Below, piece after piece: positions 1 to 64,000 of a DNA stretch of 64,000 nt. Under the pieces are notes generated by a model. It saw only the letters and a program-made list of their open reading frames with translations, was not told where the DNA came from and did no database searches. The translations under genes were made by a program, and so were the position numbers. Source of the DNA: Candidatus Latescibacterota bacterium (GTDB lineage: Bacteria > Latescibacterota > UBA2968); the NCBI GenBank assembly GCA_965222605.1, contig OZ244960.1:3808001-3872000 (forward strand), written 5' to 3'. The number at the start of each line of letters is the position of its first letter. The first letter of the stretch is position 1.

Positions 1-480
1 ATCGCGTTGCTGATCAAGTCGGATGTGGGGCTTGAAGTGGCGTTTACCGAGACAGGTGGGTGGGATACGCATGTGCAGCAAGGCACAACGACTGGTTCTT
101 TCCAGCGCAGAGCCGTCGAGTTGTCGCAGTCCATAGGCGCGTTTTGGACGGATTTGGGCACGTATCAGGACGATGTGGTTCTGATGACGATGACGGAATT
201 TGGTCGCACGGTGCATCAGAATGGTTCTCTGGGTACGGATCACGGTCGCGGATCGTGTTTGTTTGTGCTGGGGAATAACGTGGCTGGTGGTAAGGTCCAC
301 GGGGACGTGCCAGAGCGGCTGGTGAAAGATGCGCTCGAAGATCGGCGCGATTTGCCCGTAACGACGGATTTCCGTTCTGTGTTTGCCGATGTGGCTGGTA
401 AGCATCTGAATATTGATCGCTCCCATGATAGCGCGATGTTCCCGGGTTGGGAAGGTGAGCGGTTTAAGTTGATGACGTAA
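1..480 (+). CDS. DUF1501 family protein, C-terminal part (5' truncated by window edge)
   Basis: Motifs GGWDTH, TEFGRT, NGSLGTDHG and TTDFRSV are typical of DUF1501. A DUF1800-like gene is adjacent. Confidence 0.85.
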   Translation: MALLIKSDVGLEVAFTETGGWDTHVQQGTTTGSFQRRAVELSQSIGAFWTDLGTYQDDVVLMTMTEFGRTVHQNGSLGTDHGRGSCLFVLGNNVAGGKVHGDVPERLVKDALEDRRDLPVTTDFRSVFADVAGKHLNIDRSHDSAMFPGWEGERFKLMT

Positions 481-554
481 AGCCATTATCGACCACTCAT
501 TTGAACTGCTGTACTGGCGTTGTGCAGCGTGTGTGCAGTTGTACACCGCTTTAG

Positions 555-596
555 AAAAAAAACTCGAGTGTCGAAGTGCGGCACTCGAGTTTTTTT
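555..596. terminator. Intrinsic (likely bidirectional) terminator
   Basis: A-tract + CTCGAGTGTCG / CGGCACTCGAG stem + T-tract downstream of the DUF1501 gene. Confidence 0.75.
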
Positions 597-609
597 AATT
601 TTTTATTAA

Positions 610-730
610 TGGATTGCGGCCCCGTATTACAACCTACGGGACATGCTTTAAGCCTGCCGCCACGCGAAGCACAACGCTAGTAATGACATCAGTTACTCGT
701 CACGCCTGCATGCCTTAAGCAGGCGTCCAG
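610..730. repeat. Cluster of REP-like palindromic elements
   Basis: GGATTGCGGC...CTGCCGC..AATGAC (610-687) and GTCACGCCTGC..GCAGGCGTCCAG (699-730). The first is related to the element at 4637-4691. Confidence 0.6.
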
Positions 731-836
731 AATGAGTTTTTTTTAACTTTTAATTCGCGCTGATAGCTACATACAGTTGCCTTTGATCTCTGTTCATCCG
801 TGTTCATCGGTGGTTGCTTTTTTAAGGAGGTTTGCA

Positions 837-2165
837 ATGACATTGCGCTTTGCACTAATTGTTTTGTGCTGCGTTGCGTTGCTTAGGGTGGCTCCGGCGG
901 ATGCTGAATTGCCCTACAAGGCGGAAGGGCTGAGTAAGGAGCAGGCTACAGCGTATCTTTTGGAACGCTTTGCTTTTGGTCCTCGACCTGGTGAAGTGGA
1001 AAAAGTGGCGCAGATGGGTCCCGAGAAGTGGCTGGCACAGCAGTTGGCGGGCAATTTGCCCGAGACTGAGTTGGACAAGCGATTGGAAGCGTTTCCCGCG
1101 TTGAAACTGACGCAGGCTGAAATGCAGGCAATCTATGTGCAGAATGGGCGGATTCGCAGAATACTGCAGAGAGAGGGAGTGATTGATGCCGCAAAGATGG
1201 ATCGCAAAGAGATGAATAAAAAGATAAGCGCATATCGCAAGAAGCACGGGTTGCGTGCTTATAACGCGCTTTACAATCAGGAGCTTCGGGGGCAAAAAGT
1301 GATGCGGGCGGTGTATAGCGAGAACCAGCTCACCGAGGTGTTGACGGGATGGGCGGCGATGCCTTATAACAATGCGCGGAAAAATCTCGAGAAGCAAATT
1401 GCAAAAGGAAGTAACAAAGTCATTCGCGAGGGCGAATTTGTGTTCCGCAGAGACTGGCATGATAAAAATGCCAAGGTGGTGTTGGGTGAGAAGTTCCCGG
1501 CGGCGGGTGGTATAGAAGAGGGCGAGCGCGTTCTGGATATGCTGACCAAACATCCTTCAACTGCGCATTTTATTTCGACTAAGTTGGCGCGTCGGTTTGT
1601 CAACGACAGTCCTCCCGAGGCTTTGATTGAGCGGATGGCGAATACATTCCGCAAGACAGATGGGGATTTGGCTGCTGTGATGGGTACGTTGGCGCAGTCT
1701 CCCGAGTTTTGGGCAGAGGCGAAGAAGCGCAGCAAGATGAAGTCGCCGTTTGAACTTGTGGTGAGTTCTCTTCGCGCGCTGGAAGCGGATGTGAAGAATC
1801 CGCAGCCGATGATGGGCTGGTTTGACCGCATGGGCGAGCCGTTGTATGGTTATTTGCCACCTACGGGTTATCCAGATTATGCCGAGTCGTGGGCAAATTC
1901 GGGCACGCTGATTGCGCGAATGAATTTCGGTGTTCATCTGGCTACGGGCAAAATTAGAGGGATTGAACTGAAGCGATTGTCGCGGGATAACGATGGTCTG
2001 ACAACGGATGAGGCATTGGCGGTTTATAGCAAGTTGCTGTTGCCGGCACAGGATACCAGTGCTATTGCGTCAGAGGTGAAAGAGACGATCCCCGCGGATG
2101 CCAAGCGTAAAGATATTCAGGTGGTTAGTATGTTGATAGGATCGCCGGAGTTTCAATACCGGTAG
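837..2165 (+). CDS. DUF1800 family protein with signal peptide; appears to lack the central conserved segment (possible in-frame deletion/pseudogene)
   Basis: AGGAGG RBS before ATG 837. LLERFAFGPRPG, HPSTAHFISTKLARRFV, KSPFE and LIGSPEFQYR are DUF1800-like. The usual FWxNHF...NENYARE block is absent (sequence reads SENQLTEVLT|GW). Confidence 0.75.
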   Translation: MTLRFALIVLCCVALLRVAPADAELPYKAEGLSKEQATAYLLERFAFGPRPGEVEKVAQMGPEKWLAQQLAGNLPETELDKRLEAFPALKLTQAEMQAIYVQNGRIRRILQREGVIDAAKMDRKEMNKKISAYRKKHGLRAYNALYNQELRGQKVMRAVYSENQLTEVLTGWAAMPYNNARKNLEKQIAKGSNKVIREGEFVFRRDWHDKNAKVVLGEKFPAAGGIEEGERVLDMLTKHPSTAHFISTKLARRFVNDSPPEALIERMANTFRKTDGDLAAVMGTLAQSPEFWAEAKKRSKMKSPFELVVSSLRALEADVKNPQPMMGWFDRMGEPLYGYLPPTGYPDYAESWANSGTLIARMNFGVHLATGKIRGIELKRLSRDNDGLTTDEALAVYSKLLLPAQDTSAIASEVKETIPADAKRKDIQVVSMLIGSPEFQYR

Positions 2166-2185
2166 ATAGATGCGCTGGTTCAAGT

Positions 2186-2221
2186 AAAAAACTCGGGTGC
2201 CAAAGGGCACTCGAGTTTTTT
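2186..2221. terminator. Bidirectional intrinsic terminator between convergent genes
   Basis: AAAAAACTCGGGTGCC-aaag-GGCACTCGAGTTTTTT; same sequence family as the hairpin at 555-596. Confidence 0.75.
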
Positions 2222-2292
2222 GCGTTTGCAGGGTTCTAAATCGGTTGTGTAAGTTGCGTGTGGCATTTGATTGTTCGTAGCGAAAATATAAT

Positions 2293-2319
2293 GTAGGGGA
2301 CGGTCCCCGTGCCGTCCCG
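2293..2319. repeat. GTAG-type REP-like palindrome
   Basis: GTAGGGGACGGTCCCCGTGCCGTCCCG: GTAG foot followed by a GC-rich imperfect hairpin. Confidence 0.55.
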
Positions 2320-2328
2320 TTGGTTTTA

Positions 2329-3828
2329 TTACCCCATCTCATCTATTCGTTCACATTTTTCATTGAGGCGCTGTTCGGCATCGGTGCCGCGCATTTGATG
2401 GGTGTGTGGGGAAATGCGAGGAGCTACGTTGGTGTATCCCCGGGCGTTTGGTCCTCTGTTTTTGGTTGTGCCTTCCAGTACTGTTTTGAGGTCGGCAATG
2501 TCGCCGCGCCAGGATAAGAGGGCGTGGCGCAGTTCGTTGCGGATTTCGAGATGGTCTGGATGGTCGTATAGATCGTTTTGTTCTTTGGGATCATTGAGGC
2601 GGTCAAAAAGACGGCCTTCGTCTTCTTCAAAGAAGTAGGTGAGTTTCCAGCGTTTGGTGGCGACGGCGCAGGATTTGTAGAGGGTGGCAACGGCGCAGCG
2701 GCGAGGAGATTGTTCGCCCCTGGCGAGTGGGGTGAAGAGGTCGAAGCCTTGCATGGAGGGGCATTCGGTGCCGGCAGCCGCGAGGAGGGTGGTGGTGATG
2801 TCGTTCCAGATGGCGAAGTCGCGCGTTTCTCCTTGCGGAAGTGTGCCGGGCATGCTCATGATAAAGGGGACGCGCCAGGATTCGTCGTGGAAGTTGTGTT
2901 TGTCATTAAAGCCGTGATCAAAGAATTGCTGTCCGTGATCGGATGTGAAGATGATCAGGGTGTTTTCCCGGAGGTTATTCTGGTCGAGGTAGTTCACGAT
3001 GCGACCGAGCAGGGCGTCGCAGTACGCGGCATACGCATAATAGATTTTGCGCAGTTCCATGATGGGGTCGCGATATTGCGGGTCGTAGATGCGGCCAATG
3101 GCTTCTCGCCAGTACCCGATATCATTTGGGTCTTCGCCTAGATGGCATTCGTTTTCGGGTTTGATGCCGAGCAGGCGTTTGGTGTGTGTGGGTTGGTTTT
3201 GTTCTTCGCGGTGGGTATAATTGAGGTCGGGCAGGTTGTCGCAGTTGTCATAAAAGGTGAGCCAGTCGCCTGGTGGACATTCGGGTGGATGCGGTGCAGA
3301 GAATGAGCAGAAGGCAAAAAAGGGACCCGAATCGCTATTAACTACTTTGTCGATTTGTTCGATGGTTTGTTTGGCGAAAAAGGTGTCGAGGAAGTGTTCT
3401 TCGGGTACGGGTGTGGGTTGTTTGTGACAGTCTTGAGGCGTGAATCCGTGTTTTGGGATGTATTCGCTATAATCGGCCTGGTCAATGATAATGTCGAAGG
3501 TGTCGGGGGTTTGACCAAAGTGTTGTTTGCCGACCATGATGTTGGTGTAGCCCTGTTCTTTGAGGAGGTCGGGAAGGGTTGAGAAGTGGGTGAGGCGGGT
3601 CATGCCGTTTTCCCACACGCCGTGTATGGGGGTGTGCAGGCCGGTGATGAGACTGCTGCGCGCGGGGTTGCATACCGGTGAGGGCGTGTGTCCCTGTGTG
3701 AACATCACGCCTTCGGCTGCGAGGCGATCTGCATGAGGTGAATGTGCAAATGGACTGCCCATGCAGTTGAGTGTGTCACAGCGTTGGGTGTCTGTTGTGA
3801 TGAGTACGAGGTTGGGTTGTCTGGTCAT
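2329..3828 (-). CDS. Sulfatase (formylglycine-dependent, Cys-type)
   Basis: PNLVLITTDTQR, CxPxR motif (VCNPARSSLITG), GKQH, FTSDHG. Confidence 0.9.
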   Translation of the reverse strand: MTRQPNLVLITTDTQRCDTLNCMGSPFAHSPHADRLAAEGVMFTQGHTPSPVCNPARSSLITGLHTPIHGVWENGMTRLTHFSTLPDLLKEQGYTNIMVGKQHFGQTPDTFDIIIDQADYSEYIPKHGFTPQDCHKQPTPVPEEHFLDTFFAKQTIEQIDKVVNSDSGPFFAFCSFSAPHPPECPPGDWLTFYDNCDNLPDLNYTHREEQNQPTHTKRLLGIKPENECHLGEDPNDIGYWREAIGRIYDPQYRDPIMELRKIYYAYAAYCDALLGRIVNYLDQNNLRENTLIIFTSDHGQQFFDHGFNDKHNFHDESWRVPFIMSMPGTLPQGETRDFAIWNDITTTLLAAAGTECPSMQGFDLFTPLARGEQSPRRCAVATLYKSCAVATKRWKLTYFFEEDEGRLFDRLNDPKEQNDLYDHPDHLEIRNELRHALLSWRGDIADLKTVLEGTTKNRGPNARGYTNVAPRISPHTHQMRGTDAEQRLNEKCERIDEMG

Positions 3829-3852
3829 AGAAGTTCTCCGGAAGGGGTTGGT

Positions 3853-4593
3853 ATGTCACTTTTAACAACGAAAGATAAAGCTTTTTTTAAGGAAAATGGC
3901 TATCTCATTCGGGACAATCTGTTGAATGAGGGTCAAATTCAACGAGCAGTTGATACACTTTGGAGTTATATTGAAGCAGATCGCAATGATCCGGAGACAT
4001 GGGTGGATGCTGGTCCGCGAAGTCCAGATTGTTGGGATCATCCGACAATTCGCGCGACGCTTTATGAGACGGATTTGTTTGCGATGTGCAGAGAATTGGC
4101 GGGCGATTTGAGCGATGATGCAGATCCTTGGACTATTCTGGTGTATCCGAGTGACAGCGATGAGTGGGCGATCAAGTTGCCTCATCTGGATGGATATAAT
4201 AAGGACGAGCAAGCAACCGTGGGATTTACGATTGGCGTGACGGTTTATCTCAATGATGTGGCTCCGCGTGGCGGAGGTTTTACACTGTGGCCGGGTAGTC
4301 ATAAGGCTGTTGCAGAGTTTTTCAAATCGCATTCCCTGTTGGGTCTCAATATGCATCATCCCGGCGGTATTGTCGAGCGCGATATGGGCCGCATTTTTGA
4401 TCTGAATGAACCTGTTGAGCTGGTCGGGCGAGCAGGTACTGCATGTATCTGGCACGGGTATATGGTCCACAGCGGTACGTCGAATTGCAGCGATCAGATA
4501 CGGATGGCACTGGTCAGTCGCATGAGTACAAGAAATTGGGATCTGTTGCAGTTTGAGACACCGGATGATATGTGGGAATATTGGGAAGTATGA
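3853..4593 (+). CDS. Phytanoyl-CoA dioxygenase (PhyH) family protein
   Basis: FFKENGYL start, HLD iron-binding motif, PGSH, distal HSG...N...R. Confidence 0.85.
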   Translation: MSLLTTKDKAFFKENGYLIRDNLLNEGQIQRAVDTLWSYIEADRNDPETWVDAGPRSPDCWDHPTIRATLYETDLFAMCRELAGDLSDDADPWTILVYPSDSDEWAIKLPHLDGYNKDEQATVGFTIGVTVYLNDVAPRGGGFTLWPGSHKAVAEFFKSHSLLGLNMHHPGGIVERDMGRIFDLNEPVELVGRAGTACIWHGYMVHSGTSNCSDQIRMALVSRMSTRNWDLLQFETPDDMWEYWEV

Positions 4594-4606
4594 AATGTGA
4601 ACAACT

Positions 4607-4691
4607 GTAGGGGCGAGGCATGCCTCGCCCCTAATCGTCATTGCGGCAGGGTGTAAGCCGCCACGCCGAAGGCACAACGCCAGTAATCCAG
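4607..4691. repeat. REP-like elements: perfect 26-bp GTAG-type palindrome plus a GTCATTGCGGC..GCCGC..AATCCAG element
   Basis: TAGGGGCGAGGCA/TGCCTCGCCCCTA is a perfect palindrome (4608-4633). The element at 4637-4691 is a reverse-oriented relative of 610-687. Confidence 0.65.
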
Positions 4692-4733
4692 TGGGGGTTG
4701 GGTAGTTGGTGAAGTGTGAAGGAGGATGTTATC

Positions 4734-5570
4734 ATGGATTTTGTAAAATTGAGCGATGAGCAGCGGGAGTTTTTTGATGCGGAAGGGTATCTGGTGGTGG
4801 AGAATGTTCTGGGGGCTGAGGAAGTTGCGCGGTTGACGGAAGCGTGTGATGAGATGATGGCGATTTACGATGATAAGGGAAGGGCGTACAAGCAGTTTCG
4901 AGACGGGATAGTGGAGAAGCCTGTATTTCGCTCTTTGATTGCACACTCGGGGACGGTGCCTCTGGTGATTCAACTTTTGAGTCCGGATATTCATTTGCAG
5001 AATACGGCGATTATTTACAAAGATCCGGAAGATGCCGAGACGACGGAGCCGATGCGTAGCTGGCATCGGGATATTGGGATTACGCAAGAGATTGGGCATG
5101 CGTATCAGCCGCGTGTTGGGATTAAGGTGTGTTATTGTTTGACGGATTTTCCAGGACCAGATTCGGGGATTACGCGGTTTGCGAGAAGAAGCCAGGTGCT
5201 CAATGAACCGCTGGGCATTCCAAGGGGAGAAGTCGATCCGCCCGAGGTGGTGCAGCCCGTATGTAAGGCGGGTGATGTGCTGTTTTTTGAGAATCGCATT
5301 TTTCACACGAAATCGCCAAATTTGAGCCACCGCACGTCCAGGGTGGTTATTTATGGGTATAGTTATAACTGGATTCAGAATGGATTTTATCTGGAGAATT
5401 TAGATAATGACGTGGTCGCAGATTTGACCGATATTGAGAAGCAGCTTCTGGATGTGCAGTTGAGTGATAATCCCAATTTGCGCGCGAGGCCAAATACCTA
5501 TCCGCTCACTGATTGGGCAGAGGAACACGGGGTGACGCCAGAGCAAATTCCCTGGACGGTTGAGGTTTAG
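4734..5570 (+). CDS. PhyH family dioxygenase
   Basis: GGAGG RBS; FFDAEGYLVVE, WHRD, AGDVLFFENRIFH. Confidence 0.85.
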   Translation: MDFVKLSDEQREFFDAEGYLVVENVLGAEEVARLTEACDEMMAIYDDKGRAYKQFRDGIVEKPVFRSLIAHSGTVPLVIQLLSPDIHLQNTAIIYKDPEDAETTEPMRSWHRDIGITQEIGHAYQPRVGIKVCYCLTDFPGPDSGITRFARRSQVLNEPLGIPRGEVDPPEVVQPVCKAGDVLFFENRIFHTKSPNLSHRTSRVVIYGYSYNWIQNGFYLENLDNDVVADLTDIEKQLLDVQLSDNPNLRARPNTYPLTDWAEEHGVTPEQIPWTVEV

Positions 5571-5583
5571 AGATAGGAGGATT

Positions 5584-6510
5584 ATGGCAATGCGCGTTGG
5601 GAGATGGATTTTATGCTTCATTTTAATCGGGGCAACAGGTGTATATGCTCAGGATACTGAGCGAAAAAGGACGCCGCCCACGCTCGAGAATGTGGCTTAT
5701 GGACCTTATGAGCGGAATGTGCTGGATTTTTGGAGGGCAGAGTCGGACGCGCCAGCACCTGTTTTGATTTTTATTCACGGGGGTGGATTTGTCGGCGGCA
5801 ATAAAAGGAGTATTCGCGGTAATGTGGTTGTTAAAGCTTGTTTGGAAAAGGGCGTTTCATTTGCGGCGATTAACTATCGGTTCAGATCTACTGCGCCTAT
5901 ACAGGATATTTTGCGCGATGCAGCGCGTGCGGTGCAGTTTATCAGATATAATGCCGAGGCGTGGCATGTCGATCCCAAACGCATCGCTTCTTATGGTGGT
6001 TCTGCCGGTGCGGGGACTTCGATGTGGCTGGCGTTTCACGATGATGTGGCCGATCCCGATAGTGAAGATCCCGTGCTTCGCCAGTCTTCGCGTATTGTGG
6101 CGGCGGGATCTCGCAATGGACAGTTTTCCTATGATCTTTTGAAATGGGAATCTGTGCTCGGCGTGCCTGCTGAGAATTTTTATCCCAGGGATGCCTCGTT
6201 TTACGGTCTGGCGACATATAGTGAAACTGAGACTGAAAAGGGTAAGCAAATTCGGGCGGATGTGGATATGCGCGGGTTGATTACAAAAGACGATCCTCCT
6301 GTGTTTTTGTTTTCTGGTCAAAAGGGTGGGGTACCTCAAAATCGCGGTCATTATGTTCATCATCCCAAACATGCAATTGCGATCAAAGAGCGGTGCGGTG
6401 AAGCTGGTGTTGAGGTGGAAATGTATTTGCCAAAGATGGGGTCGCCTCCGCCGGGGAATGCAAATCAGGCGATGCTAACTTTCTTTTTTAAGCATCTGAA
6501 AGTTGAGTAA
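5584..6510 (+). CDS. Secreted alpha/beta hydrolase (HGGG-type esterase/lipase, BD-FAE-like)
   Basis: Signal peptide; IHGGGF oxyanion motif; GGSAG nucleophile elbow. Confidence 0.85.
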   Translation: MAMRVGRWILCFILIGATGVYAQDTERKRTPPTLENVAYGPYERNVLDFWRAESDAPAPVLIFIHGGGFVGGNKRSIRGNVVVKACLEKGVSFAAINYRFRSTAPIQDILRDAARAVQFIRYNAEAWHVDPKRIASYGGSAGAGTSMWLAFHDDVADPDSEDPVLRQSSRIVAAGSRNGQFSYDLLKWESVLGVPAENFYPRDASFYGLATYSETETEKGKQIRADVDMRGLITKDDPPVFLFSGQKGGVPQNRGHYVHHPKHAIAIKERCGEAGVEVEMYLPKMGSPPPGNANQAMLTFFFKHLKVE

Positions 6511-6524
6511 TAAAGGAGGTTGTT

Positions 6525-7415
6525 GTGGCATTCAAGGTATTGACAGATGGACAGGCGGCGCATTTTGTCGAGAAGGGGTATGTGAAGCTGGAGGGGTGTT
6601 TTGAGAAGGCGGAAATTCAGGATTGGCTCGATCTGGCATACGTGCGATTGGGGTATGATAGGGATGATCCTTCTACCTGGGAAGAAGAGCGGATTCACAT
6701 GCCGTCGATGAACCGGCGGGCAGTTGCCGAATTGGCGCCAAAGGCATGGGAGGGAATATGCGATGTGATGGGTGGGGCAGAGCGTATCAAGGGAGAACCT
6801 TCGTGGGGGGATGGGTTTATTATTAATTTTAATAAGGATGCCGATGATCCCTGGGCTCCGTCGGCAAAGCGCGGGGGATGGCACAAGGATGGAAATTTTT
6901 TCCGGCATTTTTTGGATAGTCCAGAGCAGGGTCTGTTGACGGTGGTCGTTTGGGATGATGTGTTGCCAAATAGCGGCGGTACGTATCTGGCACCGGATTC
7001 GGTTCCCAAAGTTGCGAAGTTTCTGTACGATCATCCCGAAGGTCTGGAACCCGGCGGGTTTGGGAAGATGATTGAGGGATGTGAGGAGTTTGTGGAAGCG
7101 ACGGGTAATGCGGGTGATGTGTATCTCATTCATCCGTATATGTTGCATTCTGCCGCGCCAAATCCTTCGGGACGACCACGGATTATTACGAATCCGCCGG
7201 TTGCGTTTGTGGAGCCTATGAATTTCAATCGCGAGAATCCCGATGAGTTTTCACTGGTGGAAAGAGTCGTGTTGAAGGCGCTAAGTGTCGAGCGATTGGA
7301 TTATCGTATTACAGGTGAACGAGAGGGGTATTACACGGAGTTTCGCCGCGAACGAGAGCGGATGCTGGTGGAGCAGAAGGCGCGTTTGGCGGGGCTTGAA
7401 AAGGAGGTTGTATGA
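6525..7415 (+). CDS. PhyH family dioxygenase
   Basis: FVEKGYVKL, WHKD, AGDVYLIHPYMLH. Confidence 0.85.
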   Translation: MAFKVLTDGQAAHFVEKGYVKLEGCFEKAEIQDWLDLAYVRLGYDRDDPSTWEEERIHMPSMNRRAVAELAPKAWEGICDVMGGAERIKGEPSWGDGFIINFNKDADDPWAPSAKRGGWHKDGNFFRHFLDSPEQGLLTVVVWDDVLPNSGGTYLAPDSVPKVAKFLYDHPEGLEPGGFGKMIEGCEEFVEATGNAGDVYLIHPYMLHSAAPNPSGRPRIITNPPVAFVEPMNFNRENPDEFSLVERVVLKALSVERLDYRITGEREGYYTEFRRERERMLVEQKARLAGLEKEVV

Positions 7416-7503
7416 ATTGATGCACAGATGTGGTATCATGGTGATGGGATTGGGAGAGGGGTTTCCCGTTCACACAGAGTTTTGAAAAGAGGAGCGTGTT
7501 GTT

Positions 7504-8358
7504 ATGGACGCGAGATGTTTGGATTATTGCGTGACGGAAGAGGAGCGGTTGAAGTTTGAGCGCGATGGGTTTTTGATAATTGAAGATGTGTTGCCAGAGG
7601 ATCTGGTAGATGAGTTGGTTCCCGTTGTAGATCGGGTGGATGGCGCGCATCGGGAGCGAGAGGGCATGGGGCCAGATAAGCGGTCCAATATGCTGGATTT
7701 TATCGGCCATGACGATTTGTTTTTGGAATTGCTCGATTGGTACAAGACATTTCCAAAGGTATGGGGGTTGCTGAATTGGAATATTCAGCTTTACCATTCT
7801 CACATGATTGTGACGCCTCCTGTTGGTCCTGGAAAATCGCTTGAGAAGGATGGACCGGGGCTTGGGTTTCACCAGGATAGCGGTCGCCTCAATCTCGATA
7901 TTGAGACGAGTCCGCGTCCGAGGATTTCGCTGAAGGTGGCGTTCTTTTTGTCGGATGCCTCACAACCCGGTCGCGGGAATTTTGTTGTGGCTCCCGGTTC
8001 GCATCTGGGCAATGTGTTTCCGGGCGAAAGTCGCTCAGAAATGCCCGAGGGCGGTATGCAGGTGTGTGTGCCGAAAGGCAGTGCGGTTATTTTTGATCGG
8101 CGTATCTGGCATTCGAGCAGTACCAATTATTGGGATTCGCCCAGGCGAACGCTGTTTTACGGCTATAGCTATCGCTGGTTGCGGCCCCGCGATAATATGA
8201 CGGTGGATCACTTTTTGGAGCGTTGCGATCCCATTCGCCAGCAGTTGTTGGGGGCGAGTCCTTCGGGTGGTTTTGGCTATACGTCGCCCAAACCCCAAGA
8301 TGTGCCTTTGAAGACGTGGATCGAAGCGCATGTGGGTGAAAAAGCGGTGGCGGCTTAA
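7504..8358 (+). CDS. PhyH family dioxygenase
   Basis: FERDGFLIIE, FHQD, PGSH, FDRRIWH. Confidence 0.85.
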   Translation: MDARCLDYCVTEEERLKFERDGFLIIEDVLPEDLVDELVPVVDRVDGAHREREGMGPDKRSNMLDFIGHDDLFLELLDWYKTFPKVWGLLNWNIQLYHSHMIVTPPVGPGKSLEKDGPGLGFHQDSGRLNLDIETSPRPRISLKVAFFLSDASQPGRGNFVVAPGSHLGNVFPGESRSEMPEGGMQVCVPKGSAVIFDRRIWHSSSTNYWDSPRRTLFYGYSYRWLRPRDNMTVDHFLERCDPIRQQLLGASPSGGFGYTSPKPQDVPLKTWIEAHVGEKAVAA

Positions 8359-8696
8359 GATGATTGTGTCTGCAGGATATCAGCGAGTGTATCGGTTGTC
8401 CATTGATTGATGCTTTTTCCGCTGACTTCAGCAGCTATGGCAATTGCTGCGTGAACTTCTGGTGGAAGGCGCAACATCAGATTTCCAGAATAGGGCTTTT
8501 GTGGAGGGCGATTTAATTTTTCACAGGTTTCGAGATAATCCTCTACGGCTTCTTCAAAAGCGGTACGCAGTTGTGCCACTGAATCGCCATGGAAACCTAC
8601 GATATCGTTAATGCCCGCTATGTGACCAATAAAGCAATGGTCTTCATCGCTGTATTCAATGCGAGCCGCACATCCTTTATGTGTCATAGTATTCAT
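8355..8696 (-). CDS. hicB: Type II TA antitoxin HicB
   Basis: ARIEYSDED..FIGHIAGINDIVGFHG, AVEDYLETC..PQKPYSG..LRLPPEVH (RNase-H-like + RHH); overlaps hicA. Confidence 0.92.
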   Translation of the reverse strand: MNTMTHKGCAARIEYSDEDHCFIGHIAGINDIVGFHGDSVAQLRTAFEEAVEDYLETCEKLNRPPQKPYSGNLMLRLPPEVHAAIAIAAEVSGKSINQWTTDTLADILQTQSS

Positions 8697-8947
8697 GGTG
8701 TTATTCCCGCTTGTAGTAGAAAGCGTTTGGCATCACGCACTTGATATGGCTTTGCCTCTTTCTGGGGATGAGGACGATGAAAAGTAGCGACAACGCGATT
8801 CAGTTCAAATCTCACGCGCGAACCTCTGCCTTCAATAGTTCTGGCTCCAAGTGCTTTGAAAAGGGATTCGATACGCCGCCATTCCAATGTGGAGGGAACG
8901 GGCGTTCTGAAGATATCGTTTAAGGTGTTCTGGTGACGTCTGTTCAT
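8693..8947 (-). CDS. hicA: Type II TA toxin HicA
   Basis: 84 aa; EGRGSRVRF..FHRPHPQKEAKPYQV signature. Confidence 0.92.
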   Translation of the reverse strand: MNRRHQNTLNDIFRTPVPSTLEWRRIESLFKALGARTIEGRGSRVRFELNRVVATFHRPHPQKEAKPYQVRDAKRFLLQAGITP

Positions 8948-8954
8948 TGTTTAG

Positions 8955-8983
8955 ATGATAGCAGAATATGATATCATTGACAA
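8955..8983 (-). promoter_or_regulatory. hicAB promoter (probably leaderless) with overlapping operator
   Basis: Minus strand reads TTGTCA-17nt-TATCAT, then 7 nt to the hicA ATG with no SD. TGATAGCA-N5-TGATATCA dyad overlaps the promoter. Confidence 0.55.
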
Positions 8984-9008
8984 GTGTTTTGTATAGAGGG
9001 AGTGTATC

Positions 9009-9770
9009 ATGGGGTTGCTTACTCATGATGAGAAGCAATTTTTCAAAGATAATGGGTATCTCATTAAGCGGGATGTTTTGCCTGAAGACTTGATTGAACG
9101 CGCTGTGGATGGCCTGTGGCACGGTGTTTGGGCAGATCGCAGCGATCCTCAGACTTGGGTAAATGCGGAGCCTAAGAAGCCCGAGAGCAGTGATCCGACT
9201 TTGCACCGATCAATTGTGTATGATTACGGTGTGTTTGATATGGCCGAAGAGATGACGGGCAAAGGGCGGTTGGCCGAGTGGGCTGATCCGGCGCCATTGT
9301 TCCGCTATCCCACGGGTGACGAGCGTTGGTCAACGCCTTCGGGCGGGCATGTAGATGGCTATGGGCAAAAGGATTTGACGGTGGCTGGTTTTACGGTTGC
9401 CGCGACCGTGTATCTCAATGATATCAAGTCTCGCTCGGGGGGATTTTGCGTGTGGCCCGGTACGCATGCAAAGATTGCGGATTATTTTAAGTCGCATTCT
9501 TTGCTGAGTGTGAACCGCCAGTTTTTAGATCCCAATGAGCCGCCTAATCAGATTCACATGGGGACGATTATTGATTTGCCCGATCCAATGGAGATCACAG
9601 GTCCTGCAGGGACGGTAGTTTTCTGGCACGGCTTGATGGTTCACAGCGCGAGTAAGAATTGTAGCCGAGATATTCGTATGGGGTTGTTTACGCGGTTTAA
9701 GTGGAAAAATTGGAATGACTTGCAGTTTGAGACGCCAAATGATATGTGGGAATATTGGGAGGGGTTGTAG
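9009..9770 (+). CDS. PhyH family dioxygenase (paralog of 3853-4593)
   Basis: FFKDNGYL, HVD, WPGTH, WHGLMVHS; C-terminus LQFETPNDMWEYWE nearly identical to that of 3853-4593. Confidence 0.85.
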   Translation: MGLLTHDEKQFFKDNGYLIKRDVLPEDLIERAVDGLWHGVWADRSDPQTWVNAEPKKPESSDPTLHRSIVYDYGVFDMAEEMTGKGRLAEWADPAPLFRYPTGDERWSTPSGGHVDGYGQKDLTVAGFTVAATVYLNDIKSRSGGFCVWPGTHAKIADYFKSHSLLSVNRQFLDPNEPPNQIHMGTIIDLPDPMEITGPAGTVVFWHGLMVHSASKNCSRDIRMGLFTRFKWKNWNDLQFETPNDMWEYWEGL

Positions 9771-9794
9771 TGGGCGAATCTTTGGAGCAATTGT

Positions 9795-11261
9795 ATGTCC
9801 GATAGACCCAATATTATTTTTATTTTGACTGATCAACATCGGTTGTCGGGCGTGGGTGCTTATGGCGAGACGCCATGCCGAACGCCCAATATTGATCGCC
9901 TTGCGGCAGAGGGCGTGTTGTTTGAAAATGCTTATACGGTTTATCCTGTGTGTAGTCCGGCTCGTGGTACGTTGCAAACCGGCGTGTATCCACATACCCA
10001 TGGCATTACGTCAAATATCCACGAGGTGGGGTGTAGTGTTCACGAGTTAGAGGATCGGCCCGAACTTTTGTCGCGGCGTCTGCAAGCGGCGGGGTACGGG
10101 ACGGGATATACGGGAAAGTGGCATCTCGGCTCTGAGAAGACACGGACATTTCAGGGGTCTAACAGGCCGTCTTCGCCTTCGCGTATCGGGTATGAAGGTC
10201 AGGATTTTGTCGGGCATGGCGGGGCTGGTTCGAGCTATTCGGATTATCGGGCATGGGCGCGGGCAAAGGGTTATGAGCCGGGCGTGAAGCCCTGGGCTGA
10301 GGCGACTACGAGGGTCCGCAATGGAGTCGGTGAGTTGACTGTGCCAACTGAGGCGACTGTGCCGGCTTATCTGGTGGATAATGTGATTGAGATGAGCAGG
10401 TCGTTTCGGGGACGGGATTTGCCATATTTTGTCAGTTTGAATTTTTGGGGACCACATGGACCGTATCACGCGACGGGTGAGTTTCTGGACTGGTATCGGG
10501 ATGTGGAGATTCCGCCGTGGGGAAATTACGAGTGGCCCTCGCGGGAGATTCCCGGTCCGCATCATTTGAAGATTCACTGGGATAAGGAAAATTTGACGTG
10601 GGAAGATTGGGCAATGGCGGTGCGCTATTATTATGCGCGGGTGTCGATGATTGACAGTCAGATTGGTCGGCTGTACGATTATTTGAAGGCGAGTGGGGAA
10701 TTGGATCATACGGTTCTGATTTTTACGGCGGATCACGGCGAGACTCTGGGCAGTCACGGGGGGTTGCTGGATAAGGGATGGCATCATTTTGAAGAGACGC
10801 ATCATGTTCCGATGATTATTCGGCTGCCGGATGGTTCGCATGCGGGCGAGCGCGTTTCAGAGTTTGCTTCGCTGGCTGATATGTATCCCACGATTTTGGA
10901 TCTGGCTGGTGGACATTACGATGGGGATGCGATTCACGGTGCGTCGCTGTTGCCGCTTGTTCGCGGTGAGGCGACGGCTTGGCGCGATGCTGTGGTGACT
11001 GAGTTTTTGGGTTTGGGCAATGTCGCTACGTCGATGAAAATGCTGCGTATGGGAGATTTAAAATACGGGTGTAATTTGACGGGGCAGGACGAGTTGTACG
11101 ATCTGGCAAATGATCCCTATGAGATGAATAATGTGATTAGTGATCCCGATTATGCCGATGATGTGGTGCGATTGAAGGCGCGATTGCAGCAGTGGATGGT
11201 GGAGACAAATGATCCGGCTTTGCGAATGTATCGCTGGCGCGAGCGAGAGGCGATTGGATAG
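9795..11261 (+). CDS. Sulfatase (Cys-type)
   Basis: PNIIFILTDQHR, VCSPARGTLQTG, GKWHLG, FTADHG, ELYDL..DPYE. Confidence 0.9.
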   Translation: MSDRPNIIFILTDQHRLSGVGAYGETPCRTPNIDRLAAEGVLFENAYTVYPVCSPARGTLQTGVYPHTHGITSNIHEVGCSVHELEDRPELLSRRLQAAGYGTGYTGKWHLGSEKTRTFQGSNRPSSPSRIGYEGQDFVGHGGAGSSYSDYRAWARAKGYEPGVKPWAEATTRVRNGVGELTVPTEATVPAYLVDNVIEMSRSFRGRDLPYFVSLNFWGPHGPYHATGEFLDWYRDVEIPPWGNYEWPSREIPGPHHLKIHWDKENLTWEDWAMAVRYYYARVSMIDSQIGRLYDYLKASGELDHTVLIFTADHGETLGSHGGLLDKGWHHFEETHHVPMIIRLPDGSHAGERVSEFASLADMYPTILDLAGGHYDGDAIHGASLLPLVRGEATAWRDAVVTEFLGLGNVATSMKMLRMGDLKYGCNLTGQDELYDLANDPYEMNNVISDPDYADDVVRLKARLQQWMVETNDPALRMYRWREREAIG

Positions 11262-11323
11262 GACTTTTGATTCTCATCCGCTATCCTGTCTATACTGTGG
11301 TATTGCACAAAGGAGAGATTCCC

Positions 11324-11614
11324 ATGCGAAAACAAATTATTCAATATACTTCGCCCATTGATGCACTGGTTGCAGTGACAAAGCGGTTGAGTACCTATGA
11401 GAGTCGGCAGCAGATGGACTCGGAGGAGTTCTTTGACCAGTATAGCCGGGGACAATTGTCAGATGACATTGTATTTGTAGAGTGGGCGAACGATTATCGC
11501 CACTATTTAGAACTCCGTCAAAAATTAGAGAAAATCCTGCCCGATACTGTGATACCCTCGGACAAACCAGACATTGATCAAATAATAAAAGAAGCTGAAG
11601 AGGCACGCAGGTAA
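11324..11614 (+). CDS. Small antitoxin-like protein (TumA-like), no adjacent toxin
   Basis: AGGAG RBS; LSTYE....MDSEEFF..Y..G.L.DD..FVEWA..Y pattern matches my recollection of TumA-type antitoxins. Confidence 0.6.
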   Translation: MRKQIIQYTSPIDALVAVTKRLSTYESRQQMDSEEFFDQYSRGQLSDDIVFVEWANDYRHYLELRQKLEKILPDTVIPSDKPDIDQIIKEAEEARR

Positions 11615-11637
11615 ATGGATAATGCGATGGAGGTGTT

Positions 11638-12111
11638 ATGAAAAAAAATAAGGATTGGCGAAATCAGGGAGTGCGGGTGGTGACGGGTGATCAGTTGGAT
11701 TTTAATACGCCGCAGACGCCGGGGATGACGCGGGCCGCGGCGATTAATCGCGCGAGTGCGGGTGCTGAAAAGCTGTGGGCGGGTACGGTTGAGATTCATC
11801 CGAATGCAAAGACCGGCGCGCATCATCACGGGGCACTGGAGAGTGTGATTTATGTGGTGCGCGGCAGGGCGCGCATGCGATGGGGCGATCAGTTGGAGTA
11901 TGTGGCAGAAGCGGGACCGGGTGATTTTATCTATGTGCCGCCTTATGTGCCGCATCAAGAGATCAATGCCAGCAAAGATGAACCTCTGGAATGCGTGCTG
12001 GTGCGCAGCGATCAGGAGCCTGTGGTGGTGAATCTGGATATTCCGGTTGTTGAAGAACCCGAGAACGTGTATTGGGTTGATCCGATACATCCGGATCCGA
12101 ACACTGATTGA
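11638..12111 (+). CDS. Cupin domain protein (RmlC-like)
   Basis: TGAHHHGALESVIYVV.G and GDFIYVPPYVPHQEIN cupin motifs. Confidence 0.85.
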   Translation: MKKNKDWRNQGVRVVTGDQLDFNTPQTPGMTRAAAINRASAGAEKLWAGTVEIHPNAKTGAHHHGALESVIYVVRGRARMRWGDQLEYVAEAGPGDFIYVPPYVPHQEINASKDEPLECVLVRSDQEPVVVNLDIPVVEEPENVYWVDPIHPDPNTD

Positions 12112-12122
12112 CGAGGCCGTTT

Positions 12123-15100
12123 ATGGCAGATCAATTTTTTGAACATCCCATCCTCAATTCTCCCTACTACTGTCCAACGCGGCACTGGGAACTTGACGAT
12201 CAGGGCCAGCCAACACAGCGCATTGTTGAAAGCCGGCGGCGTGCAGATTTTATCACGCCTATTCCAAAGCCGAAGAAGCGCGGGGCGTCGAAGCGTCAGC
12301 AGCAGATTGTCTTTGACGAGGGTAAGGGACTATCTACTGAGGATCAGCAGTACGATGTTACGGCGATGGTAAATGAGATTCGGCGGCATGTCGATGGATG
12401 GCGAAGTCTGCCAAATCCCAATGATTGGCGTGTGACACCCGAAACCGCGCGTTTGCTCGTGCATTGGAGACACCATCACTTTAGCGATATTCGCCCGTTT
12501 TTCTGTCAGATTGAGGCGGTTGAGACAGCCATTTATCTGACTGAGGTCGCGCCAAATTTGGGGCAGTTGGGAAGGCGTTTAAGGGATCATCTTGCCAATG
12601 CCAATAATGACGCCAACCCGGAACTTATGCGCCTGGCACTGAAGATGGCTACCGGTGCTGGCAAGACCACTGTTATGGCGATGATTATTGCCTGGCAGAC
12701 AATTAACGCGGTGCGGCATCCCAATAGCAGAAGGTTCACGCGGGGGTTCCTGGTCATGACTCCCGGCATCACAATCAAAGATCGCCTGCGCGTACTTTTG
12801 CCCAATGATCCGGATAGCTACTATGCGAATCGAGAGTTGGTGCCGCAGGACATGCTCGGCGACCTCGACCGCGCTAAGATTGTCATTACCAACTACCACG
12901 CGCTGAGAAGGCGCGAAAGAATAGAGATTTCCAGAGGGGGTAGAGGACTTCTGCAAGGGCAGGGACCCGCACTCAATACGATGGAGACCGAGGGGCAGAT
13001 GATTCAGCGGGTTATGCCTGAGCTTATGGGTATCAGAAATATCAATGTGCTCAACGACGAGGGACACCACTGCTACCGGGAGAAGGTGGAAAAAGATGAT
13101 GAAGGACGGTTGACGGGAGACGACCGGCAAGAAGCAAATAAGAACAACGAGGCCGCCCGTGTGTGGATTTCAGGACTTGAGATGGTCAAGCGCAAGCTGG
13201 GTATCAGGCAAGTTATGGATTTGTCAGCGACGCCCTTTTTTCTTCGCGGGTCGGGCTATGCCGAGGGGACGCTGTTCCCATGGACGGTGAGCGATTTTTC
13301 GCTGATGGACGCGATTGAGTGTGGTATTGTCAAACTACCGCGTGTGCCCGTGGCTGACAATATACCCGGTGGAGATATGCCCAAGTTCCGCAATTTGTGG
13401 GATCACATCGGCACCGATATGCCCAGAGGAGGACGCCGCACAGCAAATAATCTCGATCCTTTAAGCCTACCCGTACCGTTGCAGACCGCGCTGGAGGCTC
13501 TCTATGGTCACTATGAGAAGACTGACGCATTGTGGGAAAAAGGCAAAGTGCTCGTTCCGCCCTGTTTTATTCTGGTTTGCAATAACACCTCAACCTCGAA
13601 GTTGGTCTATGATTACATATCGGGTTTTTACCGCGAGAATGAAGATGGTTCGAAGATGCTGGAGAATGGACGCTTGCCGCTGTTTCGCAACTTCGACGAG
13701 GTTGGTGACCGCCTCCCCATTCCCCCTACTTTGCTGATAGATAGCGAACAACTGGAATCTGGCGACGCTCTGGACAAGAATTTCCGCAAGATGGCTTCCG
13801 ACGAGATCGAACGCTTTCGCAGGGAGATCGTCGAGCGCACTGGCGATGTTCGCCAGGCCGAAAATATTACGGATCAGGATTTGCTTAGAGAGGTGATGAA
13901 TACAGTAGGCAAAGAAGGCCGGCTCGGTGAGTCTATTCGCTGTGTTGTATCGGTTTCCATGCTCACTGAGGGTTGGGATGCCAACAATGTCACTCATGTT
14001 CTTGGCGTGCGGGCTTTTGGAACGCAACTTTTGTGCGAGCAGGTTATTGGTCGCGCGTTGCGCCGCCAGTCTTATGATTTGAACGCGGACGGTCTGTTTG
14101 ATGTCGAATATGCCGATGTACTGGGGATCCCGTTTGATTTCACTGCGAAGCCAGTCGTTGCGCCGCCGCAGCCACCGCGGAAGACTGTCCAGGTCAAGGC
14201 GGTTACGCCAGAACGCGATGGGTGCGAGATTCGCTTTCCTCGTGTGGCGGGTTATCGGGTTGAGCTTCCGAGGGAGAAACTCAGGGCAGATTTTACCGAT
14301 GATTCGACACTGATACTCACGCCCGAACTCGTTGGGCCAACCAATACGAGAAACGAGGGTATCATTGGTGAGGGGGTCAATCTGAATCTTGAGCGTCTGG
14401 AGTCCATGCGTCCGGCCACGCTGGCGTTTCGCCTCACCAAGCATCTGATCTATACGAAGTGGCGCGATTCGGGCGAGGAGCCATCGTTGAATTTGTTCGG
14501 CCAGTTCAAGCGGATAACGAGCGAATGGCTGGATACTTGTCTCGTTTGCAAGGGCGGAACGTATCCGGCGCAGCTTGTGTACCAGAAACTGGCAGATATG
14601 GCTTGTGAGCGCATCAAAGACGCTATTAACCGCACACACATTGGCGAGCGTCCTATCAAGGTTCTGTTCGATTCCTATAACCCGATGGGTTCGAGCAGGC
14701 ATGTGAATTTCAGTACGTCCAAAACGAGGCGATGGCAGACCGATTCTCGTAAGTGTCACGTCAATTGGGTCGTTCTGGACAGCGATTGGGAGGCCGAGTT
14801 TTGCCGCGTGGCTGAGTCTCATCCGAAGGTGCAGGCTTATGTGAAGAATCACAACCTGGGGCTGGAGGTTCCCTATCGCTACGGTTCCAATACGCGCACG
14901 TACATTCCCGATTTCATTGTCCTGGTGGATGATGGGCAGGACGATCCCCTGCACCTCGTCGTCGAGATTAAGGGCTATCGCGGTGAGGATGCCAAGGTGA
15001 AGAAAAGCACGATGGAGACCTATTGGGTCCCCGGTGTGAATGGTCTTAGAGAATATGGACGCTGGGCCTTTGTCGAGTTTACGGATGTGTATGAGATTGA

Positions 15101-15269
15101 AAAGGAGTTCAACACGCTCATTGATCGCTTCAGTATCAGCGCAATAGGCACGCAGCCACGGGATGCTAAGACTTCTAATTTCAAAGATTTACTGGCATCC
15201 TGCCCGATTGATGGGATTGATATTGATCAGCTTCGTACGCGCGAATTGCCACGCGAGATTGAGTTGTAA
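12123..15269 (+). CDS. res: Type III restriction enzyme Res subunit (BPTD_3080-like: SF2 helicase + PD-(D/E)xK nuclease) with extra antitoxin-like C-terminal tail
   Basis: ILNSPY start, MATGAGKT (Walker A), NDEGHH, LSATP, MLTEGWD, EQVIGRALRR, YIPDF..VEIKG nuclease; tail NFKDLLASCPIDGIDIDQLRTRELPREIEL. Confidence 0.88.
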   Translation: MADQFFEHPILNSPYYCPTRHWELDDQGQPTQRIVESRRRADFITPIPKPKKRGASKRQQQIVFDEGKGLSTEDQQYDVTAMVNEIRRHVDGWRSLPNPNDWRVTPETARLLVHWRHHHFSDIRPFFCQIEAVETAIYLTEVAPNLGQLGRRLRDHLANANNDANPELMRLALKMATGAGKTTVMAMIIAWQTINAVRHPNSRRFTRGFLVMTPGITIKDRLRVLLPNDPDSYYANRELVPQDMLGDLDRAKIVITNYHALRRRERIEISRGGRGLLQGQGPALNTMETEGQMIQRVMPELMGIRNINVLNDEGHHCYREKVEKDDEGRLTGDDRQEANKNNEAARVWISGLEMVKRKLGIRQVMDLSATPFFLRGSGYAEGTLFPWTVSDFSLMDAIECGIVKLPRVPVADNIPGGDMPKFRNLWDHIGTDMPRGGRRTANNLDPLSLPVPLQTALEALYGHYEKTDALWEKGKVLVPPCFILVCNNTSTSKLVYDYISGFYRENEDGSKMLENGRLPLFRNFDEVGDRLPIPPTLLIDSEQLESGDALDKNFRKMASDEIERFRREIVERTGDVRQAENITDQDLLREVMNTVGKEGRLGESIRCVVSVSMLTEGWDANNVTHVLGVRAFGTQLLCEQVIGRALRRQSYDLNADGLFDVEYADVLGIPFDFTAKPVVAPPQPPRKTVQVKAVTPERDGCEIRFPRVAGYRVELPREKLRADFTDDSTLILTPELVGPTNTRNEGIIGEGVNLNLERLESMRPATLAFRLTKHLIYTKWRDSGEEPSLNLFGQFKRITSEWLDTCLVCKGGTYPAQLVYQKLADMACERIKDAINRTHIGERPIKVLFDSYNPMGSSRHVNFSTSKTRRWQTDSRKCHVNWVVLDSDWEAEFCRVAESHPKVQAYVKNHNLGLEVPYRYGSNTRTYIPDFIVLVDDGQDDPLHLVVEIKGYRGEDAKVKKSTMETYWVPGVNGLREYGRWAFVEFTDVYEIEKEFNTLIDRFSISAIGTQPRDAKTSNFKDLLASCPIDGIDIDQLRTRELPREIEL

Positions 15270-15679
15270 TGTTCTTACTCGATACCAATATCATCTCGGA
15301 AATACGCAAGGGCGACCGCTGCGATGGGCGGGTTGCAACTTGGTATGCCGGTATCAAGGGAGCCGATCTATTTCTCAGCGTGCTGGTGACCGGCGAGATT
15401 CGCAAAGGAATAGAGTTGATCCGCGATCGAGATTTACAGCAGGCAGAGGCTTTGGAACGCTGGTTGCAAGAGGTCTTACAGTCATTTTCTGGACGCATTC
15501 TGCCAATTGATGCCAAAGTTGCTGACACTTGGGGCCAGATGAACGCCATCCGGCCTATTCCTGTTATTGACGGCCTTTTGGTCGCCACTGCCAAAGTGCA
15601 TGACATGACTTTGGTGACACGCAACTCTGACGATATTAAAGGCTTAAGTGCAAGTGTGCTTAATCCATTCAGCGAGTAA
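15269..15679 (+). CDS. vapC: PIN-domain toxin VapC (FitB-like)
   Basis: MFLLDTNIISE, GEIRKG, IDGLLVATA, LVTRN..D; acidic catalytic residues present. TAATG overlap with the res stop codon. Confidence 0.9.
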   Translation: MFLLDTNIISEIRKGDRCDGRVATWYAGIKGADLFLSVLVTGEIRKGIELIRDRDLQQAEALERWLQEVLQSFSGRILPIDAKVADTWGQMNAIRPIPVIDGLLVATAKVHDMTLVTRNSDDIKGLSASVLNPFSE

Positions 15680-15737
15680 TATCGCCAGAATCGTTTTTAG
15701 TTGGACTCATAAGGGACAAGAAGTAAAGGTAATCAGG

Positions 15738-15836
15738 ATGAATAGAGATGAGATATTGACTCTCCTTCGAGCGCAACCGTGGGAATGGATCAAGCCGGGT
15801 TTGTCACCGACACACTCACTAAGCAAGGATATGTAG
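15738..15836 (+). pseudogene. N-terminal remnant of a minimal nucleotidyltransferase (MNT-type antitoxin)
   Basis: MNRDEILTLLRA matches the typical MNT start, then diverges before the LFGS motif and stops. Confidence 0.45.
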
Positions 15837-18536
15837 ATGGCTAAACGTAGATCACCTAAAACTGTCACCACTATCCGGCACAAGGACGCATCACGAAAAA
15901 ATATCCCCACTGCCGAACACCAGCCACTCATGCGCGAGGAGGAGCAGACCCCTATTCCCCGTACCTATGCGCGACGCAACCGCGATCTCGATCCCCAATT
16001 GGTGTGGCGCGGCAAGGATGAGCAGGATTGGTCAGATTTGGTGGTACAGGCACCACCTCTGTACATTCAGGAGAAGGTCCATCCCAAGGTGCTAATCGAC
16101 GATTTGGTGCGCCGAAGCGAAGAAGACGCTGCGAGTGAGTCGGGCTTCCAGACGGACCTCTTTGCCGATTTCAATGGCTTGCCTTCGGAGGACGCCAAGA
16201 CCGAGTTCTACCAGCACGAGGCCAACTGGTCGAATCGCATGATCCTCGGCGATAGTTTGCAGGTGATGGCGTCGCTGGCAGAGCGCGAAGGACTGCGCGG
16301 CAAGGTGCAGTGTATCTACATCGATCCACCTTATGGGATTAAGTTCAATTCCAATTTCCAGTGGTCAACCACCAGCCGCGATGTGAGAGATGGTAAAGCC
16401 GAGCATATTACTCGAGAGCCAGAGCAGGTGAAAGCGTTTCGGGATACCTGGCGGGATGGGATTCATTCATACCTGACGTATCTGAGGGATAGACTGACGG
16501 TGGCGCGGGATTTGTTGACAGAGAGTGGGTCGGTGTTTGTGCAGATTGGGGATGAGAATGTGCATCGGGTGCGGGCTGTGATGGATGAGGTGTTTGGGGA
16601 GGAGAATTTTCTTTCATTAATTAGCTTTCAAACCTCTACAGGTAGGACTGCTGCAACACTTGATTCCGTAGCCGACTATCTCCTTTGGTATGCGAAAGAT
16701 CCGAGTTCAATCAAGTTTCGACAATTGTTTACAGTAGGAGAGGCTTTTAGATCTTCAGGTGAGGATTACCGCGGCAGATATGAGCTAGGAGACTTAACAT
16801 CCCAACATCCTAGCCAGACACGTAGCGTCGAAATTAGCTTTCGTGGTGAGTCCTTTTGGCCCTCGGCAAATAGGCAGTGGGCATTCGACCCGGAACGGAT
16901 AAATAGATTAGAAGCTGCCGATAGGGTAGTCAGATTTAGTTCCAGGCAGATTCGGTGGAAGAAGTATGAATTTGAACGTGCCAGAGGGAAGCTTAATAAT
17001 GTTTGGCCTGACACACAATTTGGAGCCTTCGCAAGCGATAAGATTTACGTTGTACAAACGAATCGCAAGGTCATTGAACGCTGCATCCTCATGACTACCG
17101 ACCCCGGCGATCTCGTTCTTGATCCAACTTGCGGCTCCGGCACAACCGCGTACGTCGCCGAGCAGTGGGGCCGTCGCTGGATTACCATTGACACTTCCCG
17201 CGTCGCGCTGGCACTTGCTCGTGCTCGTATCATGGGCGCTCGCTATCCCTACTACTTGCTTTCCGATAGCCGCGAGGGGCAGATCGAGGAGGCTGAGATA
17301 GAACGCCGGGCACCCTCGGAATCGCCGACCTATGGCAACATCCGCCAGGGTTTCGTGTACGAGCGCGTGCCCCACATCACCCTTAAGTCCATTGTCAATA
17401 ACGCCGAAATTGACGTGATTTGGGAGGCGTTTCAGGAGAAGTTGGAGCCTTTGCGCCAGCAACTCAATGAGGTTCTTGAGAAGAAATGGGAAGAGTGGGA
17501 GATTCCGCGCGAGGCTGAGGATGATTGGTCCAAACGCGCAAAGGATTTACATGCCGACTGGTGGAAGCAGCGGATCGCGCGGCAAAAGGAGATTGACGCA
17601 TCTATCGCAGCTAAGGCAGACTATGAGTACCTCTACGATAAGCCTTATGAGAACTCGCGGAAGGTGCGCGTTGCGGGGCCGTTTACTGTTGAGAGCATTT
17701 CGCCCCATCGCGTGCTATCAGTGGATGAGAACGACGAGTTCATTGAAGATGTCGAAGAAGCAAAGACCGGCTACGATTTCGCCCAGGTCATTCTGGATAA
17801 TCTGAAGACTGCGGGCGTCCAGCAGGCGCATAAGGAAGATCGGATTGCGTTTACGTACACTACGCCATGGCCAGGTGAGATGGTTTGCGCCGAGGGGCGT
17901 TATGCCGAAGGTGCGTCTGAGAAACGTGCAGGTATTTTCGTCGGGCCGGAGTTCGGTACTGTGTCTCGTCCTGACCTGGTGCAGGCTGCGCGGGAGGCTG
18001 CTGATGCGGGTTTTGATGTGCTGGTCGCTTGTGCCTTCAACTACGACGCACACACGACGGATTTCGAACGGCTGGGGCGCGTCCCGGTGCTCAAGGCGCG
18101 CATGAATGCCGACCTGCACATGGCCGATGACTTGAAGAATACAGGTAAGGGAAATTTGTTCGTTATTTTTGGTGAGCCGGATATCGACATACTGGATGCC
18201 GAAGATGGACAGATACAGGTGAAAGTAAATGGGGTGGATGTGTTCCACCCAAATACAGGAGAGGTTCGCAGCGATGGCCCGGAGGGTATCGCCTGTTGGT
18301 TTATTGATACGGACTACAATGAGGAGAGTTTCTTTGTGCGCCACGCTTATTTTCTCGGTGCCAGCGATCCGTACAAATCGTTGAAGACTACGCTCAAGGC
18401 CGAGATCAACGCGGACGCCTGGGCCACGCTCAAAAGCGATACTTCTCGTCCCTTTGAGAAGCCCGCATCTGGACGCATCGCTGTCAAGGTCATCAACCAC
18501 TTGGGGGATGAGGTGATGAAGGTTTTCAGGGTGTAA
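15837..18536 (+). CDS. mod: Type III R-M methyltransferase Mod (beta-class amino-MTase)
   Basis: NRMILGDSL, IYIDPPY catalytic motif preceding DPTCGSGTT SAM-binding motif; C-terminal IAVKVINHLGDEVMKV. Confidence 0.9.
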   Translation: MAKRRSPKTVTTIRHKDASRKNIPTAEHQPLMREEEQTPIPRTYARRNRDLDPQLVWRGKDEQDWSDLVVQAPPLYIQEKVHPKVLIDDLVRRSEEDAASESGFQTDLFADFNGLPSEDAKTEFYQHEANWSNRMILGDSLQVMASLAEREGLRGKVQCIYIDPPYGIKFNSNFQWSTTSRDVRDGKAEHITREPEQVKAFRDTWRDGIHSYLTYLRDRLTVARDLLTESGSVFVQIGDENVHRVRAVMDEVFGEENFLSLISFQTSTGRTAATLDSVADYLLWYAKDPSSIKFRQLFTVGEAFRSSGEDYRGRYELGDLTSQHPSQTRSVEISFRGESFWPSANRQWAFDPERINRLEAADRVVRFSSRQIRWKKYEFERARGKLNNVWPDTQFGAFASDKIYVVQTNRKVIERCILMTTDPGDLVLDPTCGSGTTAYVAEQWGRRWITIDTSRVALALARARIMGARYPYYLLSDSREGQIEEAEIERRAPSESPTYGNIRQGFVYERVPHITLKSIVNNAEIDVIWEAFQEKLEPLRQQLNEVLEKKWEEWEIPREAEDDWSKRAKDLHADWWKQRIARQKEIDASIAAKADYEYLYDKPYENSRKVRVAGPFTVESISPHRVLSVDENDEFIEDVEEAKTGYDFAQVILDNLKTAGVQQAHKEDRIAFTYTTPWPGEMVCAEGRYAEGASEKRAGIFVGPEFGTVSRPDLVQAAREAADAGFDVLVACAFNYDAHTTDFERLGRVPVLKARMNADLHMADDLKNTGKGNLFVIFGEPDIDILDAEDGQIQVKVNGVDVFHPNTGEVRSDGPEGIACWFIDTDYNEESFFVRHAYFLGASDPYKSLKTTLKAEINADAWATLKSDTSRPFEKPASGRIAVKVINHLGDEVMKVFRV

Positions 18537-18563
18537 TAGATTCCGCGGTGAAAAGGTGCATCG

Positions 18564-18597
18564 TTGCGAAAACAAGCGAAATAGGCTATTCTTGTTG
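18564..18597 (+). promoter_or_regulatory. Sigma70-like promoter with AACAAG..CTTGTT dyad; copy 1 of a 29-bp direct repeat
   Basis: TTGCGA-17nt-TATTCT; 25/29 identical to 21629-21657. Confidence 0.5.
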
Positions 18598-18934
18598 GCA
18601 CAGAGAGATGCGAGTAGGCAAGCGAGATTGCTCGCTCACGCGATACAGGTAGTCTTATTTTTATGTACCAATTACCAGAAATAGCAAAATATAAAGGAGA
18701 TTATATTGAAGGAAAATACAACGACAAATAACTACAAATATGAAAAAGCGATAAATGCCTTGGTAGAGAAAGAAGTATCACAACCACTCTCTCCAATACA
18801 AAGAGTAGCTGCCGCGTTGTGGTTAAAAAATAATGACATCATCGAAACAATTAAGAGTGTTCTTGGTGTATTTGGATATGATGATAATCGTCTAAAAAAG
18901 ATGAATGAGTGGGGATTAAAGAAAACTCTTTTAG

Positions 18935-20641
18935 CCCGACTAATTCATGAACTGTAATGGTTGGGGTTGTTTGTCAGGCGGCATCGGTTCCAAGCATCAA
19001 AATGAGGGTGCTTTCTATCTTGTCTGCCGTCATAGGCGTCTTCATAGAGTTCAAGCAGCCCAAATCGTCCCCTGACAGGCTCTGCCAGTGTCAAAAGTAC
19101 AGACCGGTCCCTTGCCAGTCCTGTCTGTGGATAAGTCCGTGTATTTGTAAAGTCAGCAAGTGATGGGACAGACCCCTATTCCTTCCCCGTTGATGGGTTA
19201 TGGCACCGCCTTTGCCAGATTGCACAGGATTTTATCAAAAAGGTGTGGCAATGGAAATGACATAGGCAGATGGAAGGTGATCTTTGTTTTCAACTCACAG
19301 ACGCGTCCGGCGACTTTAAGGAAACGATTTTGGAGGGTATTGACCTGTGCGTTTATCCACGTTGTGCCTTGTAATCCGATGTGCGCTAAGGTGTGCAACA
19401 AGACATAGGCAGCCGAATGGAGGAAGAGGCGGAACTGATTGGCTCCAAAAGCGTGACAGGACGTGCGGTCTGAGTGGAGAAAGGTTTTGTGATTTTTAAT
19501 GAAGTTTTCCATCTGTCCGCGCGCACAATAGATATTTTGGTAGATAAAGGAGGCCCTTGAACTTTCAAGGTTGGTCACGACAAAGCGTGTGTTTTGGCCT
19601 CGGGTGGTGATTTCAGCTTTGCATAAGATGCGTCTGGCACAGGCCCAAGTCTGGGCTTGGTAATAAAATGAGGTAAAAAGTCGCACGGGCTTGCCGGTTT
19701 GTGCATAAAGGCTTTTGGTCTGATCCATCAGGGGCTTTGAAAGGGCTAAGAGTCGGGTATTGGCACTTTGTCCGAGGATAAAAAAGAGGTCCTTTGTCGC
19801 ACAAAAGTCCTGGACTTCTGGACTTGAGAAGTGGGCATCGCCTCGCAAAAAGAGTGCCACCTTTGGCCAAGCCTGACGAATATAAGCGACTAACCGCTTG
19901 AGAATGGTGACAATCTGTTTGCCATCAGGACGCACACCCGGACGTAAAATCGTCGTGATTAGCTTGCCCGATTGCCCTTCATAAATATGCAAAGGCTGGT
20001 AGGAGTAGGCACCCAAATACCCATTGAATAAGGACAACTGCTGCGTCCCATAAACCCTATCCTGCGTATCATCAATATCTAAGATGATCGACGAAGGCGG
20101 CTTTTTATACGAAGCAATAAAACAATCGACAAAGGCACGAGCAACGCGATACAAATCGCTTCTGCTCATCTGATTCTCAAACCGACTCATCGTGGGTTGA
20201 CTGGCCAAGTTCTCACCACTTATGGGCAAGCGATCACAGGCAACCTTGAAGCCGGGATCGCTGCGTAAGGCATTGCAATCATTGGCATCTTCATACCCAC
20301 AGGCAATTTGAAACACGCGCTGTTTGATCAACTCTGCCGTGCTATGCGCCACATAACTTTGATGCCGATGGTCTTTAATCGCGCGACTCAAACGTGATAA
20401 AATACCCGTTTTGGCCTCCACTTCTCGAAGCAATAAGGCTCCGCTATCGCTGGTGAGAATACCCCCATCAAAGGCGAGGTTGAGACGTTTGCCGAAAATG
20501 CTTGCCAAAGGAACCTTGCAATGATTATCTTGTGTGCTCACGGTAGTTTCTCCCAAGTTCATTGTTCAATGGTTATGCGTATAACCTAATATAATACAAT
20601 AACTTGAATAGGGAAACTACCTTTTTTATGAATTTTTCGGG
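18935..20641 (-). mobile_element. IS1380 family insertion sequence, 1707 bp
   Basis: Terminal IRs CCCGACTAATTCATGAA / CCCGAAAAATTCATAAA (14/17); TTAG target duplication at 18931-18934 and 20642-20645. Confidence 0.9.
19198..20562 (-). CDS. IS1380 family DDE transposase
   Basis: FDGGILTSDSGALLL, GYEDANDC, LASQPTMSRFEN, LDIDDT, LRGDAHF, YCARGQMENFIK. Confidence 0.93.
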   Translation of the reverse strand: MNLGETTVSTQDNHCKVPLASIFGKRLNLAFDGGILTSDSGALLLREVEAKTGILSRLSRAIKDHRHQSYVAHSTAELIKQRVFQIACGYEDANDCNALRSDPGFKVACDRLPISGENLASQPTMSRFENQMSRSDLYRVARAFVDCFIASYKKPPSSIILDIDDTQDRVYGTQQLSLFNGYLGAYSYQPLHIYEGQSGKLITTILRPGVRPDGKQIVTILKRLVAYIRQAWPKVALFLRGDAHFSSPEVQDFCATKDLFFILGQSANTRLLALSKPLMDQTKSLYAQTGKPVRLFTSFYYQAQTWACARRILCKAEITTRGQNTRFVVTNLESSRASFIYQNIYCARGQMENFIKNHKTFLHSDRTSCHAFGANQFRLFLHSAAYVLLHTLAHIGLQGTTWINAQVNTLQNRFLKVAGRVCELKTKITFHLPMSFPLPHLFDKILCNLAKAVP

Positions 20642-21270
20642 TTAGAAGAGATTGCCCAAGATTGTCATTATAAGTTCTTCACTTCACCATTAGGGTTATG
20701 GAGCAAGTCTGACCTAAAAAAGCGCATAGGTTGGATTGACGCTGAAGAACTGAAAGGAGAAATAGCGCAATTAAACATGCGTAATTCCATTATACACCAT
20801 GCAGATATGAAATCTATAGTTGTGTACAATTCGAAAAAAGGTATAATTCACAAAAAGGAGATATTGGAAACCCTTTCTCGTATGACAAAATTGCACATAT
20901 TGCTCCATGCGATATCAAGATATACAAGAAAAATAAGTAATATTGCCAATTTCTCAATCTCATTGAGAACGACGGATGATAACAAAAATATTATGCTATG
21001 TTTTTTGCCTTTTATATGTGGATTTTTATCATGGAAACATAACGAATATCGGGAAAATTTAAGAGCAGGATGGGAAGCTTCTATCATAAACCAAGCTGTT
21101 GGTAAACGTATTGATGACCGTATAGAGGTGTTTGAGAAATACAAAAAAGAATACGGTGCAAAATATCGTGGTGAACCGATAGAGGAGAGAACAGTTGTAT
21201 TCGGTGGAACTTATTCTGAACTCTGTACAAAACTACGCGAAGGATGTGAAGGGGCAGAACAATAGTCTTA

Positions 21271-21300
21271 TTGTCCATCGCACTGCGATGAAGATATAAT
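21271..21300 (+). promoter_or_regulatory. Promoter with perfect palindromic operator upstream of an antitoxin-like gene
   Basis: TTGTCC-18nt-TATAAT enclosing CATCGCA-c-TGCGATG (21276-21290). Confidence 0.5.
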
Positions 21301-21347
21301 CGTCTGTGAAGCATTAAGCACGCGAAGTTAAGGGAGCAGTTTCGGAT

Positions 21348-21557
21348 ATGGCCAAACACTATGTTGAGCACGAACACCAGAAAGTATCTCACGATGCCTT
21401 GCCAGAGGCGCAAGGAACGCTGGCGGACTTTCTCCGGGGACATATCGGCGTCCTGCATAGTGGTGAACATGTCCCCGGCGGTGATCGCATGTCGGAAGAT
21501 AGTGGCAAAAAATTTGCCGAGGGTTTGCTAAAACAACGTCAGCAAGGGGAACAATGA
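21348..21557 (+). CDS. Small antitoxin-like protein
   Basis: 69 aa; GTLADFL.GHIGVLHS...MSEDSGKKFA pattern resembles VapB-type C-termini. ATGA overlap with a PIN-like start. Confidence 0.5.
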   Translation: MAKHYVEHEHQKVSHDALPEAQGTLADFLRGHIGVLHSGEHVPGGDRMSEDSGKKFAEGLLKQRQQGEQ

Positions 21558-21577
21558 TCCTGACGGGTACGGGCCCT
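21554..21577 (+). pseudogene. 8-codon stub of a PIN/VapC toxin
   Basis: ATGA-coupled start reads MILTGTGP (cf. MILTDTGP of PIN toxins), then loses similarity. Confidence 0.4.
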
Positions 21578-21623
21578 TATTATTTTGAATTTCATCAAAA
21601 CCTGAAGAAAATTCTGCTCTTTA

Positions 21624-21657
21624 TTATAAAAACAAGTAGAATAGGCTATCCTTGTTG
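21624..21657 (+). promoter_or_regulatory. Copy 2 of the 29-bp promoter/dyad repeat, upstream of the ATPase-DUF4435-DUF262 genes
   Basis: TTATAA-17nt-TATCCT; AAAACAAGTAGAATAGGCTATCCTTGTTG. Confidence 0.5.
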
Positions 21658-21710
21658 ACGTCTTTTTAAGTTTGCCGAATTTTTTGATCATCGAAGCACT
21701 GGAGATGAAC

Positions 21711-23060
21711 ATGAAGATAAAAGAAATAGAGATTCGATCCCTATTCGGGTATTTTAACCACAAGATACCTCTGAAGGAGGATGACCGTATTACCATAATC
21801 CACGGACCGAATGGCGTTGGCAAGACAACGGTTCTTCGTCTTATCTCTGACCTCTTTGAGGGGCATTTTCACGCATTGCTTGGTACTCCCTTTGACCGCA
21901 TTGTGGTGCGTTTCAAGCCCAAAGGTAGCTTGGCAGTTATTCCTACAAAAGAAAAAGGAGCAAAAGATTTTGGGAAGCTGGAATTGATCTACCGTTTTGG
22001 GAAAGAACGGATTGAGCATACTGTGTGGTTACTAAGGGGACAAGGGAGACATAGACGATTGTCCCCCAGTATCTTAGAAAGACTGATTGACAATATAGAA
22101 CGTATTAGCCCATCTGAGTGGAGCGATGACACTGGCGAAATAATGTCTTTTGATGAAGTGATTTCCCGTTACGAGCATTTCTTACCCCCTGATATCCGTG
22201 AATCTATGATCTCGGTTCCAGAGGAAATAGAGAGCTTATTAGAACAAATCAATATTGTAGTTGTTGAAACTCAGAGACTCTTCACAGGGCATAAAGACGA
22301 ACGCGAAGAACGAACGTTTCGATTTAGAAGAAGAGAAATTTCTGTACAGCGGATGACGGTAGAGCAATACTCGGAGGATATGGTCGCCAGAATAGAGAGC
22401 TACCAAAGGAAATCCGGTGAGCTTGGCGTATCTTTAGATAGCTCTTTCCCCCAACGACTTTTATTTGACTCAGAATTGCCGAAAATCGCGACAGAAAATT
22501 ACATTAGACAAGAATATACTGATCAGTCGAGATATAGAGATCGATTGATGGAGGCTAGCCTCCTTGCTGCTGAAACCCCGGTACCTCTCTCCTCTGAAAG
22601 TCTAAAAGAGCATGAACGAAAGGTTTTATGGGCCTACCTCAATGACGTGAAACAGAAACTCCAAGTTTTCGATCCTCTTCTCCGCCGCGTGGAATTGTTT
22701 AAAGATATTGTCAACTCTCGTTTCTCATATAAGAAATTCAAAGTAGATAGAGAGAAGGGTTTCATTTTCGAATCGGATCACGATGGATCTATTGTGCCTC
22801 CAGGAGCACTGTCTTCTGGTGAGCAGCACGAACTTGTCCTGACTTATGAACTTTTGTTCAAGGCACCGGCAGGCTCTCTCATTTTTATAGACGAACCCGA
22901 GTTGTCTCTGCATGTGTCATGGCAGAGACTGTTTCTCGAGGATATTGCCAAAATATCGGAGTTGGCGGACCTTGATTTTCTTGTGGCTACCCATTCTCCA
23001 TCTATCGTCTATGACCGGCGTGATCTCATGGTTGAGCTGGCAGGTGAAAAGGAAGGCTAA
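21711..23060 (+). CDS. ABC/AAA_21-type ATPase, PARIS AriA-like
   Basis: HGPNGVGKT Walker A, LSSGEQ signature, IDEPELSLH Walker B/D-loop, ATHSP H-loop; no transmembrane partner. Confidence 0.82.
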   Translation: MKIKEIEIRSLFGYFNHKIPLKEDDRITIIHGPNGVGKTTVLRLISDLFEGHFHALLGTPFDRIVVRFKPKGSLAVIPTKEKGAKDFGKLELIYRFGKERIEHTVWLLRGQGRHRRLSPSILERLIDNIERISPSEWSDDTGEIMSFDEVISRYEHFLPPDIRESMISVPEEIESLLEQINIVVVETQRLFTGHKDEREERTFRFRRREISVQRMTVEQYSEDMVARIESYQRKSGELGVSLDSSFPQRLLFDSELPKIATENYIRQEYTDQSRYRDRLMEASLLAAETPVPLSSESLKEHERKVLWAYLNDVKQKLQVFDPLLRRVELFKDIVNSRFSYKKFKVDREKGFIFESDHDGSIVPPGALSSGEQHELVLTYELLFKAPAGSLIFIDEPELSLHVSWQRLFLEDIAKISELADLDFLVATHSPSIVYDRRDLMVELAGEKEG

Positions 23061-23064
23061 CATT

Positions 23065-23919
23065 ATGGAGCGGACAGGCGACGACATCGCCAACGAAGTA
23101 CTTTTTGAACGTGCCAAATACAATGGACCTGTGCTCCTCCTCGAAGGAGATAATGACGTGAAATTTTTCTACCAGTTTGTTAAAGAGGCTGAAATGCCGA
23201 TTATCCCTGCTTGGGGTAAGGAGAATGTCCTTGAAGCTGTCGAGAAACTTGAATCGGATGGTATCGTACAGGGCTTCTTAGGAATCGTTGATGCAGACTT
23301 TGGGCACGTTGATGGTTCGTTGCCGACTTCCCGGAATGTCGTTGTCACTGACGACCATGACGTAGAAATGATGATTATTAGAACCAGAGCATTTGATGCG
23401 GTCTTGCGTGAGTTGGGGTCAAAAGATAAAATTCGCAGATTCCAAGGTACAGAACATGGAATACGTCATAAAATGATGCAGAAAGCACTGATTATAGGAC
23501 ACTTCCGCCACTTATCTGTGACAAATCACCTTCGCTTGCGTTTTGAAGGGTTGCGTTTTGATCGTTTCGTTGACCGTAATACGTTGAAAATGGATAAGAA
23601 CAAAATGATAAATAACGTTTTTCAGTTAACAAAAAACCCACAATTAGAGGTGGAAGATATTCGAGACAAGTTTTTGGAGCTTGTAGAAGATGACAATGAC
23701 GATCCTTATCAAATCTGCTGTGGGCACGACTTTATTGCGATCTTTGGCATCGCGTTGAGAAAGGTTATAGGAAGCAAGTTAGAGAGAGAGACGCGTCCTG
23801 AAGTATTGGGTAGTATGCTACGTCTTGCGTACGACAGCGACGATTTCCGCCAGACTAAGCTCTACTCGGATGCAAAGCGGTGGTCTAAAAGTAATCAAGA
23901 CTACAATATATTCATTTGA
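23065..23919 (+). CDS. DUF4435 / TOPRIM-like protein, PARIS AriB-like
   Basis: LLLEGDND and GIVDADF (TOPRIM E and DxD), HDVEMM, CCGHD; starts 4 nt after the ATPase stop. Confidence 0.75.
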   Translation: MERTGDDIANEVLFERAKYNGPVLLLEGDNDVKFFYQFVKEAEMPIIPAWGKENVLEAVEKLESDGIVQGFLGIVDADFGHVDGSLPTSRNVVVTDDHDVEMMIIRTRAFDAVLRELGSKDKIRRFQGTEHGIRHKMMQKALIIGHFRHLSVTNHLRLRFEGLRFDRFVDRNTLKMDKNKMINNVFQLTKNPQLEVEDIRDKFLELVEDDNDDPYQICCGHDFIAIFGIALRKVIGSKLERETRPEVLGSMLRLAYDSDDFRQTKLYSDAKRWSKSNQDYNIFI

Positions 23920-23981
23920 AGCGAGATTTCTAAAAAAATTATTCAATATACCTTCCCCACCAATGGTCTGGTTGACCACAC

Positions 23982-25685
23982 ATGAATTTTAATACCTCCA
24001 ACAATACCTTCCGCCAACTCATGGGCAATGGGCTGAGTTATTGCGTGCCGCCGTTTCAGCGCGACTACTCTTGGGGGGCCGACGAATGGGATGACTTGTG
24101 GCAGGATATTGTCGGGCTGTTTGGCGAGGACCCGGAGCCAGCGCACTACATGGGCTATCTGGTGCTACAATCCGCTGACAGCAGGGTGTTCGACATTATT
24201 GACGGACAGCAACGCATGACGACGCTTAGTCTGTTGATGCTGGCGGCGGTGTCTCATTTAACGGATCTGGCGGTGCCGGGCGACCTGAACGACCCGCAGT
24301 ACCGACGCGCGCAGCAGTTGCGTCACAACTACATCGGCTATCTGGATCCGGTGAGCCTGGTGGCACGCTCCAAGCTGACCCTGAATCGCCACGATGATGG
24401 TTTTTATCAGAACTATCTCGTTCCCTTAGAGCGCCTGCCGCAGCGCGGTTTGAACGCCTCGGAGCATTTATTGCGCCGGGCTTTTACCTTCTTTAAGGAA
24501 CGCGTCAGGGGACACTCACATGACGATGGCGAGGCGGTGGCGCGCTTTGTTGATGTTGCAGTGGATAAGCTATTCTTTACGGTTATCACAGTTACGGATG
24601 AGTTGAATGCCTTCAAAGTCTTCGAGACGCTGAATGCTCGCGGTGTGCGCTTATCGGCTACCGATTTGCTGAAGAATTACTTGTTTTCAGTCATATCGCG
24701 CGGCGGCATGCATGAATCTGAACTCAAGATACTGGAAAATCGCTGGGAAGATATCGTCGGGTTGCTGGGCAGCGAAAGTTTTCCAGAGTTTTTGCGGGTG
24801 TTCTGGAATAGTCGCAACAGGTTGGTACGCAGAACCTACTTGTTCAAAACCATCCGCGACGCAATTAACGACAGGAGCAAGGCGTTTGCGTTAATTCGCG
24901 ATATGGATAGGTGCGCACGGGTTTATACGGCGTTGCGCAGCCCAGAGGACAGTTTATGGGCAGAGAAGGAGCGCGATAACCTGGCGCAGTTGCAGATGTT
25001 CAGCGTGCGCCAACCACTGGCGGTGTTGATGGCGGTGTATGATCGTTTTGCGGAAGACGACAGAGCTGGATTTGGGCGCTTTTTGCGAGCTATTGCAGTG
25101 GTGTCCTTTCGCTACAATGTGATATGTGGTCGCCAAAGCAATGAGCAGGAAGTGGTGTATAACCAGATCGCTTGCGGAATTTCAGAAGGCCGCATTGATA
25201 ATATTGTTGCCGCGATTGCGGCACTGCGTCCGGTTTATCCCGGGGATGGAGAGTTTAGAACGGCTTTTTCCAATAAAGCACTACGGACCTCCAGCAGTCG
25301 CAACAAGAAGATAGCGCGTTTTATCTTGTTCCGTTTGGAAGAGTACCTATCCGGAAAACGGTTTGATTTTGAGAGTGCGAAGTACAGTATTGAGCATGTA
25401 TTGCCGGAGAATCCCGACGATGGCTGGGAAGCATTTGATGATCGACAGCGGGAAGCATCTACCTATCGTTTGGGTAATATGACACTCCTGGAAGCGGCCC
25501 CTAATCGACGTATCGGAAATGCGAGATTCCCTGAAAAGTGCCCTGTTTATGGTGCGAGTGAGTTCTCCATAACCCGCAAGTTGTCGCAAGAATACGATAT
25601 GTGGACCGTGGATAAGGTTCGCTCTCGACAAGAATGGATGGCGAGACAGGCTGCGAGTATATGGCAGATATCATTTAACATTTAA
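23982..25685 (+). CDS. DUF262-DUF1524 protein (GmrSD-like modification-dependent restriction nuclease)
   Basis: VPPFQRDYSW, IIDGQQRMTT, FETLNARG (DUF262); SIEHVLPE..LGNMTLL...N..GN (HNH, DUF1524). Confidence 0.88.
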   Translation: MNFNTSNNTFRQLMGNGLSYCVPPFQRDYSWGADEWDDLWQDIVGLFGEDPEPAHYMGYLVLQSADSRVFDIIDGQQRMTTLSLLMLAAVSHLTDLAVPGDLNDPQYRRAQQLRHNYIGYLDPVSLVARSKLTLNRHDDGFYQNYLVPLERLPQRGLNASEHLLRRAFTFFKERVRGHSHDDGEAVARFVDVAVDKLFFTVITVTDELNAFKVFETLNARGVRLSATDLLKNYLFSVISRGGMHESELKILENRWEDIVGLLGSESFPEFLRVFWNSRNRLVRRTYLFKTIRDAINDRSKAFALIRDMDRCARVYTALRSPEDSLWAEKERDNLAQLQMFSVRQPLAVLMAVYDRFAEDDRAGFGRFLRAIAVVSFRYNVICGRQSNEQEVVYNQIACGISEGRIDNIVAAIAALRPVYPGDGEFRTAFSNKALRTSSSRNKKIARFILFRLEEYLSGKRFDFESAKYSIEHVLPENPDDGWEAFDDRQREASTYRLGNMTLLEAAPNRRIGNARFPEKCPVYGASEFSITRKLSQEYDMWTVDKVRSRQEWMARQAASIWQISFNI

Positions 25686-25693
25686 GAGGTGAT

Positions 25694-26650
25694 ATGGTGA
25701 AACGGAAATTGGGATATGTGGGGCTGGGGATGATGGGGGGTGGGATGGCGAGTCATTTGGTTGCGAGTGGTTATGATGTTGCGGTTCACGATTTGCGGGA
25801 TGAAGCGGTGCAGGTTTTGCAGGAGAAAGGGGCAACGGGTGTGAATACCCCCCGGGCTGTTGCCGAGCGGTCAGAGGTTGTTATTTCTTCGCTGCCAACT
25901 CCGCAAGCTGTTGAGCAAGTTGCTTTGGGATCAGATGGTATTGTTTCCGGATTGTCTGAGGGGCAGGTTTATATCGATATGAGTTCGATTGACCCGGATA
26001 CGACGCTTAAGGTCGGCAGGGTTGTAGCAGAAAAGGGTGGGCATATGCTGGATGTGCCTGTGGGCAAGGGTCCGGCAGACGCGGCACAAGGTGGATTGAC
26101 GCTGATGATTGGCGGCGATGCCAATGTGGTGGCGTCTGTACAAGATGTGCTGGATACATTGGGCGACGAGCAGTTTTATTGTGGCGAGTTGGGCATGGGG
26201 GTGACGACAAAGCTGGTTAATAATCTGGTGTCGTGCTCGGTTGCTACGCTGTTGGGTGAGGCATTTGCGATGGGTACTGCTGCGGGATTGGATGTCGATG
26301 TGTTGTGGGATGTGATGTCAACTACGGCTGCAAATTCATCGCATTTGCAGAGGAGTTTTAAACACCGTGCAATGGCGCGAAATTTTGAACCCAATTTTAA
26401 GCTGCGGTTGTCACACAAGGACCTCGGGTTGGCTGCACAGATGGCCGGTGCTCTGGGGGCGACAAATTTGATGGGCGCGGCAGCGTATCAGATTCAGACC
26501 ATAGCGATGGGGATGGGGTTGGGCGATGAAGATCAGACGGCGACGATTAAGGTGGCGGAGGAGACGGCGGGGATAGAGGTGAGAAGGCGATCCGCAGATG
26601 ACGCAGATAAAAAAGAGGGGCTGGGGGCTGGCAGGCGTTGTACCTATTGA
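25694..26650 (+). CDS. NAD(P)-dependent oxidoreductase, beta-hydroxyacid dehydrogenase family
   Basis: GYVGLGMMG, DMSSI, LDVPV, KLVNN, F.LRLSHKDLGLA. Confidence 0.88.
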   Translation: MVKRKLGYVGLGMMGGGMASHLVASGYDVAVHDLRDEAVQVLQEKGATGVNTPRAVAERSEVVISSLPTPQAVEQVALGSDGIVSGLSEGQVYIDMSSIDPDTTLKVGRVVAEKGGHMLDVPVGKGPADAAQGGLTLMIGGDANVVASVQDVLDTLGDEQFYCGELGMGVTTKLVNNLVSCSVATLLGEAFAMGTAAGLDVDVLWDVMSTTAANSSHLQRSFKHRAMARNFEPNFKLRLSHKDLGLAAQMAGALGATNLMGAAAYQIQTIAMGMGLGDEDQTATIKVAEETAGIEVRRRSADDADKKEGLGAGRRCTY

Positions 26651-26688
26651 GTAATGTGGTATATTCTTTAGAGAAAAGGAGGATGGAG

Positions 26689-27549
26689 ATGCCAGTTTTG
26701 AGCGAGAGAGATTGGGATTTTTGGCGGGAGAATGGGTATGTGGTGGTACACAATGCGGTGCCGCAAGAAAATTTGGATGCGATGGTGGATACGATCTGGA
26801 CGTTTTTGGAGATAGATCGCGATAATCCGGAGGATTGGTATAAGCACAAACCCTATACGCGCGGGAATCCGTGTTCGATGATTGCTGCGTCGGGGATGGT
26901 GGAAATTTATCAGCATCAGGCATTGTGGGATAACCGGCAGTATCCCCGCTTGCATCAGGCGTTTTCCGAAATTTGGGGAACGGAGCAGTTGTGGGTATCG
27001 CTGGATCGCGCGAATATGAAGCCGCCTTCGCGGGCAGATAAACCCGATTGGCAAAATGAGGGTATGATTCACTGGGATGCGGATACGTCTGTGCCCAAAG
27101 TGCCTTTTGGGGTGCAGGGGGTGTTGTATTTGACGGATACTTCGGAGGATCAGGGCGGGTTTCAGTGTGTGCCGGGGTTTAATAATATTTTTGAGGAGTG
27201 GGTCAAGGCGCAGCCGGAGGATCGCGATCCCCGGCGGCCCAATCTGGACGATCTGGAAGTGAAGTCAATTCCGGGCAAAGCAGGTGATCTTTTGATCTGG
27301 CATCGGTTGCTGGCACACGGCAATGGGCACAATCGCTCGGATAGGCCCCGTCTGGCGCAGTATATTACGATGTCGCTGGCAGAGGGACGCGGGGAGGCCG
27401 AGCGGGAAGAGCGCATTCAGGCATGGCGGGATTGCAGGCCCACGCCCCGCTGGCCGGGTGATCCGAGAGATTGGGAACACGAAACGCAAAAGCCCGCGAA
27501 GTTGACAGAATTGGGTGAGAAGCTGTTGGGAGTGACGTCGTGGAATTGA
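26689..27549 (+). CDS. PhyH family dioxygenase
   Basis: AGGAGG RBS; FWRENGYVVV, IHWD, AGDLLIWHRLLAHG. Confidence 0.85.
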   Translation: MPVLSERDWDFWRENGYVVVHNAVPQENLDAMVDTIWTFLEIDRDNPEDWYKHKPYTRGNPCSMIAASGMVEIYQHQALWDNRQYPRLHQAFSEIWGTEQLWVSLDRANMKPPSRADKPDWQNEGMIHWDADTSVPKVPFGVQGVLYLTDTSEDQGGFQCVPGFNNIFEEWVKAQPEDRDPRRPNLDDLEVKSIPGKAGDLLIWHRLLAHGNGHNRSDRPRLAQYITMSLAEGRGEAEREERIQAWRDCRPTPRWPGDPRDWEHETQKPAKLTELGEKLLGVTSWN

Positions 27550-27569
27550 AGGACTAATGGAGAAATCTC

Positions 27570-28331
27570 ATGGGCGTTTTAACGGAAGCACAACGCGCGC
27601 AATACGAAAGAGATGGGTATCTTCTGGCGTCGGGTTTGATTCCCGAAGATGTGGCGGAACGAGCAGAAGCGGCGATGTGGTGGATTATGGGTATGACGCC
27701 AGGTGATCCAGAGACCTGGCATAGAAAACCCGAAGGTGTTGCTGATTTTCAGGCCGCGCGGGGATTGTCTGTGTTTAACGGTCTTCGCGATCGGGATTTG
27801 ATGGCCTGTGCAACGCCGCAGTATTTGAAAGCGACGGCTGAGTTGATCGGTGAAGATGACGTGCATCCGCCAGAAGCGGTTCACACACAGAATAAAGTTC
27901 CGGTCAATGGGGAATGGTCTTTGCCCAGGGCGCATGTTGATGGCATTCCCAAAGCACACATGCACGAGACGTTTCCCGGTCCTTATCGCATTGCGAGTCT
28001 GGTATTTTTGAGTGATGTGAAACACAAGGGGGGTGGGACGGCGGTTTTTCCCGGCTCGCATCGAAAGATCCGCGGACTTGCAGAGTCGGATCGAGAAAAG
28101 TACAGATACTTGTTTTATCTGAACCAGGATATTCCCAAGCTGGATTTGGGCGATCCGATTGAGTTGACACCAAAACGCGGGGATGTGTTGTTTTTTACTT
28201 ATTTGTTTGGGCACAATGGCACGGCAAATGTGGGTGGGCGTCCGCGCTGGATGATGCGGTATTTTTGCTCTTGCAAAGCGTGTCAGACCCGCTGGAAGAA
28301 GACGGAAGATTGGGGCCTGTGGTCCCCGTGA
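27570..28331 (+). CDS. PhyH family dioxygenase
   Basis: YERDGYLL, AHVD, PGSH, GDVLFF..LFGH. Confidence 0.82.
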   Translation: MGVLTEAQRAQYERDGYLLASGLIPEDVAERAEAAMWWIMGMTPGDPETWHRKPEGVADFQAARGLSVFNGLRDRDLMACATPQYLKATAELIGEDDVHPPEAVHTQNKVPVNGEWSLPRAHVDGIPKAHMHETFPGPYRIASLVFLSDVKHKGGGTAVFPGSHRKIRGLAESDREKYRYLFYLNQDIPKLDLGDPIELTPKRGDVLFFTYLFGHNGTANVGGRPRWMMRYFCSCKACQTRWKKTEDWGLWSP

Positions 28332-28341
28332 GGAGCGTGTG

Positions 28342-29118
28342 ATGGAACTGACAAAATCTCAGAAGTTGGAATTTTACAGAGAGGGATTTTTGAAAATTGA
28401 GGGCGCTGTGCCGCGCGTGATGGTGCAGGCGGCGCGTCAGGCGATTAATGCGGAGATTGGGAAGGGTACGAGGCATGCTTTTGCGGATGTTCGCGCGATG
28501 CCGGTGATTACGGATCTGTTTAACGAGACACCGGTATTTTCATTGCTCGAATCGGCATTGGGCAAGGGGAATTTGCAATGCCAGAGCAATGGTGCTGTGA
28601 AGCTGAATTATCCCGCGGGGGTTGGGACGCCGCAAAGAGATCCCCAACTTGCGACTGCGGGACCTCCGCTGCGAACGGGTGGTCATTTGGATGGGATTGC
28701 AAAGGCGCGCGATTTTTTGAGGGGAACGGTTGAAAAGAGCGGGTACAGTCGAGATTTTACGGCTTTTGCTGTGGTGTATCTGGACAATGTGCCCGCGTCG
28801 TATTGCGGCAATTTTACGGTTTGGCCAAAGTCACACCATGTGATGGAAGATGTTTTTCGCGAAAAAGGGCATGAGATTTTGTTGAATTATATGCCCGATG
28901 TGACGGTGCCCGATGGTCCGGTGCAGTTGACCGGCGAGCCTGGCGATCTCATTCTGGCGCATCACCAGATTATTCACACGGCGGCGATCAATGCGTGTCC
29001 AGATATCCGATATGCCGTGATTTTCAGGGCGAGGCATGTCGATATCGGAAAGAACGGCAAGGATGTGTTTATGGATATTTGGCGAGAGTGGGATGGGATC
29101 AGAGCGGAAATCGAATAA
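28342..29118 (+). CDS. PhyH family dioxygenase
   Basis: FYREGFL, GHLD, WPKSH, PGDLILAHHQIIH. Confidence 0.82.
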   Translation: MELTKSQKLEFYREGFLKIEGAVPRVMVQAARQAINAEIGKGTRHAFADVRAMPVITDLFNETPVFSLLESALGKGNLQCQSNGAVKLNYPAGVGTPQRDPQLATAGPPLRTGGHLDGIAKARDFLRGTVEKSGYSRDFTAFAVVYLDNVPASYCGNFTVWPKSHHVMEDVFREKGHEILLNYMPDVTVPDGPVQLTGEPGDLILAHHQIIHTAAINACPDIRYAVIFRARHVDIGKNGKDVFMDIWREWDGIRAEIE

Positions 29119-29130
29119 CGGGAGTGTGAG

Positions 29131-29919
29131 ATGGATTTGGGATTAAAAGGAAAAAGGGCGGTTGTTACGGGTGGTAGTCAGGGGATTGGGCGATGTTGCG
29201 CTCTGGCATTGGCGCGGGAGGGGGCGCAGGTTTGTATTGCGGCGCGTACGCGGGAGACGTTGGATGCGGTGGTTGCTGAGATCAATGCAGCAGGTGGGAA
29301 AGGGCATGCGGTTGCGGTTGATTTGACGCGAGAAGAAAATTGTGAGGTGGTGGTCAATGAGGCCATAGGCGCGTTTGGAGGGGTGGATGTGCTGGTCAAT
29401 AATGTGGGGGCTGCGCGCAATGCCGATATTTTGGATTTGGATGTGGTGCAGATTAGCGAGGCGTTGCAGTTGAAGAGTTATAGTTATTTGCAGATGGCGC
29501 AGTTGGTGATTCCGCTGATGCGGGAAAATGGATGGGGGCGTATTGTCAATATCGCGGGTGGCGCGGGCACGAGTCCCACGCGAAGCAATATTCCGACGGG
29601 GGCGGCCAATGCGATCATTTTGAATATGACGCGTGCGCTGTCCGATGCGGTGTCTGGCGATGGTATCCTGGTGAATGCGGTTTGCCCGGGGTTGACCAAT
29701 ACGCCTCGCGCTCGTTCGCAACAAAAGGCGCGGGCAGACCGCGAGGGGCGAGATGTCGAGGCGGTGCTTAAAGATCTGGGTACAGAATTGCCCGCCGGGC
29801 GCATGGCCGAGCCTGAAGAGATCGCAAATGTCGTTACTTTTTTGGCGTCTGAGGCGTGTTCTTATGTGTTTGGCAGTTCGATTTATATGGATGGCGGTGG
29901 GAGAAGAGGGACGCCGTAG
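29131..29919 (+). CDS. Short-chain dehydrogenase/reductase (SDR)
   Basis: VTGGSQGIG, LVNNVG, VNAVCPG, DGG; the YxxxK motif is not canonical. Confidence 0.88.
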   Translation: MDLGLKGKRAVVTGGSQGIGRCCALALAREGAQVCIAARTRETLDAVVAEINAAGGKGHAVAVDLTREENCEVVVNEAIGAFGGVDVLVNNVGAARNADILDLDVVQISEALQLKSYSYLQMAQLVIPLMRENGWGRIVNIAGGAGTSPTRSNIPTGAANAIILNMTRALSDAVSGDGILVNAVCPGLTNTPRARSQQKARADREGRDVEAVLKDLGTELPAGRMAEPEEIANVVTFLASEACSYVFGSSIYMDGGGRRGTP

Positions 29920-29980
29920 AAGCCTATCGGAAAGGTCTCATTATTTAAGTTTCAAACAGATGTATTGATCTGATTTCTAT

Positions 29981-30005
29981 AAATCCGCTTTGCGGATTTT
30001 TTTTT
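29981..30005 (+). terminator. Intrinsic terminator
   Basis: AAATCCGC-ttt-GCGGATTT followed by a T-run. Confidence 0.65.
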
Positions 30006-30085
30006 GTCCAAAAGAAAACCGGATGGTTCTGGGGTGTGTCTATATAGGTGAGGGGTGAGATTTGGGGACCATTCGGAGGACACAG

Positions 30086-33000
30086 ATGGTTGAGAAAAAG
30101 GATAAAAGAACATCGCTTTTGCCCAGGATTTCGGTGACGAGGCCGGTTACGGTGACGATGTGTTTGGTGGGGTTGATGGTGATTGGGTTGGTGGCTTATT
30201 GGCGCATTCCCATTCAGGCATGGGCGTCGGGCAATGACTGGAATCGGTTTTGGGTGGATGTGGCGCAGGAGAATGCGTCGATTCAAGAGCGATTTAATAC
30301 CATTGCACTGCCGATGGAACGGCATATGCGTACGGTGAGAGAACTCAGCGATATTTACGCATTTGCCGGCGATCCATGGGCCGGGGTAGAGTTGAAATTT
30401 CACCGCGGTACGGATATGCGAGAGGCGTATGTTCGGGTGGCAGACCGACTTGAGCACGCCAGGCTCGATTTGCCCGAGGAGGTGCGCGATCGGATCAAGG
30501 TGTATTCGTGGAATCAGGAAACCGATTCCGAGGTGATCTGGACGGGGTTGTCCATTCCGGAGGATATTGTCAATAAGGAGCAATGGGTCCAAACCCATGT
30601 TCTCGATCCAATTGAGCGGATTGATGGGGTGGCGAAAACCAGTGTGTGGGGGTTTGAGAATAAGGAAGTTTTGATTCTGGTAGATCAAGAGCGGTTGCGT
30701 ACGCATGGTATTGAAACCTATGAGCTTGTGGCGTCGTTGCAGCAGGACAATTTTTCTTTATCTGGCGGTCATGTGCAGGAGGGAGGTAAGCGGTTTTACG
30801 TGCGATCCCTGGCGCATTATCAAAGTCTGAAGGAGATTGAGGATATTGTTGTTCAGAGTCGTTATAGCAGTACGCAGGTGCGCCTCAGGGATGTGGCCGA
30901 TGTGGTGTATGCTGCGCCGCCGCGAGACCGGGTGTGGCGCGTGGATGGGCAGCGCAATCTGGGCCTGGATGTATATAAGGAGTCGGGTGAGAATATTGTC
31001 GATTTGTGCAAGCGCATTGTGGTCAAGATGGAGGAGATTGAGGCCAATACGCCTGCGGTGTTTCGCCTGTTTTACAGCGAGGGCAAGCTGATAGAAGATT
31101 CGATGGACAATTTGAAAGTCACGGGACTTTGGGGCGGGTTGTTTGCGGCGCTGGTGTTGTTGTTTTTTCTACGCGCTTTGCGTATGACGGCGCTGATTAC
31201 GCTGTCCATTCCGCTGTGTGTAATGATGACGATTACCGTGCTCTATTTTATGGGGTGGTCGCTCAATTTGTTGACAATGATGGGGTTGATGGTAGGGGTG
31301 GGCATGGTGGTGGATAATGCGATTGTGATTGTGGAGAATATTTATCGCTTGCGGGCAGAGGGTGAAGATCCGCGCGGTGCATCTATCCACGGGGCCAGCG
31401 AGGTGGGGCTGGCGATTACGATGGCGACATTGACCACTGTGGTGGTTTTTTTGCCGATGATGCTGATGAATGACAGCTTTGATATGAAGTTTTTGCTGTC
31501 GAAAATTGGGATGCCCGTGGTGTTTGCGCTGGTGGCGTCTTTGTTTGTGGCGCTGTTGTTTATTCCCCTGGCTGCACAGCGGTTTGGCGATGTGGTGGTG
31601 AGGTCAGATCCAAAGTCCATCGCTTTTGTCCGCCGCATTTATCGGCGCGGGTTGAACTGGGTTATTCACCATCGGCGGGATGCGTTTCTCATGGTGCTGG
31701 TTTTGTTTGCCACCATTTATTTTCCAATGGAGAACGTGAAGAAGACCGATAAGATGCGTTTTTCTTCTAATCGCGTGACCATTCGCATGTATGGTCCCAA
31801 TAATTTTTCGCTGGAAGAGATGGATAAAATTGCGAGCGATCTGGAAGTATATGTGAATGAGCAGCGGGATAGGTATAAGATCAAAAATGTTATGACGTAT
31901 TTTCGGCGCGGGTATATCAATTTGCGAATGAATCTCGAGGAAGATCCCCATCAAGAGTGGTGGTATGCTGTGTATCGCTGGGCGCATGGGGTGATCGGCT
32001 TTCCCATTGAGCAGTGGATGACGCGACAAGAGATCATTGACGAGTTGAATAAGGAGGTGCCGCGCTATGTGGGGTTTCGGGTGTCGGTGGAATCTCGCAA
32101 TTCGGGCGGGCGAGATCCTTATGTAAGTGTGTATTTGTACGGTCCTGATTTTGAAAAATTAGAAGATATGCTGGGGGAAGTGGAGCGGCGGTTGCAGCAA
32201 ATTCCATCGGTGACGAGTTTGCAAAGCGATCTGGAGTTTGGCAAAGACGAGATCCGCATTCGCGTGAACCGCGCACAGGCCAAAAAGCACGGTATTCCGG
32301 CAGAGCGGATCAGCCGCACACTGGCATATCAACTGCGCGGTGCAACATTGCCGCGGTTTCAGACGGATGATCACGAAGTGAATGTGCAACTGATTTTGGA
32401 TGAATCCGACCGGCAATCGCTGGTGCAGTTGAAAAATTTTATGTTTGTGACCGATACAGGTGAAAAGTTGCCGTTGTCGAGTTTTGCAACTTTTGAAATA
32501 ACCAAAGGTCCAGGCCATATTTTCAGGCATAATGGTCGCAACCGGTTGCGCGTGCGCGTTTATACGACCAAGGCCGATGTGGAAGGATTGTATCAGGAGG
32601 TTGATCGGGTGATGGATGGGTTCACGCTGCCGAGGGGGTATGAGTGGAACAAGGGCGAGCGGTATTCGCTTTACAGCAGGGAAAGCCAGGCGATGACATT
32701 TGCCGTGATTATGGCGGTCGTGTTTGTGTTTTTGCTGATGGGGGTGTTGTTTGAGTCGGTTATTTTGCCCTTTGCTGTGATTTTTTCGATTCCGTTTTCT
32801 TTTCTGGGGGTGTACTGGGGATTGTGGTTGACGGGTACGACGATGGATTTTATGTCGAATGTGGGGGCAATTGTGCTGATTGGCGTGGTGGTCAACAACG
32901 CGATTGTGCTGGTCGATATGATCAATCGGTTGCGCCAGGCGGGTATGGATCGCGTGGCGGCAATTATGGCGGCGGGTCACAATCGCTTTCGTCCCATTTT

Positions 33001-33256
33001 GATGACGACCTGCACAACGGTGTTCGGTTTGTTTCCCATGGCGATTGGCAGCAGTACGATGATGGGGATGCCCTACGCGCCGCTGGGTATTACGATGATG
33101 GGCGGGTTGATTGTGTCAACGGCGTTGACGCTGTTTGTGATTCCGCTGTTTTACGTTTTGTTAGATGATTTGCGCGGGTCATTGAAGCGGATTGCTGCGG
33201 TGAGTTTTCAGAGGTCAGAGCCGTGGGTGGATGATCCCGCGCAGGCGGCGGATTAA
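30086..33256 (+). CDS. RND efflux transporter permease (AcrB/AcrD/AcrF family)
   Basis: ~1056 aa; SVTRPVTV, GMVVDNAIVIVENI, GVVVNNAIVLVD, RFRPILMTT. Confidence 0.92.
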   Translation: MVEKKDKRTSLLPRISVTRPVTVTMCLVGLMVIGLVAYWRIPIQAWASGNDWNRFWVDVAQENASIQERFNTIALPMERHMRTVRELSDIYAFAGDPWAGVELKFHRGTDMREAYVRVADRLEHARLDLPEEVRDRIKVYSWNQETDSEVIWTGLSIPEDIVNKEQWVQTHVLDPIERIDGVAKTSVWGFENKEVLILVDQERLRTHGIETYELVASLQQDNFSLSGGHVQEGGKRFYVRSLAHYQSLKEIEDIVVQSRYSSTQVRLRDVADVVYAAPPRDRVWRVDGQRNLGLDVYKESGENIVDLCKRIVVKMEEIEANTPAVFRLFYSEGKLIEDSMDNLKVTGLWGGLFAALVLLFFLRALRMTALITLSIPLCVMMTITVLYFMGWSLNLLTMMGLMVGVGMVVDNAIVIVENIYRLRAEGEDPRGASIHGASEVGLAITMATLTTVVVFLPMMLMNDSFDMKFLLSKIGMPVVFALVASLFVALLFIPLAAQRFGDVVVRSDPKSIAFVRRIYRRGLNWVIHHRRDAFLMVLVLFATIYFPMENVKKTDKMRFSSNRVTIRMYGPNNFSLEEMDKIASDLEVYVNEQRDRYKIKNVMTYFRRGYINLRMNLEEDPHQEWWYAVYRWAHGVIGFPIEQWMTRQEIIDELNKEVPRYVGFRVSVESRNSGGRDPYVSVYLYGPDFEKLEDMLGEVERRLQQIPSVTSLQSDLEFGKDEIRIRVNRAQAKKHGIPAERISRTLAYQLRGATLPRFQTDDHEVNVQLILDESDRQSLVQLKNFMFVTDTGEKLPLSSFATFEITKGPGHIFRHNGRNRLRVRVYTTKADVEGLYQEVDRVMDGFTLPRGYEWNKGERYSLYSRESQAMTFAVIMAVVFVFLLMGVLFESVILPFAVIFSIPFSFLGVYWGLWLTGTTMDFMSNVGAIVLIGVVVNNAIVLVDMINRLRQAGMDRVAAIMAAGHNRFRPILMTTCTTVFGLFPMAIGSSTMMGMPYAPLGITMMGGLIVSTALTLFVIPLFYVLLDDLRGSLKRIAAVSFQRSEPWVDDPAQAAD

Positions 33257-33279
33257 AATATTGCGGCGGGTTATAGAAT

Positions 33280-33323
33280 CACAAACAGAGGGCTGTGCTA
33301 TTTTGCGCGGCTCTCTGTTTGTG
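33280..33323. terminator. Hairpin between convergent genes (bidirectional terminator)
   Basis: CACAAACAGAGGGCTGTGC...GCGCGGCTCTCTGTTTGTG long imperfect stem. Confidence 0.55.
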
Positions 33324-33340
33324 TATGCGATGGGAGGGGT

Positions 33341-34645
33341 CTAATTTACAGGGTCGGGAGGCGTATTGGGGTTGTTTAACCGCTCCTGGTCGGCATAGGG
33401 ATAGAAATTTCGATTTCGCTCAAAGGGATCGGATGAGGGGCCGGGTTGACCGAGGCGCCGGCTGTCTTCCCATCCAGTACCGTTCAGGAATAATTCCGCT
33501 CTGCGCTGCCGAAAAATTTCTTCTATCACGGCATCGACGGTTTGTGGACCGCTGTAGGGTGGCAGCGATGCCCCAATGCCAAAGGGATCTTGATCGGGTG
33601 TTTTTGTTCGAATAGCGTCTATTTCAGCGATTGCACCTGTGATATCTCCCACCATTGCGTTTGTCTCTGCCCTCGTCAGGGCCATTTCGCCGGGCAAATA
33701 TGCCGGAATAGGCGACGTGGCCGTGTTCCAAAAGCCGGATAGAGTTTCAATCTGAAAGGCATTGGGATTGCTCATGCGGTCATTTGGCATCATATAAAAT
33801 GCCAGTCTGGTATCGCCGCTGTCTGTGACCAGCGTTCCGAAATTGTCTCTTGGGGCATAATCATCCAGAACAAAAACCTGGGTGTAGATGGGGTTCTGAT
33901 TTTCGGCGTCATAAGTATAGACAGAAGTTGCCCCGGGATCGACGGTATTGGCGGCTCCAAGTGCGGCTTGATAATTTCCTGCGAACAGGTTATAGCGCGC
34001 CCGATAAGCGTGTATCGTGTTTAGGAGATCGAATCCTCGCCCCAGGATATCTGCGTTGAATTGAGCAGATGGCGGCGTAGCCTCGATGGTTTGGAGCGCG
34101 TTGTCCAACAATCGAATCGCTTCGGCAAATACCTCAGACCGCGAGATGAAAGGGGCTTGTCCATCGGCCTGTATATCTGTTGGTGCGCGTTCAAAAGCCT
34201 GTGCGATGAATCCCAGGCACATCGCTTTGTAAAGTTGAGATAGTGCGACAATGCCGCTGCGCGTACCTTCTGCGAGTGGCACATTGGGCGCGTTGTCGAT
34301 CAGGTCATTGGCTATTCCAATGATGCGATATGAGTCGAACCAAATCGCGCTGACACCGCTGTTCGCGCCAGACAAAAAGCTGAGGCCATCTTCTAATTGT
34401 ATAAGGTTGGAAAATGTCGTGTTTGCCGCAAATTCGCGGCTTGTAATTGCCGGATGACGCACATAGGCATCGACATTCTGGCTCGCGTAATCTCGTTGCA
34501 TGCCAATGGCGAGTGCGATGATGCCGTCACTGGTGCTTAAAACGCGCTCTTCCACAGCCTGGTTTGGATTTGATATGTTCAAATCGCAACCTTGTGTGAA
34601 AAAGAGCAGCAATGCCGAGAGAATACACAGGCGACTCGATTTCAT
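33341..34645 (-). CDS. RagB/SusD family outer-membrane lipoprotein
   Basis: Lipobox TQG-C, NPN, EMALTRAE, RRAELFLNG..WEDSRR; directly downstream of the SusC-like gene. Confidence 0.85.
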   Translation of the reverse strand: MKSSRLCILSALLLFFTQGCDLNISNPNQAVEERVLSTSDGIIALAIGMQRDYASQNVDAYVRHPAITSREFAANTTFSNLIQLEDGLSFLSGANSGVSAIWFDSYRIIGIANDLIDNAPNVPLAEGTRSGIVALSQLYKAMCLGFIAQAFERAPTDIQADGQAPFISRSEVFAEAIRLLDNALQTIEATPPSAQFNADILGRGFDLLNTIHAYRARYNLFAGNYQAALGAANTVDPGATSVYTYDAENQNPIYTQVFVLDDYAPRDNFGTLVTDSGDTRLAFYMMPNDRMSNPNAFQIETLSGFWNTATSPIPAYLPGEMALTRAETNAMVGDITGAIAEIDAIRTKTPDQDPFGIGASLPPYSGPQTVDAVIEEIFRQRRAELFLNGTGWEDSRRLGQPGPSSDPFERNRNFYPYADQERLNNPNTPPDPVN

Positions 34646-34661
34646 ATTCTTTTTTCTCCGA

Positions 34662-37574
34662 TTAGTGGTTCAAGCTTATACGAAATGCAATACTGCGCGG
34701 GATAGGCACTTCTACGAAGTCAAATCCGCGGACTGCGGTACGCTGTCCGGCGATGTTGGTTTCCGGATCATAACCGCTGTAGTTGTCTATGGAAAACAAA
34801 TTGCGGGCAATCAGGCTCAATTGAATGCTGCTCAATCCCGAAAGTTGGGGCTGCCAGCGATAAGACGCGGACAGTTCGCGCAATTTTACAAAGGATCCAT
34901 CTTCGATCCAGTGTTCAAAAATTCGGAAGACCCGCGAATTATAGCCAGCGGGGAGTTCGCCATTTAATTCTCGTTCGTAGTCTGTTAAAACGCCGAATGC
35001 GCTCAATGCGGCCAGGCGTCTGGTAAAATTGAACACATCGCCACCTATGATGGCGTCCCATTGCGCGCGAAATGACCAGTTTTGCCCCACTTCGATCTGA
35101 TTGATCAATGAAGCGGTAAAGTCCGGGTTGGGATCTCCAATAATTTTGCGATCGGCCGCTTGAATCGGGAGATTGTTTTCATCGCGTGCGATATTGCCCT
35201 GGGCATCGCGTTCAAAAGCCGTACTGAAGAAAACCCCAAGGGGTTCGCCGTTGGTGGCCGAGACCTGGGAAAACGAATTTGGGATGATCAATCGCCCGCC
35301 CTCAATGCCATTGACTTTGTTTTTATTGGTCGAATACGTGAAGGTCGATTCCCAGCGGAGATTGGGGCGTGCAAGTGGAATCGCGCGCACGAGGAGTTCC
35401 AACCCGGTATTGTCCATGGTACCGACATTTTGCAAGGCCCGCGAATGACCTGTGGAGGGGGATAATGTGCGGAACAGCAACAAGTCGTCGATGTGTTGAT
35501 CGTAATAGGTCAGTTCTACGCCCAGGCGATTGGACAGGAGGCTAAAGTCTGCACCTACTTCAACTTCCCTCTGTCTTTCGGGTTTGATCGTTCCGCCGAG
35601 TTGCGTGCTGGGCACCAGGCCGGGGTTGCCGTCATAAGAAGATGCATTGTAATTGGTCAAGCGGTCATACGGTCCAATAGCTGTTTGACCCCCTGAAGTG
35701 CCTATGGAGGCTCGCAATTTGAAGTCTGGAAAGATGTTTTGAAGTGCGCCATTTTGCCAGAAGCCCGCATCTGAAATGAGGTAGGAGGTACTGGCTTTTG
35801 GATAAAATTGCCAGCGATTATCCACGTCATAGACCGAGGAGGCGTCGATGCGGGCAGCACCTGTGATAAAAAGACGATTGGCGATCCCGAAGGTTTGCTG
35901 GATAAATCCGCCATAAATGGTCTTTTTGCTTCTAAATTCGCCTGCGACGACGTTTGCACCGCTCGATACGACTCTTGAAACGGGACTCAGATCTTTGGCT
36001 TCTGCGCTGAAGTTTTCCCCTTTTTCGTATTGTAGGGTTCCGCCAATTCGCGTGGTCGATTGCACCTGAGGGAATATGTGCCGCTGGTATCTGAGGTTGA
36101 TGTCGTTGTTGAGTTGCAAAAAATCGAATACGGCTCTTCGAGAAAAGCCATTTGTCAGACCCGGCGCAGAGGTGCCGGCGGGTATAAATGCGATGGCCGT
36201 CTGGTCGTAGGCATCGACGCCCAATGTATAGTCGATGCTCAATCCAGATAGTGGGGTTGCATTTAGCTGTGCGTTTCCAATATAGCGCGTGATTTCTTGT
36301 GTGAAATCATATTGATCAATGACTTCTAAGGGATTGGCGAGAACGCCGTCGCTCGGATAAACACCGGTCGCGGGGTCGGGTGTGAGATTATAGGTATTGG
36401 GGCCAAAAATAAAACCTGTCAGCGCGCCGTAGTTCGAATTTAACCCGCCGTTGGGTATGTCATTGCTTTTGCTAAATACGAAATTTCCGCCTACAGACAA
36501 GGTTGCCCAGTTCGACAACTCCTGGTCGATGCGCGTTCGGCCACTGATCCGCCGAAACAATGTGTTTTCAACCACGCCTTGATCGGCGAGATAGGATCCA
36601 GAGGCAAAATAACGGGTATTCCCAGACCCTCCCGAAACCGATGCATAGTGCTCCATTCCCGTGGCGCGTCTAAAGATGAAGTCCTGATGGTCAAAGCGTT
36701 GCACATCGGAGCCATCGGAATTTTTGTTTCCCCTATTGTCAACGGTTGCCCGATTTACAGGCAGTGTTTTGCGTATTTTTGACGTTGAAAGACCATAAGT
36801 ATAGGTTATGCGAGGCTTGCCCTGTGCGCCGCGTTTTGTAAATATTTGCACGACACCGTTGTTTGCACGCGATCCGTAAAGGGCTGCTGCTGCTGCGCCT
36901 TTTACGATTTCAATGCGTTCTACATCGTTTAGATTGAGATCGATGAGTCGGTTTTGCGCCCCGCCGCCAAGTCGGATGAGTTCGGGGGAATCGTTGTTCA
37001 CAATGACACCATCCACCAAATAGAGGGGGTCGGCATCGCCCAGGACGGTACTGGTTCCGCGCAAGCGGATGGTTACTCCGCCAGCTGGATTGCCCGAATT
37101 TTGCTGAATGAGAGCACCGGCTAATTTACCGGTCAACGCTTTGTCGAGGGATGTGGCGCCAGTCGATTCCAATTGGCGAATGTTCAGGGTGGATATGGCA
37201 TTTCCCAGTTGCTTTTTGCTGGCTGCTACGGAAAGGCCGGTGACGACGATTTCATCGAATTGCAAGGCATCTATGCTAAGTTGAAAAGAGACTTCCGCAA
37301 GTCCGTTGTTTTGACGAATGGTTTGTCTGGCGGATTTGTAACCGACAAAACGCGCTTCGATAGTGGTTTCCGCTTCTGGCTCTGGCAAATATAGCGCGAA
37401 ATTGCCCTGAGCATCCGTGCTGGTACCAGCTGTTGTTCCAACGATAACGATATTGGCACTGGGCAGGCCCTCGCCTCGCTCGTCGGTGACTGTGCCTTTA
37501 ATGGTCAGTTGGGCAAAGGCCGAAATGGGGATGCTGAGAAAGAGACAAGCGGCAAAAAATAATCGAGATAACAT
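34662..37574 (-). CDS. SusC/RagA family TonB-dependent transporter
   Basis: N-terminal carboxypeptidase-like domain, DEIVVTG, PLYLVDG, IEIVKGAAAAALYGSRANNGVVQIFTKRG, IEDGSFVKLRE, YSGYDPE. Confidence 0.93.
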   Translation of the reverse strand: MLSRLFFAACLFLSIPISAFAQLTIKGTVTDERGEGLPSANIVIVGTTAGTSTDAQGNFALYLPEPEAETTIEARFVGYKSARQTIRQNNGLAEVSFQLSIDALQFDEIVVTGLSVAASKKQLGNAISTLNIRQLESTGATSLDKALTGKLAGALIQQNSGNPAGGVTIRLRGTSTVLGDADPLYLVDGVIVNNDSPELIRLGGGAQNRLIDLNLNDVERIEIVKGAAAAALYGSRANNGVVQIFTKRGAQGKPRITYTYGLSTSKIRKTLPVNRATVDNRGNKNSDGSDVQRFDHQDFIFRRATGMEHYASVSGGSGNTRYFASGSYLADQGVVENTLFRRISGRTRIDQELSNWATLSVGGNFVFSKSNDIPNGGLNSNYGALTGFIFGPNTYNLTPDPATGVYPSDGVLANPLEVIDQYDFTQEITRYIGNAQLNATPLSGLSIDYTLGVDAYDQTAIAFIPAGTSAPGLTNGFSRRAVFDFLQLNNDINLRYQRHIFPQVQSTTRIGGTLQYEKGENFSAEAKDLSPVSRVVSSGANVVAGEFRSKKTIYGGFIQQTFGIANRLFITGAARIDASSVYDVDNRWQFYPKASTSYLISDAGFWQNGALQNIFPDFKLRASIGTSGGQTAIGPYDRLTNYNASSYDGNPGLVPSTQLGGTIKPERQREVEVGADFSLLSNRLGVELTYYDQHIDDLLLFRTLSPSTGHSRALQNVGTMDNTGLELLVRAIPLARPNLRWESTFTYSTNKNKVNGIEGGRLIIPNSFSQVSATNGEPLGVFFSTAFERDAQGNIARDENNLPIQAADRKIIGDPNPDFTASLINQIEVGQNWSFRAQWDAIIGGDVFNFTRRLAALSAFGVLTDYERELNGELPAGYNSRVFRIFEHWIEDGSFVKLRELSASYRWQPQLSGLSSIQLSLIARNLFSIDNYSGYDPETNIAGQRTAVRGFDFVEVPIPRSIAFRISLNH

Positions 37575-37703
37575 GTATATTTCTCCTTATATTTAAGCAA
37601 AATGTAGCCGATTATTGAGCGGTTGTCATGGTGTTTTTTAGAATTGCTCAATGTTGTTATTTTGGGAAATTTGGAGAATATCACAAAAGGAGGATAAGGT
37701 ACC

Positions 37704-37875
37704 ATGAGTGAGTCGAGTGATCCGAGATATACGATGGGACGCAGTGAGGGAGAGACGGAGCGTTTGATTCAGCAGTCACAACTTTACGAGGCTGTGACGC
37801 GGCATTTTTTTCAGGTCGAAACGCCCGCTTCTCTTGCCACCGCATGTAACTGCGTGGGCACGGCTTGAGGCATAG
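37704..37875 (+). pseudogene. Internally deleted class I SAM-dependent methyltransferase (N- and C-terminal stubs only)
   Basis: AGGAGG RBS; YTMGRSEGETERLIQQSQLYE..TR is a methyltransferase-type N-terminus. Another frame gives LLLPPHVTAWARLEA*, resembling the C-terminus. No GxGxG core. Confidence 0.55.
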
Positions 37876-37917
37876 GGGTTATTAATACTGTTCCTAATTT
37901 TATGTCAGGAGGTTGTT

Positions 37918-38150
37918 GTGTTGCGAGGTTTTTGCCATGTGATTGTGGTGGTGCTCGGTGTAGGGCTGATGTGGGGCTGTGGTGGCGAGCGGGTGATGCA
38001 GTCGCAGATGGTAGAGGCAGAGGAGCAAGTTGGACGACCGCTGAGTAAGTTGGCTGTGCAGACGGATGCGTCGCAGGCTGTGGTGGTGGCGACTGTGCTT
38101 CGGGATGGTGCACCTGTAATTGGTGCGAAGGTGGCGTTTTCGCGTTCTAT
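37918..38150 (+). pseudogene. Truncated lipoprotein gene (N-terminal fragment)
   Basis: GGAGG RBS, lipoprotein signal (LMWG-C), ends ..GAKVAFSRSI then runs out of frame into pyrE. Confidence 0.4.
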
Positions 38151-38173
38151 AAATGAAACACTGGGGGACCACT

Positions 38174-38689
38174 ATGACCCGATCCAAACTCGGGCACCGC
38201 ATTTATCAGACGTCGCATTTGACCGGACAATTTACGTTGCGCTCTGGCGCGATTGCCACAGAGTATTTCGACAAGTATCAGTTTGAAACCCGTCCCGAAC
38301 TTCTCTGCGAACTCGTCTCACATCTCCAGCCTTTGATTCCCGACAATACAGATGTTCTCGCAGGTCTCGAACTCGGTGGCGTGCCCATTGCGACTATGCT
38401 TTCTCAGTTGTCTGGGTTGCCCACATGTTTTGTGCGAAAAGAAGCCAAAACTTATGGCACTTGCAAACTCGCCGAAGGTATTGACATATCTGGCAAGAAT
38501 CTTCTGGTCGTTGAAGATGTCGTCACTTCTGGCGGGCAAGTTGTTCTATCCACTCGGGACCTTCGCAACCTGGGCGCGCGCGTTTCGCAGGCGATATGTG
38601 TGATTGACCGCGAGTCCGGTGGCGCAGAGAATCTCGCCAAAGAGGGTATTGAACTCCGCGCGCTGTTTCGGATGAGTGAGTTGACGTGA
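38174..38689 (+). CDS. pyrE: Orotate phosphoribosyltransferase
   Basis: FTLRSG...EYFDK, VRKEAKTYG, VVEDVVTSGG PRPP-binding motif, VIDR. Confidence 0.9.
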   Translation: MTRSKLGHRIYQTSHLTGQFTLRSGAIATEYFDKYQFETRPELLCELVSHLQPLIPDNTDVLAGLELGGVPIATMLSQLSGLPTCFVRKEAKTYGTCKLAEGIDISGKNLLVVEDVVTSGGQVVLSTRDLRNLGARVSQAICVIDRESGGAENLAKEGIELRALFRMSELT

Positions 38690-38711
38690 CAGTGGGGGCG
38701 GAATCGGTCTT

Positions 38712-39293
38712 ATGAGTACCTTTCAAAGGATTGCGACATCCCTATCAGCGTATCAACCCAATACGCGTTTGGAAACGGATAAAACGCAGGCGGCTGTTGC
38801 TGCGGTTTTTCATCCGCGACGGGATGATCTCTATCTTCTTTTTATCGAGCGTGCGGCGCATCCGACAGACCCCTGGTCGGGGCATATTGCCTTTCCCGGT
38901 GGCACAGCCGAACCCGAGGATCCCGATCTCAAATACACGGCTGAGCGCGAGACTCGCGAGGAACTCGGGCTTGATCTGAGCAGCGCGCAATACCTCGGTC
39001 GTCTGGACGATGTCACGGGCGCGACGCTGCCCATCCAGGTCGCGAGTTTTGTTTATGCGACCCATCAGGACGTTGAAGTTGCGCCCAATGATGAAGTACG
39101 CGACGTTTTTTGGACGCCTTTTGCACATTTCGTCGATTCTTCGCGGTGGCAAACGCTCAATCTCGAAGGTTGGCGCAATATGCCGGCTATTGATTTGCTC
39201 GGTTCCAAACGTCCCGTGCTGTGGGGGCTGACCTATCGCATGGTCGCGCAATTGGCGGGGTTTGCGGGTATTGATTTACCCCAAAAGCCATAG
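38712..39293 (+). CDS. Nudix hydrolase, CoA pyrophosphatase-like
   Basis: WSGHIAFPGG, Nudix box TAERETREELG, NDEV, LWGLT. Confidence 0.88.
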   Translation: MSTFQRIATSLSAYQPNTRLETDKTQAAVAAVFHPRRDDLYLLFIERAAHPTDPWSGHIAFPGGTAEPEDPDLKYTAERETREELGLDLSSAQYLGRLDDVTGATLPIQVASFVYATHQDVEVAPNDEVRDVFWTPFAHFVDSSRWQTLNLEGWRNMPAIDLLGSKRPVLWGLTYRMVAQLAGFAGIDLPQKP

Positions 39294-39345
39294 AAGATCG
39301 TGCTGTTTGGGACCGAGGTAACTTTAATCCCAATTGAGGAGAACA

Positions 39346-40188
39346 ATGACTGAACTCAAACAAAAGGCGACACCAGATCGCGTTGAGATATTCCGCAGCG
39401 AACAAAAAGATCCCATTCTTGTTCAGTTCGCCAAAGCCGACACCCGTGCCTACATTCACCCCATTGTGGCACCCGACGGCAATGGTATCCTCACCGAAGA
39501 TACCCCTTCGCACCACCCCTGGCAGCATGGCCTTTATGTAGGTCTCAACGAAGTCAACGGAGTTGGCTTCTGGACAGAAGGACTACAGGAACGGCGCAAA
39601 GATCAGGACGGGACCTTTCACCCCGAACCGATCAGCAATACAGATGTACACAATAACACTGCCACCTGGACCGTTACCAGTGAATGGCGAGATCCCAACG
39701 GTGCGCCCATGCTGACCGAAACACAGGCATGGAGCTTCATCGATCAGGGCGACACGTACGATATCGATATCAACTGGTCCCTCACCGCATCAATTGATCT
39801 CACTTTTGGTGAATACGCCTATGGCGGTCTCTTTCTTCGAATGCCTTACAAAAGAGATCTCGGTGGAGAGGCCATCAACAGTGAGGGTCAGACCAATCGC
39901 GACGCTGAAGGACAACGCGCACAATGGGTTTCTGTCTCCATCCCCATCGAAGGACGCACCGACTGGGCAGGCATTGCGATGATGGATCACCCCACTAATC
40001 CCGAGCATCCCAACCCCTGGCGCGTTGACGGCCAACTCGGTATCGTTCCCAGCCGCTGTATTGCTGGTCCCTGGACGCTGGCACAAGGTGAGACAACCAC
40101 AAGTAAGTATCGGTTGTTTGTATTCTGTGGCAGAACGAATATTTCGTGTATTGAAGAAAATTGGGTCAATTTTTCGAATAGTAAATAG
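39346..40188 (+). CDS. PmoA-named/DUF6807-type beta-sandwich protein (function unknown)
   Basis: YIHPI, HHPWQHGL, YGGLFLRM, MDHPTNP...W motifs. Confidence 0.7.
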   Translation: MTELKQKATPDRVEIFRSEQKDPILVQFAKADTRAYIHPIVAPDGNGILTEDTPSHHPWQHGLYVGLNEVNGVGFWTEGLQERRKDQDGTFHPEPISNTDVHNNTATWTVTSEWRDPNGAPMLTETQAWSFIDQGDTYDIDINWSLTASIDLTFGEYAYGGLFLRMPYKRDLGGEAINSEGQTNRDAEGQRAQWVSVSIPIEGRTDWAGIAMMDHPTNPEHPNPWRVDGQLGIVPSRCIAGPWTLAQGETTTSKYRLFVFCGRTNISCIEENWVNFSNSK

Positions 40189-40228
40189 TCGATAAACCCG
40201 CCGCTCTTCTACTTCTCCATCCTATTTC

Positions 40229-42229
40229 TCATTCCACGATCCGAAGTTTGTCTTCTGCACCATACAGGCTATAGACTTTCTGTACCTGATCCAATTCCCT
40301 TTCTTCAATTCTTATGGTGAGTGGCCGGGGGGCAAGCAGTGAGAGGAGTCCCGGTCGCCCGATATGTCGGGAGATGTAGGGTACGACCCCTTCCTGTCGG
40401 TAGCGCTGCGTATGGTGCGGCTCAATTCCCCCTCTGGAGCCGAGGATGATTTCGGATATTCGATCGTCCAGGATTGCCGCGTACAGGGCGATGTCATCGA
40501 CGTATCCATAGCAGGCTGCCTGCTGAATACCCCGCTGTTTCAGGAGGTCCAATACCTCAATTACGTGCTGTACGTTGGCCGTTGTCGAAGGTTCTCCCAG
40601 CAGCATCCCGCTGTCGTCCAGGCCGACACAATCCAGGGCCAGGACGGTTGTGCCAGAAGTTAGCAGGTGCCGCACTTCGCTCGTTTGCAGGGCACCCTGT
40701 TTGGTGCGGCTCTGGTGGAGATAGAGGGCTGTATTTTCTGATGTATGCTTTGGCGTTAATAGAAAGGATGAGAGGCCGAGAGCACCGTAGCGGATTTCTT
40801 CCGCAGTAAATACATCTTCTTCAAATGTTCGGATGGTTTCGGGTGAGATGTGCGGCTTGTTTTCGGGTATGGCGAGGGCTTTCGCCACCGATTCCCGCAG
40901 GGTTATCCGTACGCTTTTCCAGTCTTCCAGTTTTTGCGGAATGTCCAGCTTGGGTGGCAATCCTTTCATGATCGATGCCACCCATCCCCGCATCGCAAAT
41001 TCCGGTTTTTCATAGCCTTTCGGCGGCAAGCAGGCGAGTTCGCGAGTCGGTACAGGTACCACATTTAGATCGACGACTACGGTTCCGGCGTAGTGCTTAT
41101 GGCTTTTATAGCCCTGCTCGATATCGATTCCGTGTGCATCTGTCCAATCTCCCAGATAGACTTCTGGTAGTCGTTGTACTGCTTCTGCGTCGAATTTCGG
41201 CATGCCCAGGTGCTTTTCCACCCAGGCGAAGGCGGGTTTGTTGAGGAAGTATGGCCGGTGCCCGCCCTTTGGGGTGATGTGGATGTCGAACCGATCCACA
41301 ACGCCGCAAATGTCATAGACCCGTTGCACTTGTCGGCAGGTTTCCAGTAGTCCACGATAAGCAGCGGGAGGATAGTCCCACTCGCCGGCCAGGATGAGCG
41401 TGGCACATCGGGGGGCGCCCATCGCGATTTGTTCCGGCATATCGACGTAGTGCTTGAGGCGATAAGGACGCCATTCGCAACTCAGGTCGCCCACAATGTA
41501 GTCGAAATGGGTTACCCAGGAGGCGGGCAGGCTGAGGGCCAGGCGGTCGTCCGTGCAGAGGACGTTCATGGTGATGGTGCAGCCGAGAGAGTGGCCCACA
41601 CAGCCGATCCGATCGGTATCTACTTCGGGACGGATATGGAGGTAGTCGATGCCGCGGGTGATGTCGTAGGTCATTTTGCCGATGACTGAGCGGCCCACTT
41701 CAAAGCACCGGTCAATTCTGAAGTCCAAACGGTGACCGCGTATTCCCGGGCGGTTTTCTTCGTCCCGTTCCTCTTCGCCCACAGGGTCGGGGATGAGGCA
41801 GATGATGCCCGCTTTGGCGTAGATCTGGCCCGCGTAGTGGTTGTAGAACGCGCTTTTGCTCCCGCCGTGACCGCTGGGAAAGATGAGGGCTGGGACCGGA
41901 AAGGTTACGTCTTTTGGCAGGAAGAGGTGAGCGGCTACAGAGGAACCCGGTTCGGCGTCGTAGATGACTTTTTCGATGGTGAAGTCGTCTCTTTCGATTT
42001 TCCCGACCGTGCGGGGGCTAAGGGGACCGCTGGTTTCAGGGAAATCGAAGACTGTGCGGAGGCTGGGGCGTAGCCTGGCGGTGTGGGTCTCCCATTCTTC
42101 CCGGGTACCGGGGAAGGTGTCGCTGATCCGCTGTCTGGGGAGTTCTGACAGTTTTTCTCGCAGGTAAGCCACGTAGTGGGCCTGTACTTTTGTGTGATCG
42201 AGATATCTGTGTGTGTTCACGGTGTCCAC
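40229..42229 (-). CDS. Alpha/beta hydrolase, acetylxylan esterase-like, two-domain
   Basis: IEKVIY, PSGHGGSK, IDYL..RPEVD..RIGCVGHSLG nucleophile, GGH; degenerate second domain ending LLAPRPL. Confidence 0.75.
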   Translation of the reverse strand: MDTVNTHRYLDHTKVQAHYVAYLREKLSELPRQRISDTFPGTREEWETHTARLRPSLRTVFDFPETSGPLSPRTVGKIERDDFTIEKVIYDAEPGSSVAAHLFLPKDVTFPVPALIFPSGHGGSKSAFYNHYAGQIYAKAGIICLIPDPVGEEERDEENRPGIRGHRLDFRIDRCFEVGRSVIGKMTYDITRGIDYLHIRPEVDTDRIGCVGHSLGCTITMNVLCTDDRLALSLPASWVTHFDYIVGDLSCEWRPYRLKHYVDMPEQIAMGAPRCATLILAGEWDYPPAAYRGLLETCRQVQRVYDICGVVDRFDIHITPKGGHRPYFLNKPAFAWVEKHLGMPKFDAEAVQRLPEVYLGDWTDAHGIDIEQGYKSHKHYAGTVVVDLNVVPVPTRELACLPPKGYEKPEFAMRGWVASIMKGLPPKLDIPQKLEDWKSVRITLRESVAKALAIPENKPHISPETIRTFEEDVFTAEEIRYGALGLSSFLLTPKHTSENTALYLHQSRTKQGALQTSEVRHLLTSGTTVLALDCVGLDDSGMLLGEPSTTANVQHVIEVLDLLKQRGIQQAACYGYVDDIALYAAILDDRISEIILGSRGGIEPHHTQRYRQEGVVPYISRHIGRPGLLSLLAPRPLTIRIEERELDQVQKVYSLYGAEDKLRIVE

Positions 42230-42267
42230 CTTTCAGAGAAGAAGTTCCGGAAACAAGAAAATCGGAT

Positions 42268-42339
42268 GTGAACCCGGGGGCAATAAAAAAATGAGCGCTT
42301 CCGATTTGATTTCTGCTTGATTTATCCCCCCGGGTTCAC
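42268..42339. repeat. 13-bp perfect inverted repeat with 46-nt spacer in a divergent intergenic region
   Basis: GTGAACCCGGGGG (42268-42280) / CCCCCGGGTTCAC (42327-42339). Confidence 0.7.
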
Positions 42340-42408
42340 GACTTTAACGCGGGCAGGAGATGAGGTCGATACTGGTTTTTAATACTAATTTGAGAAGGAT
42401 TATCCGAT

Positions 42409-43170
42409 ATGGCGGAACGCAAGAAGTTGTTGATTACGGGGGCAGCGGGCAAGATTGGGACGGCGCTGCGAAAGCATCTGCGGAACCGATACGATTTTCG
42501 ATTGATGTTTCACTCTCAGATTCCAGACGATCTGGACGAGAAGGACGAGGTGGTGGTTTCGGATATTTCTAATTTTGAGGCAATGGTAGAGGCGGCTGAT
42601 GGCGTAGATGCGATTGCCCATCTGGCTCTTTTTAGAACCTGGCAGGGGATGCCGAATGCACAGAGGGCGCAGGTGACGTTTGATGTGGATATGAAGGGAA
42701 CGTACAATATCTACGAAGCAGCGCGGATTAACCGGGTGCCAACGGTGGTCTATGCCAGTACGAATCACGTAACTGGAATGAACGAGAAGGAGGGCATTTG
42801 TTCGGAGCCTGACAAACCCGTGCGCCCGGACGGGATCTACGGGGCTGGCAAGGCGTTTGGAGAGGCTCTGGGACGGTTTTACGCCGATCAGTACGGAATG
42901 CGGGTGTTTTGTTTGCGGATCGCCAATTTCAATGGGCTGGATGAACCGGGGCGAGATTATGAGCCGGGGCAGTCCCGCTGGTTCAGTCCTCGGGATATCG
43001 CTCAGATGACCTGGCGATGCATTGAGGCAGAGGATCTGAAGTTTGAGATTTTCTACGGGGTGTCTCGGGGGGGCGAAGAGAAGTGGGATTTGTCCAATGC
43101 GCGGGAACTGATAGGGTACGAGCCGGAGGATGATGGTTCTCTGTCGGAACACCGGGCGAAGTATAAATAA
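42409..43170 (+). CDS. NAD-dependent epimerase/dehydratase, uronate dehydrogenase-like
   Basis: ITGAAGKIG, YASTNH, PDGIYGAGK (YxxxK), LRI, WFSPRD, LIGYEPED. Confidence 0.85.
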   Translation: MAERKKLLITGAAGKIGTALRKHLRNRYDFRLMFHSQIPDDLDEKDEVVVSDISNFEAMVEAADGVDAIAHLALFRTWQGMPNAQRAQVTFDVDMKGTYNIYEAARINRVPTVVYASTNHVTGMNEKEGICSEPDKPVRPDGIYGAGKAFGEALGRFYADQYGMRVFCLRIANFNGLDEPGRDYEPGQSRWFSPRDIAQMTWRCIEAEDLKFEIFYGVSRGGEEKWDLSNARELIGYEPEDDGSLSEHRAKYK

Positions 43171-43183
43171 GGAGAGGAATCGC

Positions 43184-43957
43184 GTGACAGACGAAGAGAG
43201 GTACCTGTTCGATTTGCATGGCTATCTGGTGCTCCGCGGCGTGCTAACGCAGCAGGAGGTGGATGAACTGAACGAGGTCTCGGACCGGGTGTACCCCAGA
43301 GATTACTCGGATGGCAACGATTCCAAGGGGCGCCGCGGCATTCGCAACGTCCGCTATGTCTCCCGGTGGGAGCCAGTCTGCCAGCGGCTGCTTGATCACC
43401 CGAGAATTGTGCCGATCCTGGCGGAGTTTCTCGGTCCCAAATTCCGCATTGACCACGATTACGCCATGTTCATGAACGCTGGCAGCGACAGCGGGAATCT
43501 GCACGGCCTGCCAGAATTGGGTACGCATCGATACTACTACTACCGGGATGGACAGGTGCGGACGGGTCTGACCGTCGTGACTTTCATGCTGGCTCCAGCC
43601 GGGGCGGGTGATGGTGGGTTTGTATGTATTCCGGGTAGCCACAAGGGCAATTTTCCTCAGAATCTGCCAGAGGATGTACGCACGTTGAAGAGAGTGCCGC
43701 CCTATGTGGTACAGCCCGAGGTGGATGCAGGCGATGTGGTCATTTTTACCGAAGCTTTGACCCACGGAACGAAGGGTTGGCGCGGTACCCATGAACGGCG
43801 TGCCTTTCTTTTCAAATACAACCCGGGACATATGGCCAATCAGGTGTCCTACGACCCGGCGGACTACGTTGAACCCACGCCACAGCAGCAACGGATTATG
43901 ACTGCCCCGTCGGTTGGCAGTCGGCCCAATGTGATCGCTCCGGACTCTACCCAATAG
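43184..43957 (+). CDS. PhyH family dioxygenase
   Basis: YLFDLHGYL, LHG, IPGSHK, AGDVVIFTEALTHG. Confidence 0.82.
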   Translation: MTDEERYLFDLHGYLVLRGVLTQQEVDELNEVSDRVYPRDYSDGNDSKGRRGIRNVRYVSRWEPVCQRLLDHPRIVPILAEFLGPKFRIDHDYAMFMNAGSDSGNLHGLPELGTHRYYYYRDGQVRTGLTVVTFMLAPAGAGDGGFVCIPGSHKGNFPQNLPEDVRTLKRVPPYVVQPEVDAGDVVIFTEALTHGTKGWRGTHERRAFLFKYNPGHMANQVSYDPADYVEPTPQQQRIMTAPSVGSRPNVIAPDSTQ

Positions 43958-45176
43958 GTGCTGCGTTGAAATAGTCCTCATTTCCAAAATAGGGAAACAT
44001 TCCGAATCCCGCTTCCCGGTCTCGGTGTTCCCATACCAGGCCGGTTTCGCAATAACTCAGCGATCCGTGTGCTGGTGGTGAAAACTCGGGATGCCCCAGT
44101 AAATCGCTTCGGAACCAGACGCTTCGGTGCCGAAAACAAACCCCCTTCTCCAGATTTTCCCGCATAAATTCCACGATATGCGGAAAGGTGCGCTGGAATT
44201 CTGTACCCCGCCCGTATTCAATATGTGTCTTCAGCCCCTCCCCTGCGGCTTGCACCTCACCCATTGACATCGGTATCCCATTTTTTAGAAATAGCGCGTC
44301 CGTATTCGGATCTACCACCACCCACTTGCCAAACTGATCGAACCAGACCTCCGCTACAAAATGTCCATTGAAACCGTTCACTTCCTCTGTCAATACCGCG
44401 CACCGGGCCGGAATGCCAACGGCTTGAGCGCAACTCACAAAAGCCGCTGCATAGTGTACACACATTGCCACTGGCCGTTTTCCATTGTGCCCAACCTGCC
44501 CCGGAGCCCAGGCCAACAGGGTTTCGGCATCCCACGGCGCATACTGTTCTGCCCTTGTTGAACTGGTGTGTTCCCAACTGGATGCCAGCCAGGCAGATAA
44601 TGCGCGTATCCGTTTGATCAGTGGTCCCTCATCACGTGCTACCGGCGGCAGCATCCGTCTTAAGGATTCAAATCTGGGTGAATCTGCAATTTCCCATACC
44701 ATAGGCGGCGGTGGGGGATCCTCTCCTTCGGCTAACCTGACCCGAATGATGTATTCACCCAGAACCGCGTTTAAGTATCCCATCCGCTCACTGCGCCAGG
44801 TCTGCCCGCCATCATCGCTTACCGCGCTATCTGGCGTGGAATGTCCCGCTTCCATTGCCAGTGACCAGCCGGCCATTGCCGTGTGATCGGTCCACAGTTC
44901 AAAGGTGTTCTCGCCTTCCTTCAGTTCTGCCACCGATATTTCATACCATGAATACGCTCCGCTCCGCGTCGGTTTCAGCGCGGCAATTTTCTCACCATTC
45001 ACTGCCACCCGCAAGGGCGCGTCGTTTTCCGGATAGGGTCGGGCAAGAATATAAACTATCCCTGGCGCGTTTGTCGCAGGCAAAGTGAGCGTTTTGCGCG
45101 CCCGCCGAAAAATCGTTAATTCCTCACAAAGAGATGGCATTACCCGCCCCTCTTCGCTGTAGTATAATCGGCTCAT
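43947..45176 (-). CDS. Transglutaminase-like domain protein
   Basis: MCVHYA...GIPAR...GHFVAEVW...WVVVDP gives a Cys-His-Asp triad. Confidence 0.8.
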   Translation of the reverse strand: MSRLYYSEEGRVMPSLCEELTIFRRARKTLTLPATNAPGIVYILARPYPENDAPLRVAVNGEKIAALKPTRSGAYSWYEISVAELKEGENTFELWTDHTAMAGWSLAMEAGHSTPDSAVSDDGGQTWRSERMGYLNAVLGEYIIRVRLAEGEDPPPPPMVWEIADSPRFESLRRMLPPVARDEGPLIKRIRALSAWLASSWEHTSSTRAEQYAPWDAETLLAWAPGQVGHNGKRPVAMCVHYAAAFVSCAQAVGIPARCAVLTEEVNGFNGHFVAEVWFDQFGKWVVVDPNTDALFLKNGIPMSMGEVQAAGEGLKTHIEYGRGTEFQRTFPHIVEFMRENLEKGVCFRHRSVWFRSDLLGHPEFSPPAHGSLSYCETGLVWEHRDREAGFGMFPYFGNEDYFNAAPIG

Positions 45177-45263
45177 GTCAGCACCCCTTGTTGAAAAAAG
45201 CTTTATACGTCGCTGTACCATAATATAAGAATTTATGTACATCTCTCACCCGAATAAGTTACC

Positions 45264-45292
45264 TTGACACCGCCAGAGTCATACGTTAGTAT
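45264..45292 (+). promoter_or_regulatory. Sigma70-like promoter for tnpB
   Basis: TTGACA-17nt-TAGTAT, 51 nt upstream of the ATG. Confidence 0.5.
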
Positions 45293-45343
45293 GTTGATCA
45301 ACGCAGCTTCAGTGTGATGCTATAAAAAAGGTGCAATTAGAAA

Positions 45344-46465
45344 ATGATCAAAACACACAAAATAGCACTATTGGTCAATAACAGGCAAGCCACGCTTTTG
45401 TCGCGTCATTGTGGTTTTGCGCGTGTAGCATATAATTATGCACACCAGTTCATGTGCGATCACCTTGAAGAGACAGGCGAAATACTGCGTGTAGCCGCCT
45501 TAAAACGTGCCTTTAACAAGATCAAGTATGACGAATATAAGTGGTGCAAAGCGTTGAGTCAAAATGCGGGTAAGAATGCTATTCATGATTTGGATTCAGG
45601 CATTGAAAAGTGGCTCGATGACAAATTGCCGAACCGCAAGCCTAAAAAACGCAAGCGGTCACATGGACAATCGTTTCGTGCAGATAATGGACCAGGAACG
45701 GTCTGCGTTGACAGACGGCGCGTTAAGTTGCCGAAAGTTGGCTGGCTGACGATGCGCGAAGCGTTGCGTTTTGACGGATCAATCAGGACAGCGACAATAA
45801 TTAAAGAGGCGGGACGCTGGTTTATGTGCTTATCCGTGAAAGTGGCTGATTCGTTACCGCCAAAGCGTAAGATTGGTAGCGTAATGGGTATAGATGTCGG
45901 CGTGAAAACACTGGCAGTAACGTCTGAGGGCGACTTCATTGAGAATCCGAAGCCACTGGTAAGACATCAAAAGAAGTTACGCAAAGTTGACAAAGCCATT
46001 GCACGGTCAAGAAATGTGTATGGCAAAAACAAGAGAAGCAACCGTAGAGACAGAAAGTATGCACAGCGACAAAAATTGCATGCCCGAATAAGAAATATCC
46101 GCGATGACCTACAACACAAGGCTACATCCGCCATCGTTGAGGCGAAGCACGTTAGAAAAGTTGTTGTAGAGACCTTGCAAATTAAAGGCATGCTTAAAAA
46201 CCGCAAACTTTCGAGGGCGATTGCAGATGCGTCCATGTCGAAGTTTATATCTAAGCTGAAATACAAGTGTGACTGGTCTGGTATCGAATTTGAACAAGCA
46301 GATATGTTCTTTCCGTCCACAAAGACATGCTCTTCTTGTGGAAACAGAAAAGCGCATATCGGCTTAGATATTCGTACTTATACGTGTTATGCTTGTAGTA
46401 TGGTGATGGATAGAGACTTAAACGCTGCAATCAATCTAAAACAATATCAGACGCGGTTAGCTTAA
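45344..46465 (+). CDS. tnpB: RNA-guided endonuclease TnpB (IS200/IS605/IS607 accessory protein)
   Basis: HTH start (HKIAL..NNRQ...CGFARVAYN); RuvC residues GIDVG / VVETL / DRDLNAA intact; Zn finger CSSC..CYAC. Confidence 0.93.
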   Translation: MIKTHKIALLVNNRQATLLSRHCGFARVAYNYAHQFMCDHLEETGEILRVAALKRAFNKIKYDEYKWCKALSQNAGKNAIHDLDSGIEKWLDDKLPNRKPKKRKRSHGQSFRADNGPGTVCVDRRRVKLPKVGWLTMREALRFDGSIRTATIIKEAGRWFMCLSVKVADSLPPKRKIGSVMGIDVGVKTLAVTSEGDFIENPKPLVRHQKKLRKVDKAIARSRNVYGKNKRSNRRDRKYAQRQKLHARIRNIRDDLQHKATSAIVEAKHVRKVVVETLQIKGMLKNRKLSRAIADASMSKFISKLKYKCDWSGIEFEQADMFFPSTKTCSSCGNRKAHIGLDIRTYTCYACSMVMDRDLNAAINLKQYQTRLA

Positions 46466-46605
46466 CCGAGTCTCAAAACGGATGTGGAGAATTGTAAGAC
46501 CTATGCGTTTATAGGCTGAATCTGTGAAGCGTCAATTTAACAATAAATACCTATTTTTGTATGTATTTACAGGTTTAAAGGAGCGGAGGACGGAATGAGC
46601 AATGA
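46440..46605 (+). ncRNA. Putative TnpB omega/reRNA (scaffold plus flanking guide)
   Basis: Position at the tnpB 3' end, local hairpins (CGGTTAGCTTAACCG; CCTAT..ATAGG). Inferred from known TnpB biology; boundaries approximate. Confidence 0.4.
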
Positions 46606-47695
46606 TCACGAAGACAGAGCATCGAGTATTCGCGTTACGGGATTGACTGCGATACCGATTGGTGTGAAGGGATATGTCAAGATCGAGACGAGTGCAGGGA
46701 TTACTGGCTGGGGTGAGATCAATAACATGGAGACAAATGTGACCTGCGCGCTTGCAGAGTCGCTTTCCGAGTTGATTATTGGAGAGAATCCCACGCGCAC
46801 GGAACACCTCTGGCAGCGGATGTTCCGCGCACATCGAAATATTCGCAATGGTGGTCTGATGGTTCACACGATTTCCGCGATTGATATGGCGCTGTGGGAT
46901 ATTTGTGGCAAGCTGCACGGGGTTCCGGTGTATCGCCTGTTGGGCGGTCCGTGTCGGGACAAGATATGGATGTATCCAAGTCCAAAGGCGATCAAGACCG
47001 GGCCGGGTGGTGCCCAATATTTCGCGGGTACGCCTGCCGAGATTGAGGCAATCGTTCAGAAGATTGTGGATGCGAGGGAGAAGGTGGGACACGACGGTGC
47101 CGTGATGTTCGATGCTCATAGTTGCCTGCCACCGCCCCTGGTCAGACAGTTCGCGGGCTATTTGAAGTCCGATGACTTGCTGTTTTTGGAAGAGGCGTGG
47201 GTGCCGGGGAATATAGAAAATATGAAGAAGGTCCGCGAGATGGTGCCGGTGCCTCTTGCGACGGGTGAGCGAGATCGCACGATCTGGGAGGTGCGGGAGA
47301 TTTTGGAAGCGCAGGTGATTGACGTGCTACAGCCTGATTGCGGTCACGGCGGAGGGATTACCCAGATGAAGAAGGTGGCTGCACTCGCCGAAGCGCATTT
47401 TGTCCCCATTGCACCGCATTGCACGATGTCCCATCTGGGTTTGACGGCCAGCCTGCATGTCGCAGCGTCGGTGCCGATGTTTTTGATCCACGAGGGCTAT
47501 GCGGGTGTGCTTCCCGAAGATGTGGCGATTAAGACCTGGGAAATGGATGACGAAGGCTATGTGTCGTTGCCCGAGGGACCCGGGCTGGGCGTTGAGGTCA
47601 ACGAAGCGCGCGCAATCGAAGTGGGTCGGGATCCAGCGCGTCAATTCAAGTGGCCAAATGCGAGGCTTCGAGATGGAGCGGTGTCGGATTATTGA
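46595..47695 (+). CDS. Mandelate racemase/muconate lactonizing enzyme family (galactonate dehydratase-like)
   Basis: GITGWGE, ISAIDMALWDICGK..GVPVYRLLGG, MFDAH, LEE, ATGER, QPD, IAPH. Confidence 0.88.
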   Translation: MSNDHEDRASSIRVTGLTAIPIGVKGYVKIETSAGITGWGEINNMETNVTCALAESLSELIIGENPTRTEHLWQRMFRAHRNIRNGGLMVHTISAIDMALWDICGKLHGVPVYRLLGGPCRDKIWMYPSPKAIKTGPGGAQYFAGTPAEIEAIVQKIVDAREKVGHDGAVMFDAHSCLPPPLVRQFAGYLKSDDLLFLEEAWVPGNIENMKKVREMVPVPLATGERDRTIWEVREILEAQVIDVLQPDCGHGGGITQMKKVAALAEAHFVPIAPHCTMSHLGLTASLHVAASVPMFLIHEGYAGVLPEDVAIKTWEMDDEGYVSLPEGPGLGVEVNEARAIEVGRDPARQFKWPNARLRDGAVSDY

Positions 47696-47717
47696 GAGGT
47701 CGAGGAGGAATAGGCTG

Positions 47718-48725
47718 ATGAGTACGGAAGCGAAAAAGATCTACGACGAGGCGATTGTTATAGATGGTCTGAGCATTAGCAACTGGGAGAGCGACGCGGT
47801 GTTCAGGCGTTTGCGAGCCGGTAATATCACCGCTATCAATGCCACGGTGGCAACGTGGGAAAATTTTGTGCAGACTATGGCGTATCTATCGGCGTGGATG
47901 CGGCGCTTTCGCGAGCGCGATGATATCTTGCAGGTGAAAGAGACGGCCGATATTTACACCGCCAAAGAGCACGGCAAAACCGGGATCATTCTCAGTTTTC
48001 AGAATGCCTCGCCCATAGAAAACGAGCTGGATCGCCTGGGGCTGTTTCTCGCTCTCGGCGTGCGCGTGATTCAACTGACCTATCACGAGACCAATTTGCT
48101 GGGTAGCGGTTGCTGGGAGCGAACCGATGGTGGCCTGAGCAATTTCGGCGTGGATGCGGTGCGCGAAATGAACCGGCTCGGTATTGTTATCGATTTGTCG
48201 CACGTCGGTCCGAAAACGACAATGGACGCCATCGAGATGTCCGAGCAGCCGGTCGCCATTACCCATGCCAATGCGCGCAGTTTTTGCGGTCATCCTCGGA
48301 ACAAGGAAGAAGATGCGCTCAAGCTCCTCGCCGAAAAGGGCGGCGTTGTGGGTGCCACGTCATTCGCGAATTTTCTCCCTAAGGGATTCGATTCGACTGT
48401 CGAGGATTTTGTCGATGCCATTGACGATATGGTGGAGCGGGTCGGCATTGACCACGTGGCTATCGGCACCGATTCCACACACGATCAGCCGCTCGAGTTC
48501 TGGCATTATATCGGTTCGCAGCAGGGCACGAAGTTTCCCTCGACTTTTGCCGATGGCTCGGTGCCATACACCGAACTGAGCTTTCAACCGAAGGGAATTG
48601 ACAGCCCGGCGGAGTTTCCCAATCTGGCCGAGGCACTCGTCAATCGCGGGTACAGCGCCGAGGATATCACTAAGCTGTTGGGCGGAAATTGGATGAATCT
48701 GTTCGAGCGGGTGTGGAATGTCTGA
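47718..48725 (+). CDS. Membrane dipeptidase (peptidase M19) family
   Basis: IVIDGL, QLTY, GLSNFG..AVREMNRLG.VIDLSH, THAN..HPRNK, IGTD, LLGGNW. Confidence 0.9.
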   Translation: MSTEAKKIYDEAIVIDGLSISNWESDAVFRRLRAGNITAINATVATWENFVQTMAYLSAWMRRFRERDDILQVKETADIYTAKEHGKTGIILSFQNASPIENELDRLGLFLALGVRVIQLTYHETNLLGSGCWERTDGGLSNFGVDAVREMNRLGIVIDLSHVGPKTTMDAIEMSEQPVAITHANARSFCGHPRNKEEDALKLLAEKGGVVGATSFANFLPKGFDSTVEDFVDAIDDMVERVGIDHVAIGTDSTHDQPLEFWHYIGSQQGTKFPSTFADGSVPYTELSFQPKGIDSPAEFPNLAEALVNRGYSAEDITKLLGGNWMNLFERVWNV

Positions 48726-48790
48726 AGCAGCGGCCACCCACGTCCCGAGCGCGGTCCGTGAAGCGCATCCGGAAATCCCCTGGCGGGCGT
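48718..48790 (+). pseudogene. Internal fragment of a DUF86/HepT-type HEPN toxin
   Basis: EAAATHVPSAVREAHPEIPWR matches the DUF86 middle segment; the start and the RxxxxH motif are missing. Confidence 0.6.
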
Positions 48791-48915
48791 CCAGGCCCAA
48801 ATCCTTTCCCCATCCATACCGTTCACCTCTGAGACAAGAGGTTCTCAAACCTCTTATAACTGAGATCAAATCCGTCCAGACCATTCACAGGGTCACCTAA
48901 CGACAGGAGAAGGAC

Positions 48916-49293
48916 ATGATCGACAACATCCACAAAATTGCCCTGGTCAGCGACGATATCGAAGAGGCCGTGCGATTTTATACCCGGACCCTGGGCCTGG
49001 TGGAAATTGAGCGCTTTCACAACGAGGACGACGAGGATTTCGTCTTTTTGCAGGCCGGAGATATCATTCTGGAATTGATGCCCCAAAAGACCATGGACGC
49101 AGAAGTGGGTTTTCACCATATATCCTTTAAGGTCGACAGCGTTGACAACAGCGCCCAGGAACTCGAGGACAAGGGCGTGGGCATTGCTGTGGAGCCTTTC
49201 GACGCCGAGGGAACCGACATCCGGCTGAGCTTTTTCAAAGGGCCGAATGACGTGCTCCTGCAATTGTTTCGGCGCGAATCCGATCACGCCTGA
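48916..49293 (+). CDS. VOC/glyoxalase family protein
   Basis: IALVSDDIEEAVRFY..LGL, LEL, GFHHISFKV, FFKGP. Confidence 0.85.
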   Translation: MIDNIHKIALVSDDIEEAVRFYTRTLGLVEIERFHNEDDEDFVFLQAGDIILELMPQKTMDAEVGFHHISFKVDSVDNSAQELEDKGVGIAVEPFDAEGTDIRLSFFKGPNDVLLQLFRRESDHA

Positions 49294-49308
49294 ATTGAGA
49301 GGTTTGCT

Positions 49309-50145
49309 ATGAAAGTAGGTGTTTACGCTTCGATGTTCGGGAAGGATGATCCTCCGCGCCTGGAAAGCGTGGAAAGCTATATCCAACTGGCGTACCAATT
49401 GAAGCTGGATGTGATCGATTTCCACAGCGGGCGCGGATTCCGGTCAAAGCAGCCGGCGTACTTGCTCGAGGTGAAGATGCGGTGCCTCAGGTACGGGCTG
49501 TCGGTAGGGTATCTGGCTTCGGGTGGGCATTTTGTGGGATCCGATGCGGACCTGGCTGAGAAACTGGCCAAAGCCAGAGCAGATGTGGATACGGCCGCGT
49601 TTATAGGTGCGCCCATGATCCGGTTGTTTTGCGGGATGCCGCAGGAGGATGCTGAAGTGCAGAGGCGGGAAATTCGCTGTTTTCAGGATGCGGCCGATTA
49701 TGCCGCAGAGAAGGGGATTGCTGTAGGGCTACAGAACCATCCTTCTACAGGAGAAGATGTGCTGCGGATTCTGGAACAGACGGATCGGGACAATTTTACG
49801 CTTATTATGGACACCGGACAGTGGGTCGGATCGCCTGCGCGGAACAAGGGGGTGCCGGACCCTGAGGTGGATATTTATACGTTTATGGAACAGACAGCGC
49901 CATATACGGCCCATGTCCGGGCCAAGTTTTACAAGATCGATACAGGAGAGGAGGCGTGGCTGAATTATCCGCGGATTATTCAGATTCTGAAGGATATGGA
50001 CTTCAACGGGGCTGTCTCGGTGGTCTTTGAAGGCAAGGATTTGAATGCGTGCGACGATACGGAGGTGATTCGGCTGGCGGTAGCCCACCTGCGCGAGGTG
50101 ATTGCAGAAATTGATCTTCCTAAAGATTACAACTCGATACATTAA
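49309..50145 (+). CDS. Sugar phosphate isomerase/epimerase (xylose isomerase-like TIM barrel)
   Basis: AAFIGAPMIRLF, LQNH, MDTGQW, HVRAK, FNGAVSVVFEG. Confidence 0.8.
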   Translation: MKVGVYASMFGKDDPPRLESVESYIQLAYQLKLDVIDFHSGRGFRSKQPAYLLEVKMRCLRYGLSVGYLASGGHFVGSDADLAEKLAKARADVDTAAFIGAPMIRLFCGMPQEDAEVQRREIRCFQDAADYAAEKGIAVGLQNHPSTGEDVLRILEQTDRDNFTLIMDTGQWVGSPARNKGVPDPEVDIYTFMEQTAPYTAHVRAKFYKIDTGEEAWLNYPRIIQILKDMDFNGAVSVVFEGKDLNACDDTEVIRLAVAHLREVIAEIDLPKDYNSIH

Positions 50146-51224
50146 AACGTCTCGCCATGTTTTTCGATCAGGTCTTCATTCCATTCGATGCCGAGACCGG
50201 GCGCGTCGTCCATAATGACATGTCCGTCTTTAAATTCTAAATCGCCTACCATATCTGTGCTGAAGTTTCGCAGGTAATTTTCCACTACCAGTCCATTATC
50301 TACCGCGGCGACTACTACGCAACCCAGAGCTCCTTGTCCATGGGGGGCCATTTGCAGGTGATGGGCGCTGGCCATGGCCGCAATTTTCATCCATTCGCTG
50401 ATTCCGCCGCAGTTGTTTGGATCGGCCTGTACGATGCGTACACCGCCGCGTTCGATCAGGTCGCGAAATCCCCAGCGCGTGGCTTCGTTTTCTCCACTGG
50501 CAACTGGATAATCCAGTGCCTCGGCGACCTGTGCTGAGCCTTCGAAATCATCCGGGCGCACGGGTTCTTCATACCAGTAGGGGTCACAGGGTTCGATCAT
50601 GCGTCCGAATCGAATTGCGGTATGCGCGTCCCAGGCATTGTTCGCGTCGATCATCAGCGCGATGTCGTCGCCGATTGCTTTGCGAACAGCGTGTACCCTT
50701 TCGGCGTCTTCTTTCAATGTGACGCCCGGCCATCCCACTTTCATTTTTACCGCTTGAAATCCCTGACTTACATAGGTTGTCATTTCTTCACAGAGTTCTG
50801 GTATGCCCTTGCCTTTTTCGTAATATCCACCCGCGGCATAGGCCCATAGCTTGTTTTGTACGCCGCCGAGCAATTTCCACACGGGTTGATTGAGTATCTT
50901 GCCTTTCAAGTCCCAAAGGGCGTTGTCGGCTGCGCTGATTGCGTTGATGTATTCGCCTTTGGCAATGGGTTTGCGCGTGCCGCCCATGAATAGTTTTTCC
51001 CATAAGTACGCGATCCGCATGGGGTCTTCGCCGATCAATTTTTCTTTTAATGTGTTCAGTTTTGTCCGCACAGATCCCGAACACATGGTCATGCCTATCA
51101 AGCCTTCATCTGTATATATCTCCAATCTGGCACGGGACTTGGAGCGCGTGGTGACAATCGAGTTCCAGAATGGTTTTTCGAGGCGTTGTTTTACAATAGT
51201 TATCTTAATATCTGTGATTTTCAT
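50142..51224 (-). CDS. Mandelate racemase/muconate lactonizing enzyme family protein
   Basis: MKITDIK, ISAADNALWDLKGK, KMKVG, MIDAN, YEEP, ASGEN, APH, PGLGIE. Confidence 0.9.
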   Translation of the reverse strand: MKITDIKITIVKQRLEKPFWNSIVTTRSKSRARLEIYTDEGLIGMTMCSGSVRTKLNTLKEKLIGEDPMRIAYLWEKLFMGGTRKPIAKGEYINAISAADNALWDLKGKILNQPVWKLLGGVQNKLWAYAAGGYYEKGKGIPELCEEMTTYVSQGFQAVKMKVGWPGVTLKEDAERVHAVRKAIGDDIALMIDANNAWDAHTAIRFGRMIEPCDPYWYEEPVRPDDFEGSAQVAEALDYPVASGENEATRWGFRDLIERGGVRIVQADPNNCGGISEWMKIAAMASAHHLQMAPHGQGALGCVVVAAVDNGLVVENYLRNFSTDMVGDLEFKDGHVIMDDAPGLGIEWNEDLIEKHGETF

Positions 51225-51405
51225 TGTGGTCTCCTGTATAAAAAATCTGAATATGTAGTGGCTTTGTTGCAGGAATATAAAGTGCATCCCGAATGCGACA
51301 ATGGAAATCTCACCTGTTCTGGTATTGCTTGTGCTGTTCTGGGTGACGGGTTATCATATTTCACAATGGATTTTTTACGAAAAACTGCCAAGGAGGTCAG
51401 AGTTT

Positions 51406-53145
51406 ATGCAAAAGAGATCTATTACCGCAACCTCATCCGAAATTATCGTAGAGCAACTCGCCGGGCTGGGCGTGCAGTATGTGTTTAACAATTCTGGCTC
51501 TCGGGAGGCTCTCTTTTTTGATGCGCTCCACGTCAATCCCAATGTTCACGGCATTTTGGGGCTTCACGAGGGTAGTGTGGCCGCGATGGCAGGGGGATAT
51601 ACGCAGGGGAATCTCGATCCGGCTGTGATGGTCGTCCACCTGGGTGCCGGGCTGGCGCAGTGTTTGGGGCAGTTGATCAATGTCTGGAGTGGTAGCCTGC
51701 CCGTGGTGGTGCTCACGTTTGCGGGAGATACGGGGAGTTATGGAGACCGGGTGGGGCTGGATTTGACGCATGATGTGGGACCAACTTCGATTGCGAAGCC
51801 TTTTACCAAGGCGAGTTGGACGGTGATTGAACCGGATGGATTGCCCCAGGCGATTGAGCGCGCGCTGCGCGTTGCCAAAACACCGCCGGTCGGTCCGGTT
51901 CATCTTGCTGTTTACGACCGTTTGCTCGGAAATGAAATGGTTACTACAGAGATTCTTGAGGGAGAGATTCAGTCCGTAAGGGCGGGTTATCCGGCAGATG
52001 AGGATGTCGAAGCCGTTATTCGCGCGCTGTCCGATGCCCAGCGTCCGCTTTTTTATGTTGGGGATGGTATTTGGAAGAGTGGGGCCGAGGCGCGGGTTAC
52101 GGCGTTGGCAGAGCAGTATGGATGCCCGATTGCGGGTACATGGACGGAGATGCGCAGGACTCCGCAAAGCCACAGTCTGCACTGCGGACGGATCGCAGAG
52201 GCTGTTGCCGAGGTGTCACCCGATCTGATTGTGTGCATTGGCGTGCGTCACAATGGTCGTGGGAAACCCCAGGATTTTGATGTGTTATCGGGTGCGCAAC
52301 GCCTGATTGGAATTGGGCCAGATGTCGAGAATTTTACGAATCTTCCGGGATTGGATCTCGCGATTTTGGCAGATGAGTTCAGGACGCTTGAATGCCTTGA
52401 ACGCGCTTCGCCTCAGATGTCTTTCGCCGAGCGCCTCGCCCGTGCTGAGATGCACGCTGCTTCACTTCACGCAAAGCGAAAAGCGGCGGCAAAGCGCGTG
52501 GCGCAGCAGACCGGGCAAGTCAGACCCTGGGTGCTGGTGGATGCAATCGATCAGGGTTTGGAGAGGTTGGGCGGTGGTTTGACGATGGTCGAGCAATACG
52601 CCGTGCCAATAGATAGTCGAGGAGATGCTTATGGCGCGGGGCGCAATGCCTATATCCGAGCGGCTGGGGGATCGGAGGGTTATGGGATTGGCGGGACGAT
52701 TGGTTTGAAACTGGCCGTGCCGCACAAGCCCGTGGTTGGGTTGGTAGGCGATGGGTCGATGTATTATGCCGATTCCGGGCTTTGGACTGCTGCTCACCAC
52801 CAGATCCCGGTGCTTTTTGTGATTCCAAATAATCGGGCTTATGGTATTGTGGCGACCAATTTTGAGCGGGCGGGTGGTGTGATGAAGGAGACAGGAGAAT
52901 ACCCGGGCGTGGTTTTGGATGGGATTGATCCGGTGAAAATTGCAGATGGGTTTGGTGTGGAGGGGATGCATGTCGATGAAGAATCGGATCTGGAGGGTGC
53001 TATTGCGCGGGGATTGGATGTGGTGGAAGGCGAGGAACGCCCCTTTTTGCTGGATGTGAAATTGCCTCTTGGGCTGCCCGGGGGTGGACGGGCGGCAACG
53101 CCTTTTCAATTAACGGAGATTCGGAGCAAGGCGAGTGCGGCGTAA
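51406..53145 (+). CDS. Thiamine pyrophosphate-dependent enzyme (benzoylformate decarboxylase/ALS-like)
   Basis: GLHEGSVAAMAGGY, PVGPVHL, TPP motif GDGS...NNRAY. Confidence 0.88.
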   Translation: MQKRSITATSSEIIVEQLAGLGVQYVFNNSGSREALFFDALHVNPNVHGILGLHEGSVAAMAGGYTQGNLDPAVMVVHLGAGLAQCLGQLINVWSGSLPVVVLTFAGDTGSYGDRVGLDLTHDVGPTSIAKPFTKASWTVIEPDGLPQAIERALRVAKTPPVGPVHLAVYDRLLGNEMVTTEILEGEIQSVRAGYPADEDVEAVIRALSDAQRPLFYVGDGIWKSGAEARVTALAEQYGCPIAGTWTEMRRTPQSHSLHCGRIAEAVAEVSPDLIVCIGVRHNGRGKPQDFDVLSGAQRLIGIGPDVENFTNLPGLDLAILADEFRTLECLERASPQMSFAERLARAEMHAASLHAKRKAAAKRVAQQTGQVRPWVLVDAIDQGLERLGGGLTMVEQYAVPIDSRGDAYGAGRNAYIRAAGGSEGYGIGGTIGLKLAVPHKPVVGLVGDGSMYYADSGLWTAAHHQIPVLFVIPNNRAYGIVATNFERAGGVMKETGEYPGVVLDGIDPVKIADGFGVEGMHVDEESDLEGAIARGLDVVEGEERPFLLDVKLPLGLPGGGRAATPFQLTEIRSKASAA

Positions 53146-53324
53146 AAAAGTTCTTCGGATGACGCAGATTTAATCGTCGAGGGACAATGGGTAAAATAGC
53201 AAGTTTAAGTTGCATATTGCCATTTCTTCGGTTATGTTAGGCGTCCTGGTTCAGTGCGAGATTACTGGTCTTTACAATGGCTGACTGTTAATCATTTTTT
53301 ATCCTCTTTTTGGAGATAATTCTT

Positions 53325-54437
53325 ATGGCACTTAAAGTTGGTGTTGTTGGTATGGGTGGTATTGGCAACCGGCATGCGGGCTGTCATGCAGAAGACGACC
53401 TTGCAGATCTCGTTGCGGTGTGCGATGTTGTCAAAGAGTCCGCGGATAGGGCTGCGGAAAGACACGGTGTTAGAGCTTATTATAGCCTCAAAGACATGTT
53501 GGAGAATGAAGACCTGGATATTGTCGATGTCACGACCGGGGGCAATGAGAACGGCAGTTGGCACTACGAACCCACGATGGAGGCTCTCGCCGCTGGCAGA
53601 CACGTTTTGTGTGAAAAACCCCTGTCCAACGATATTGATGAAGCCCGCGATATGGTTGCTTATGCCGCAGAACAAAATCTGTACCTCGGTTGCAATCTCA
53701 ACCATTACTTCTCTCAACCAGCGGACAAAGCGCGAGAATATATCTCAGAAGGCAAAGTGGGGGAACAAATTTATTGTATTCACAAGATGGGTTTTGCAGG
53801 GGGCGAAGCGACTTATAAGCCAAGCAAAGCACCCAAAACGTGGGGGCATCCCTATTTTCACGTCAAGGCTTTTCTCACGCATCCTTTTAGCGTGATGCGA
53901 GATTTTTGTGGCAATATCACCCATGTGCAGGCATTTTTTGACCGCCCCAGTTTTCGCAAGCAAGCGGGCGATCTTATGATTTCTCTCAACAGTATTCACG
54001 TGCGCTTTGAAAGCGGTGCGATGGGTTATTTGCTGAGCCAGCGCGGCGATACTACCTTTGGCCTGGGCGGCTGGTGGAGCGTTGAAGTGGCGGGTACGCG
54101 CGGGACTTTTTGTATTGAAAATTGCGTTGAAAAAATCACTTTCTGGCCCGCGCCTGGCACAGCGCCTATGCCGGAGAATATGTCGCACGGTGCCTCGCCC
54201 GATCCCATTGTTGATGATTCGGGGATTACTAACTTTGACGCCACCTTTCCCTTTCGCATCCACGCTTTTCTCGAGGATGTTACGAATGGTGTGCCCAGGG
54301 AAGAACTCCGCGCTTCGGGGCACGATGCGCTCGCTGCACTCGAATACACATGGGCGGCAATTGAGTCCTATGAAAATGGCGGTGTGCTCGTCACGCCCAA
54401 TCCACTGCCTTTGCTCAAACGAGATCCGATGACTTAA
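53325..54437 (+). CDS. Gfo/Idh/MocA family oxidoreductase
   Basis: VGVVGMGGIG, LVAVCD, HVLCEKP. Confidence 0.9.
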   Translation: MALKVGVVGMGGIGNRHAGCHAEDDLADLVAVCDVVKESADRAAERHGVRAYYSLKDMLENEDLDIVDVTTGGNENGSWHYEPTMEALAAGRHVLCEKPLSNDIDEARDMVAYAAEQNLYLGCNLNHYFSQPADKAREYISEGKVGEQIYCIHKMGFAGGEATYKPSKAPKTWGHPYFHVKAFLTHPFSVMRDFCGNITHVQAFFDRPSFRKQAGDLMISLNSIHVRFESGAMGYLLSQRGDTTFGLGGWWSVEVAGTRGTFCIENCVEKITFWPAPGTAPMPENMSHGASPDPIVDDSGITNFDATFPFRIHAFLEDVTNGVPREELRASGHDALAALEYTWAAIESYENGGVLVTPNPLPLLKRDPMT

Positions 54438-54443
54438 AAAACA

Positions 54444-54478
54444 AAAAACGGGATCCGATTCAGGTGTCCCGTTTTTTT
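54444..54478. terminator. Bidirectional intrinsic terminator
   Basis: AAAAAACGGGA..TCCCGTTTTTT between convergent genes. Confidence 0.7.
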
Positions 54479-54538
54479 AGATAGTCTTTGTCAGTGGTGC
54501 ATGAAGGCGAGTGAACGATGTGCTACTGCGGTAGCAGG

Positions 54539-54901
54539 TCAATGCTTCCTGTGCAATATCGGTGATGTAATGGGAACCATTTCAATAGCAGATGGTGTAT
54601 AGGCCGATAGCGGCAGGATTTCTTTGATGGGTGAGCGTTGAAGAATATCTATAACCATATCTCTCAGTGCATCGGATAGGTCGCTCAGACCAGTCAAAGG
54701 AAAACTCCGAGGCCCTATATTCGTTTGTTGCGTCAAAATTGAATAGTCGAAAAATATCAATCCAACAGCTTTGCGTTTGGCCTTATCAATCCGAAGCAGA
54801 ATATGATCATTCAGCTCAATGCCCGTTGCTTTAACATTGGGTTCAAACGATACATAGAGTGTATCACTTTCTCTATCGTAGTTGAAATTTGGTTCATTCA
54901 T
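54539..54901 (-). CDS. DUF2283 domain protein (putative antitoxin)
   Basis: YDRESDTLYVSF...ELNDHILLR.D...AVGLIFFDYS; ATGA overlap with the upstream gene. Confidence 0.75.
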   Translation of the reverse strand: MNEPNFNYDRESDTLYVSFEPNVKATGIELNDHILLRIDKAKRKAVGLIFFDYSILTQQTNIGPRSFPLTGLSDLSDALRDMVIDILQRSPIKEILPLSAYTPSAIEMVPITSPILHRKH

Positions 54902-55230
54902 ATTGTCATAGTCTCTTTTTGGTACGCTGTGAGAATGTAATTGTTCGCAATCTCATGGCCGTTTACTTCCCGAAATTTGAAAAGGACAATGGCGACGATA
55001 TGGGTATTGTCTCCGACCAGGTCGTCAAAGGATTTGCTGTATCGGTATTTATGAAAATTTAAAGGCTCTTGTTTGCGTTGCCCCAGTAGAATCGTATCCC
55101 GAAGATGTGTTTCAAAATCCTGCATCTCATAATGGTTCCAGGGGTCAATAATGTGCTTCCATCTTTCATCGGTAAGATAGATGGTGTTGCCATATCGATC
55201 TTCAACCGTCCATCGTCTGCCAACAGCCAT
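54898..55230 (-). CDS. Putative RelE/BECR-fold toxin (DUF4258-like) paired with DUF2283
   Basis: IYLTDERWKHI...H.EM, C-terminal ILTAY; typical partner arrangement. Confidence 0.6.
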   Translation of the reverse strand: MAVGRRWTVEDRYGNTIYLTDERWKHIIDPWNHYEMQDFETHLRDTILLGQRKQEPLNFHKYRYSKSFDDLVGDNTHIVAIVLFKFREVNGHEIANNYILTAYQKETMTI

Positions 55231-55471
55231 GCAATTTCCTATTTACACAATGAAAAGAAATATGTGAAAAGTCAAGTATGTTGTATTCATTTCACACTGT
55301 TCAACTTGAACATATCGTTCATTATACCTGCAAATTTCAGGTTGTATTTCACTCCTGCAAATTTCACGCCAGTCTCTTTTGGAGATTAAGAAATAGTTGT
55401 GAAATCGAGTTGAGCAGTGTATGTTATCGCTGTCAAAGAATATCCAATCTCATTCAACAAAGGAAATAACT

Positions 55472-55816
55472 ATGAATCTGAGAGAAGAAATCAAGGACGA
55501 TATCGCGATTCTCACTCTTACAGGTGAATTGATGGACGGGCCTGACGTTTTGCCATTTCACGCGCATATCAAGCAACTCGTGGAAGATGGCACGAATCGC
55601 GTGATTGTCGATTTTTCTGCTGTGAGATGGTTTGGCAGTGCGATGCTCGGGGTTCTCACCGCATCTCTGGCGACTGTCAAAGCTGCAGGTGGCGATTTGC
55701 GCCTGGTGGGTATTACCAGAAGAATCGAGAGTATTCTCATGGTTACGTCTCTGGCTTCGGTCTTTCAAACGTTCAGAACTGTGAATCGCGCTATGGTCAG
55801 TTTTAAGTATGAATAA
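55472..55816 (+). CDS. STAS-domain anti-sigma factor antagonist
   Basis: LTGEL, VIVDFSAVRWFGSAMLGVL, GGDLRL. Confidence 0.88.
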   Translation: MNLREEIKDDIAILTLTGELMDGPDVLPFHAHIKQLVEDGTNRVIVDFSAVRWFGSAMLGVLTASLATVKAAGGDLRLVGITRRIESILMVTSLASVFQTFRTVNRAMVSFKYE

Positions 55817-55894
55817 TGAGCAGTGAGACAATGCGGGTGGGAGGCTGTGTTGTGACATACTGGGGCGCCCGCACACCCGGTTTGACAATTGACG

Positions 55895-57121
55895 ATGTCA
55901 CATTCTGAACTCACCCGCAGCGTTCGATTATATCCGATTTATGCCCCCCTCGCGCAGGCGTATTTCTGGCTGCCTATTTTTTTTCTCTATTTCAACCAGC
56001 ACATGCCCATTGAGCAGGTGCTGCGTCTCGAAGCTATTTATTATGTCGCCGTTGTTATTCTCGAAGTGCCCTCCGGATATTTGTCCGATACCCTGGGTCG
56101 TCGTCTGACCCTTCTGATCTCTGCTGTTTCAGCGATCTTTGCGTATGGTCTCTTTTTTTTGGGTGGCTCTTTTGGCGTTTTTGTGCTGGCGCAAATTGGG
56201 TTGGCTGCAAGCATGGCTTTTCGATCTGGTACGGATACGTCGTTTCACTACGATCTGCTCAAATGTTTGGATCGAGAAGACGCATATCCCCAACGGGAAG
56301 CACGCATTATGCAGAATGTTTTTATTGCTTCAGCGGGTGCTGCGTTCATTGGAGGGGTAGGCTCTATCTATGCTTTGCGCGTCGCTTATGGTTTGTCTCT
56401 GTTGGCGGCCTGCGCGGCGTTTGCGCTGGTCTTGTCATTTGCCGAACCCGACCGAGAGGCCAGCCATGTGCTCAGGGGGCAGGCTTCGGGATTTTTTTTT
56501 CAGATTCGCGCGTGTCTCGCTTATCTCGGCCAACCTGTGCTCGGGTGGTTGATGTTGTTTTCCGTTTTTATGACGGTTATCAACCATATCCCCTATGAAT
56601 TTTATCAGCCCTATATCCAGTTGCTCGGAGGCGAGGCTCCCACTCCGTTGCTTACGGGTTTACACACGGCGTTGACGATGGGCATTGCCGCGTGGTTTGC
56701 AAAACAGAGTATTCGCCTGCGCGATCATCTCGGTACGCGGTCAGCACTTATGCTCAGTACAGGGGTGCAGGTTGTTCTCATTTCACTGATGGGGTTCTTT
56801 TTTCACCCTGTTGTCGCGCTTCTTTTGACTTTTCGCTCTGTCCCACGGGCACTTATGCTTGCGCCCCTCAATGCGGCAGTTGTTCCGCGCTTGCAACAAC
56901 ACCATCGCGCGACGTATCTTTCGATTCAGAGTCTGATTGGGCGTTTGTCATTTTCGCTTTGTCTTGCTCTTCTCGCTGGTGTTTCATCGTCCGAAGTTTT
57001 AGATGTTGCGCTATCGCATACGCTTTTGCATTGCGCGATCTTTGCCATTGCGGGGTGCGTTGTCCTCGCCGTTATCGCTGTTATGATTCCCAGGTCGCGG
57101 TGGCGGTTGACGTCCGAATAG
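55895..57121 (+). CDS. MFS transporter
   Basis: LEVPSGYLSDTLGRR motif A, FRSGTD, about 12 hydrophobic segments. Confidence 0.88.
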   Translation: MSHSELTRSVRLYPIYAPLAQAYFWLPIFFLYFNQHMPIEQVLRLEAIYYVAVVILEVPSGYLSDTLGRRLTLLISAVSAIFAYGLFFLGGSFGVFVLAQIGLAASMAFRSGTDTSFHYDLLKCLDREDAYPQREARIMQNVFIASAGAAFIGGVGSIYALRVAYGLSLLAACAAFALVLSFAEPDREASHVLRGQASGFFFQIRACLAYLGQPVLGWLMLFSVFMTVINHIPYEFYQPYIQLLGGEAPTPLLTGLHTALTMGIAAWFAKQSIRLRDHLGTRSALMLSTGVQVVLISLMGFFFHPVVALLLTFRSVPRALMLAPLNAAVVPRLQQHHRATYLSIQSLIGRLSFSLCLALLAGVSSSEVLDVALSHTLLHCAIFAIAGCVVLAVIAVMIPRSRWRLTSE

Positions 57122-57130
57122 GATTTGATT

Positions 57131-58579
57131 ATGAACTCATTTTCCAAAAAGCCGAATTTGTTATTTATCTTTACGGATCAACAACGCGCGGATACGATGC
57201 GGTGTTATGGCAATGATCATATTGATACGCCGCATCTCAATGCGCTTGCGGATAAGAGTTTTGTTTTTGAGAATGCCTATGTCAGTCAGCCGGTGTGTAG
57301 TCCCTCGCGCGCCACGATGTTGTGTGGTCTTTACCCGCATACCGCGCGCGTGCCGGCGTGCAATGTTCCGCTGCCTCGAGATGTGCAAACTATTGCGGAG
57401 ATGGTGTCTTCCGATTATTGCTGTTGTTATAATGGCAAGTGGCACCTCGGCGATGAAATTTTTCCGCAGCACGGTTTTTCCGAATGGGTTGGTACCGAGG
57501 ATTCGTACCGTCGCTCTTTTTCGAGTTCTGAACGCCACGCATACCGCAGTGCTTATCATCATTTTCTCGTGGAGAATGGTTTTGAACCCGAATCCGAATC
57601 AGAAGGTCAGCGCATTTTTTCCCGCCATGTTGAAGCGAGTATGGATGAACCGTTTACCAAAGCGTCTTTCCAGGGCGACTGCGCTGCCCAATTTATACGC
57701 GCCTGTGGCGATGATCCCTTTGTGCTTGCTGTTTCTTATCTGGAACCGCATCCACCGCATACCGGGCCATTAAACGATTATTACGATCCCTCAGAACTTC
57801 CCGTTGGTCCCACATTTCGCCAGAAGCCGCCGACCAATGCGTCTCTTCTCAATCGCGTTTTATCTGCTTATTATATGGAGTCTGAAGAATACGGTTACGA
57901 TCTTCGCACAGACGAAGGTTGGCGTGCTGTTCGCGCGCGCTATTATGGCAATGTTACGTTGATTGATCGCTCTGTTGGCAAAATTCTCGCTGCGCTTGAA
58001 GATAGCGGGCAGGCGAATAATACCATTATTATTTTTACCAGCGATCACGGCGAGATGGTGGGTGATCACGGCATTTTGGGGAAGACTGTTCTGTACGAGG
58101 AATCCGTCAAGGTTCCGCTTCTTATCCATGTGCCCTGGTTGACCAAACAGCAGCGTATGATCGGTGGCAATATTTCGCATATTGATCTTGTGCCTACGCT
58201 TCTGGATTTGATGGACGAACCCATTCCCGATCATTTGCAAGGCGAGAGCCGCGTTCCTGTGCTGAATGGGGATGTAACATTATCGGAGAATGATGTTTTT
58301 ATTCAGTGGAACCGCAGTGACGGCCATCCGCGTCCGGGCGAGGCCGAGGTCAATCCCGCTATGAGTACGCCCTGGCGATCTATTATTTCCGCCGACCGCT
58401 GGAAGCTCAATCTCAGCGCGCACGATCAGTGTGAACTCTACGATCTCAACACCGATCCCTGTGAGACCGTTAATCATTTCGACGATCCCGAATGCCGAGG
58501 GCGTATCCGAGACCTGACCGAGCGTATTCGACAGTGGCAGGTGCAGACGAATGATCAGACTCCGTTGCCTGAGATTTAG
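57131..58579 (+). CDS. Sulfatase (Cys-type)
   Basis: PNLLFIFTDQQR, VCSPSRATML, GKWHLG, FTSDHG, ELYDL..DP.E. Confidence 0.9.
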   Translation: MNSFSKKPNLLFIFTDQQRADTMRCYGNDHIDTPHLNALADKSFVFENAYVSQPVCSPSRATMLCGLYPHTARVPACNVPLPRDVQTIAEMVSSDYCCCYNGKWHLGDEIFPQHGFSEWVGTEDSYRRSFSSSERHAYRSAYHHFLVENGFEPESESEGQRIFSRHVEASMDEPFTKASFQGDCAAQFIRACGDDPFVLAVSYLEPHPPHTGPLNDYYDPSELPVGPTFRQKPPTNASLLNRVLSAYYMESEEYGYDLRTDEGWRAVRARYYGNVTLIDRSVGKILAALEDSGQANNTIIIFTSDHGEMVGDHGILGKTVLYEESVKVPLLIHVPWLTKQQRMIGGNISHIDLVPTLLDLMDEPIPDHLQGESRVPVLNGDVTLSENDVFIQWNRSDGHPRPGEAEVNPAMSTPWRSIISADRWKLNLSAHDQCELYDLNTDPCETVNHFDDPECRGRIRDLTERIRQWQVQTNDQTPLPEI

Positions 58580-58594
58580 CAGGAGATTGATGGC

Positions 58595-59494
58595 GTGAAA
58601 ACGCAGGAAAGAAAATGGTGGTTGGCAATTTTATTGGGGCTTCCATTTCCGGGACTCGGTCAAATTTATAATGGACAACTCACAAAGGGTATTCTGTTTT
58701 ACGCTCTAAATTTGGGAGGGGTATTTTTATCGTCCCTCATCATTTTGGGAGGTCTTGCGATTGCCCCTCTGAATCTTGGAGTAGCCATACTTTGTTTGTT
58801 GGTCATCTACTTTTTCATTGCCTGGGATGCATTCAAAACAGCAAAAAAATCAACTCGAAATTTTCAGTGCAAAAGATATAATCACTGGTTGGTTTATCTG
58901 GTAGCAATTGTTGTGATACTGTTCGTTTCTGAAATAGTCATGAGCCCAATTCTGAGAACCTGCTTAATTAGAACGTTTAGTATTCCCAGCATGGCAATGG
59001 CGGATACCCTTTTGAGTGGCGATTACATATTTGCAAGTATGTCTGCCTATGGAATTAGAATCCCATTTGTGGGGAATCGCGTGATAGGTACTGATCGGCC
59101 AGACCCAGGGGATTTGGTCATTTTTAAATTTCCAAAAGATCCCAAACGCGCGTTTATCAAACGATGCATAGCAATTGAAGGGCAAATAGTAAAAATAGAA
59201 GATAAGGGTGTGTATGTGGATGGAAAGCGATTTGAGGATGCTGAAGGCGTTAAGAACGAAGATATGAGAATGTGGGACAAACAGAATAGCCCACGAGATA
59301 ATTTTGGTCCTTATACCGTTCCCGATGGGCACTTCTTTGTTCTGGGCGATAACCGAGACGATAGTTACGACAGTCGATTTTGGGGCGCTGTTCCAATAGA
59401 AAATTTACTTGGCAAAGCTATCCAGATTTATTTTTCTGAAGATGAAAAGAGTGGGAAAATCAGATGGCTTCGGATTGGTCAAATACCCAATTAG
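58595..59494 (+). CDS. lepB: Signal peptidase I with extra N-terminal transmembrane segment
   Basis: IPSMAM..TL (catalytic Ser), FIKRC (Lys), FVLGDNRDDSYDSRFWG. Confidence 0.88.
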   Translation: MKTQERKWWLAILLGLPFPGLGQIYNGQLTKGILFYALNLGGVFLSSLIILGGLAIAPLNLGVAILCLLVIYFFIAWDAFKTAKKSTRNFQCKRYNHWLVYLVAIVVILFVSEIVMSPILRTCLIRTFSIPSMAMADTLLSGDYIFASMSAYGIRIPFVGNRVIGTDRPDPGDLVIFKFPKDPKRAFIKRCIAIEGQIVKIEDKGVYVDGKRFEDAEGVKNEDMRMWDKQNSPRDNFGPYTVPDGHFFVLGDNRDDSYDSRFWGAVPIENLLGKAIQIYFSEDEKSGKIRWLRIGQIPN

Positions 59495-59531
59495 ATGCGT
59501 TTCCCGATGTTGTGTAGCAAGGAGGATTGTC

Positions 59532-60389
59532 TTGTATCTAAATTATAGGCGAGAACAATTTGCCCGCGATGGGTTCTATGTGTTTGAGAATATTCTCGAT
59601 TCTGTTCTGGTGGATCGATTGCAGCGCTTCAGCGATGATGTGCTCTCCGAACAGGAGCTAGAGCATTTTGAGATGCATCGCACGACCGGGAGTATGGTCA
59701 TGATCGATTGGGCTATGGCGTATCAGAATCCGGTCATGGCTGAACTCATCGCCCACTCCGGCGCGCTCGCAGCGTTAAAACAGCTCGGGTTTGATGAACC
59801 AAAGTTTGGGCACGGTCGCATTATCAGCAAGCCGCCGCATAGTCCACCGCTGTTCTGGCATGAAGATGGTCGTTTCTGGGATGATCCGGTGAGCTATACG
59901 ACGCAGCCCATTCAATGTTTTTTGATGTATTATTTGACAGATACTATGCCGCAAAACGGGTGTTTGCGCGTGGTTCCGGGATCGCATCTCAAGCGTCATT
60001 CATTACACGACGAGATTTCTCCGAGCCATACAGACGATCTCAGAACATTTGCCAATCCCGATGATCCGGGGTTTTCGAGGGTGGATGAAGAGATCGATGT
60101 TCCCGTAAAAGCTGGCGATCTCGTGATGGGTTACGGCAGCTTGTTGCACGCTTCGCATGCGAATCAGACAGATCAGCGCAGGACTGTGCTCACGATGTGG
60201 TACTATCCTGACTTTGTGGCTTTGCCAGAGCGCACGCAGGCCACGGTCGCTCTGGCAGAAGGCAATAACAGTGATACTGTGTCATCGGGTAAAGAGATGC
60301 AGACCCTGATGGAGCCGCTCAGAATCGCGTACGATGGCGAGGCCGAGCCGATAGAAATACAGTGGATACCGGGTGAGGAACTGAAGTGA
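59532..60389 (+). CDS. PhyH family dioxygenase
   Basis: GGAGG RBS + TTG start; FARDGFYV, FWHED, NGCLRVVPGSH, LLHASHAN. Confidence 0.85.
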   Translation: MYLNYRREQFARDGFYVFENILDSVLVDRLQRFSDDVLSEQELEHFEMHRTTGSMVMIDWAMAYQNPVMAELIAHSGALAALKQLGFDEPKFGHGRIISKPPHSPPLFWHEDGRFWDDPVSYTTQPIQCFLMYYLTDTMPQNGCLRVVPGSHLKRHSLHDEISPSHTDDLRTFANPDDPGFSRVDEEIDVPVKAGDLVMGYGSLLHASHANQTDQRRTVLTMWYYPDFVALPERTQATVALAEGNNSDTVSSGKEMQTLMEPLRIAYDGEAEPIEIQWIPGEELK

Positions 60390-60419
60390 GAAGATGCACA
60401 ATTAGAAAAGAGGTTAAAC

Positions 60420-61457
60420 ATGCCAAAAGTCCTTCTCGCGTCTAATAAACGCATCCGCGATAGCTATTTTTCGCCGGAAGAACTCGCCCGTCTCGAGACC
60501 TTCGCCACATGGGATTGGTTTGAGTGCGAGGGTGGCGGTATTTACGAGGCTCATCACGACCCTGAAACCATTGCACGTTTAGTTGAGCGCGTTGGGGATG
60601 TGGATGCTGTTGTCGTGTGCCACGGGTGCCCCACCATCGATGCTGAGGTGATGGATAGTGCGCCGAATTTGAAATTGGTTGGGGAACTGGAGGGCGACCG
60701 CTTTGCTGCGCGGGTAGATCTCGATGCTGCCTGGGAACGCGGCATTCGCACGGTTGATACGACTCAGGGGTCGTCTTATCCGGTTGCCGAATGGGCGCTC
60801 GCGCTTATCCTGATCGCGCTACGCAATGCGGGTGCGGCGTTTCGCCGCATTATCGCTGGCGATACAATTGGTGCTAAAAACCGCGATATGCACGGCATGC
60901 TATTCGGCAAGCGTGTCGGTCTTATTGGGTGCGGGCACATGGGCCGCCGTCTCATTTCTTTTTTGCGTCCTTTTAATACGGATATCTGGGTTTATGATCC
61001 GTATTTGTCTCGCGATATTGCCGAGATTGTCGGTTTTACGCAAACTTCGATGGATAAGATTTTTTCTGAGTGCGATGTTATTGTCTGCGTTGCCCCGCTT
61101 ACACCGCGCACCAGAGGTATGATTGGGAAACGCGAACTCGATCTCATCCCGTCCGGTTCGGTTTTTGTCAATGTATCGCGCGGCGCGATTGTCAATTCCA
61201 ATGCTCTTATCGAGCGCCTCAAGAGAGGTGATATTACCGCGGGTCTCGAGGTTTTTGATCCCGAACCTATTCCCCCCGATAGTGAGATTATTCATCTTCC
61301 CAATGTCTTTTTAAGCCCGCATTTTTCGGGCTATACAGGCGATGATTATCCCCCTTTCTTCAGACTTATGGTCGATGAATTTGATCGCTTTTTTCAGGGC
61401 CACGAGACGTGGTTTGATCTTACGCCTCAATCGCAGGCCAATCGCAGAGGCGACTGA
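60420..61457 (+). CDS. D-isomer specific 2-hydroxyacid dehydrogenase
   Basis: PVAEW, VGLIGCGHMG, VYDPY, VNVSRG, PEP, LSPH. Confidence 0.88.
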   Translation: MPKVLLASNKRIRDSYFSPEELARLETFATWDWFECEGGGIYEAHHDPETIARLVERVGDVDAVVVCHGCPTIDAEVMDSAPNLKLVGELEGDRFAARVDLDAAWERGIRTVDTTQGSSYPVAEWALALILIALRNAGAAFRRIIAGDTIGAKNRDMHGMLFGKRVGLIGCGHMGRRLISFLRPFNTDIWVYDPYLSRDIAEIVGFTQTSMDKIFSECDVIVCVAPLTPRTRGMIGKRELDLIPSGSVFVNVSRGAIVNSNALIERLKRGDITAGLEVFDPEPIPPDSEIIHLPNVFLSPHFSGYTGDDYPPFFRLMVDEFDRFFQGHETWFDLTPQSQANRRGD

Positions 61458-61527
61458 TCGCTTTTTCAATTTTCGCGTTTTGGGTATATTTAAACCCGTT
61501 TGGAGTATAACTATATTGGGAGATATT

Positions 61528-61929
61528 ATGTTTCGCCTCTATCTCGCGGCTGTCTGCGGTATTTTGATGGCTTGTCAGAATCCGCCAGAACAGAAAGCCG
61601 AACCCCCTCAGCGACCTCAGTTTGCTGCGGCAGATATTGAAAAAGGTAAGGCTCTTTACAAGAAATACGGGTGCGCGGTTTGCCATGGTCGCAACGGCCA
61701 TGGCAATGGTCAGATCGCGCGTACTCTCAATCCAAGGCCCCGCGATTTTCACGATCCCAAGGTTTATAAATACGGGCGTTCGGTTGAGGCTGTTTCGCGT
61801 ACGATCCTCAAAGGCACGCTCAATGAACGGGGTATGGGTATGCCCGGGTATCCCCAAATCTCCGAAGAAGAACGCGGGATTATCTCCATTTTTATTGTTT
61901 CGCTACAGGATCAGGATGTTCGGGATTAA
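61528..61929 (+). CDS. Monoheme cytochrome c lipoprotein
   Basis: Lipobox LMA-C, CAVCH heme motif, PRPRDF, distal GMP. Confidence 0.85.
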   Translation: MFRLYLAAVCGILMACQNPPEQKAEPPQRPQFAAADIEKGKALYKKYGCAVCHGRNGHGNGQIARTLNPRPRDFHDPKVYKYGRSVEAVSRTILKGTLNERGMGMPGYPQISEEERGIISIFIVSLQDQDVRD

Positions 61930-61932
61930 AGG

Positions 61933-62481
61933 ATGTTCAGGATAAAAGATTGGGCAGGAAGGTTCGTACGAGTTGGTGCTTCTTCAGCGCATGCGCAAGC
62001 ACAACGACTCTGGTTTGCACCTGTAGTGTACCCATCTGTGTTCATCTGTGTTCATCTGTGGTTGCTTTTGGGGATGGGATGCAGTGATCGGGATATTTCT
62101 TCGGTTACCGTCAAAAATGCATGGGTGCGGCAGAATATTCCGCCACAGACGATGACGGCGGCTTATTTGTTTATTCACAATCGCGGTGCTGCGACTGCGC
62201 TTATTTCTGCTTCTACACCTGCGGCTGAGGTTGCCGAGATTCACGTTATGACGACTGATGGAAATATTATGCGTATGAAAAAAATTGACCGTTTGCCGAT
62301 TCCGGAAAATGGTTCGGCGACTTTGCAACCCGGCGGCAACCATCTTATGATCATTGGTCTCAGACGCGATTTGGCTCCGGGCGATTCCCTCGCGCTTACG
62401 CTCACTTTTGCAAATGGTCAGGTGCAGACGCTTCGGGCACCTGTTGTTTCGATTCAGGATGAAGGATTACAGCGCAGATGA
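61933..62481 (+). CDS. Copper chaperone PCu(A)C
   Basis: NAWVR, AAYL, EIH...MRM, LQPGGNHLMI; N-terminus partly repeat-derived, true start uncertain. Confidence 0.85.
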   Translation: MFRIKDWAGRFVRVGASSAHAQAQRLWFAPVVYPSVFICVHLWLLLGMGCSDRDISSVTVKNAWVRQNIPPQTMTAAYLFIHNRGAATALISASTPAAEVAEIHVMTTDGNIMRMKKIDRLPIPENGSATLQPGGNHLMIIGLRRDLAPGDSLALTLTFANGQVQTLRAPVVSIQDEGLQRR

Positions 62482-63071
62482 ATGCGATCTGTAGTATAGG
62501 TTTGGCCGCTTTGCTGTTGCTATTTATGGCCTGTAAACCGCTTGAGCGCACGCCGAAATCCGATCCCGATCTTACCCTTTCTGCCGAACCCTATCCTTTT
62601 GGCGGCGATTTGACGCTTGTTGATCACGATGGCAATCCATTCCATTTGGCCGATCAACGGCGTCCATTTCTTCTCTTTTTTGGCTATGCGAGTTGTCCCG
62701 ATGCGTGTCCTCAAACTATGGCGCGGCTTGCCAGTGCTTATACGATTTTAGGCGAAGATGCACGCGCTCTCGGGACGCTTTTTGTCAGTGTTGATCCCGG
62801 GCGCGATTCACCACAAATGCTCAAATCTTATTTGTCGCATTTTGAGGTGCCGGCCATTGGTCTTACAGGGGTGCAGGATAGCATTGATGCGGTGGTCAAA
62901 CGCTATGCCGCTCATTATGAAATCGGCGAGCGGAATTCCGCGGCGGGGTATCTTATCGACCATTCCCTCTATACTTATCTCATTGACCAGAACGGCGATT
63001 TGCGTTTCTTTTTTCGCCCGTCTCATACCGCCGAAGAAATCGCAACTGTGGTTCGTCAATTGTCCAGGTAG
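62478..63071 (+). CDS. SCO family copper chaperone
   Basis: FFGYASCPDACP (CxxxC), SVDPGRD, YLIDHS..YLID. Confidence 0.9.
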   Translation: MNAICSIGLAALLLLFMACKPLERTPKSDPDLTLSAEPYPFGGDLTLVDHDGNPFHLADQRRPFLLFFGYASCPDACPQTMARLASAYTILGEDARALGTLFVSVDPGRDSPQMLKSYLSHFEVPAIGLTGVQDSIDAVVKRYAAHYEIGERNSAAGYLIDHSLYTYLIDQNGDLRFFFRPSHTAEEIATVVRQLSR

Positions 63072-63118
63072 ATTTTGAACTTAGACTCTGAGGAATCAGG
63101 AATTAAGAGAAGCGAATA

Positions 63119-64000
63119 ATGACTGACACAATAAAATCGGCTGACTACGCTGCTTGGCTGAACGGGCTGAAGTCGCGCATTCAATCGGCACACCTCAGCG
63201 CGGCACGCTCAATCAATCGCGAGATGATCCTGCTGTATTGGGACATTGGACACGGGATTGTGGAAAAGCAGGCAGAATTGGGCTGGGGCGACTCGGTCAT
63301 TGAACGACTCGCTTCGGATCTGAGCAAAGTTTTTCCTTCGATTCGGGGTTTTTCTAAACAGAATATATGGAGAATGAAGCAACTTTATTCGATCTACTCC
63401 TCACCTGAATTTCTCTCACAGGTTGTGAGAGAATTAGAACACGGTTCAACATGGCAAGAGATTGTTGCGGAATTGCCGGCTATACAACGTGCGCCGAAAA
63501 ATGTCTCACAGGCTGTGAGAGAACTGGTCGCAGCGGTTCCGTGGGGACATCATGCGAACGTATTGGCAAAGATAAAGGACCATGCTGAGCGCCTATACTA
63601 CCTCCGTGCCACTGTGAAGTTCGGCTGGACAAGAAATGTATTGATGAATCAGGTCAAGGCCGGTGCTTACGAGCGGTCCTTGGCGGAAGGTAAGTCGCAC
63701 AACTTTCCTGCCGCATTGCCTGAACATTTGGTCAAGCAGGCAGAGGAGGTGCTCAAAAGCTCTTATAATCTCGAATTTTTGGGGATTTCACGCGAAGTAA
63801 AAGAGCGCGAACTTGAAGGCCAGCTTATCGAAAAACTACAGGATTTCATCCTTGAATTGGGATACGGTTTCTGTTTTGTAGGAAGACAGTATCGCGTGGT
63901 ATTGGGTAGCAAGGAGTATTTCATTGATCTGCTCTTTTATCACCGATTTCTCAAGTCGCTGGTCGCTTTCGAACTGAAAGTTGGGGCATTCAAGCCGGAA
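63119..64000 (+). CDS. DUF1016 / YhcG-like PD-(D/E)xK nuclease domain protein (3' truncated; absent from the ORF track)
   Basis: My translation gives YAAWLNGLKSRIQ..INREMILLYWDIG, WGDSVIERLASDL, PWGH, KSSYNLEFLG, FILELGYGFCFVGRQY, IDLLFYHRFL..FELK. Confidence 0.88.
   Translation, partial: MTDTIKSADYAAWLNGLKSRIQSAHLSAARSINREMILLYWDIGHGIVEKQAELGWGDSVIERLASDLSKVFPSIRGFSKQNIWRMKQLYSIYSSPEFLSQVVRELEHGSTWQEIVAELPAIQRAPKNVSQAVRELVAAVPWGHHANVLAKIKDHAERLYYLRATVKFGWTRNVLMNQVKAGAYERSLAEGKSHNFPAALPEHLVKQAEEVLKSSYNLEFLGISREVKERELEGQLIEKLQDFILELGYGFCFVGRQYRVVLGSKEYFIDLLFYHRFLKSLVAFELKVGAFKPE

Follow-up and report, generated by a model that had tools for sequence, protein, structure and literature searches.

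A probable antitoxin peptide at the C-terminus of a type III-class restriction endonuclease, next to a VapC toxin in a Latescibacterota genome

In a 64,000-nucleotide stretch of a Candidatus Latescibacterota genome (contig OZ244960.1), referred to here as the window, an intact VapC-type toxin gene starts on the stop codon of a restriction endonuclease gene, res, and there is no separate antitoxin ORF between the two. An initial annotation of the locus proposed that the restriction subunit (Res) may itself be the antitoxin, by way of a C-terminal tail. The features concerned are the following:

12123..15119, + strand: Res core, ResIII helicase and PD-(D/E)xK endonuclease, BPTD_3080 family (NCBIfam NF046055, Pfam)
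15120..15176, + strand: variable linker leading from the nuclease domain to the toxin-binding motif, beyond NF046055 and unconserved in alignments A1 and A3
15177..15266, + strand: putative antitoxin-type toxin-binding peptide, in frame with Res, whose C-terminus reads ...NFKDLLASCPIDGIDIDQLRTRELPREIEL (motif common to free antitoxins and 34 Res clusters)
15267..15271, + strand: TAATG, overlap of the res stop and the vapC start (read from the sequence; translational coupling inferred)
15269..15679, + strand: VapC/FitB-like PIN toxin of 136 aa, catalytic acidic residues intact (Pfam PIN; FitB 2h1o)
15738..15833, + strand: probably what is left of an MNT (nucleotidyltransferase) antitoxin gene, N-terminal part (weak evidence)
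15837..18536, + strand: Mod, type III-class DNA methyltransferase (PADLOC MTase_III, Pfam N6_N4_Mtase)

The Res ORF begins at TTG 12108 or ATG 12123, ends at 15269 on the + strand and encodes 1048 residues. Residues 6–999 match positions 1–969 of the 970 positions of NF046055, the NCBIfam profile of the BPTD_3080 family of restriction endonucleases, with 1351.7 bits against a cut-off of 800, and the Pfam families ResIII and RE_endonuc are matched as well. Mod is recognized as MTase_III (PDLC03632, 1363 bits) by PADLOC and as N6_N4_Mtase (2.5e-33) by Pfam. The same order, res and then mod, is seen in annotated plasmid records and in the surveyed loci of relatives. Judged by the end-to-end family match and the Mod partner, res and mod are a predicted restriction-modification (R-M) system of the BPTD_3080 family, of type III class. 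No promoter or terminator was predicted on the + strand between 15000 and 15900, a weak result since the scan gave counts no higher than in shuffled sequences.

Because the NF046055 match stops at Res residue 999 (profile position 969 of 970), the last 49 residues (15120–15266) lie outside the family model, slightly more than the approximately 40 estimated initially; the antitoxin-like peptide occupies the final 30 of them (Res residues 1019–1048). Searched alone, the tail matched no family in Pfam or NCBIfam, and it contains no ribbon-helix-helix (RHH), Phd, or HTH domain. Reading of the sequence found no in-frame ATG or GTG within it; the nearest in-frame starts, ATG 15012 and GTG 15036, both fall within the nuclease domain. 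The TAA of res (15267–15269) and the ATG of vapC have one base in common. The initial description of a Res that runs on into a stop/start overlap with an intact PIN toxin, with neither an antitoxin gene nor an internal start in the tail, was therefore accurate.

The relationship of this tail to antitoxins emerged from profile searches. Compared as a single sequence with proteins of near its own length, the tail retrieved only P0001, a C-terminal piece of a near-identical Res, and this comparison was uninformative until a profile was used. With the alignment-built profile A1, 242 proteins among 1.84 billion were found at E ≤ 1e-3; the best 150 of these 242 are all 38–204 aa long, and in most of these rows the match lies at or near the C-terminus, as had been expected of antitoxins. 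At E ≤ 1, 206 longer proteins also match. Fused and free proteins share one consensus for the motif, which begins exactly 27 residues before the C-terminus in 29 of 34 and 140 of 197 of them, respectively; its residues F17, K18, L21, A22, P25, and R41 are invariant in A1. On these alignments, the last 30 residues of Res are homologous to the C-terminal peptide of free-standing antitoxins. Against PDB chains, the tail profile gave no sequence match at E ≤ 10.

The same peptide is found beside the closest relatives of the toxin. In loci L021, L022, L024, and L025 (VapC identity 54–66%), and also in L027 (45%), it belongs to small proteins whose N-termini differ: RelB in L027, DUF2283 in L022, and no recognized domain in L021 (Pfam) or in L024 and L025 (by reading). 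DUF6364 bears it in an ORF of genome G018 and in database matches, and in L023 it is located on Res. In L021–L025 and L027, the overlap with the toxin gene is TGATG, of the same kind as TAATG. Within the genome of the window, profile A1 finds the Res tail (E 1.2e-20) and then nothing better than 0.17; this search revealed no other antitoxin of the tail type, and the term “orphan” given to this VapC was apt.

The 136-aa toxin is a PIN domain protein (Pfam, 5e-14), and FitB (2h1o) is its nearest solved relative (E 4.4e-17). Among 11 relatives, its acidic residues D5, E43, and D101 never vary, and D122 is conserved in at least 90%. In structure prediction, VapC and the tail form a complex with an ipSAE of 0.82, against 0.01 for the best of three controls; in a benchmark, the ipSAE mark was attained by 58 of 80 solved complexes and by 2 of 110 mismatched pairs. 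At least 87% of the contacts agree over three runs, with a partner pLDDT of 64 or more. The modelled interface joins tail residues 16–40 to VapC residues 4, 6–7, 43–44, and 96–101, which adjoin the catalytic D5, E43, and D101. The model thus supports a tail that covers the active site, although its success may partly reflect likeness to the VapBC and FitAB complexes already solved. The last 250 residues of Res, modelled from an eight-row alignment, gave a mean pLDDT of 43.9, too poor to judge if the tail is free.

The junction between res and vapC is genuine. It is also present in the genomes of two further species, G019 and (as far as the tenth base of vapC) G020, and on a contig from a DNA run of another study (X3, 15156–15472), and junctions of the same kind exist in Dehalococcoidia genomes; together, these copies rule out the misassembly that had been raised as a concern. 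A contig from a metatranscriptome library (X16, 15151–15378) also bridges it, which is a weak hint only: the RNA contigs X15, X16, and X19 span only parts of the stretch, in small shares, and the uncovered parts are uninformative.

Tailed Res proteins occur beyond this genome. The tail is present in 34 Res clusters of 962–1057 aa, with tail identities of 38–93%. On a Res tree that includes 35 database rows picked because they are tailed, at least three changes are required to account for the tailed rows, to which the deepest clade (62% identity) belongs. In a sample of Dehalococcoidia, VapC lies at the stop of all six tailed Res (its start offset from that stop by 0, +3, or −10 nt) and of none of 24 untailed ones, so that the predicted co-occurrence of tail and toxin extends to other lineages; the phylogenetically independent contrasts number only two or three (sign test p 0.5, no power). 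Only 3 of the 62 Latescibacterota genomes with the Res family carry the tail; two of the three have VapC, and in the third, G020, vapC breaks off after its first 10 nt. Tailed Res were absent from 30 Vicinamibacteria loci, and none of the 39 records with the Res family in a plasmid collection reaches the tail; two annotated plasmid records show res, a small hypothetical gene, and then mod. A metagenome scan with the tail profile returned only four loci, too small a sample, with VapC directly after the tail ORF in two; the other two have no VapC at E ≤ 1e-3 within the available 288–500 nt. Between the genome of the window (G000) and G019, 7 of 49 tail codons differ (three synonymous and four nonsynonymous differences), compared with 87 of 999 core codons, so no extra constraint on the tail is visible at this short range. 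Codon differences and divergence profiles also indicate that the locus is a recombination mosaic among G000, G019, and G020, which makes any selection signal unreadable at that range.

Considering the tail search, the co-occurrence with vapC, and the complex model, the proposed antitoxin role of Res has good in silico support. It is likely that the tail binds and neutralizes VapC. More fully, the last ~30 residues of Res are probably a working toxin-binding peptide of the VapB/FitA type, which would make Res the cognate antitoxin of VapC and the only one in the genome. Translation of vapC would be coupled to that of res through TAATG, and a Res C-terminus would capture each VapC and cover its active site. 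Since the DNA-binding half usual in antitoxins is absent, the pair would be expressed with the res–vapC–mod operon instead of being autoregulated. VapC would then stay restrained only while full-length Res is continuously supplied: any frameshift or premature stop along the 3 kb of res, or loss of the locus, would free the RNase, and so would a Res that is depleted, proteolysed, or inhibited in the course of an infection. If the tail does neutralize VapC, addiction of the cell to an intact res gene is a realistic though not favoured outcome. A back-up by abortive infection, triggered by phage, is compatible with addiction and is somewhat less probable, a speculative prospect.

The main competitor to this interpretation comes from the region between res and mod. 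Among 128 ORFs carried in this gap there are 11 PIN, nine HepT, nine MNT, five HicB-like, three Phd/YefM, one HicA, and one ParE; the gap is a hotspot of toxin-antitoxin (TA) shuffling, and the suggestion that a fusion arose at such a hotspot is right as an account of origin. In the window itself, the putative MNT remnant is identical at 13 of 23 positions with the MNT gene (NTP_transf_2) of the second res–mod locus of the genome (E 1e-5, in a single comparison only). Fusions in such a hotspot could arise by deletion and be locked in without benefit: a deletion would fuse res, in frame, with the 3′ half of an antitoxin gene, and only cells that keep the tail would survive. The tail would then neutralize VapC, as in the preferred reading, while the fusion would be a mere by-product of cassette shuffling with no guard or addiction benefit. 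Several observations fit this idea, beyond the predominance of toxin-antitoxin genes in the gap. In 17 loci, res and mod are adjacent (gap of at most 36 nt); cargo is exchanged between close relatives, a Fic cassette replacing vapC in G020; tail relics are stacked in P0274 and P0104, in which other sequence comes after a truncated tail; and in L022 the tail stands at the same gap position on the separate DUF2283 ORF.

However, the fused form has been kept, with its motif intact, across Res lineages down to 62% identity, and fusion to Res has happened with three kinds of antitoxin module. Besides the tail described here, MNT is fused to Res and followed by HepT in L124 and L126, and Res of L113 bears a different tail, with a different PIN downstream. 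This second tail, unrelated to the first, ends ...WLADAGGS.P....IPRRRSEL and is also found on Schlafen-like, TIR, and Eco57I-like proteins; among the 11 loci of Eco57I-like enzymes read in 401 Dehalococcoidia genomes, it was found in none. Such recurrence suggests selection and is no proof of it. A fusion without benefit is thus an unlikely explanation, though one to be taken seriously.

The peptide may also be dead and VapC harmless, whether for want of translation or activity or through an unrelated antitoxin that restrains it in trans. Toxin-free relic tails do exist, in G020 and L127, so the presence of a tail is no proof of current function; in addition, the genome has two VapC paralogues (41% and 36% identity) with antitoxins of their own, and stand-alone toxins are described as frequent in genomes (PMC3632139). 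Against this stand the invariance of the catalytic residues of VapC and of the six motif residues in A1, and the near identity of vapC between G000 and G019, with a single codon of 136 differing. The Phd-type antitoxin of one paralogue is also not picked up by the tail profile at E ≤ 1. Together, these make a dead tail improbable. Least credible of all is a separate antitoxin of 77–85 aa translated from ATG 15012 or GTG 15036, for although a gene caller predicted just this kind of protein, of 77 aa, on another contig (P0001) and an AGG-rich stretch precedes ATG 15012, that Met falls in a conserved block of the nuclease domain common to untailed Res, the product would open with a fragment of the nuclease fold, and 13 of the 34 tailed Res, including the clade of the window, lack a Met anywhere from the nuclease end to the motif.

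Among known systems, Res as antitoxin is close to FitAB and VapBC (FitB 2h1o, 2bsq). In both cases the toxin is a FitB-like PIN and the antitoxin peptide is encoded immediately upstream with stop and start overlapping; in the complex model the peptide would also cover the active site, and the free relatives of the peptide are ordinary small antitoxins. The N-terminus of FitA is a ribbon-helix-helix, whereas here the peptide has no DNA-binding N-terminal domain and forms the C-terminus of a 1048-aa restriction endonuclease. The MNT–HepT modules occupy the same position between res and mod, and MNT can likewise be fused to Res, but the toxin and antitoxin folds are different and MNT is an enzyme, not a binding peptide.

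The likeness to PrrC–EcoprrI is one of logic only. In this type Ic system, the R-M proteins are proposed to keep an RNase encoded in their operon latent until restriction is disabled (PMC3506569, PMC3710099). PrrC combines an ABC-ATPase with a HEPN anticodon nuclease and the Hsd subunits have no recognizable antitoxin peptide; in the window, a PIN toxin accompanies a type III-class R-M system, and a recognizable antitoxin module fused to Res would act as the inhibitor. HEPN toxin domains fused to restriction subunits, and PIN genes beside type I R-M genes, are also reported, and their authors read them as immunity coupled to suicide (PMC3710099, PMC5499597). In those cases, too, an RNase toxin is physically linked to an R-M nuclease subunit, but the toxin is the fused or adjacent element and the antitoxin is noted as missing, while at the present locus the antitoxin would be the fused part. 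Similar in concept is CreTA, a toxin-antitoxin RNA pair which addicts cells to CRISPR Cascade: a defence effector is needed to silence a toxin, so its loss is lethal. CreTA, however, relies on RNA components and transcriptional repression by Cascade, and here two proteins and a covalent fusion are concerned (PMC9458426).

In the article texts searched, no description of an antitoxin module fused to a restriction subunit was found, in line with the view that the architecture is undescribed; the name “BPTD_3080” was absent from these papers. Listings of such architectures may exist in the supplements of PMC5499597 (Figure S7) and PMC3632139 (tables). A comparative genomics study from 2012 described immunity loci with toxins and no typical antitoxins and considered that immunity proteins may restrain the toxins (PMC3506569). 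According to a 2017 survey, no direct interaction between TA and R-M systems had been shown (PMC5499597).

At this locus the link appears legible in the sequence: a restriction endonuclease bears in frame the same peptide that free antitoxins have for a VapC-type toxin, which makes a long-standing hypothesis experimentally tractable. More generally, antitoxin-tailed defence enzymes may form a class, with PIN-binding peptides or whole MNT domains grafted onto the C-termini of large defence proteins (Res, Eco57I-like enzymes, Schlafen/AlbA_2 ATPases, a TIR protein). In such a class the enzyme itself would be the antitoxin and the toxin a guard that fires when phage inhibit or degrade the enzyme or when its gene is truncated or lost. 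This generalization is tentative and, at present, doubtful; if true, it would back with direct molecular evidence the hypothesis that immunity is coupled to suicide, with components of immunity inhibiting their associated toxins. Toxins of this kind seem to be orphans because their antitoxin is hidden within a large neighbouring gene, a point of relevance to annotation, where they may pass as such. The recurrence of these fusions, in 34 Res clusters, with MNT/HepT, with a second tail and PIN, and on other defence enzymes, suggests that they may be a general insurance of defence genes against loss or inhibition.

The restriction subunit (Res), the VapC toxin and the type III-class methyltransferase (Mod) are encoded in the window as follows:

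12123-15269, + strand: res, by ORF reading (start ATG 12123; the frame is open from TTG 12108, upstream, as well)
15269-15679, + strand: VapC, 136-aa ORF with a PIN domain
15837-18536, + strand: mod, by ORF reading

The NCBIfam model 'BPTD_3080 family restriction endonuclease' matches Res end to end (1351.7 bits; residues 6-999 against profile positions 1-969 of 970), Pfam recognizes its ResIII and RE_endonuc domains, and the PADLOC type III methyltransferase model matches Mod at 1363 bits. Because the family match stops at residue 999, Res extends 49 residues past the model (15120-15266), and this tail matches no family in Pfam or NCBIfam. The res stop overlaps the ATG of the 136-aa ORF in the sequence TAATG. 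This ORF is a PIN domain in Pfam; among solved structures it is closest to FitB, from the FitAB pair (2h1o, E 4.4e-17), and its residues D5, E43, and D101 are unchanged in 11 relatives. The initial annotation had described the tail and the overlapping toxin gene correctly in every detail. The junction is spanned by a contig from a DNA sequencing run of a separate study (X3), as well as by a contig from a metatranscriptome library (X16; 15151-15378), whose alleles resemble those of the sister species G019, with one extra base at a depth of 2.7, and which weakly hints at transcription.

Compared with G019, positions 11001-16700 diverge in a mosaic fashion: stretches of 450-600 bases with 0 differences (13201-13800, 15223-15674) adjoin others in which 200 bases contain as many as 20, which suggests recent recombination between the two species. 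Two small overlapping ORFs at 8355-8947 (- strand) resemble a HicB/HicA-type pair by eye and, downstream of mod, a 454-aa ORF at 19198-20562 (- strand) resembles, also by eye, an IS4-family transposase.

The tail corresponds to the C-terminus of antitoxins. Eighty loci were chosen by VapC similarity and their upstream sequence was then read; tblastn matched the window tail in seven (L020-L025 and L027), including all six with VapC identity of at least 54%, and in all seven the stop after the peptide overlaps the VapC start. The peptide is carried by small proteins in L021, L024, L025, and L027, by the end of a DUF2283 ORF in L022, and by the end of Res in L020 and L023. The N-terminal parts vary in Pfam (RelB in L027, DUF2283 in L022, none recognized in L021), those of L024 and L025 being judged by reading alone. 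For VapC relatives at 47% identity or below, the antitoxins are of the Phd/YefM type and their motif is looser. The motif of the tail alignment (10 sequences) is [ND]FK[ED]LLA[SA][CA]P..G.DL..R....PR.[IV].[LF], in which F17, K18, L21, and P25 (alignment numbering) are invariant. As the initial annotation had predicted, a search with the tail alone recovered antitoxin C-termini: against 1.84 billion representatives, the profile matched 242 proteins at E ≤ 1e-3 (27 at E ≤ 1e-10), and the best 150 of these are all 38-204 aa long, with the match at or near the C-terminus in most. Among longer proteins, 206 matched at E ≤ 1 (8000 candidates scored); the 120 listed comprise 35 proteins of 962-1126 aa with ResIII and/or RE_endonuc, six Res fragments, and small proteins, some with DUF6364, RelB, HTH, or DUF2283. 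The motif starts exactly 27 residues before the end in 29 of 34 fused and 140 of 197 free proteins, with the same consensus; in the thirty-fifth long protein (P0104) it is internal and followed by an 80-aa extension.

Other arrangements of the peptide were encountered. In P0106, a tail-bearing antitoxin and VapC form one ORF of 210 aa, and in one Dehalococcoidia genome a GmrSD type IV restriction enzyme is directly followed by a tail–VapC pair (L025:1968-3731, + strand), another defence context. In the genome G018, the gene directly after mod encodes a DUF6364-type antitoxin with the tail motif (L016:4998-5324, - strand); its ORF extends 16 residues beyond the motif, and no VapC was found in that genome.

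Binding between tail and toxin is supported by a predicted complex, a check put forward in the initial annotation. Models of VapC (alignment of 11 rows) with the last 45 Res residues scored 0.82, 0.81, and 0.82, against 0.01 for the best control; the model may have been helped by the solved VapBC and FitAB complexes, although no PDB sequence matches the tail profile. Of 80 solved complexes, 58 reached the same mark, as did 2 of 110 mismatched pairs. The runs share at least 87% of contacts, with a partner pLDDT of at least 64, and the modeled interface joins tail residues 16-40 to VapC residues 4, 6-7, 43-44, and 96-101, on either side of the catalytic residues. Within the window's genome the Res tail (E 1.2e-20) is the sole match to the tail profile, the next sequence scoring 0.17; therefore, if VapC is active, Res is the sole antitoxin candidate of this kind.

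The fusion recurs in other lineages. In Latescibacterota, the Res family is present in 62 of 168 genomes and the tail only in the window's genome and the sister species G019 and G020. Res matches were found in 59 of 401 Dehalococcoidia genomes, of which the best 30 loci were read: six Res are tailed, all six with a VapC whose start lies at 0, +3, or -10 nt relative to the end of Res and with mod some 450-480 nt further, whereas none of the 24 untailed Res is followed by a VapC of this kind. The co-occurrence of tail and vapC that the initial annotation had proposed to survey was thus seen in Dehalococcoidia. In the Vicinamibacteria sample (Res match in 51 of 301 genomes), none of the 30 loci read shows a fused tail; VapC occurs in L140 alone (the same place as L022), where the tail is on a separate ORF. 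On a Res-core tree of 76 rows, 35 of them database proteins selected for carrying the tail, the tailed Res require six state changes, of which at least three are forced by well-supported branches, and the tail is present in the deepest clade, which has 62% identity to the window. Among the rows of known context, tail and VapC provide two to three independent contrasts (p 0.5).

In BPTD_3080-family systems the res–mod gap is a toxin–antitoxin hotspot. The two genes are adjacent (gap of 36 nt or less) in 17 surveyed loci, and elsewhere the gap holds cargo. Among 128 ORFs of at least 66 aa downstream of Res (gaps of L007-L015, L104-L165, and window 15680-15836), the commonest families were PIN (11), HepT (9), MNT (9), and HicB-like (5), followed by DUF6883, DUF4926, and DUF2283 (4 each) and Phd/YefM (3), with HicA, ParE, and a FitA-like RHH seen once each. 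A second res–mod system in the same genome (L019, G000:C1:5860000-5872000) belongs to the same family at 74% identity and has no tail; its gap contains an MNT gene, a 162-aa ORF without a Pfam match, a VapB gene, and a truncated PIN. The window's own gap probably retains a relic:

15738-15833, res–mod gap of the window: probable MNT remnant

In G020 the tail is intact and vapC is missing. Homologous sequence continues for 10 bases into vapC after the Res stop; from there on, vapC is replaced by a Fic/DOC gene and an ORF of 476 aa without a Pfam match (L017:5685-8620), and no VapC was detected at E ≤ 1e-5 anywhere in this 95% complete genome. The fusions thus probably originate in this gap through deletion and recombination, and a tail can survive the loss of its toxin.

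A second, independent fusion of Res to an antitoxin was found in two loci, where the Res reading frame continues as an MNT nucleotidyltransferase domain (7.9e-13); a HepT RNase gene (6.8e-24) follows with an overlap, and mod comes next:

L124:1852-2662, + strand: Res-MNT and HepT
L126, - strand: Res-MNT and HepT, same layout

Similarly, Res in L113 (1972-2498, + strand) ends in an unrelated second tail (...WLADAGG..PQI..IPRRRSEL), with a PIN of a different family 3 nt later; in L127 (- strand) the second tail is present and the PIN absent. The second tail also terminates a Schlafen/AlbA_2 protein of 1092 aa in G018, whose gene overlaps one for a PIN (L016:1227-4864, - strand). The second-tail profile matched 25 proteins (P0261-P0285) at E ≤ 0.01, at the extreme C-terminus in all: 13 Res, 9 Eco57I-like, 2 Schlafen-like, and 1 with TIR domains. 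Among 11 loci of Eco57I-like enzymes read in Dehalococcoidia, none carried it. P0274 is a Res in which the first tail is cut short and the second appended.

Related arrangements in print include PrrC–EcoprrI and the proposal that linked toxins are inhibited by immunity proteins (PMC3506569), restriction subunits with fused HEPN toxin domains (PMC3710099), PIN genes adjoining type I restriction–modification genes with 'antitoxin elements missing' (PMC5499597), and CreTA (PMC9458426). None of the papers searched, supplementary files aside, was found to describe a restriction subunit that carries a fused antitoxin module.

Res is best read as VapC's antitoxin. The fusion probably originated in cassette shuffling. 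However, the tailed state persists across deeply diverged Res lineages and keeps the residues that are invariant in free antitoxins, and fusion is of three independent kinds, which argues that the Res–antitoxin arrangement is kept for a reason. A neutral ratchet would account for the data almost as well. With Res as antitoxin, the position of the tail at the far end of a 3-kb ORF would mean that any truncating res mutation removes the antitoxin, and cells would therefore be addicted to an intact restriction gene. The RNase could be released in the same way if Res were depleted or inhibited in the course of an infection. The usual target of VapC/FitB-class toxins is initiator tRNA.
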